Source of the DNA: Bugula neritina
Lineage: Eukaryota > Animalia > Bryozoa
Assembly: GCA_964035545.1 (NCBI GenBank)
Contig: OZ037765.1
Span: 6,644,698 to 6,708,697 of the forward strand
DNA length: 64,000 bases
Direction: 5' to 3'
The translations under genes were made by a program, and so were the position numbers. A model generated the notes under the pieces. It was not told where the DNA came from and searched no databases. It was given only the letters and a program-made list of their open reading frames with translations. Positions 1 through 64,000 of this stretch are shown piece by piece. How positions within the stretch are numbered: position 1 is the stretch's first letter; every line of letters starts with the position of its first letter.

Positions 1-174
1 TGCATACTGCCATGTTATACTCTGTAATGTTGTTTTGTCAGCTCTTATCTCCTGAAAGCATATTTGACATACCTGTTTCCTGTGTCGATTAAGTGGCATT
101 AATATTATTATTGAGCTTCAGGTTTTTATTAATAGTTGTTTGAGGCTAGTCAGTCAGTGTGTGTGTTGCTGCAG

Positions 175-16678
<16,504 letters not shown>

Positions 16679-17425
16679 AGTTTTCTACATGAAGTTTGTA
16701 TCCCAGAATTATCCACGCAAAATATCACATTTATTTTAGTATTCTTCTGATTTTTAGACGCATCATTTATCAGCATACCTTGTAAAGTATGTTTGTATTA
16801 TTGTAGCAAAATCATGGTTTATATGATATGTAAATAAGGGGCTTTCTTTCCTTTTACAGTCATTTTGATAAAATTGGTAATTCAGTTTTTTAATATGCTG
16901 TGAAGCTTTAAATGACTGCCAACAATTTGAATGTGATTACATGTTGGTCTCCTATAATTTTCAATTTTTTAGAAGACAAATTTGTAAATTATTGTGTGCT
17001 TTGCAACATTTACTTAGAATTTTATATTATAAAACTTATATTTATAATATGCAAAATATTCACCGCACTATAAATAATATATACTTACTCATTTAACTGC
17101 ATGGGGTTGCATGACTATGTGCTTAGTAAACTGTGTTAACAATTGTCAGTAGTATTATTTAACACGGTGCCTTTTTTTAGAAATTCTGTACACTTTTGTT
17201 ATCCAATAAAGCCTTTTTACATGTTTATTAAGAAAAAATTGATATGTATAATTATTTTCTACCATCAACATGTACAAAAAAAAGCACAAAATTAAAAACA
17301 TACTTGAAACCTGGTGAATAAATATTCATCATTGATTAGATTTCACCATTTTGGTAAAAAGAAAATAAACTCACTAGAAGAATTAACTATTCGAAGCTTG
17401 ACATGCAGAGCAAGCTGAAATAAAA

Positions 17426-19212
17426 CTATGACTTGTAAATTCTGTAAAGACCCAAGGCTATGGTTAAACTAGAGACTATTGAACCACCAATGAACTTGTA
17501 GATGTCATTCTTGTAGCGTTCAAAAGTAGTCTCCAGAGTGCCTAATTCCGCTGTCATTTTGGTGGTAAGATTGGCTATACTCTTCTCAACCATGGAATGT
17601 TCATCTTTAGACCTGCTCCTCTCCATGTTTATATCTAGAGTCAACTGGTTCTTCACTTGCCTCACATCTTCGGTCATCTGCAAGTGCGAGTTATGTTAAA
17701 TATGTTAAAAAGCAAAACCGTGTGCTCCAGAACAATGCAATAAAATACAATAAAACCACTAATAGATGTTACTTTTACAAGCACATACCTGCGATTTGTG
17801 TTGAGATAACAAGAGTTTCAACTTTTCATTCTCATTTCTCAAGTCACTCAATTCACTTTTTTCTAAGATAGTCATATCTTTACGTAAGGCTCCGATATGA
17901 GCCATAACCTGTTCCCTCATCACGTCCTAAAAACCATCAATGGTACATCATTTTACTCTGCTGATAGTAGTAAAATCTAGCATATCAAGGTTCAATTAAT
18001 GACAATACAATTTAAAATGACAGATGTCTGCCCATATTATGCCAAAATGAATTCGAATTTGCATAGCAGAAAAACCTACAAGAGCAGCTTTTTCAACACA
18101 ATACTTTCTTTGTTCTTTTAAAGCATCATTCATCAACTGTGTAAATGTATAAGTGATACACTCTGCTTGCTCTAGAGTGAATCCTGCAAAAAATAGGAAG
18201 AACTGCTTAAATCTAAAATCAAAATTCTCATTTCCAGCACTTTGTAGTATTATAATTAGAGAATTGAAGCATATTGTTGTTAGACTCTTAAACTAGGGTT
18301 TATGATACAACAGAGTAAAACTGCCTTATAAACATACATACATATTTAATATATCAAGTAACTGAAACTTTCCAATAGCAAAGTAAATATTTTGATAAAA
18401 TTTAAAACTGAGTTGCTTATGTTACTTTACAACATTCATGGACTTGCAAACATTTCAAACAAATAATATATTAAAAGGCCGTTTAAAAGCCCATAAACTA
18501 AATTTTATTATGAGCTATTTTCATTGAATAGATTACAAAATAATTTTGGACGGTTCTAAATATACTGTACAGTTACCTTTTTTTGTAAAGACTTTTATCA
18601 AAGCATAAGTGTCTACCATAATGTTGTCATGGGAAAGTTGTGAAGAACCATACTCAGTTGAATCATAAGATTCAGCAATTTCTTTCTTCAACTCTGGATT
18701 ATGCTCTAATGACTTCCGAACTAGAAAATTTAAATTCACATCAATATATTAAATGTTGAGATACTAAAAATGGTTGATTTAACTTCTACAAAATACTTCT
18801 CCCAACTTCCTTTGCTATCAGAGTCAATAAAGGATCCATCAGAAGTACTAATGCTTTGGCATTTTCAACAATCACACATGAAGTTTGTTCAAAATTACCT
18901 TTTTACAAGATCAAAATGCAAAATGCCCACTTGATAAATTTACTTACTGGATTCATGCAGTAATGTATCTTCGTTTACCGTAACTGAGGAATCATCAGCT
19001 AGTAATAGAGATGTCACAGATAAGTTCCTAGTTTGCTTTAATTTTGAATCGATTAACTGGATATTAGAAGATCTTTTATGACACAGACTTAATTGCCGAA
19101 CACTAGAGAAAGTTCTCAACATGCTTCTGGTGTGTAGGAAGCAAGGTGATGCAACATCTAAAGTTCTAATGGGAACTGTACCAACACAAAGTGCCAGTGA
19201 TGAAATGTTCAT
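17426..19212 (-). CDS. CCDC90B: CCDC90B/MCUR1-family mitochondrial coiled-coil protein (DUF1640)
   Basis: Exons 19212-18948, 18720-18577, 18183-18080, 17926-17789, 17677-17426, phase-consistent. Motifs DTYALIK...GFTLEQAE, RKDMTILEKSELSDLRNENEKLKL and a C-terminal TM (KFIGGSIVSSLTIALGLYR). The basic/Ser-rich N-terminus resembles a mitochondrial presequence. CCDC90B versus MCUR1 orthology is not resolvable by eye. Confidence 0.88.
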
Positions 19213-19599
19213 TCTGTAAAACAAAAATAATCATTTTATTTTTTATTCTTGAATACAAATTCATTTTCAAAATAACTAATTAAAATTAGACCATTGCTAT
19301 TAGCAGTTCATGGTTTAAGCTTTATTTTTCGTTTCAAGTCTAATTTTCAAGTCTGATTGTTCTGAATACTTGGTTAAAAGCAAGATCAACCGTCCTTCAT
19401 TTCAATTATAAACACAGAGGCTTGAGTTATTCTGACCTAATAACAATTATAAATGTGATTATTTTGGACTTTATTATAAGAATGTAACAACTAACATGTA
19501 TCATTATATAATTTATGTCAACATAAACATGAACAACATCAACATGGCATTGCCATGTTTATAAAATAGAATCACAATGATGAACAAAATGATAAATCA

Positions 19600-20040
19600 T
19601 AATCATAATGCCAATGGTAATACACTAATACTAATAGTTAATGGTATAGTAATTGTAATTTCAATACTAACTTTAAATAATTACTATTTTTAGTCAAAAA
19701 TAATATTAAATTTAATATTAGTATAACTAATAGTAATACTAATAGTAATACTAATATCAATAAGAAATAGTAATACTTAGAGTTACACTATCAGTCTTAC
19801 TAATACAGTAAAACTAAAAGTAATACTAATACTATTACTATTTCTATGACTACCACTACCAGTATCAGTATGAGTATGAGTATCAGCATCAGTATTACTT
19901 GCACTATAAGTATAACTTAATGTATAATTCATTTAAACTATAAGTAATGAATACTGCGATTGTGATTATATTATAATACATAACATCAACACGGTGATAG
20001 TCATACTCATACTGATGATCATCATTATCATAATTATTAA
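19600..20040. repeat. 6-bp-periodic TA-rich tract upstream of the CCDC90B-like coding region
   Basis: e.g. taaaac taaaag taatac taatac tattac tatttc tatgac taccac taccag tatcag tatgag tatgag tatcag catcag tattac. Confidence 0.85.
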
Positions 20041-20327
20041 TTAGAAGACTTCGTTACAAGCCATGATGATGAACTGATCCAAAGTCGCTTGAACCAGCAC
20101 TAGGTTGCTGGTCACTGAGAGTCCGTGCATTAGTTTGGTGGTCTCGAGCTTGGAGAATACTGTGTGTAGTGTATACAAATACTGTACTCAGTAACTCCCA
20201 ACTTGGTGCTGATTCTAGCAATATTTGAACATCATAGTCCTTTCTCCCCCATATGGGTCATATCAATGATAGGATCGAATACAAACCAGCAAGGTGAAGG
20301 TTGACCGCCGAGGTCACTCACACTGAA

Positions 20328-20450
20328 CTAGAAACCTGGTAAATGTAGCAAAAGAAGTTATGTTCTCGCAAAAATTATAACTGTGCCCCAAACCAAAATT
20401 TTTAAAGAAAATTAAAGAGCTCAATCTCATAAAATTTCTCTACCTAAATC
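20328..20450 (+). repeat. Dispersed repeat fragment, copy 2 (similar to 1546-1676)
   Basis: aagttatgttctc...ctgtgccccaaacc...aatttctctacctaaat. Confidence 0.65.
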
Positions 20451-22754
20451 AGTAAATAAGTGGTGGTCACAGTAACCTACACCTGAAGTTTGAAACATAA
20501 TGAATTTCATTTAAAAAAATATTAATATCACTACCATAAATTAACATTTTAGGAAACAATTACTTGTAGACTGTGCTATTTTTTTCTTCTTGTCGTGGAA
20601 ACTCTAGCTCACTGGTTAAAAACACAACTCTGGTTAGAATCTGTACAGTCCACTTCAGAGCATGTTTCCAGCATAAAACACATTACAGTAGAATGCTAAC
20701 AATTATAATACAATTGTTTGGGTTCTTTGTCTGCAAGGAGTGGGGGCAGATGTGACGCTTTATGTAAGCTAGTATGAAAGGTACAATAACCCAATACTAA
20801 CAAACCATTGCATAGTACTATAATCGCTTAAAGTAGTAGTGATAGCACTCAAAGTTGTGCAAAAATAATATAATTATAAACAGTTAAATAATGAGGAAAG
20901 TGATTACAAATATTGTATACATAAGAACAAAAACTCAGGAATATATGTACAGTGTACTTCATGTTCAAAGCCTATCACTAATGGTGAGTGGGTAGTTTGG
21001 TGGGATGAGAATAGTTGACTATTATTGTACATCATCATCATACAGATCTATAACAACTTAGTTAAAGTTGGACACCAAATCCTATTACATTTTCTACCCG
21101 CAATGCCAAGAGATTTTTGTTATGAACCTTTAATTTTGTTCTATCAACATACCCGGTCTTTCCATAGATTGATCTCAGTTCAATCTCAGCCAGTTCGATC
21201 CCAAAAATATAGTAGAGAGTACATAGAAAATGTTTTGTCAACCATAATGATTAGCACACAGAAGTTGACAATTATTTATAATTTATATCCTGTAGGCATT
21301 TAAAAGCATGATAGTTAGCAATTATAGGCAAAATGTATTTTTTACTTTTAATGTGTACAAACTGTGAATATTATTTCATGTATGAGAAAAATTAGGGCAC
21401 ACAATATATTTGCTGCTTCAAACTAACTGCTTTGGTAAAAAATCTGGGACTTTGTTGTGCTCAAAACAGATTATTTATTTTGGTTGTCTTATTTTAGCAC
21501 TGGCCATAACAAAAACTAATACTAAGAGGCAATATTGATAAACTAAATTCATGTTAGTCAATTATTGTGCAATGCTGAAGATTAAAATTTTATATGATCG
21601 AAGACTAGTTGCTGTTGGGAAATATAATGTATATACTTGCACCATGACTATAATGTATGCTGTATAGTGCAGTACCTAAAATACCACAAATTATGCTGAT
21701 TTTTGATGCGAAAGTATTAAAAATGAATGGTCAGTTGTGAAAAAATATAAATGTATTTTATAGAACAGACCTCAAATTTGTTTGGTAATAGATTTGGTGG
21801 AGGAAGATAGCAAATGTTAATGATTTTAGTAGAGGGCCATTAAAAGCATGTGCCTGTCTCCAAGATGATTAAGCAACAATGTACAGAATGCGGATGCGAT
21901 GGAAGTGAACTGTTTTGTTGACTAGAACAAACATTTGAAATAGTAATTGTAACAGTAAGTAGGCACTGTCAATATCAAGTAGTTACTTGTTGCATTGATG
22001 ATGTCATGTCACTCCATGAAAAATTTGAACTGAAGATTTCCATTCTGTTAATATAATTTGAAAGGAATGGAAATTATTTAATGTCTAAAATAAGTTCTAC
22101 ACAATCATGGTCTATTGGAAGTACTTCAGTGAATGTAATTGTCATCTTATGAATACCCGTGAGCCAAAAGGTTTGGGTTAGAGTATAGAACTCATTGCTG
22201 GACATTGCTGTATGGAAGTTTCTAGATTGTAATTGAAAAATAAAAGTATTTTATTACACAAATAAGACACATAAAATGCAGCGATTTTTGATGGACATAT
22301 TATTTTTTCCTTTTAATAATCTCTTGTGTATAAGAAGTTGACAACTAAAACAGAAAGTCGTGACACTTCAAAGTGAAGATTATATTAGTTGGTGCTAGAG
22401 AAGCTTTATTACTCAAGAAATATACATAAATTTTGAAAGGTGTGATAACCACAAAAGGCAGATAATATACGGAGAGTCTATTTCAATTTTAACATTCATA
22501 CTAAACGTCATACTTCCCTAGCCATTTAAAAAATAAAATCAATATGAGGACTTGCTGCAATAACCAAGTAGCTTACATAAAGGCAACATTGAATTAGCAG
22601 TATATACCATATCAGAAACATCCAGTGCACATTTATACTTTAATTAACAAATATCAAATGATATCCCCATATCCCATAAGATATGTATGAATTGCCAAAA
22701 TTTGAGTAAATAAAGAGAAAGAAAGAGGAAATGAAGCCAGCCAATAGGATGGAG

Positions 22755-25038
22755 TTATTTATCTACATGGTGAGGAGAGACAGGTTCGTCTACGACCAGA
22801 CTGCTAGTACGATGGGTGACCCTCTTGTGGACCTCCTCAGCCGTCGGTATAGCATTTCCTGTAGACTCGGTAAGTAGCGTCTTTTCCGTCTGTGTCAAGA
22901 TGGCCTTGTGACCCAACTTACTCTTTGTCATATTGTAATCACCAGAGTCAAAGAACTTTTGCTATAATTAGAAAACATAAGCTAAATGAGTATGTAGTAT
23001 AATCAGCAAGATTCTAAAAAATATAGCAATAAGATCGCCAAGTCAGTGTATAATCTGCTTTAAAATTAACTAGATGTGGAAGTGCTTCTTTTTAACATAT
23101 ATAGAACATAATTTTTCTAGAATGTTAAATTTGTACAAGTTCATATAATACAAGTTATACAATCACAGGATGAAAGATCATTATCAATGAGGCATGCATA
23201 CTAATTAAAGTTGTCCCCCCAACTTTACCTAATGAACTTGAAGCTTAAGGGATGAAAAGTGTTTATCCATAACTTAATCATCAACTTTGTGGAAAAAAAT
23301 ATTTGCGGTAAAATTTGAAAAAGGTAAACTTGAAACAATTTGTGTGACTATTTGTTTATCCAGCTAAGTGACAGCTAGGATACAAATTTCATTCCTCATT
23401 GTTAAGAGATCAACTTTAATAGTGGGTTAACTAGAAGATGCACTATCATAGAGGACACAACCCTCAATTAAAAATTTAGTAATGTGGACTAGTAATAAGG
23501 GTTTATTGCAATTGTAAAATTACCAAATATCATTTCAATTTATAGAAACTATTATCTACAAGAGACTATGGCCATTATCTATTATCAAGCTACACAACAA
23601 GTACTTAAATGACAGTCACAACATTTAGTAAGTTCTGGAACATTCCACAAACACATACTCCTTTGTGAATCCTTTTGTGAAGCAGAGCTGATCCACCACC
23701 AGGGGCTCTGTTTAGTTGAGGGTACTTCTTCTTCAACTTCTCCATTTCCTCTGCCTCAGTCTGCGACACAATGAAACACAACCTCTTGAGAAGGAATTTA
23801 CATAATCAATACTAATAATAATATTATGTTGAAAAGAGTGTAGCTGGCTAAACATGCAGTTTTGAAGACACACTTATTTAAAGTTCATCTGAAGAGAGCT
23901 TAATCAGTTTTCTAACAAACTTTATTACACTAACTTCCAACTTAAGTGTAGTGGGTCCACTGAACCACAGATATGAACTGGTAGCACCATAATTTGATTA
24001 GCAGTAATTCTCAACAAAATGGTGTTATTAACCACGTGAGGGGACGTGTAGCAACACCCATCTCTATTTGTCCTCATAGAACTACGTCTTATTTAATTAC
24101 ATTTGATTCAGCAATAACTTCGTATTTAAACAGCTTTAACCTACATTTTCATGTTTTGTCAATGTTATTCAATAATTCAGTAGCCAAACACTTGAGTTTA
24201 AGTCATCGGAAGCCAAAATGTACAACTTTATTGAGCATTGTTGGACAACTCCTATATCCTTATCCCTTACTACTTAGCCTACTGCTACGTATTTTCATGT
24301 ATTTGAACAATGAAGTATATTGTCTAATATCACAACTCAGGAAAATATGATATTTCATCATGATTATACAAATCTAGAATAAAACTAGTGGAGTTTTGAA
24401 GCTGAAGAAGATGGCTCTCAAGGTTAGATAAATAGCTAAACAATGATTTTACTCACATAAAAAGTTACAGTGTTCAGTTCTATTACAATCACTGCAGAGA
24501 AATGAAGTTTTTATAAAATTGTATTCTACACAATTACTATTACGGCTATAACTTTTTAAAAATTACATTCTACTTCTAAATTAAAATTTATATTGGACAG
24601 GAACTTTTTGCTATATAACACAGCATTAAATTACTTCATTAGTTAAGGTTTTGAAGCAAAATTGTCAATAGAATGCATTATTGATAGCTAATCAAAAACT
24701 CTTTTTGATACTTAAGGTTTCTCTATACCTGCATCAAAGTTTAAAACAATACTAAATTTACATTATAGATATTTAGTGCTATGCATTTTCGAAATCGTAT
24801 ATTTAAAATAATATTGGCTGAAAGCAATATACAGAACCAATCCTTTAAAATAATCACAATTGATTCGGAATTATACAAATTTGTGTGGTTATGGAAATGG
24901 GTATTTTATGCAAGTTTACACCAAAAATGCCACAACTAAACTAACATTTACCTGTGCAGGCTGCTTGAACACTTCCGAGTCTTGCTCTTCCCGGCCGGCC
25001 AGACAGGGTTCGTTCTGATTGATATTTTCGTCAGACAT
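22755..25038 (-). CDS. ENSA: Alpha-endosulfine / ARPP-19 family PP2A-B55 inhibitor (131 aa)
   Basis: Exons 25038-24952 (MSDENINQ...KQPAQ), 23760-23659 (TEAEEMEKLKKKYPQLNRAPGGGSALLHKRIHKG), 22961-22755 (QKFFDSGDYNMTKSK...TGNAIPTAEEV...HHVDK*), all phase 0. FDSGDY is the diagnostic Greatwall phosphorylation motif. 5'UTR acceptor at 25150; candidate exon-1 donor GTAAGT at 26976-26971. Confidence 0.95.
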
Positions 25039-25290
25039 GATGATGAAATTAGAAGGGAATATTATAGAATGAGGTCTAACAGTGAGAGTGACAGCTTCAG
25101 CTTTGTGACCTTAACTTTACGGAACTGGATGAGGATTTAAATTTTTTATCTGCAAATACATGAACATGGATATCAAGACTCAAAAATCAATATAGAAATA
25201 TGATCAGCAAGTACAGACCAACTGAAAGTAAAAGTAAGTTTGATTAGCTAAATTTCAAGTGAAATTATCATCTTAAATACTTTACATCAA

Positions 25291-25670
25291 CTAAAGCTCG
25301 ATGTACACAGGCCGATTTTGCAACAAAATCGGCCGAAAAACTGTCAGCCAATTTTGTTGGGCTATAAAATTTATCGGCTGATTTTGCTTTTGGCTGATTT
25401 TTCGACCGCTTTTCACAATTTAGCCTGATCAATTTCTCGCAAATATTCGGTTGAACCAGCCAATCACAAGGTGGCAAAAATCCCCATTGTTGAAATCATT
25501 TCAGGTCAGGGAGCATTTGTACCCAGTCGTGGTCTGGGGTTATATAGACTGAGAGCCATCCGCCAATAAAACGCAAGCAGAAAAATAACGCGGGACATAA
25601 AAATAATTTAGATTTTTCGGCCGATTGCAAAATCAGTCAAAATACCCAGCCTGTGTACATGCACCTTTAG
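25291..25670. mobile_element. MITE-like element with terminal inverted repeats (possibly PIF/Harbinger-type) in the inferred ENSA intron 1
   Basis: Left end ctaaagctcgatgtacacaggc versus right end gcctgtgtacatgcacctttag. Subterminal IR aatcggccgaaaaa / tttttcggccgatt. CpG-rich relative to flanks. The superfamily is a guess from the TAA/TTA context. Confidence 0.72.
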
Positions 25671-26339
25671 TTTACCACTGGTTCATTAGCAATTTTACTT
25701 CAATATAAATCCAACTTACTAAAGTTCAATAAAATAGAAATGGAAGTTTAAATGTCCAGTTTATTCTGCATTAAGATTATAACTTTAAATGTCAGGAAGA
25801 ACTTTGGTTTGTATACTAAATTCAACGGTGAAGTAAAAGTGATTTATATACCTCATGCTAACAATTATCGTCATTCTAATAGTAATAGGCATATAGATCC
25901 AAAAAAATCAAAATCAAGGGTAATAGAAATAGTTATTGAGCAATAATGATTATTGCAATTACAAATACCCTGTCATAGTCATAGACCTGTGCCAATTAAT
26001 TATGTGAATTTCATTATACATATTTAGTGTTTTTTTAAAATAAAACTTACAGTAGAAATTTTAGTTCTGATTATACCTATAGTAGATGTTACAGCCATGA
26101 TCATTTTCATTCAATTCTATTATTAGCAGCATCAGTATGATATAGGCTACTAACTTTAATCAACATTATGATTATAATTGTTTACATTTATTTTTCTTTA
26201 TTACAGTAATAATCTTCCTAACAAACATAATATAAATATATTCATATCAAAATTGGTTATGATCAGATTATTACCAACAATACAATAGCATGATAATAAT
26301 AATTATATATAATCTATCAATTACTATATTACCAGATTT

Positions 26340-26920
26340 AAAAGTTGCCAGTTATAGTAGTAATACTAAATTAATAAAGCATAACTATCACTATGAGTAT
26401 TATTAATAGTAAAACTAATGGTAATAATAATAATTACCACTTATTTATACTAATTCTAGTAATACTAATGGTAATAGCAACAGACATTCACATTTTGATT
26501 TAGCGTCTGCTTAATATTCACATAAACATTGACTTGGTAAATCACTAAATGTAATAGATATAAACTAGTAACATTGACAATAAATGAATATTAATAACAA
26601 TAATAATAATAATTGCTATACTTATACTTATAGTTGAACTTAATGTTACTGTAAGTGTAATCACTTTATCATTTTGATTATACTAAATAAAATTAAATAA
26701 CATAAATCTATTTATAATAATTATTATTATTAAATTTAATATAAATAAATATAAATCACTATTATTACTTAAACTATTATTATAATATTAATATCAATAT
26801 TAATTTAATGATATAAAACTCTAAAAGTAAAACTCACTAAAAGTAAAAGTAAAACTTAAACTAAGAGTAAGAGTAAGTTAAGTCACACTCAACCTGAACC
26901 TCAAGAGCTAAACCTGAAAA
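26340..26920. repeat. 6-bp-periodic TA-rich tract at the 5' end of the inferred ENSA intron 1
   Basis: e.g. aaaagt aaaagt aaaact taaact aagagt aagagt (from ~26839); taatgg taataa taataa; taatac taatgg taatag. Confidence 0.7.
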
Positions 26921-26976
26921 ATTTATTTTATTGGCCCAATCTGAATCTCGACTATAATTATGTGGGTTGCACTTAC

Positions 26977-27340
26977 ACCGAGCTTTAGAAAGTCAAAGTG
27001 AGTTTCATAAAGATAACTGGAATGTTGTCACGGTTATGGTTGCAACAAATCACGTTGAGAGTGCTGAAAGTTAAGAGAAACAATTAACACCGTTGCAGCG
27101 CTAGTACTAGTTTGAAATGATACTAAACGACAAATAGAGTAGACCAATAGCGTTACTGTGTTCGATCGATGATCCAATAGCATGTTTATACTAATTTGCA
27201 TCGATACATTTAATATGTCTGCTTCCAATGAACAGCAATGAGCAGAGCTATTTTTCAACTTGCACAATTATAATTTGTTTAATGCAAAGAAATACATATA
27301 TGTATAAAGTGATAATTATAGGTGTCATGGCTTCCAAGTT
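26977..27340. promoter_or_regulatory. Inferred divergent promoter region of ENSA (-) and PIGO (+)
   Basis: Short CpG-containing window between two periodic tracts and two head-to-head genes. DRE-like CATCGATA at 27199-27206 and CCAAT at ~27144 and ~27174. TSSs are not mapped. Confidence 0.55.
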
Positions 27341-27349
27341 CTACTGATA

Positions 27350-27820
27350 TTATAACTATTAGTTTAAGTTAATAGCTACTAGTAGTAGTACTACTACTAC
27401 TAGTACTACTACTAGCAGTATTACTATTACTATAATACTATTAGTATTAGTATTAGTATTACTATTAGATTTAGTATTAGTATTACTATTACTATTAGTA
27501 TTAGTAGGGCCTATTAGTATTACTATTACTATTAGTATTACTATTAGTGTTAGTGTTACTGTTAGTATTAGATTTACTTTTAGTATTACTATTAGTATTA
27601 GTATTTCTATTAGTACTACTACTAGTACTAGTACTACTATTAGTAGTAGTAGTAGACTAGTAATACTAGTAGTAGTGGTAGTGCCAGTGGTAGTAGTAGC
27701 AGTAGACGTAGTAGTACTAGTAGTAGTAGTACTACTACTACTAGTACTAGACTACTAGTAGTACTAGTAGTAGTACTAGTATTTATTGGTATTATTAATA
27801 CTAATAGTAATAGTAATAGC
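27350..27820. repeat. 6-bp/3-bp-periodic (tattag/tattac/tagtag/tactac) tract upstream of the PIGO coding region
   Basis: Directly visible run of tattag tattac tgttag tactag tagtag units over ~470 bp. Confidence 0.95.
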
Positions 27821-28225
27821 ATTTCCTTTTTTGCACATTCTATTTTTCTTGGTTTTTATTTATATACAAAATTTATTGCAGCATATGAAAAGCTACTATG
27901 CTAAAGCTGATAGAGAGTTGTATCATGAATGATGAATATTTATGTGTAAAAGTAAAACTAAAAGATTACCAGCTCAGTATTATATTTCATTAGGCTATAA
28001 AGGTTTTTTGGTATCTAAGCTTATATTTTAACAGCAGGTGTTTGAATTTAATAAAAAAAAACATTTGAAGCATTTAACAAGTGTAGTTTAGTTTTGGTGG
28101 CAATGTGCATTGCGCCACTAAAACAGTAACAATGCTATTAAGTATTATGACTGTATACTTTTTACCTGCTGTTTATATTGCTTTAAATATTTTACTCTGT
28201 TTTAGAGTCTGTGTTGTGGTAGACA

Positions 28226-31200
28226 ATGAATTTCCACTCTGGACTTGTTACCTTTACAGTTTTCATCATTACTTCTGTTGTTGGATTATTAATTTTCACG
28301 AGAGGCTTTCTACTTAGTCGAATTGCAATCACTAACTCTACTCTGCCATCTACGAACACTACACTGTCACCCCAGTATAGGAAAGCTATCTTAATCATTA
28401 TAGATGCACTGAGGTTTGACTTTGTTGATTTCCAACCTTCTTCTAATGCCTATTATCATAATAAGCTGACATTTGTGCATCATTTGCTGACGGAAAACTC
28501 AAAACGAACTCGTTTGTATAATTTCGTTGCTGATCCTCCAACTACTACCATGCAAAGGTTAAAAGGTCTTACAACGGGTGGACTTCCTACATTTGTGGAT
28601 GCAGGTATGTTTACATGTTTGCACAGTATGTTAACATACAGTGACAAGTAAAGACTTGCTGTTCTTTATTTCTGTGATTTTGTTCTAGGTTCAAATTTTG
28701 CCAGCTCTGAAATAAATGAAGATAATATTATCCAACAGCTAGTTTATGCTAATGAAACGCTTGTGTTTATGGGTGACGATACTTGGGAGTCTCTCTTTCC
28801 TAGGAGGTAAAACGTTAGAGAAAAATAAGTAAATTACTTACTAACGCATTAATATGCAAAAGTATTAGTTTTGTTGTTGCTTATAGCAGGTATGTTTTTA
28901 TGTAACAGCAGCACTCCTTTTAATTTTCAGATTTTCTCGAAGCTATCCGTTTCCATCATTCAACGTCCATGACCTTCACACTGTTGATGGAGGTGTTAAA
29001 ACCCATTTGGTGCCGGAAATAGTGAAATCTGACTTCACCCTTCTGGTTGCTCACTTTCTAGGTGTTGATCACTGTGGGCACAGATACGGCCCCAATCACC
29101 CTGCTATGGCTGAAAAACTGTCAGAAATGAATGAAGTTCTGCGGTGTGTGTTGTATTTAATAAGAAATGAAAACATAAGCTATTACTCACTCATGCACTT
29201 ACTCAAGTTTATAGTCGCTATCCCTGTGCAACCTTTAGTGTAAAGTGTTTTTTAAAGTGGGCTAATGACTTATTCATATGTGGCACAGGAGCAATTATGA
29301 CTGGATGCTCTTCCTAACATCACCAATGGTGTTTGGACTCGAACCACTGGTCTCATGTTTACTAGGCCAGCACTCTAACCACTACACCACGGCTGCCCCC
29401 TGAAACATAAACCCCTACTGTATTAATTTGATGTACTTTTATATACTTGTTACCTGCAAGTAATAGACATTAATTGTGATAGGCAACTGTGTGTCTGTTG
29501 AATAGATCAGTTGTGGAAGTGATGGACAATGAGACACTGTTGATAGTGTTGGGAGATCATGGTATGACCACTACTGGGGATCATGGTGGAGACAGCAGCG
29601 ATGAAATAAATGCTGCCTTACTCGTTCACACTAAAAGTGAAGTAACGTGGCCGGTACAAGAGGTATAGTAATTATTTTCAAAGTTTTCACTTTAGCTTAA
29701 TTTATATGATTTCATAATTTTACATGCAGCATTGTATTAATTGTGGAATTAGCATTTGACCACTTTGCAGTCTTAGTAGTAATACTGGTTTCTCATGGAA
29801 TCTTCTTAGTCTGATAACCAAGCCTTAGAAGCTGGTAGGTAGTCTGAACACTTGTAGGGGGGGGGGGTCTTTTTCATTAGCCAATAACGTCTATTTAGCT
29901 GTCCAGAACCTGCTAATACTATAAGCTATGTTATATTGCAGTGTTAAATTATCTAAATGCAGACTTGCATAAGGTATATTTTATAACTATTGCTATATAA
30001 TTATTTTTTGTAGCAAAAAGAAGTATCGCAGATAGACCTAGTGCCAACACTGTCTTTGTTATTAGGTCTACCCATTCCCTACTCTAACCTGGGTTCTCTA
30101 ATCCCCAAACTCATACAGAATACCAATACACCTGCCTCTGAGGCTAATCTCCTCGCAGCTCTGAAGTTGAATCAGAAGCAAATATTAAACTATATCAACC
30201 ACTACAGTCAGGTCTGGCTAATATAGAAGTTAAATATTCTTTAAAACTATGTGTATTATATTGTTTCTAGTGTGAAGTTGTTCATGTGGAAATGGAATTG
30301 TTGTTGATTTCAGTTGTCAAATGATTTGCCCAAGTCTCAGATGGCTGTCTTAGATGAGATGGAAAGGGCGCTCCATTCTTCAAGCTCAGAGGCAGACTTG
30401 CAGCGAGTCAAATATATGACATATATGAGAAAGGTGAAGGACATGTGCAGAGAAATTTGGGCCAAGTTTGATGACAAACTGATGCTGATCGGAGGCTTAC
30501 AAGTTCTCTTCAGTATTGTTCTTCAAGGCTGTAGTGCATGTGGCTTTCTAGCCGCTACGTCTAGTCATACAGTGGCCTTGTTACAGTGCTCACTAACAGT
30601 CATGTCCCTAGTTCTCAGTTACTTAACTGTAACTCCTCTGCACTGTGTACTCATACTCAGTGCCATGTTTAGTATTATTATAGTATATTGTATAGTTAAA
30701 TATTCTCAAGTAGAGAAGTGTTTATCCCTCACTGACATGTTATCCACCTTGTGTCTGGTGCTATACTCGCTGGCCTCGCTCTCAAATAGTTTACTTATTA
30801 ATGAAGACAAGGTCCTTCATTTCTCAGCTCAATCAATACTCTTGGCAATATACATATCGGAGGTAATAAAGCTCGTTAGATTCCATACGGCCAAAACTAA
30901 AGAGAAAACAACTTCACTGATGTTGCTGAAGCTATTGCTAAAATCTCCAATTACTTACTTGTTTATAATACTCAGTGTGGTAGTACAATTCTCTCAAGCA
31001 TTCCGCGCGTGCAGAGAAGAGCTCATTGGTTGCGAGACATCATTGTTCCTAACTCCTTTAGCCAGCCTGCGGCAGGAGTTCAATTCATACAGGAACAGAC
31101 GATTCCTGTTGCTGACAATGCCAAGCGTGTTCCTACCTGCTTATGCTATTAAGCGAATATTGAAAGTACGAGGAAATCTCAATGGACATTCTGCTCTAGT

Positions 31201-33151
31201 GATGTTTGTTAGCTATGCTCTGTACACAATGGCTACGCTATGTCTGGCAGATTGGGTGTCTGCCGCAATACCCTTCCTCCATGATTGGCAACGTACTTTG
31301 CCAGCTAAATCCACTTACATTTTACTAACAGCTGGTATTTCTATTATACTTTTATCACCCCTTGCTGTATACTTGTCTAGTCCTAAGAGCAAGCCTGTTT
31401 CATACAACACATCTGTACCGTCTATATATAAATACATCAAAGAAACACTATCTAAGACAGAAGATGATTCTGAAAGGCCTCTAGTTTTTGGCCTCAGTAC
31501 CGTATACAGCGCTACGTATGTTGCTCTACTTGTAATGGTGTCTATCTACCTCATGCTCATCTCGGGTGATGGAATGAGTTTCTCTATAACTCTGGCGTTA
31601 CTAGCCCTTGTGCTATTTCTGGATATTCATGTATTATGCAATCAATCAAACAGTAAGTATGTTATTTTTAATATTTTCTATAAGTTTCATTTCAAAAAGT
31701 TATAAACTTTAAAAAATGCTGCGTTTTTCTCTCACAAATCATTAGGCAGATTGACATATTTAGGTTATAACTGTTGCTTTCTATTATTTTTAGCTGGAAC
31801 TAGCATCTCGCATATTATATACTGGTTTGTGTTATGCAAGTATTATTTCTACTGCACTGGACATCAGCCAACTATAACCAACATTAGGTGGGATGCTGCT
31901 TTCCATGGATTCTCTCAGGATCACGATAATATGATTGTTCCTGGGGTAAGTCTTAGGCTATTTATTACATTAAAGTAGAAGGGAAGTCGAACTATTTTTA
32001 CTCGTATCACCTACTGAATATTTAATACAATATGATGACCAATTTTAAACGCTAAACTTTTAAGTCGGCTCAGCAATAAAGCTATGTGTTGTAGCAGCTA
32101 AAAATAACATACAATGCAAGTCAGAAATAGTTAGTATTAGTTGTATAACACGACTCCAGAGCAGAAAGCAAATGTCATCAGTATAAGCACAAAATTTATT
32201 TTAAAACAAAGCTATTTGAGCATACAGCCTTCAAACAGTATGTATATGATAGCTAAGATAAATATGACTGTTTTAATACTGCATAAATGAAGTGTGTCGG
32301 GGATTCTATAATAACGAATGACTTAAATATAGGAGTTTTGTCCTCATGTTTGCTTATCGCTGAAAGATGGAGTTTGAATTTCAACCTTTATTTTATTGTA
32401 GATTCTGCTTTTCACTAGCACATTCTCTAGTCAAGTGATCTTCACTGTGTCACTACCCTTGCTACTAATAGTAACAGAGAGTGGCATAACCTTTTACCAA
32501 AGCCTACGATCACCTAAAGCCAGGTCACTGACCGGCTTAGGAGAGATTAGTTTGACTAGGCAAGAGGAGACAACATCTAACAACCTATATCACTTGTATT
32601 CTGTCTATCTGTTGGCTAATCTTGTAAAGGTATGGCTATATGCAATCATTCTTGTAAAAATTAATTCTCACTTTGGTGCATTTAAGTAACATTTTTGAGA
32701 ATGTTTAAATAAAAATGTTGTGCATATCTTAGTTTGTTTAAACATATTATTATAGGCATTATGTTTTTTGGTATACATTGCATTAAATACATATACATAT
32801 ACATATCCTAGTCACTAGTGTATGATAATTGTAGTTTTAGATGTTTTAATTGATTTGGGTGGTTTTGCTATATTTATTAGAATGCCAGAATTTCTATATA
32901 CATATTATATAATTTAACTATGATCAAATAACTAGTACTATTGTTTGTAGACTTTCGGTGCGCTTCTCTCTGCGGCCATATTGAGGCGGCATTTGATGGT
33001 GTGGAAGATATTTGCCCCGGCATTTATATATGAAGGAGCATCATTCATTCTCACATCACTGATATCGATATTGAGTTATATCATTTTTATCAGACTCCAC
33101 AAAGCAGTGAAGTATTACATCAGAGATTTTGAGCTTGAGCATGTTGATTGA
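28226..33151 (+). CDS. PIGO: GPI ethanolamine phosphate transferase 3
   Basis: Exons 28226-28604, 28689-28806, 28931-29143, 29506-29662, 30014-30211, 30314-31652, 31794-31945, 32402-32629, 32951-33151. Motifs [77 protein letters not shown]...[21 protein letters not shown]. Confidence 0.96.
29180..29400 (-). mobile_element. tRNA-derived SINE, best-preserved copy, in a PIGO intron
   Basis: The minus strand reads GGGGGCAGCCGTGGTGTAGTGGTTAGAGTGCTGG...GGTTCGAGTCC: Pol III A box (29389-29379) and B box (29345-29335), then body GTTAGGAAGAGCATCCAG and a TGAG-rich tail. Possible degenerate TSD tgaa(a)acataa at 29168 and 29401. Confidence 0.85.
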
Positions 33152-33789
33152 GAGTGTTCTAGAAGGTTCCATTAGGTACCAGAAAAGGTTAAGCCTGTTT
33201 AATGACTCATCCATTCGTACCTGCCAAGTGATAGTTATAGTATTGCATTGAATAATTGCATGTATGATTGTATTTTATGCCATAAATATAGTTAATTATA
33301 TTGTACACTTTTATTGCCAAAATCTTTGCACAAAGCTTTATATTTACTAATATACCTTAATAATCTATTGTATTATATATATATCAAAATAAAGAAATTT
33401 ATTTTGACAAAAAATAAATATACTTTGGTTACTGCACAAAAAACAACACTATGCTAATAGATTTAGGAGCCTTTCAGATTTTCTAATTTTAGTGGCTCAT
33501 TCATGCATGTAGGAGAGTTAGCTATGTCAAGCATACATGGTGTGATGTAAAGCTCAGTACCAAATCTCACATAGCTGTTACTGAAGATAGTAACAGCCTT
33601 ATTTCTTTTGGAAACTATTAGCTATACAAACATTTGTCTTCCATGTATTGAGAAACCAAGAAACATTTTGTTGATTTAGAGGCTAATTTGCCGGGTTTTT
33701 TTCCTGTTCAACTTCAACGTTATTATCAAATCTTGTTAAAGGGAAGTCCGGGTGTAATTGCTGAGAGGATAACTCCATAACGTGTGTGG

Positions 33790-35888
33790 TTAGCTCATCA
33801 GATAGACTGGTTTCCCATAAGTTGCTGAAGGCGGATGATTAGCTAAATAAAAGCAAAAGTGTTGCAAGAAATTTATTACATTTTGTGTAAGTCCCCCCCC
33901 CCTCGATCGTCATACTCTTTATTGAGAAATTTCAAACTAGAATGAAATAAGTCATAATTCAGATTGTAAGCATACAAAAATATAATGCACGCTTATTGCT
34001 TTTAGCCTGGTTTTTGAGTTTAAACATGTATTAATTAAGTATATAGCACTGGTTTACCTGTGTATACAACTGGTATTTCTCTCTCAGAGCGTCTTCTTTT
34101 AAGACAGCACCATGCACATAAAGGTAATAAAAGGCAGCCAAGGAAACTTAGAACAGCTGATACTACTATTATAATAATTGTTTCTGTTGCCAAGTTCCAG
34201 TAAACCCATGAACTCCAATAAGCTGTCTACCTAAATTTGAGATCATATAAAGTTTTATAAAACACACAACAACTGGCACTCTTTAATTCATACTTTCTTG
34301 CCAGCTCCTATTTGTACTTTATAAGATGGCTGGTTTTTCCTCTAAAAGTGCTCATGTCTATTATAGAATAAAGTTTACATGTAGAACACTAAAAGATAGA
34401 TTATTATATATAAGATACTAAAGTACCAATAGTTGCTATGACTCGTACCTTGTATATCAACCTCAAACTCATACCCTCTGGAGGGGTTATTTCTTTTCAA
34501 CTCTAATGTTAGATATTTGCTATCAAAATATTCATCTGCTCTGTTGAATAAAGAGCCACATTTGTAAACACGCTAAAATAAAGTTTGTAGAATACTGACA
34601 AAAACATATGCAGTTGAAATGTTTACACACTGTTCTATTTTGCTGCTGAAACTTGAAAATATGAGAACAGAGATTTGAATGAGTGAATGCAACATGCTTT
34701 GCATCATGCAAAAAATATTAATTATTCATGTTATAGCAAATTACTACTTTTACATAATTGGACAGGTTTATAATGTTTTCCACTTTCTTAGAACTTACAA
34801 AAGGAGAAGCTGACGTAGAGCTGCCTGAGTATAGCGAGAGAGTAACTCCACAGTTGGTTATTTCTCCTTCGTCAAAGTCTATTATAAACCCGTTATCTGA
34901 TTTGAAGGTCATAGTACATGATCCTGATGTCAATGTACTAAAGAGAATGGTACTTTTACCTTTGACGGTCACTTTTCTACCATAGTTGAGATTTATCACC
35001 CCTCTTGAGCAATCTCCATTGTTATCCATGAAGTATGTAGGGTCTATAATATTACCATTACCATCATATTATGCTCTTACAAGTGATTTTATTGCGACCA
35101 TACAAACTTAATTAAAAGAAAATTTTGGCAAACCACATTTATAGTGACCTAGTTTATATATTAAGAATAATTTATTATTGTTTTGATATAAAGGCTAACA
35201 TTAGTAGTTTTAATTTTTAATGCCAGTTCATTAAAAGTAAGTGTTGTGTGGTTAGTTTTTTCAAAACATTTTATAACAAGTTAACTTTTATGAGCTTATT
35301 TATTGTGTTACAGCAATTGGCATGAACTTGTCATTTATGTTGTGTTTTTTATTCAGTCAGCTAAGTTTCTCATTAGCCCTCATACGCTTTAATTTTGGGT
35401 TGGATTTATTTCCATGATAAATAATGTTCCATTAAAAAATTATAGGCTTTTTAAAAGTACATTTCTTGTCATTATTAATAATAAAATATGTAGAACAACT
35501 TATGATCAAGAAATTATAAGCAGAATATTTTTATGCACATACGAATTATATTAATGTTTCTAAAAATAAACAATTAAGCTAAAATTGCAAACTTTTAAAA
35601 GCATATTGAAACAATGAGAACAAACAGCACTTCTTTTTTAAAGCCATTTTCAAAATATTTGTTTTCAAGATTATATATTTATTTCTATAACTTCTTAAAT
35701 TGCAATATTATCCAATTACTTTGGAATAATTTTAAACAATATGAATTCAATGTAGACCAAATAAATAGTTGTATAAATTTAACAGTTATGTTTGTGTGAG
35801 ACCTACCTCCATTTACAAACACTGTTAACAGCCAGATCCATATGATGACTGAATCCTTGAAACTCCTGAGCAGTCTCCTAGAATACAT
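33790..35888 (-). CDS. Uncharacterised type I single-pass membrane protein A (~222 aa) with CUB-like ectodomain
   Basis: Exons 35888-35807 (signal peptide), 35043-34799, 34572-34449, 34222-34058 (TM IIIIVVSAVLSFLGCLLLPLCAWCC then LKRRR), 33842-33790 (..YGKPVYLMS*). Intron phases 1,0,1,1. Four ectodomain Cys and beta-strand patterns (CTMTF, FIIDF, LSLYSG, LTLEL, YEFEVDI) suggest a CUB-like fold (inference). Confidence 0.8.
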
Positions 35889-37273
35889 GTGTTGACCTGC
35901 TTTAGTTTATCCAAGTATTGTTAGCAGCTTAGTTTCTACGCTGGGTATGGTGTGTACACTGCACACTAGAATACTGTAGCTGACGCAATCACTCACATTT
36001 GCTCTTTCCGTTATGCTACTAGGGAGATAAATGCCTCATTTCAAGAATTTAAATGTCTGTTTACGCATGCATATATATAAATAGCTTTTATGCAACATTT
36101 ATGCAACCGTACCTCAAATAATAATATGTTTTATAGCATAATTAGCAAAGATTCCATATATAATACAATTACTGTTTATAATGATTAATGTACATGTATA
36201 TAGTATATATATTTATGCATGTATAATTAAATAAGGGGAATTAGCCTGTTAGACCAGTCATGTGCTAATGAGGTAATTGGAGGATGTTAGTCACAGTAAA
36301 CACTATAGACAGGATGCATCAGCAATCATAAGCTTCGTAACGTTGTTGTAAACTACAATAATTTTGTGCTGAATCGCAAATAATTCTACCTGCTATCTTA
36401 TATATATGCAGTACACCACATTCACGCAATACCATTATCATTATATAGCTCACATAGCAACTGGAAAATGTTTTATGTTTTACTTTTATGTGTTTAATAT
36501 CAGCAACGCTTTTTGTTGGCATAACAACAGTATTTCTAACAAATTATATTTTGAATTTTTTTTTTCACAGGATGCAGCTTTCTAATTTCTAATGAGCCAA
36601 AGTTTATAATAATAAAACAAGATTTGTATAATATCTTAGTACCAGCAGTTTATTTTTTCTTTTTAATGTGTAAATTTACAATTTTTAACAGATTTTTAGT
36701 AATAACATGGTTCATTTATTTTATTTGAAAAAATTATTTACAAAATATTTATAAACAGTATATTCAGAGTAGTGTTTGATATATTATAGGCTTGCTGATC
36801 ATTTACTTTGTTGTGCTTTTGAAGGCTCATGGAGTAAAAACCAAAAGAATTATATGATTAACACAGAGTGCAGCAACATACTTTCAAGAAAGTATATAGA
36901 ATTTCAATATTATAACTAAAAACATTAATATATTTTCTATATAATTGATATGCAAATTATTCAACTGGCTCTTATTATAAAGCTATGTTTCTTATTTCTA
37001 TTAGTCAAGTACAACAAGAATTATTTGCTCTTTGTATTTAAAAAGTTGGACTAATTTGAACACATGTGTCTAGAAATGCAATATTTTATACAAGTAATAT
37101 TATGTAACTTATAAGGCATGAATTGTTTTTCACTTGAATCAATGGTAAATTAATTTTGCTTGTATGCATGAATAACACAAGAATGGAATAAGAAAGGAAA
37201 AAAGATTGGTAGCATCAGCTCTTTTCTTGAGTTAGATAATTTAGAGCAGGGCGGTGCTTTGCCACCCACAATG

Positions 37274-39799
37274 TCAGTACCGATGGTGAGGAGCAATGAC
37301 TGGGTACACGGGCTGCACACTCCCTGGGTTGACGTATCTCACATTATCACCTGACCCTACAAGAATCAGCAGTGAAGTGTTTTTACTTTAATTAATTTCA
37401 CAACAACTTTAAGTGTAAAAACATATTATTGTAAATAGATAAGATGATAGATGATAGCTCATAATGCCAAGGAACTAAAAAATAATTTTATTTCAATTCA
37501 TTTATTTCCATTTTGAATGCATGTACAAACAGTGATAAGGATATAATACAATTTATGATAAGAAGCATATTAAAACTTTTACAGACATAAAAATTACTAT
37601 TTTTGAGTAAACTTTCAATAATCTCGTATATATTAAAAATAAGGTATATTTATAACTCTACAGAAGCCTATATTTAATCCTTTCTTACCTGAAGAACTTC
37701 CCCTTTTGCAGCAGCAACAAATGATTGCAGGTATGCCGACAGCGCACAACACTACAACTATCACTACGACTACTATGATGATGACCACTCCTTTAGCCAG
37801 GGATTTGAGAACACCTTTTTCCTTTTTACCTGCAGCATAAAAATGGCAGATCATCTTAAACTAGAAAATTAATTCCAACTTCTAAGCAATGAATTTTTTT
37901 GGTTTGACTTTACAAATTCTAATTACATTTGTTGCACCTAGAAGTAGCAAGTTGCAATGAAAGCATATAAAGGCAGCATTTATACCTTCTGGCCAACTTA
38001 CCAACAGCATAAGCTGGTGAAATCTGAATGTGAAAGTCATCTTCTAAATTGTTATTTGTCACTTTGTAGCTAATTATAATTTCTCTAACTGTATCCCAAG
38101 AGTGGTGCTGGGATGTAGGGGATTCACATGTAACTTCCTCCTACAAAGTATGATATTGTAAATTAGTAATAGTATATGTACATGTACATGTACATACATT
38201 TACCAATATTTATGTTGACCATTATCAAGAAAATGTGTATTTACATATACTATTGAGCTCACACATGCATATCTCACAAACAGTATGTGAAACATAGTTA
38301 AGTATGTTTTATTCATTAATTAAACTAGTCTAAACAAATCCAACTTTACTATGAAAGATACATTAGGTTGGTGCTGTTTATACACAAATATTTTGTTGCT
38401 AAGAAATTAAATTTATCCAATGAAAACAGAGAAACCTTTGACTGGCATTAAGTCATGCTTATATTCACATCTTTCTTACATAGCTTTGCCTTTATTTAAA
38501 CATTTTTGAATAGGCATAATGTGCAACACACTATCGGTTTCAAATTACCAATAATGATAAAAATAGTTGTATTTTCTCTAAAAAGTGTGAACACATACTG
38601 ATGTTTAGCAAACAATAATTCTATTACATAGTTCATGCAGAAAAATGTCATGACTTTCGTTTCAAAATATCTAAAAAGTTCCGTTTCTCATCACGCTAGT
38701 TTTATTTTTACTCTTCAGTTGATAAACTTATGTAGGTGCTAAGAACATTAAGGAATATCATCTCAAAACTAACACATTAATTTTTCTGCTATAGGTATTC
38801 AAAGTTGTAGCACTATTTTTTTTATAAATTTATAGGTTTCAATTCACAAGATTAGATTAAAATTGAAATGGTGTTGCCAACAACTAATTATAGGCCATGT
38901 AGAGGTAATTATAATCCGAATTTCAGTAATTTGCTTTAATCAAACACCGTCATATCTCATCAAAGTCATCAAAGTTGGTTGCAGTTGGTTGCGATGATGA
39001 TCCTGCACCCAGCCCTTCTCTGGCAATGTAAAGCTATTTATAATATTATAGATAGAAAGGAAATATTACATGAAAACCTGCCTATTTGCTGTTATATAAG
39101 CAGCATATAATGTTATGTCTAACAATGAGTAATTTTAGTAATTTCTACTATATATAAAACATACATCCATTTATTGAAAATTTTACTGTTTTTAATTTGA
39201 CTTTACCTCCTTGCAGATCTGGTCCACCTTGCTGCTGGTATTACATAACCCTATGATATAAAGACTGTTGCCACAACTCACACTCCCTTCTATTTCTATA
39301 TACACTGCAACTCTGCTATCATCTGTCAAGGTGACTGTGAGATTGCAGACACTAGAACCAGAGAGCTGTGGTCTTCCACTTTCTATTCCTAGTATATCTG
39401 ATCCCAGAGAAATGTTGTTATAAGAGTTACAACTGGCATTAGATGAGAAGAAATTCCATAGTATTGGGAAATATCTAGATTGTGTCACCGCTCCATTTGC
39501 TGTTAGAGCTGTAACAGCATTTGTTATAAACTAGAAATGCTGTCGGCTAAATATAGATCAACGGTTAAGATGAAACAAGCTTTTTGCTTTTCCTCTCTTT
39601 CAAACAGAATTAACTGAAGTACATATTTTATCTTGTCTTTATATAAAATTAAAAAGAGATTCTTACATATCGATTTGAATTCAATATATATAATTCGTTT
39701 GTAATGCGTAAAAGGTAAGCATATGAACTAGATTATATGTTAGATTAACTTACCCAAGCAGCATACTAACAGAGCTCCACACACATATAATACAGTCAT
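37274..39799 (-). CDS. Uncharacterised type I single-pass membrane protein B (~236 aa), likely tandem paralog of protein A
   Basis: Exons 39799-39754 (signal peptide MTVLYVCGALLVCCL), 39508-39207, 38140-38002, 37829-37689 (TM VVIIIVVVVIVVVLCAVGIPAIICCCC then KR), 37356-37274 (..VQPVYPVIAPHHRY*). Same intron phases 1,0,1,1 as protein A. Confidence 0.8.
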
Positions 39800-41524
39800 T
39801 GTTCACTTGTTGATGGAGAATACTGAATACAGCTCCTTTATGGATAATAAATACATTTCATCGAGAAAGTAATTGCTAATTAGTGTAAGTAGAAGCAACC
39901 TACTATATCATTATGCTGCTATAGAATAAGCTAAATTAACAAAAACTGGTATTTCAATTTCCAACATGAATTTTATGTGTGCCTAGCATTCGTGGCCAAT
40001 AATATTTGTTATGATGCACTGGGAGATTTTGATCTGTACAGTAAATTCTTAATCTGGCAAAATAATTCCCTGGCAACAGATTTTTAAGCACAATTTTTAT
40101 GACTCATCAAACACCTGACTGTAACAGCATAAGGAAACAATGCAATCAAAATAAGGTGTTTTGAGATCTAAACACTGACATGCTATAATTTGATGGGCAA
40201 ATAAGAATCTTGACTTGGTTATGGTTCATCATATTAATACAATGCAATATAGAATATATTATTGTTGGTAATAGAAAATATTGACTTTAGAGTAAGTCTG
40301 TAACCCAAAAAGCTCAAGTTACAGTGCTTGAATCTTTATGTAAAGTCATCAAATAAAATATTATACACTCTGCTAAATGTAAAATGGCCTATGTAACTTT
40401 CACTACTTGATTAGCTACCATGCTTCCTAAATATTTTATTTAGATTTATCATTTACTATTGTTACTAAACCATATTATTATATAACTTAGACACAGCTTT
40501 ATTTAAATATTTCAAGAGGCAATACATTATTTATTATACAAAATTCAAGTTATGCCCCCATGCTAATCAAACCATCAATCAAGCTTCTATAAAAATTCTA
40601 GCTGCAAAAAAAGCTTGGTAAGGATTTTGGAAACAGATCTGGACAAATTGAAATATAGTTTCAAGTATAACTTACAAGAATTTGTCATATTGTAACCGTT
40701 ATAAACACCATGCAGCTTCTTATTGAAGGACTGCTAGCTAAAATTATCTATACTCTAAAAGCAACTCATGGTAAATAGGCGAGACATTCAAGGCTTGAGC
40801 TGAACTTGTCTCCGATTTTAATTTTTAATGAAATCAAACTACCATTCATCAGAATGAGTTCAAGATTTTTTTACTTTCTAGAAATACTAGTGAAAAAAAT
40901 TCATTATCTGAAAATCTTGCTTAAAATTAATAGTTTATCAAATGTGTGACATCAGCAGGACAGGAGATTTAATAGTTTGCGAAGTAATAATAAACAAGTT
41001 GGTAGTTGCTTCCCCTTATTATGATGTCTGCGTTAATGAGGTAACAACTCCACTAAAACCTATAAGTAACTGATGACTCCATTCTTGAGACGGAAAATAG
41101 ATAGAATTCAACAACAGCAAGAGTTTGTATAACAGAAGATAAATGTATTAGTTCCAAGTAGACTTATTATAAAACGATAATTGCCAGTAAAATTTTGCTA
41201 ATCTATTAAAACTACTACATAGTATGTTACAAGTGCTATAGCTCTGTATATTACTAATCCTGCTCAATAAAAAGTAACATGATTTGTGAATAAATTAGAA
41301 ATGTTTTATTGCAACATAATCATTATATAGCAGAATGGGACTACTTTACAAGGGAACATAATTTGTATTTACAATCGCCATGTAAACCAATCACATCACA
41401 AGTAAGAAATAGCCATACTAATTCAGTAATATAATTTAAAATCTACTAAACTAGAACCTAGTGCCGTCAGCTCTGTCCGACAGGGTGTAAGGCTGTACAA
41501 TTTATTATAGCCATTGATCATGCA

Positions 41525-43911
41525 TCACAAAGTTGGGTCAATGTTTTCCATTTTTGCAGAGTAAACTATAATCCACGAAACCTGAAAACATACAAGTATA
41601 CAGAGCTGCATACAGTAGATAACATTTCTTGACCAGTTTATTAAAACCACCAACTTCCTAGAACAGCAACACAAACTGTCTTTATAATATAGAGAGGGCT
41701 TTAGATATTACATTTTGGTATTATGTCATTTCCTGCAGTAATTTTATGTCTGTTAGTTTGGCTTACAGGTTTTTTGAAATTACAACCGTATATAAACATG
41801 AAACTACACATACCCAAGCTTCAGACAGTAAAGACAATTCACTCTGATAAAACTCACCAAGAATGTAGCGAAAGAACTCATCATGCCTTCTTTCAATATC
41901 TCAGTCATACCTCCATATTCCTCATCGTCTACGTTCTGGTATGATGTTGTATACAGATAAACTATGAAACAGTTGGTGAGTAAAAACCTGAAACAAATAG
42001 TAAAACATATGCAATTGTTGTTTTTGTAAATTTCATGTAAATCTAGAACATTTTAAACACGCATTGAATCATGACATTCCTCTACCTAGAATATATGTTA
42101 CATGCATTTTTAATTAATCTATTACGCCCATAAATGACCTAAAAACAAAATATGGCAAAAAACTGACTTAATGGATATGGAAACAATATGCAAAAATAGT
42201 CCAATCCAATCCCAGGCACAGAGACTGCTGCACCATAACAGTATTAGCCCATGTATACTAGTAGTGGCTTCGTTTTGGAATTGAATTACTTTTACTCTAG
42301 GCATTGTCTTAACAACTATTGTAATACTAATAAAGTATTCTTATACATGGGGGTTGTAGGTATACCATGCAATAGTTTGGTTCAGTTGGTAATAAAGTCA
42401 ATGTAATAGGACTTACGTGAAAAGACCAATGAACCCTTGAAGTAACAAGTATCCCCACAATATACCCATTATTAAACTGATAATTTGTCTTAACCAATAA
42501 ACAGCATCTAAAAACTCATCCTACAAATGTAAATCATAAATCATGTGTGAGAAATATTAGTAGACAAATGAATATGAAAATATGCAGAAACACGAGGCTA
42601 TCATGTTTTGCTCAGACAAGTAATGCAGCTGGATTGACATATTATAGCCTCAAATATGTGAAAATGATAACTACAATAGGCTATAAACCCAATTAATAAC
42701 CGTTTGAATATTTGTTAAAACATTAAGTTTGCTCATGAATCTTATAACTTGAAAAATCTTTAAGAATTATATTCAATAAAGCAATCAGTTGCTAAATCTG
42801 ATTTTAGTTTTAAACATAAAGCCCTTAGGTTTGTGTTAGATTCTGAGTTAAAAATCTTGATAGGAAATAGTGATAAAACATTAATGCAACATAATTATAA
42901 TATGAAATACTATCAGCTGTAATTATAATATAAATTTAAAACAACATCAGATTTAGCATTTTTTTTAATTTTGCAAGTTAGCTAGTTTTTACAGAATTGG
43001 CATATCTTTATATAAATACATCTTTGTTCAGTGCTCTGTAACCTCCAATAATATTATATAATTTATTACTATTACATATTTACTTTAAATTTTATTTTGA
43101 CAAGTTTCTTCATTCAATAAAAACTAGACATAAATAAACTCATTGTAGTGCAATTTCTTATGAATAAATAACATCATAACTAATTAGTAATTACTTACAG
43201 TTACAAGTATCTAAATCACATAATAATTTGAGTGTTTAACTTATACATAATTTGCTATATACATATTGATACATAATTGTAACAACAAAGTTCTTATAAC
43301 ATTCATTTAACCTAACCGATAGCTTAGCATAACTATAAGCGTTATACTTATAGTTATGCTTATAGTTATACTTATAGTTATAGCCTATGCTATAGCATAG
43401 GGCTAGGCTATAGGAATAGCAATAGAATTATTACTATGAGTATGACTACAGATTACGGTTTAGTGATAGTAATACTAATACTGTAATAGTAATAGCTATG
43501 CTTCAAAATGTTTATAATTGATATTATATTCAATTTTATTATCTTAACTACTATTACTATTAGTATTAGTAATTATTATTACTAATAGTAATACGGTTAG
43601 TATTAATATTATACTTTGCCACACCAAGTCTAAGACTAATTCAGTAAGACTAAGAGTAATTCAAATTGCATGTGTCTTGGACTTGTACTTGTAGAATGAA
43701 AATTTTAAGTTTGCCAAACTGAAACTCTTAGCATAAAACATCAATTCATAAGCAATCACTGCTTAACTTACAACTTTAAACTGTAAGTTAAAACTTTTAG
43801 TTTTACTTTTACCTTGTCTTTCCATGTGAACTCAGCTGTGAACATTTTTTTGAGGCCCGATGGGCTAGCCTCTTCAGTTTCATTAGCTTTGTTTGATTTT
43901 TTATTTGTCAT
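41525..43911 (-). CDS. RAB5IF: RAB5-interacting factor / C20orf24 (OPTI; Rab5ip family)
   Basis: Exons 43911-43813, 42520-42417, 41987-41858, 41581-41525. Motifs WKDKDEFLDAVYWLRQII, VDDEEYGGMTEILKEGMMSSFATFLVSWIIVYS. Confidence 0.93.
43320..43812. repeat. 6-bp-periodic TA-rich tract starting at the donor after the first coding exon of RAB5IF
   Basis: The intron opens gtaaaa gtaaaa ctaaaa (minus strand). Plus strand from 43345: tactta tagtta tgctta tagtta tactta tagtta. Confidence 0.85.
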
Positions 43912-44661
43912 GTTAAAATTGAAAGTAACTATGAGTATAAAGAAAAAAATAAATTCTATGAAATTATCAACAGACAACCAGACTTGGCCAAAATTTTAAT
44001 TCAATCGTTAGCTACTATAAGAAAATTTTGCTATTCAATGAGTGCGAAGTCATCGGAAGCAAAAATGTGAAGAAATGGACTCATTTTCTTTTCAGAGGTG
44101 ACAACCCTTCATTTTTTGTCAGAGCCACGGTAATATAAATTAAAGTGTGGGAATTTTCTATTCATCATTTGAAAACTAGACACTTATGTTAATTACGCAA
44201 ATAGAAACACACAACAATAATTTCAGTAACACTATTTATTTAACACACCAATTATAACATACAATATAAAATTAATGTAAGCTAGCAACTAGAATATTTT
44301 TAAAAAATGCACTGAGATATAACTATTCACAATTGTGAATAAATGAAAGACAATGTAGACTGGAAATGGCAACAGTGCCAAAGTACAAAAAATATCCTTA
44401 TCATCGACTCGAAAAAACGATGCATGGTATAATTAACTAACTATACATTCAAATTGTATAACCTAAATATAACGCATGATGTTCTCAAAACATCTTCTCA
44501 ATCTAGTTTGTGATATCGTAGCAACAATAGATAAAGAGACAGAACGTGTTTGATAAGATACAAAAGTCCCCTAATCATTAGCACTTATATTCACTTCATA
44601 TTGCCAAGGTTGTAAAATAGTAGGTTATAAGATAGTAAATAGCATTCTAGAAAATCCAAAT

Positions 44662-46782
44662 CTATTTGTTTCGTTTGAATATTTTTTCAGCAAAAGAAAT
44701 GAACATCTCTTTTGGCAAATACGGTGAGGACAGAGAGCTAATCTTGGCCATCAGCTTCTGATAGCTTTCCTCTTCATAGTCTCTGTATCTCTTCTTCAAA
44801 TCTAGCTCAACAAACAGCTCTTTCACTATCTTCACCTATAAAGTAAACAATGTTTAAGTAATTTGTATAATTAATATTAAAATGACATGGCAAATTATCA
44901 GTTTAAAAATGACTCTATTCTAAGAAATTACAAGAACTTATCGTTTTATGGTTTGAGCTACTCACAAATAAAATTACTGCAAATTGAGAAGTTGACGAAT
45001 TGAATTTGTTTAAAATAAAGACTTAAATTTAACGCATCATCACTGTTCAGTCTGTCATAAGCAAGCCTACGACACTCATATCCTTATACTAGAGTAACTT
45101 GATGCACTACTCACTGAGGCGGGGTCCTTGCAGGCGTAGTGAGTCTCCAGCAGCTCTCGCTGTGTGCTGCTGCACATAATCAGAGCCTGGTTGATGAGCC
45201 AACCACATTTGTTGTCTTCAATGTCTGTACCAATCTTACCCGTCACTGCAGGGTCTCCAAAGCAGTCTAAATAGTCATCCTGCACTTGGAAAAAATGTCC
45301 CATCTCCAGAAGTATCTCCTTTGCTTTATCAAAGCTCGCATCCTAAAGGTAATATCTTATATATTTAACACAAAATAATTATATTAAAAACTACAAAAGA
45401 AATACAAATATTCCGTTAAAAAAATTCTATAAAATATGCAAACTTCGAACATATTCCCAGCATGTAAATTTAGAGCAACTATGTCTATGTTTACTCATAA
45501 TAAAATAACTAAATCACAAACTGGGCATGTTTGTCACACTAGCTTATTGTGGGACATGAGTGAATGACAGCTAAATTATTTCCCTTACATCTTGCACTCC
45601 AGCCATGTGCATCGCCAATGCAACTGGTAAGTAAAAGGAGTAGAAAGCAGTTTTCCATTTCACAATAGCATCGTATCTGCTCATAGAGAACTTTGAAAAG
45701 TCGACAACTTCCTCTTCTGCCGTGAGAAGATCTAACCCTTGACCTATCACTGTCTGCAAGGTCGTCTCGTGAAACAACTCCATGATGTCCACATAATATT
45801 TCTCCTGACGGAAATACTTTTTCAATACTTTATAAATTGCAGCCTCCAGATAAAAAGCATCATTGATAGCTATCATGCCGATATTGTCTTGTTTATACCA
45901 GCATGGCCTGCCTCTCCGAGTGACGGAGTGATCCATAATGTCATCCGCTACTAGGAAGTATGCTTGTAGCCATTCAACACACCACCCCAAAACTCTAGCC
46001 TTAAAGAGTTCTTTATCAGAATGATTGACTATGAGATATTTATAGGAAGTGGCTACTGATACGCCCCTGTTCTTCTTCCCATGTGGTACATTGTAATCAC
46101 CTATAACAAGATAAACCCATGTTGTATTCATACCTATTGTTGATTGCTCTCTAAGCCATATCAGCACCTGTTGAACACAGCTTATCTTTTAAACATAAAA
46201 AATTGTCAAAAACATTACACAACAACTCTTGTAAATGTATTAAACAACCAAAACTTAGTTACTTCAACGGCTATGTAATAACAAGCAGCTATCATGCTGA
46301 ATATTGGCTCACAATGACTCTTCAGTTTCTTTCAAATTAAGTTAACTTTTTGGCAGTTGCAAAAAGTGCCTCATTTTAACACAAATCTGCAATCTTCAAA
46401 AAGAATAGCTAACCAGAGGTCTTAAGATTTGACCAACTATAAGCATGACTTAATTTAATAAAATACCAAAACATATCCAGTAAAGCAGAAAAAAGCTATT
46501 CAATTTAAATTATCATTGTGACACGAATCATGATTCTACTATCTCTCAGGTGAAATAACTGGGGCACTTACAAACTTTAAGAAAGTGGGTCATGGCAGTT
46601 CCAATTTCAGCATCACCTGAAACCTGGCCTTCATTCAGACATTCTTCCATCAATATTTTAAAGACTTCGTCAAACTCGCTCAGCTCTTGTTTTGGATCTA
46701 TTTTAACCTTAGATGTCTGCTGTGCTGGTAACAGATGACCATTGCCATTAATGGCTGCAATCACATTCCCATTACCATTCAT
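44662..46782 (-). CDS. FDPS: Farnesyl pyrophosphate synthase (374 aa)
   Basis: Exons 46782-46572, 46100-45589, 45342-45115, 44835-44662, phase-consistent. Motifs [26 protein letters not shown] (aromatic YF chain-length gate), [46 protein letters not shown], basic C-terminus KIFKRNK. Confidence 0.97.
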
Positions 46783-48038
46783 GGTGAGCAACCTAAAGCA
46801 AAAACATCACCATACTAAGCAATAAATTATCATAAACAGTAAAATTGGCTACTAAACCTTTTAAACTGTCTTGTTTCTGAGTAAGCAATGAATATTATAT
46901 AACCATGATACACTAAAAGCATACAAATTCATTTATTATAGCCAAGTGAAACAACGACAGTCCATAATTACATGTTAATTTAAAAACAATGAGTTACAAT
47001 CAAAATACATTAAAATTAAAATTTTTATAACTTTCATTTTTACAATTACAGTAATGTGTGACCACCATTATTGACAGTATTAAAAAATTCCATAGTAATT
47101 AGTAGTTGATGATTAATCAAATTAAGTTATCACATTAACTCAGTATTAACTATAAATTATGACAACAATAAAAAATATTGAATCCTAATAACCAAATTCA
47201 GTTATAGTATTCAACCAAATCACACCAAAACTTGAAAATGTACTGGATAATTACCCATTCAAAAATCCATTGCAAAACAGTAATAATATTAAAGCGTAAT
47301 GGTAGCAAAAAGTCATGAAGTGAACCTGATTAAAAAGTTTAATGAAAATGTTTAGATGACAATGGTGATAACACATTTATTAACAAATTAGGTAAAACGT
47401 AGTGATTTTAATTGACTTGATTTGTAATATATAACAATAATATCGTTAGACAAACATTTATATTTGTATTATGATTACTATTTCATGTGCATATTACTGA
47501 TACTACACGATGAAGAAAATAATATGCCAACAGACAATAGTCATAAAGATGTTTGAACATTAACAACATTAATTTGCTTAGCAGTGTGGAGTGAGGATTC
47601 CAAGTTAATCTTGAGACTTATCTTTAAGTCTATCCTATGTTTTTATCTACGACATTATTATCGTATTATGCTAACCCAAAAGAAGTGTAAACAGTGAGCT
47701 ATCTATGAGCTCACTCCATGTGTTCATATTAGTATTTATATTATTACTATTATAATAAAGAATAATTAAAATTATGAATATTATTGCAACTACAGTTGTA
47801 CAAATCAAACAATATACTTATAGTTATAATCAACAATAATAGCCATCACCCATTAGTATTGTTGTGATTTTGCGGGTTTAATGAAATAGACAAGTAGTCT
47901 GCATGCCAATACTTGTAATTGTTAAATAAAAGTCTTTGTAAAATGTTGATTCTAATAGTCTTTATTGATGTGTCCTCTGCGAGCTCCAGTGTTAGACTGA
48001 TTCATACTAGAAAAACTCACGCTTATATACAGAGGGGT

Positions 48039-48145
48039 CCGAAGTTCGTACGAAGTTCGGAGTTCCGGCGACCGATGTCGGAAATATCCGGTCCGATCTC
48101 GGACAGGCTCCTCCGACATCGGTTCCGACTTCGAACGAGCTTCGG
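48039..48145. repeat. CpG-rich imperfect palindrome (short foldback/MITE-like)
   Basis: ccgaagttcgtacgaagttcgga...accgatgtcgga pairs with tccgacatcggt tccgacttcgaacgagcttcgg. Confidence 0.8.
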
Positions 48146-48268
48146 CTCACATAGTTAATTATTTATAAAACAAAAAGAAAAGTGGCAGGGAATACAACTC
48201 ACAAAAACTAGTACAGTAAACAAACAAAAATAATAGAAAGGGCAATTCACAATCATTACGCTATTTAC

Positions 48269-48466
48269 TGTTGTGTTTAGTGTTACAATGTCACACCGGA
48301 TATATACCCCCAGCGGGGCAGAAGCGAGATTTCGAATGTTAGAAGTCAAGTTTAGGTTTCGGCTGGCCAGCCATAGAAATACTTTTAAATTCTTATTTTA
48401 CTACTAGTAGCGTACTTGTCATTGACTGCAACGTTCACATCATCATACGAAGGTAAGAATACAACA
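48269..48466 (+). repeat. 5' LTR
   Basis: Direct repeat of 52897-53094; G at 48410 versus A at 53038 is the only difference seen. Confidence 0.97.
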
Positions 48467-48477
48467 TGGTGGCAGCG
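48467..48477 (+). other. Primer-binding site complementary to the 3' end of tRNA-Leu
   Basis: TGGTGGCAGCG is the reverse complement of ...CGCTGCCA-CCA, the 3' end of metazoan tRNA-Leu(AAG). Confidence 0.8.
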
Positions 48478-48735
48478 CGTACTAACTTCAGCTGCAGATT
48501 AAGTCTGATTATATGATTCACTGGTTGTGAGCAATCAATTCATTGACGGCTTTTCTCTACTCTTCCAGTGATTTGAATTGTTTGTTTGATACTTGCTGTT
48601 GTTCTGCCTGAAGTTTTGTGTTTGTTTTTTCTTTTTATGTTGAACTTGCGGCTCTTTTGATGGTTGCAGTTTGAGTTTAGTATTGTGGTGGTTTTCTTTT
48701 GTTATTTGTGAATTTGTCCGTTGTTTGATAAAGTC

Positions 48736-51700
48736 ATGGATGGTCTCAGACAGCCTTCTGGGATGTGTTTTGAGGGCAATGTGTCGGAGAACTGGAAACG
48801 ATTCCGCAGAAATTTTGAAAATTATTTGATGGCTATTGATGTAGTTCTAACTCCCAAAGCGAATCCCACAGACCCTGAACCTGCCGGCAATGCAGCCATA
48901 TCCCGGAGGCAGATAGCAATGTTTCTGCATATTGCTGGCGACGAGACCAATGAGATTTTCTCACAGTTGGAGGCCCCAGCTGGGAAAAGTAAGACGGTAC
49001 TAAGTGATGTACTGGATATGTTTGATACATATTGTAACCCGAGAAAAAATGAGCTCTATGAGTGGTTTGTGTTCTGGTCGATGTCGCAGACTGAAAGTGA
49101 GCCTATAGATGTATATTTAAAGCGACTCAAGTCACAGGCATCGCGGTGTGACTTTCCAGAGGGTGTGAAGTCAAAGATGTTGCTATGTCGTATCGTTTTT
49201 GGCTTGACATCTGTAAAGCTGAAGGAAAGATTACTTCGTGACAACACGATGACTTTAGAAAAAGCCGTAGAGGATATTCGGGCTACTGAGATGACTGAAG
49301 CACAGCTGAGCCTGATTGCTGATGGGGATAAGTCTAGTTTAGCGATGAGACAGGTTGCCACTGTTGTCAACAAACCCATTCACAAGGGTGGACTTACCAC
49401 TGACAAGAAGATAAAATGCAGATTCTGTTCGTATGAACATGTCTACGGCAAATGTCCGGCATATGGCAAAAAGTGTAACAGTTGTCATGGTTTAAATCAC
49501 TTTGAAAAACGATGCCCAAAAAAGCTCGTTCATGCCGTTGGAGTCGAGACTGGAGAAGAAGTGCTGAATAAAAATCTTTCAACCTTGTTTATCGGAATGG
49601 TAGAGACAGTCGAGGCTAAGAAGTCGTGGTTTGTGGATGTCAAGTTGAAGGACAGTGAAAGAAATTCTTTCAAAGTTGACACAGGAGCCGAAACAAATAC
49701 TGTAACTGAAGCGATGGCCAATAAATTGGGTGTAGAAATAAAACCATCCAAGGTCCGACTCCTGGGGTACAACAGGTCTAGCATACAGACTTCAGGCTGT
49801 GTAACACTGCCTGTGAGTCTTCCTTATTCGGACATGAGCTATAATTTGAGATTTGAGGTGGTTCCCAATAATCTAGCACCGATTTTAGGTTTAGAGGCAT
49901 GTGAGTTACTAAAAATTGTGCAAAGAGTTAATGAAATAACTCCGGCAGACATCCTGGCCGAATATCCTGATGTTTTTGAAAGGATTGGGTGCTTGGATGG
50001 TGAACATAATATATCGATAGACGCGTCTATAAAACCAGTGATTCACCCACCAAGGCGTGTGCCCCTTAGCATGATGGATCGTGTTAAAACTGAACTGGAG
50101 CGGATGGAGTCTGTCGACATTATCAGGAAAGTAGATCAACCAACCATGTGGGTAAATAGTATGGTTTGTGTCGAAAAGAGAGACGGTTCTGTGCGCATAT
50201 GTCTGGACCCAAAAGACTTAAATCGTGCAGTTCGACGTGAACATCATAAAATTCCTACTTTGGAGGATATTGCATTCAGGTTTAATGGCATGAAACACTT
50301 TACTATTCTGGATATGAAGCATGGCTATTGGCATATCCGCCTATCCCCTGAAAGTAGTCTTCTCACTACGTTCAACACGCCATTTGGCAGATATTGCTAT
50401 AAAAGACTACCATTTGGCCTTCACTCATCTGCCGAAGTGTTCGAAAAACGTGTCGAACAGATTTTTGGTGATCTAGCGGTCTCCATATACTTTGATGACC
50501 TAATTGTGGCCGGTCGCACGCAGGCGGAACATGACAATAACCTCCACAAAGTATTGCAGAGAGCCCGGGAGTGCAATGTGCGTTTTAACAAAGAAAAAAT
50601 TCAAGTCAATCGCCAAGAAGTCAACTACCTTGGGCATATTGTGTCCGTAGATGGTCTAAAGCCTGACCCAAACAAGGTGTCAGCTATTGCAGACATGCCT
50701 GAACCCACAGACAGAAATGGTGTACAACGGCTGTTGGGCACAGTCAACTTTCTTAGGAACTACATCCCGAATATGTCCACAATTACTGAACCTCTCAGAT
50801 GCCTTTTGAAGAAGGATGTGGATTGGTTCTGGGGTCCAGAACAGCAATCAGCCATGGCCAATATCAGAAGTGTTCTCATGAATGACAGTGTTTTGAAGTA
50901 CTTTGATGTAAACAAGCCGGTAAATCTCCAAGTAGATGCCTCTAAGTCTGGGCTTGGTGCTGTGCTACTACAGCAGGGTAGGCCTGTAGCCTATGGCTCT
51001 CGGGCCCTGACCAGTGCTGAGATCAATTATCCCCAAATTGATAAAGAGTTACTAGCTATGGTCTTTGGCTGTGAGTACTTCCATAGCTATGTTTATGGTC
51101 GTCCTATAGCACTACAGACTGATCACAGTCCCTTGTTATCCATAATGAAGAAACCTTTACATAAAGCATCTCCACGGCTACAACGACTGCTCCTGAGATT
51201 ACAACGTTATGAAGTAGCCCAGGTCACCTATGTCCCAGGGAAATATCTCTATCTTGCTGATACTCTGTCTAGAGCGTATAGCACCAAGACTCCGTCGACC
51301 CAAGCTGACCTGGAGGATGAAGTAGTGATGGTTCACTCGCTGGAGGTTGCAAGTGAGATGAGTGACTGGTTGAGTACGGCATATTCGGATGACACAACAA
51401 TGTCGGATCTCAAGCAGGCGTGCCAAGAGGGTTGGGACTGGACGCATCGTAGTCATGCACCTGCCAACCTACAACCCTATTGGTTGGTAAGAGATGAACT
51501 ATATGAAGCTGGTGGTTTTCTTTTCGTAGGTGAGCGCCTAGTTGTTCCGGTTGGTGCACGAAAAGAAATGTTGAACAAGATTCACCAGGGACATTTGGGA
51601 ATACAGAAGTGTAAAGAGCGAGCCCGTAGGTCTGTTTATTGGCCGGGACTGAATCAGGACATCTATTCAAAGGTTAGCCTATGCAGTGAGTGTGCTATGT

Positions 51701-52680
51701 TTGCGAACAGGCAGTCAAAGGAGCCACTTATGCCTCATGACACGCCCACATTGCCGTGGTACACTGTAGCCATGGATATAATGCAGTTTCACGGTCAGGA
51801 CTACTTGTTAGTAGTTGACTGCATGTCACACTTTCCCGAACTACGTTTATTAGGTGGAAAAACTGCAGAACATGTTGTCATGGCCCTGAAATCCATATTT
51901 TCAATTCATGGCGTGCCCAAATCCATTATGGCGGACAATATGCCCTTTACAAGTCATGTGATGAAACAGTTTGGTAAGGATTGGTGTTTTGATATTGTTA
52001 CCTCCAGTCCACACCATCATCAGTCAAATGGTCTTGCTGAACGGTATGTTCAGACTGTGAAGCAGTTTTTAAGGAAGTGTGAACAGTCTCAGGTTGATGT
52101 GTATCACTCTCTACTAGTCTACAGAGAGACACCACTGAGTGGTTGTCTATATAGTCCAGCAGAGATGCTTTTCAGCAGGAATTTGAGAACTGGACTCCCG
52201 ACGACTACCGCATTCCTGACTCCAAGTACAGTAAATTCCACTGGTGCTCTCAAAGCAAGACAACAGACAGCTAAAGCATATTACGATCAGCGGACAAAGG
52301 AACTACCCAATTTACCCCTAGGCTCTGAAGTATTTATGAGAGCTGGTCCAGAAAAGATCTGGACACCTGGATGTGTGGTTGGACATCATGGTGCACCGAG
52401 GTCATACCTCGTTGATAATGGGTCTCGACTCCTAAGGAGAAATCGAGTTCATTTGAAACCCAATAACACGATTGTTCGTCCTAGTTCCGAGCTGGACTCT
52501 TCTAGCCCAACGGATACTGAAGAGCTACCAAACCCCAATCTTCCAACACCAGTTGTGTCAGACCAGGAAGTTAAAGCAGTTACCCCAACTCGCAGTGTTG
52601 TCCCCCCTATCGGTAGGCGAGGTGTTAGGTCCAGTAGAGGGGTGCTTCCATCAAGATTTAAAGATTTTGATATGAACTAG
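48736..52680 (+). CDS. Gag-Pol polyprotein (Gag zinc knuckles, aspartic protease, RT, RNase H, integrase)
   Basis: Uninterrupted ORF from ATG 48736. CNSCHGLNHFEKRC knuckle, FKVDTGA protease, LPFGL/YFDD reverse transcriptase, VDASKSGLG RNase H, HQGH...C..C integrase zinc finger plus DDE core (..DN..; SNGLAER). PR-RT-RH-IN order is Gypsy-type. Confidence 0.97.
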   Translation: MDGLRQPSGMCFEGNVSENWKRFRRNFENYLMAIDVVLTPKANPTDPEPAGNAAISRRQIAMFLHIAGDETNEIFSQLEAPAGKSKTVLSDVLDMFDTYCNPRKNELYEWFVFWSMSQTESEPIDVYLKRLKSQASRCDFPEGVKSKMLLCRIVFGLTSVKLKERLLRDNTMTLEKAVEDIRATEMTEAQLSLIADGDKSSLAMRQVATVVNKPIHKGGLTTDKKIKCRFCSYEHVYGKCPAYGKKCNSCHGLNHFEKRCPKKLVHAVGVETGEEVLNKNLSTLFIGMVETVEAKKSWFVDVKLKDSERNSFKVDTGAETNTVTEAMANKLGVEIKPSKVRLLGYNRSSIQTSGCVTLPVSLPYSDMSYNLRFEVVPNNLAPILGLEACELLKIVQRVNEITPADILAEYPDVFERIGCLDGEHNISIDASIKPVIHPPRRVPLSMMDRVKTELERMESVDIIRKVDQPTMWVNSMVCVEKRDGSVRICLDPKDLNRAVRREHHKIPTLEDIAFRFNGMKHFTILDMKHGYWHIRLSPESSLLTTFNTPFGRYCYKRLPFGLHSSAEVFEKRVEQIFGDLAVSIYFDDLIVAGRTQAEHDNNLHKVLQRARECNVRFNKEKIQVNRQEVNYLGHIVSVDGLKPDPNKVSAIADMPEPTDRNGVQRLLGTVNFLRNYIPNMSTITEPLRCLLKKDVDWFWGPEQQSAMANIRSVLMNDSVLKYFDVNKPVNLQVDASKSGLGAVLLQQGRPVAYGSRALTSAEINYPQIDKELLAMVFGCEYFHSYVYGRPIALQTDHSPLLSIMKKPLHKASPRLQRLLLRLQRYEVAQVTYVPGKYLYLADTLSRAYSTKTPSTQADLEDEVVMVHSLEVASEMSDWLSTAYSDDTTMSDLKQACQEGWDWTHRSHAPANLQPYWLVRDELYEAGGFLFVGERLVVPVGARKEMLNKIHQGHLGIQKCKERARRSVYWPGLNQDIYSKVSLCSECAMFANRQSKEPLMPHDTPTLPWYTVAMDIMQFHGQDYLLVVDCMSHFPELRLLGGKTAEHVVMALKSIFSIHGVPKSIMADNMPFTSHVMKQFGKDWCFDIVTSSPHHHQSNGLAERYVQTVKQFLRKCEQSQVDVYHSLLVYRETPLSGCLYSPAEMLFSRNLRTGLPTTTAFLTPSTVNSTGALKARQQTAKAYYDQRTKELPNLPLGSEVFMRAGPEKIWTPGCVVGHHGAPRSYLVDNGSRLLRRNRVHLKPNNTIVRPSSELDSSSPTDTEELPNPNLPTPVVSDQEVKAVTPTRSVVPPIGRRGVRSSRGVLPSRFKDFDMN

Positions 52681-52896
52681 GAGGCTTTGATACTCCTTAC
52701 TTTGTACATAGTTTGTTTTACTACACTCAGTCAGTTAGCTCTTATTGTCCTGTCTTCTTTGGAGATTCTACACATATATGTTACTTTTTATTTTATTTCT
52801 TTCCATGTTCATCTTCACTGTTACTGTCATATTACTGGTAAAGGATGTTACGTTTATTTTACACGGGTTATCACCGTTCTTTGTTGAGAGGGAGGA

Positions 52897-53094
52897 TGTT
52901 GTGTTTAGTGTTACAATGTCACACCGGATATATACCCCCAGCGGGGCAGAAGCGAGATTTCGAATGTTAGAAGTCAAGTTTAGGTTTCGGCTGGCCAGCC
53001 ATAGAAATACTTTTAAATTCTTATTTTACTACTAGTAACGTACTTGTCATTGACTGCAACGTTCACATCATCATACGAAGGTAAGAATACAACA
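52897..53094 (+). repeat. 3' LTR
   Basis: Direct repeat of 48269-48466, preceded by the PPT. Confidence 0.97.
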
Positions 53095-53479
53095 ATTTAC
53101 TACACTAAGAGCTTAGCTATAATTACAATATTTGAGGCATTAGAAAGCTACGCAAGGAGCTTAGCTATAATTACAGCATTTACAGTATTTACAAAGTTAC
53201 GCTAAGTCCATTATAATAGTGACGCGATATAATTACTAGAGCGTTAAAATCTATTACAGTATTACCATTAGACTTAGTCCTTAGATTTACTAATTTGCTG
53301 TTAATCATTAAATGCAATGTATTATTGTAAATGTATAGCGATTACATTTTTATTTACTATAACCACATGCTATTTAAATTATAAACTAAAACTTAAAAGT
53401 TGAAACAAAGTGACCGTGTACTTGTAGATACCTTAAACTACAAAATCGAGTAAATAACCGGGTCTAATTACTAACTAGA

Positions 53480-53815
53480 TTAATTAGTATAAGTAGTACT
53501 GATGAGTAAATGTAATGACTAAAAGTAAAATTTAAAATTCTAAACCCAAACACTTAAGTTTTAGTAACTTTCACTATATCATAATCATAATGACTAATGT
53601 TATCACTACCAGTACAACTAGTACTAGTAGTAGTACAAGTACAAGGCTAGTACAACAAGTTGAAGTAAAACCAGAACTATTAGTATTACTAAGTCTAATA
53701 CTAATGCTATTGTATTGGTATTACTAAAAGTAAAAGTAAAAATTAAAAGTAAAAGTAAATCTAAGAGTAAAAGTTGTTGCCTAGGCTAATGCCTATTTAC
53801 TAATTTAGTATTTTA
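53480..53815. repeat. 6-bp-periodic TA-rich tract on the FDPS side of the FDPS/HMGCR divergent region
   Basis: e.g. taaaac cagaac tattag tattac taagtc taatac taatgc ... taaaag taaaag ... taaatc taagag taaaag. Confidence 0.8.
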
Positions 53816-53819
53816 GTTT

Positions 53820-54428
53820 CTAAGAACAGTGAGTATCAATTTGCTTAGCAGTCGTAAACGTATTGGCTAAGAATGTGAATAGTGTGTGAAACAGCTTTGT
53901 TTCTCCATAGGCGTGAGCACCCTACAGCTCTGGTCACTAACATTTAATTATAATTATTATTCTGACAAGTATGAACCACTGAGCTGGAATAGATTGAGTT
54001 ATTGAGTTCATTGGTATGAACTATGAAGTTAAGTCGAAGTTTCACTTTGAGAAAATTGCCTGTTGCCAACTTTTAATTTCATACTTGTGCAGAAATACAA
54101 TTAATAGTTGTTATAAATCTTTTAAATATTAAAAATAAATGTGGAACACAGTCAACAAATTGCAACATCAGCTTATATTTTTGACTAATCACTGTCGTTA
54201 TTATTTTATCGATACTTTTTTGTTACGTGTTGATAAACGACCGATATTTTAAACATAGCACATTAGGTCTAACTAGTCGCGCGATGATAGGCCTATAAAC
54301 GAATCGTTATTGCTATCCGAATGTTTATTTTTAGAACAGTTCTAGTTGCTTGGCATTTAAAAAACGGAGTTGCTCATTCAGTCTCGAGCAAAACTCACAG
54401 TTGGCGAGTCGCCATCCGGTCGGTCAAA
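53820..54428. promoter_or_regulatory. Inferred FDPS/HMGCR bidirectional promoter and HMGCR non-coding exon 1
   Basis: CpG-containing window bracketed by two periodic tracts. Perfect DRE TATCGATA 54207-54214. Reverse CCAAT boxes (ATTGG ~53862, ~54010). Initiator-like TCATTC/TCAGTC 54374-54383 followed by a donor aaa|GTAAGA at 54429. The FDPS first exon was not located. Confidence 0.55.
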
Positions 54429-54549
54429 GTAAGAAATAAAATATTACTTAACGGTACGGCTCTAATTTATTAAACTTGTATAATCATTATGATGATCATT
54501 TATCAGTATAATAATGGTCTCAAGGTTTTACTTAGTACCGGTGATGGTA

Positions 54550-54920
54550 ATTCTAATTGTGCTCATAAACTATCACTATCACTATGCGTATACTAATGCT
54601 AATAGTAATAGTTATAGTAATACTTACTCGTAGCTTTAGAGTTACTGTTAGTGTTAGTTGAACCTGAACTTGAAGTTTTACTTTAACTTTTAGCTTAACA
54701 ATGTCATTGTCAATATGAATATCAATATTAATAATAACTATAAGTATAACATAAACTTTAATAACTATAAGATTAAGTGTAACTTATTAAGTTTAAGCCC
54801 AAGTCTAACACTAGTTACTAACAGTAACATTAACATTAACAGACAACAGTAACTCGGTTACTGAGTTAGTGTTACACTTACACTAACTTACTGTTACTGT
54901 TAGTGTTGAAGTTAAACTGG
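54550..54920. repeat. 6-bp-periodic TA-rich tract at the start of the inferred HMGCR intron 1
   Basis: aatgct aatagt aatagt tatagt aatact tactcg tagctt tagagt tactgt tagtgt tagttg aacctg aacttg aagttt tacttt aacttt tagctt. Confidence 0.85.
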
Positions 54921-56837
54921 GTGCAGGTTATTTCGCACACAAGTCTTTTTGTAACCACTTTTTCAGGTCGTTTCGTAGACATCAATATGAATATGATTAT
55001 AAATGAACTAAAATACAAATTTGTTGATATTTATTGTTTGGGGTTAATTCATTATTCATTTTGTGTACAGCAGTTTCACTGAGTTTGTGTACGAAAAGAC
55101 AGGAACTCTTATTAATATTATCACTGCCATATAATATTTGCTTATAGTTTTGTTGTGATGAGTATAATAGTAATTGTAATGACTAATAATAATTATCATT
55201 ATGATCATAGATGAAATTGATTGTGTCTTCAAGTCTATGATTATTCGATTCTGCTTGTAATCCCGATGTGTTATAATGGTTATGACAATCATTCTCATAG
55301 TTTCTAACAGTAACTGTCACCTCTCATGGCTGCCCTCATGGCTCATGCCGTCACTCTGTCTCGCAGCCATAGACTTATAGGCAGTGTTACACTTGCTGAT
55401 TCTTGTACTGTATTTCACTATTACCAGATTACTGAATGAGTTTTAAAAGGACTTTATGATGCTGTTTGCGACTTGCATATTTTTATTTTCTTAGTTGGGG
55501 TTTATTTTTAGGAATTACAATTAGAAAGATTAATGAACAAAATAATAATGAAAATTTTGGTCTGATGTTTTGTAAGCCTGCTTTTAAATAGAACTGTAGG
55601 CTATTTCAGTTTCTAGACTAGTGACCTTACAGTAACACTGAGAGTTAGTCTACAGCCAGGATAATGACCCAACCTTATTGTTAAATTCTGACATCAGCTC
55701 ATTTAATTTACAAAGCTGCTGCTCTTGGTGGTGCTACTAGTAACTGAGGCTTTAGTTTTTATTAGACAAGTGTGCTGCCTTCTGCTTCTAGAACTACCAA
55801 ATTACGTATTCATATAATTTATATTAATCTATTGAAGTAATTCTTATAAATTAATATTTGTAAACTTTGCTGACTTTCCAGTAAAGTTTTTGTTGGGGAA
55901 TTACATGGCTATATACCTACACTAATACAGTAATTTTAATTTCAAATAATGAACTATATGAACAGATCTGGAGTTGTGACATCTTTGCACTGTATATCAG
56001 TGATTTTTGTAGGAAATTGATGCAATAAAATATTTTTTGTTTGTAATGGCCGACTATAAAACCCCAATAGCAATAGCAAAACCTGTATGCATAATAAATC
56101 ACTTTCTTAATAAAAGTAATATTATGCAGTTGTGAAGCGTGCAAGTCAGTACAGTACAATATAGTACAATGTGTATAATGTCAGTTGTCAAAAAAGTTAC
56201 CAATCTAATCATGCTAAGCTTAAAAATTTGAATTTAGTTTGTATTATGAAATAAAATTTGGAGGCCTAACAGTTTGCTAGAATTAGAACAGCACTCCTGA
56301 CATATTGAGGGCAGTGCTTTTGTCCAAAGTCTCGTACATGTCAATGTCATTTCCAGGCACCCCAGCAGAAAAAGAGTTGTCTATTGACTAGTTATTGAGT
56401 GTGATTGGAGCTTTAGCAGTGTTATTTTAGATCAAGTATTGATAATGTTCGTTTTTTTCTTGCCCACCATGTCCTATGACTAATATACCCTCCAAGATAT
56501 TCTCAATTTATTCAAATTTATGCAATGTGCAGTGAGACTTAAAAGTGCAATATAACACATAACCTGTCATGACTACCAAGTGTGCATGAATATAAAGCGT
56601 GATCTCACTACTCATTATTCACGCGTGCCCTAGTATAACATAAGCTGATGTGCATGCATCTCATGCCATTATTTAACCAGTGTTTAGCCCACTCCTGCGC
56701 AGTGCTTTGTTGAACGGTATTTCATCAACATTGCGAGTGGGCTCACTGGTTACTATCAACTCGCACACCTATGCGAAGCAACCATTAATAGAGTTCAACC
56801 ACACCTGTACTGAAGTGAATGTTTTAGGATTAGCAAA

Positions 56838-59800
56838 ATGCCGTTCACAAACATTTTCCGAGCTCATGGTCAGTTTTGCGCATCACATCCATGGGAGGTG
56901 ATAGTTGCCACAGTTACTATTACGATGTGCATGATGTCCTTCAGCATGCTCACTGGAGACCCCCAACTCTGTGGGTGGAACTACAAATGTGAAAATTTGG
57001 AGGTAGGTAACAAAGAGAATAGATGTGCGAGATTTTAATTATAGACATCAGCATGTACTAGCATATGACTGGGGTTTTCTCCTTATTCAACTGATTTCTA
57101 GTTGCATACTATAATGGCATTTTATAATAATAAATCTCTTTGATTGTGTATGATTGTCAATTACCCAATACTGAGCTTACCTGAATTTCTTAGCATATAA
57201 TTCCAAATCTATATGACTTTATTCTCTGTAGTGTTCTGCCTTTTTTGAACCCGGATATCTAATTATTTTTGTTGCACATTTTAGGCGGATGTTAAAAGCT
57301 CAGATATATTAATACTGACAATTACCAAGTGTTTAGCAGTAGTGTACGTGTATCTCCAATTCAAATCTCTTCGGAGAATTGGCTCCAAGTATTTGCTAGG
57401 TATGTACCTAAAGTTTCCTGTTTCTCCCAGTAAAATATAACAGTTTGTGTTCTTATGTTGGTCTTACCCTTTGGGCAATTTATTCCCTTCTGTATGGTAT
57501 TTAGATCAGGACGGACTAGTTTCTAGTTTCGTTTATATAGCATTGAACTCTGCAGAAATATTTTGGCTATATCTCAAGTACAACTTTAGAGCTGATGTTT
57601 AGTGCATTTTTGCACTCAATTAATCTTCACTTAATCAGCTTGAGCAACCTGGTTTGGATTTTGCTGTCTGGTAGAGAAGATAGTTAGCAAAAACTATTGA
57701 GTTGTGTTAATTTTCCTTTGTTAAATATTGCAATAGACTCTTGATATTTGTAGCAGTGTGCTAAGTATATATTTTATGTGTTGAAATCATTCTAGTGACT
57801 AATAATCTGTATATTGCAGCAGCTAAGAATATCATATCATAAAAGTCAATAGTAATCAGTATTTATTCTCTGAGGCCTAACATCACTGAACTGAAAGCAA
57901 CATCATCAGTCTGTGAACTTAACTGAAATGTGCACACAGCATTTATTACAAGACTCAGTTGCATGATGCACAACTCCCAAATGTATTTAATTGGCTAAGA
58001 TATTACTAATATTACTGTATTAGCTAAGATATTACTTGATATTTTACTACTGAATGAATGTTTCTAGTCAGTAGTCAGCCCTGCATTACTGGCTATGACT
58101 TGTTACATTGTATTGATTTAACTAAACCATGTTTAGAATAGGAAGTCATGTTTTCCTCATCTTATTCTCTGCTTGATAGTGACTCACAAAATTTCCTTAG
58201 ATTTTTCAGTTAGACTTTGGACTATGGAATAGCACAGTATTTTGACAATATGGTACATTAGCCAGTTTCAAAGGTTTTCCCAACACTTATTGCAATACTG
58301 TAGAAATACTTATACTTGCTATAATTAGAATTGGACATGTTTTGTAGGTCTGGCTGGACTATTTACAGTGTTCTCCAGCTTTGTGTTTAGCACTGCTGTG
58401 GTTAACCTGGCAGGCAGTGACCTCACTGGTCTCAAGTAAGTCTCTGAGCTAACTTAGTCCATGTACCCTTCCTAAAACCTTCTAAATACAGTGTATGTGG
58501 TCCTCAGGCTACATTCTTATGATACTTATGATACTAGATCAGTGGTTCCCAGCATTTTCCAGCTTTTCATTCTTCTCACTGATTTAAGTATTTTTTTCTT
58601 AACCTATGCCTTGTTTTCTAACATTAAATTATATTGTATAGTAAACCACAATCGGTCATTAATTAGAAGTTGATAAATGCTACAAATTTCTCTCAAGTGC
58701 CCCAAAGTTTATACTGAAATCAGCTCACCAAGTTACGGATATGGAAGCAGCATATGCTCTGTTCTGTTTCAGTGAGGCTCTGCCATTCTTCCTTCTTCTG
58801 GTTGATCTCTCTAAGGCCTGCGCCTTGGCCCGGTTTGCTCTCAGCGCCAAGGACCAGAATGAAGTGCGAGATAATATAGCTAAGGGGATGGCAGTGCTCG
58901 GCCCCACAATGACTTTGGATGCCCTGGTAGAATCTCTGGCTATTGGTGTTGGAATGCTCTCTGGTAAGCAATGCTACTTGACTTTTGTTCCTGGTGTTCC
59001 CCTTCGGCTCATGTGCTATATGTCTTTATATTCTATCGGCATAATCTGTAATGTTCAATTATTCATATGCTTAAGATGTGTATACTTGATGAATTTTATG
59101 TCCGTTCTAGTAAATTCTGTCATTGGTTTTATGAGCTTGCAACCATTTGCCTAGCCAGCAGTTTTCTTATGTGTGAAGTTCTAAATGTATAAAATACGAG
59201 TATTTGTAACACAGATGTATTTATATATAGTAGTCATCGTTAAATGATACTAAACCTCTAACATACAAATTTACAGGCCTGAAGCAGTTGGAAACAATGT
59301 GCTGCTTTGGTTGTCTGTCAGTTGTGGCCAACTACTTTGCCTTCATGACGTTCTACCCGGCCTGCTTGTCTCTGATTCTGGAGACTTCTCAGAGTCTGAG
59401 GGAGAAGACCAGCATCTGGCACCTGACCGTCCTCCTGGAGGAAGAGGAGGACAAGAAACCCAACCCTGTCACTCAGAGAGTCAAGATGATTATGGTAATC
59501 TATCTCCTATGCAGTTCGTGTCAGTGTGCATGGATACAGCATGCAATACACAAGTTACTTCAGCTGTTATACACTGCGTTTCCATCATTCACATTGAATG
59601 GAGTTTTAATTTGCCTAATGGAAATGGTTACATCGAAGGGAACCATGAGTTAATGCAAACCACATGCACAAATTAATCATGTAAAAGCAATGATAAAGTG
59701 ATGAGCAATTGTAATGAATGAAATCCATTTATAGTACTCTGTAAAATTGTCTGCAAGTTTAACTATTTTGGGAGATTTTGAAATGTTTGGAGGGAACTCT

Positions 59801-62800
59801 GTAAAAACAATATTTTACTTGTACTATCACAAAGATACTAGGTTATTATATTTTACACAGAAGTAGGGAATAAACACACAAACAAAAAGTAATAGGTTGG
59901 CACTAAAAGTAGGTAAACTATAACAATGAATGCATGACATTAGGTGCAGTAAAACTGTAATTAAGAGTACAATAGGTAACATCCTACTTTACAGCACTAT
60001 AATATGTTTATTAGGTTTGTCTATTATGATATTGAATACAATAGATGCTCATTACATAAAAATTTCCAACCCAAATTTAGTCAAGTGTAAAAGGAACTAA
60101 TCGTTACATTTTTTGTCATATTAGTTATGTAATGTTGAGTTCATACATGTTGCACTGCATTAAACTCCTGAATCACTTATTATACTGGCATCTCTAGAAG
60201 CATATTTGACTCCTTATAATCTTAAACCTTTCCTTTGTAGTCTGCGGGTCTTGTGCTGGTACACGCGCACAGTCGATGGGTACTGAGTCATACTGATGAT
60301 CAATCAGCTGCTGATATGGCATTCAACGAGATGAACGTTAAAGTTACACCCGAGATGCCTCTTTGGCAATTTTATTTGTTGAGGTGTGAATACGTTATAC
60401 TTCTTTACATGTATGATAGAAATGATTAAATTGCTTCATTAAATTACTGTAATGGGCATATTTTGTAATAAATATTCACCATATTGATTGAAAATGTGCA
60501 GTGGGAAAGGAATCTATGCTAATCTCGGCTTTAGTAATTCAAATATTGAAAGTCCTGTTATTGGACGCTATGCATCTTCCGTGTTGATGTTTTTAGTTAC
60601 TGTACAGGAAGTTTAGAGTGTATTCGTGGTACTATCTAAAAAATCATCAAGTTATATGAAATGCCTTGTAGGTTAGCCCATATGAACATTGACTATTCCA
60701 TTACACTGGGCTTAGCCTGTGCTCTCGCCCTAAAGTACACCTTCCTAGACAGTGATCCTGAAGAGCCCGTAGCGACGACCAGCTCGCCTTCCGAGTCTAA
60801 TGCCACGGAGCTTCCTGTTGCAACTGCAGACGCTGTTGCAGACAGCTCTGTCACCACACAAGGTGGGCATCCGTTGTAGCGCTGTCGCATGAATGTGGAT
60901 ACTAGTGACATTTATTGGAGGTTGCTGCCGCTGCTGCCTTCAACTAAGATTATGCCGGGCTCCTGGCGAGATGCTGAGGTCATAGTAACGTCTGCTGCCA
61001 TCTAATCAATGAATCTAACCTCAATTTCCTTCTCTCAATGGGATCTAAAAGTCAATAGTTTGTACTTTGTCTGGAAAGTGTCATAAGCCTTCCAGCTGTT
61101 TCAGTGGCAAAATGTGTGGTTATCGGACATTCTAATACACGTGGAGAAGATTTGATTCAAAAGTGTATAGTTTTGCACATTGAGTGGCAATGCTAAAGTG
61201 CCTTTCATCTTGTGTGTATTTAGTTCAGCCTGAAGTGCCAGTGGCCAGCTTCCAGATAGGTGAGGATTCTGATGAGGATCCAATAGAAAAGGAAGACAAG
61301 GCTGTGCAGACTCTCTCTATAGAAACACTGGGCCCTCTAGACATCAAAGCTGAGCAGCCAGAACTCCGATCTCTAGAGGAGTGTCTGGCTATATTCAAAT
61401 CTGACGTGAGTTCTTAGAATTGTTGGTAATCCCCTGCTATTATCTCGTCTACCCTGTCTATCCTGTATGTATAGAAGAAGTTAGTTAGCGAGTATTTTGT
61501 GTTTCTCTTGATAGTTTTTCCAGTATATTGAGATCTATCCTTTACTGAATGTCTTGAAGCTTTTGGTTTATAGCAATTAATTAAAATACTTCATATTGTC
61601 ACAGCTCTAGTTTTATGTGTATAGTGGGAATACTTCATATTGTCACAGCTCTAGTTTTATGTGTATAGTGGGAATACTTCATATTGTCACAGCTCTAGTT
61701 TTATGTGTATAGTGGGAATACTTCATATTGTCACAGCTCTAGTTTTCTACCTACAGAAAGGCCCAGCAGCTCTTACTGATGCCGAGATATTGACTCTAGT
61801 TCGAAACAAGCATATCCCAGCTTATAAACTGGAGGCAGCGCTAGGTCAGCCTGAGAGAGGTGTGGCTGTGAGGAGACAACTCATACAGAATGACTTGCCC
61901 AGTCACACAGCACTAGAAAATCTACCTCACAAGTATGTTTATATCAATACGATAGTCTGCTGGCTAGATATAGTAATACCATAGAGTAAGGTAACTCCCA
62001 GAACCTATAAGTTTCTATTATCACATAGATTAGATAGAGTAAATCATGCATTCAACAGTCTTGATTTGTGACAGACACTACGACTACTCATTGGTGGACG
62101 GAGCCTGTGCTGAGAATGTGATTGGATACATGCCAGTACCTGTGGGAGTTGCAGGCCCCCTCCTTCTCGATGGTCGTAAATACACAGTTCCCATGGCAAC
62201 TACCGAGGGCTGCCTGATTGCCAGTACTAACAGAGGGTGTCGAGCTATATCCGTATGTATCATATATGTCAATACTTCTAATCTCGTATTTCTTTTCTAT
62301 GTTGAAAACAATTTAGTTTATGCATTTCTGGCATTGCATTAAACTCGGGTTTTGATTTATACAGATGTCAGGCGGTGTATCCAGCTCCATCTCAAGTGAT
62401 GGAATGACCAGAGCTCCTTTAGTCCAACTACCAACCATGCTTCAGGCTAAAGAAGTTCAAGATTTTATAAAAACTTCAGATGGATTTTCCTTACTGAAAG
62501 TCGAGTTTGATTCGACTAGCAGGTAAGTCATTCTGAAATCCTAAAATAAATGGCTAAAAATTGAATATTACTGTTATGTTGAATTTAAAAATAATTAAGA
62601 TAAAAATCACTGCACATGTTTTTAATTTCTAGCGTTTAACCAATCATAATGATGTAGTTTATACGTTGCCAGTCAGTTTACTTGTGAAGAATCTTTTTAC
62701 ACTGTTACAAAATTCACCAGGTCTAGCATATGGTTCTGCATGAACTTAGAGATCGTGTTTACTAATAGGTTTGCCAGACTGGAGTCTATCGACTGCCAAC

Positions 62801-64000
62801 AAAAAGGTCGCCTTCTGTACATCCGATTCAAGTGTCAGACAGGGGATGCTATGGGTATGAATATGGTGTCTAAGGGGTGTGAGAAGGTCTTGAAGAAGTT
62901 GCAGGAGCTGCATGATGACTTAGAAATTCTCTCTCTGTCTGGGAACTACTGTGTAGATAAGAAACCTTCAGCTATCAATTGGTGAGCATTTTATGCTGTC
63001 TGTTTGTCCTCATATGCTGTTTATTAGTCCTTTACATGCTGTCTGTTTGTCCTTTACATGCTGTCTGTTTGTCCTCATACGCTGTCTGTTTGTCCTCATG
63101 TAGGAAGAGTGCATATTATTTTCGCAAAAAGAGCTTCTTAATCAGTGGTTAGGGTGTAATGTTAGTTCATACTAAGCATAGCTATAGTATGTACCAGCAG
63201 GCATTGACTTGAATATAAATGAAATATTGTTCATTACTGTTAATATAGTTAATTATTTTTCAGTTGTCTTCTCTCTGCAGGGATGTTGTGGTAATGTACT
63301 GCTGGGGTGATAAGTTATGTATTAGATGTTGTCTCTGCCTACATGCTTATATATCTCTTGTAGGATTGAAGGCCGAGGCAAGTCAGTGGTATGTGAGGCA
63401 GTTATACCCGCCAGTGTAGTCAAGACAGTACTCAAGACTACAGTCCCCGCTCTCGTTGAGTTGAACTTTAAGAAGAATTTTGTTGGCTCATCAGTAGCTG
63501 GTAGTATTGGAGGAAACAACGCACACGCTGCTAATGTCGTAGCAGCTATATTTATCGCATGCGGACAGGTAACCTCAATCAACTTACATAAACAGTTGAC
63601 ATAACTTTAAATTTAGTCCCTATACCGATTGGCTTCTATATTACAATACTTCACTGTTTCCTAAAATGAATCATTAAAAACATTTTTTGGTGCTAGAATT
63701 GTCTTCAAATAAAAGTCATGTATACTGAGTTTGCATTGTTATGTAATATCTATTCCAGGACGCTGCCCAAGTGGTTGGCAGCTCCAATTGTCTAACTCTG
63801 ATGGAGCCCACCGGACCTACTCACGAAGATCTAATGATTAGTTGCACAATGCCTACAATGGAAGTTGGAACAGTTGGGGGCGGTACAGTTCTCGGCCCGC
63901 AGTCAGCCTGCCTCAGTATGCTAGGAGTCAAGGGTTCTTGTGTGGAAGAACCTGGGCGTAACGCCCAGACTTTGGCTAGAGTTATATGCGCTGCCGTTTT
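56838..64000 (+). CDS. HMGCR: 3-hydroxy-3-methylglutaryl-CoA reductase (class I, with sterol-sensing domain), 3'-partial
   Basis: Exons 56838-57002, 57285-57399, 58348-58435, 58773-58963, 59277-59494, 60241-60383, 60672-60862, 61224-61405, 61757-61932, 62075-62252, 62365-62522, 62769-62981, 63364-63568, 63759->64000. Motifs [96 protein letters not shown]. Confidence 0.98.
61585..61746. repeat. 44-bp minisatellite, ~3.7 copies, ending 10 bp before an HMGCR splice acceptor
   Basis: Unit aatacttcatattgtcacagctctagttttatgtgtatagtggg starts at 61585, 61629, 61673 and 61717; acceptor AG at 61755-61756. Confidence 0.95.
62992..63100. repeat. ~21-23-bp tandem repeat (atgctgtctgtttgtcctcat), ~5 copies, just after an HMGCR donor
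   Basis: Repeated gctgtctgtttgtcct units beginning ~10 bp after the GT at 62982. Confidence 0.85.

Follow-up and report, generated by a model that had tools for sequence, protein, structure and literature searches.

We find that FDPS and HMGCR lie head-to-head in Bugula neritina, and we give a probability of about one half to the reading that they are a divergent pair of the bryozoan lineage, kept together with probable sterol-responsive elements serving both genes and, in B. neritina, with two separated core promoters. HMGCR is the rate-limiting and FDPS the branch-point enzyme of isoprenoid/sterol synthesis, and the retention of their adjacency in related bryozoans, but not in a brachiopod, a leech, or a mussel, hints at common sterol-sensitive control. 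The pair would have arisen inside the bryozoan lineage and then been retained, and the interval between the genes probably holds sterol-responsive control elements for both. In compact relatives an interval of 1.4-2.9 kb could serve as a single bidirectional promoter region, while in B. neritina it has grown to ~4.65 kb and then, in this haplotype, to 10.06 kb through two nested LTR insertions. The FDPS core promoter would most likely lie beside FDPS, around a cluster of SRE-type motifs at 47.2-47.7 kb, and the HMGCR core promoter in a conserved island at 54.05-54.55 kb. From there the HMGCR primary transcript would extend ~2.4 kb as far as the acceptor that precedes the ATG by 10 nt, where splicing would remove its 5′ part and probably put a trans-spliced leader in its place. 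Coordinates refer to the window, the whole stretch of 64,000 nt that was analysed.

FDPS occupies 44662-46782 on the minus strand. Using tblastn with the named B. neritina FDPS (P0182), we were able to identify four coding exons at 96-100% identity (46782-46570, 46113-45589, 45342-45112, and 44835-44665, followed by the stop codon). Domain and homology searches of spliced genes were run per exon, and PF00348 was found on exon 2 (3.3e-50) and exon 3 (7.9e-20); the translations carry both aspartate-rich DDxxD motifs, DDIMD and DDYLD, which places the gene in the FDPS class. HMGCR lies on the plus strand at 56828-64000 with its ATG at 56838, as seen from Pfam domains, RNA joints, and tblastx against relatives. 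Its exons 1-7 are at approximately 56828-57000, 57283-57396, 58345-58435, 58773-58964, 59275-59510, 60241-60453, and 60667-60798, exons 8-13 at approximately 61262-61411, 61757-61936, 62058-62255, 62368-62523, 62752-62985, and 63344-63490, and the final exon runs from 63753 to ~64073, just over the window end. The exons encode a sterol-sensing domain (PF12349, 8.7e-05) and together cover positions 22-368 of the PF00368 catalytic domain, the composition of a class I HMG-CoA reductase, and the HMGCR model of the sister lineage likewise has Patched/SSD and HMG-CoA_red domains. Each gene has one copy in the genome. As the first-pass annotation had proposed, the two are divergent neighbours with no host gene between them, the interval yielding transposon sequence only, and the start codons, claimed to be ~10.1 kb apart, are separated by 10,056 bp. 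A 130-bp gap between the gene ranges of the draft annotation is a model artefact: FDPS is truncated there, and HMGCR is given a start exon that consists of the 3-nt ATG.

The divergent arrangement is conserved in close and more distant relatives. A B. neritina sister lineage (~90% identical) is collinear over both genes, S3 has them head-to-head on three contigs at 1,396 bp ATG-to-ATG, close enough for a single promoter region common to both to be plausible, and S4 has them head-to-head ~2.85 kb apart; in S2 they are on an FDPS contig and an HMGCR contig that do not overlap. Adjacency within 10 kb was not seen in Lingula (brachiopod), Helobdella (leech), or Sinanodonta (mussel). The flanks differ between these genomes: EMC6 still adjoins FDPS in S3 and is missing beside it in S4, and FUT and EBP were not found beside HMGCR in S3. 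The pair is thus more than an isolated case, being kept in the sister lineage and in two relatives with altered flanks, and gene order among bryozoans shows minimal conservation past ~90 My (PMC11789643). The spacers of S2, S3, and S4 do not align to the window at E<0.01. Tract words aside, shared k-mers do not exceed shuffles, and the 13- to 15-mers GACCGATATTTTA and GAATGTTTTAGGATT are given no weight. The contig P0003/L022 was also set aside, as it consists of tandemly repeated copies of part of an FDPS exon.

In this haplotype the B. neritina spacer holds two nested insertions. An intact Ty3/gypsy-type LTR retrotransposon lies at 48269-53094 on the plus strand, with LTRs of 198 nt that are 99% identical to each other and a target duplication of 6 bp (ATTTAC). 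Its 5′ LTR is followed by a TGG start resembling a tRNA primer-binding site, and a polypurine tract precedes its 3′ LTR. A single 1319-aa ORF encodes protease, RT (RVT_1), RNase H, and integrase (integrase zinc domain), and the LTRs, target duplication, and domain order place the element in Ty3/gypsy. The young retrotransposon expected here is thus borne out by its near-identical LTRs, undivided ORF, and target duplication. It is itself inserted into a solo LTR of a second family, also on the plus strand, splitting it into a left part at 47857-48268 and a right part at 53095-53263 that opens with the second ATTTAC copy. The second-family LTR has at least 40 genomic copies, paired ~6.34 kb apart, and other copies are uninterrupted at the Ty3/gypsy insertion site. 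The sister lineage lacks both insertions and preserves the exact empty site, with 53261 joined to 47854. Because of this nesting the spacer free of transposable elements is ~4.65 kb, and the earlier figure of ~5.2 kb without the retrotransposon has to be corrected.

Both genes have an AG acceptor 10 nt 5′ of the ATG, a reading of the sequence that holds up. On the FDPS side the context on the minus strand is ttgctttag|GTTGCTCACC-ATG, and the 10-nt 5′ UTR with its candidate AG acceptor (46783-46794) is the same in the sister lineage; on the HMGCR side the plus-strand context is tgttttag|GATTAGCAAA-ATG. The RNA consists of sister-lineage contigs only, from which starts, strands, and expression levels cannot be reliably read. 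These contigs show that the HMGCR acceptor is used: the exon-1 unitig begins at 56826, and GT..AG joints are found at 57000>57283, 57396>58345, and 58435>58773. The stretch 5′ of the acceptor (54913-56827, plus strand) is transcribed and then removed, as an outron or 5′ intron, and an unspliced contig over 54888-56855 has a depth of 121 versus ~1,500 on exons. The final 182 nt before the acceptor (56646-56827) are 96% conserved and include a stable hairpin at 56674-56751. Both transcripts had been predicted to begin further into the interval. A 5′ exon there is doubtful, as no exon-level depth was found in the single-copy parts of 53.1-56.8 kb, the right arm of the spacer. The splice partner of the HMGCR acceptor may therefore be a trans-spliced leader. 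In a hunt for such a leader, an FDPS mRNA from a relative (L042) gave a 5′ UTR that had no match in this genome at ≤3 mismatches, so this UTR is not a leader common to this genome, or the leader differs.

Conservation within the spacer points to a candidate promoter for HMGCR. Non-coding island 1 (53264-53507, 95.5% identity with the sister lineage) carries a low-depth RNA contig on 53275-53447 and is followed by a fast-evolving AGT/ACT-rich tract (53508-53718, 72% identity with many indels) that is highly repeated in the genome. Non-coding island 2 (54046-54545, 95.4% identity) is the best HMGCR promoter candidate. It retains ~95% identity over 500 nt versus 85-90% for introns and contains a CpG-rich stretch as well as TATCGATA (at 54207). 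Unspliced sister-lineage RNA sets in at ~54.3-54.4 kb, just right of 54300, and continues to the HMGCR acceptor. A second fast-evolving AGT/ACT-rich tract (54609-54912) lies on the HMGCR side of island 2, and its words recur in the S4 spacer. The FDPS side of island 2 also has a fast tract and a conserved island, an arrangement that would fit an FDPS start there and counts against separate promoters. An Rfam scan of 46700-57100 gave one chance-level match only.

SRE-type motifs are found at the other end of the spacer. A motif scan with shuffles identified a cluster of SRE-type motifs at 47220-47719, a candidate FDPS-proximal sterol-responsive module, in which the sole exact SRE of the spacer (TCACTCCAC at 47586-47594, minus strand) is 803 nt from the FDPS ATG and is accompanied by near-matches at 47220 and 47711. 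One exact SRE is seen versus 0.01 expected from shuffles, and the S4 spacer has two versus 0.05 expected, in both cases with the vertebrate consensus, which a bryozoan SREBP may bind. The exact SRE and both near-matches are all kept in the sister lineage. An SRE lies at a similar distance from the FDPS ATG and on the same strand in S3 (842 nt) and S4 (889 nt), and this agreement suggests an FDPS-proximal module. A target of SREBP is recognised by an SRE (TCACNCCAC) with an NF-Y or Sp1 site nearby; the 47586 SRE has no CCAAT or GC box alongside, and in S3 and S4 a CCAAT box lies 24-33 nt from the motif. SREBP may control the two genes, which may be co-expressed. Two observations count against our preferred reading: apart from the cluster, the left spacer has the identity of neutral DNA (0.90), and the spacer of CYP51 and LSS, a second divergent pair of the pathway, shows no SRE enrichment. 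The first-pass annotation had proposed a single bidirectional promoter at 53.8-54.4 kb. This suits HMGCR, given the overlap with island 2 and the onset of unspliced RNA, but is not supported for FDPS, whose exact SRE is near the gene, within the 47-48 kb region named beforehand as the place where an FDPS promoter would contradict the proposal.

One bidirectional promoter at ~53.8-54.5 kb could still drive both genes if the FDPS transcript ran leftward as far as the acceptor at 46793, crossing the tract, island 1, and, in this haplotype, also 5.4 kb of retrotransposon DNA. We consider this unlikely, although several features suit it. The central block has fast-evolving AGT/ACT tracts on either side, a layout shared by the CYP51/LSS spacer and by the central block of S4, which is also tract-flanked on both sides, and no such tract occurs in 46.8-47.86 kb. 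Sister-lineage RNA contigs lie on either side of 54101-54300 and none on it. Additionally, a leftward FDPS transcript would cross the retrotransposon in antisense and so need not be halted by the element's own signals. However, the SRE cluster is near FDPS and its distance from the FDPS ATG is conserved, RNA contig depth is 18 on the FDPS side versus 74-121 on the HMGCR side, an unspliced FDPS contig (L015) stops 134 nt upstream of the ATG, and DNA that is not transcribed can more readily accommodate an insertion of 5.4 kb. These points favour a separate promoter beside FDPS.

The neighbourhood contains further genes of the pathway. Past the window is an EBP orthologue, 9 kb from HMGCR and separated from it by an unrelated GT10 fucosyltransferase gene. 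Its assignment to EBP over EBPL is by similarity, from PF05241 (1.1e-23) and a match to human EBP 6OHT over 114 residues (7.1e-38). The orthologue keeps E, N, and W at positions aligned with what we take to be human E122, N193, and W196. Tandem DRAM-like genes come after EBP. The pair had been proposed as the edge of a larger terpenoid/sterol cluster, and EBP lends this a weak truth, but the intervening gene is unrelated and no HMGCS, MVK, IDI, terpene cyclase, or P450 gene was seen in the 50 kb right of the window, which rules out a larger terpenoid cluster over that distance. HMGCS, GHMP kinases, SQS, SQLE, and FA-hydroxylases are located elsewhere in the genome. The CYP51/LSS pair is 1.3 Mb away on the same chromosome, and, with 20 pathway genes in a total of 20,264, at least two adjacent pairs would arise by chance with a probability of 2e-4.

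These figures bear on a rather improbable reading, in which FDPS and HMGCR are chance neighbours in a much-rearranged lineage, kept by inertia, with their own promoters and no functional coupling. The B. neritina spacer is long and insertion-tolerant, those of relatives do not align to it, and the remaining pathway genes are dispersed, as this reading would have it; EMC6 also stays beside FDPS in S3, so selection is not needed for a short block to persist. Against it, the pair outlives the change of both flanks, the presence of another divergent pair from this pathway, together with EBP nearby, has a chance probability of 2e-4 or less, and the SRE motifs agree in position and strand across lineages.

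The pair resembles several known systems in part. In mammals the SREBP regulon comprises unlinked HMGCR, FDPS, HMGCS1, LSS, and CYP51A1, which have common SRE and NF-Y/Sp1 promoter modules. The bryozoan genes encode the same enzymes, with SRE-type 9-mers in the B. neritina interval and, in S3 and S4, the CCAAT box near the motif, features that would fit such a regulon; however, the mammalian system needs no linkage, whereas the bryozoan targets are physically adjacent as two pairs and the B. neritina SRE has no neighbouring CCAAT. Eukaryotic metabolic clusters include plant and fungal triterpene/sterol clusters and octocoral terpene clusters. As in these, the neighbouring genes in B. neritina are non-homologous and serve a single pathway, but only two are contiguous, short of the three or more by which such a cluster is defined, since GT10 sets EBP apart; they also belong to primary metabolism, in a pathway that is mostly dispersed. 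Bidirectional pairs, such as HSPD1/HSPE1, are classically defined by transcription starts <1 kb apart; the B. neritina spacer measures 4.65-10 kb between ATGs. Conserved animal 5′-5′ gene pairs were surveyed by Irimia et al. 2012 (PMC3514665). Like HSPD1/HSPE1 and the pairs of that survey, FDPS/HMGCR is divergent, conserved across species, and functionally related, with ATGs 1.4 kb apart in S3; unlike those pairs, it is lineage-specific and not ancient. The main text of the survey contains none of FDPS, HMGCR, CYP51, LSS, or "sterol" (PMC3514665).

We suggest, tentatively and with less confidence than for the FDPS/HMGCR pair itself, that the bryozoan sterol pathway is partly wired by adjacency, with FDPS/HMGCR, CYP51/LSS, and nearby EBP arranged as divergent pairs around common sterol-responsive promoter regions that selection would have kept amid scrambled gene order. 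To our knowledge, the genes of animal metabolic pathways are almost always dispersed and co-regulated in trans, and under this reading an animal would have a "regulon by neighbourhood" for primary metabolism. The FDPS/HMGCR and CYP51/LSS pairs offer a natural test of selection for common promoters in animal primary metabolism. Additionally, spacers that range from 1.4 to 10 kb across lineages, with the insertions present in one lineage and absent from another, are natural experiments that show what separation a divergent pair might bear while still working.

FDPS and HMGCR are each present in a single copy and lie as divergent neighbors with start codons 10,056 bp apart, and an AG acceptor is found 10 nt 5′ of both ATGs, as the first-pass annotation had described (~10.1 kb). 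We treated the spliced models of the two genes exon by exon. FDPS, on the minus strand, has four coding exons (limits by tblastn); PF00348 matches exons 2 and 3 in a Pfam search, the translation contains both aspartate-rich motifs, and among named proteins the best match is 'FDPS [Bugula neritina]' of the older draft (96% identity). HMGCR, on the plus strand from the ATG at 56838, has sterol-sensing-domain and PF00368 exons (Pfam), with the last exon ending just beyond the window. In the annotation of the older draft, GCA_010799875.2 (L037 9870-10001), the HMGCR model of 910 aa opens at a bare ATG located on the opposite strand to the true FDPS start codon and the FDPS model of 330 aa begins from an internal Met; both starts look like gene-model artefacts.

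Within the spacer, the LTR of one retrotransposon family carries an insertion of another family. An intact, young Ty3/gypsy-type retrotransposon (48269-53094, target duplication ATTTAC) sits within a solo LTR that belongs to a second family (47857-48268 and 53095-53263, at least 40 genomic copies), and other copies of this LTR run unbroken through the insertion point. Elements of the second family, also seen at loci L011-L014, span ~6.3 kb, their LTRs being about 575 nt each, and several copies are 94-100% identical. The sister lineage represented by the older draft is collinear with the window over the whole region at 88-92% nucleotide identity and has neither insertion, window position 53261 being joined to 47854. 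The spacer free of transposons is therefore ~4.65 kb, rather than the ~5.2 kb previously obtained by removing the retrotransposon without the solo LTR.

A check of microsynteny recovered the pair in the sister lineage and in two more distant relatives known from metagenome contigs, S3 (L031, L032 and L038; ATGs 1,396 bp apart) and S4 (L039; ~2.85 kb apart), and no HMGCR within 10 kb of FDPS in Lingula, Helobdella, or Sinanodonta. FDPS and HMGCR are unlinked in human, fly, and nematode. FDPS exon 2 (45589-46113), compared with L040, L041, and L043, is a single exon of 525 nt in B. neritina and its relatives, and Lingula, Helobdella, and Sinanodonta have four exons in its place; this shared intron loss puts the contigs of the relatives in the same lineage as B. 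neritina. The flanking genes are not kept across relatives: EMC6 is next after FDPS in B. neritina, the sister lineage, and S3 but not in S4, and the fucosyltransferase gene that follows HMGCR in B. neritina and the relative S2 was not found within the ~2.9 kb available beyond HMGCR in S3. Gene order is reported to be minimally conserved among bryozoans older than ~60-90 My (Lewin et al., PMC11789643). The FDPS-HMGCR pairing is a conserved, lineage-specific feature, and a literature search found no paper on the arrangement. Separately, the ENA contig L022 (10001-12788) contains a 56-residue FDPS exon fragment in tandem repeats, read as a 345-aa ORF; this is a satellite-like expansion of part of a coding sequence.

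The interval between the two genes is likely a shared regulatory interval. The first-pass annotation had proposed one bidirectional promoter at 53.8-54.4 kb; RNA onset and a conserved island support this position for HMGCR, but SRE-type (sterol-regulatory-element) motifs at 47220-47711 argue against it for FDPS; a promoter at this position is likely for HMGCR only. Between B. neritina and the sister lineage, introns are 85-90% and exons 96-98% identical, and three non-coding islands reach exon-level identity (53264-53507, 54046-54545, and 56646-56827). RNA evidence comes from contigs of sister-lineage runs labelled RNA-seq, which show HMGCR splice joints and, for exon 1, a unitig that begins at the acceptor. 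An unspliced contig on 54888-56855 has a depth of 121 vs ~1,500 on exons, contigs at a depth of 74 extend back to ~54.4 kb, and none falls on 54101-54300. This depth pattern fits an HMGCR start at ~54.3-54.4 kb within the second island (54046-54545), followed by a long removed stretch. Since no single-copy part of 53.1-56.8 kb reaches exon-level RNA depth, the upstream splice partner of HMGCR either lies concealed in a repeated tract or is a trans-spliced leader; such a leader was looked for and not recovered.

The spacer has a single exact SRE-type 9-mer, located toward FDPS at 47586-47594 (803 nt away from the ATG of that gene), and near-matches at 47220 and 47711; the sister lineage conserves all of them. 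Three such sites in 1.07 kb compare with ~0.25 expected, as estimated from shuffles. We observe TCACCCCAT 842 nt from the FDPS ATG in S3 and TCACCCCAC 889 nt from it in S4, both on the same strand as the B. neritina motif and with CCAAT boxes 24-33 nt away. Because the motif recurs at a like distance and on the same strand in B. neritina, S3, and S4, the sequences point to a candidate sterol-responsive module anchored to FDPS. The S3 motif is only 544 nt from the HMGCR ATG, and the predicted module can thus serve both genes there; in B. neritina, 1.5 kb separates the module from the second island (6.4 kb with transposons).

A stable hairpin of ~78 nt (56674-56751, plus strand) lies just 5′ of the HMGCR acceptor in an island 96-99% conserved, and the surrounding 191 nt (56640-56830) fold at -57 kcal/mol (z -3.4). 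The hairpin might serve in splicing control or as the precursor of an intronic small RNA; it has no Rfam match and was not found in S2-S4. The exact 15-mer GAATGTTTTAGGATT spanning the acceptor (56817-56831) occurs again in S3, ~400 nt before the ATG of HMGCR (L031 2023-2037), where the spacer is otherwise unalignable. The fastest-changing parts of the B. neritina spacer are AGT/ACT-rich, quasi-periodic tracts at 53508-53718 and 54609-54912; others lie at 27340-27806 in the window, at 6587-6812 and 7720-7972 of locus L034, and at 829-1125 of L007. Such tracts sit between candidate promoters and the start codons of a PIGO-like gene, EBP, HMGCR, CYP51, and LSS.

B. neritina probably makes its own sterols, as judged from the enzymes that its genome encodes (SQS, SQLE, LSS, CYP51, ERG4/24-type reductases, EBP, and FA-hydroxylases). 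The larger terpenoid/sterol cluster, of which the pair was suggested as a possible edge, comes down to a nearby EBP and a second divergent pair, CYP51 (-) and LSS (+), which lie head to head 1.3 Mb off (7.9936-8.0164 Mb of the same chromosome) with a spacer of similar layout. HMGCS is 20 Mb from the FDPS-HMGCR pair, and other chromosomes carry the GHMP kinases, SQS, and SQLE. With 20,264 genes in tzBugNeri2.1 (PMC11480708), at least two adjacent pairs among 20 pathway genes arise in 0.02% of random orders, in a post hoc test. To the right of HMGCR are the GT10 fucosyltransferase gene and then, 9 kb from the HMGCR end, a clear orthologue of EBP (7e-38 against the human protein); four or more genes for Frag1/DRAM-like membrane proteins follow in tandem (6.7267-6.7587 Mb; L007-L010). 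Sterol-family matches on small unplaced contigs of the assembly (C45, C224, C244, C259, and C181) contain many in-frame TAA/TAG codons, a pattern suggestive of contamination by an organism that uses a variant genetic code, for instance a ciliate.
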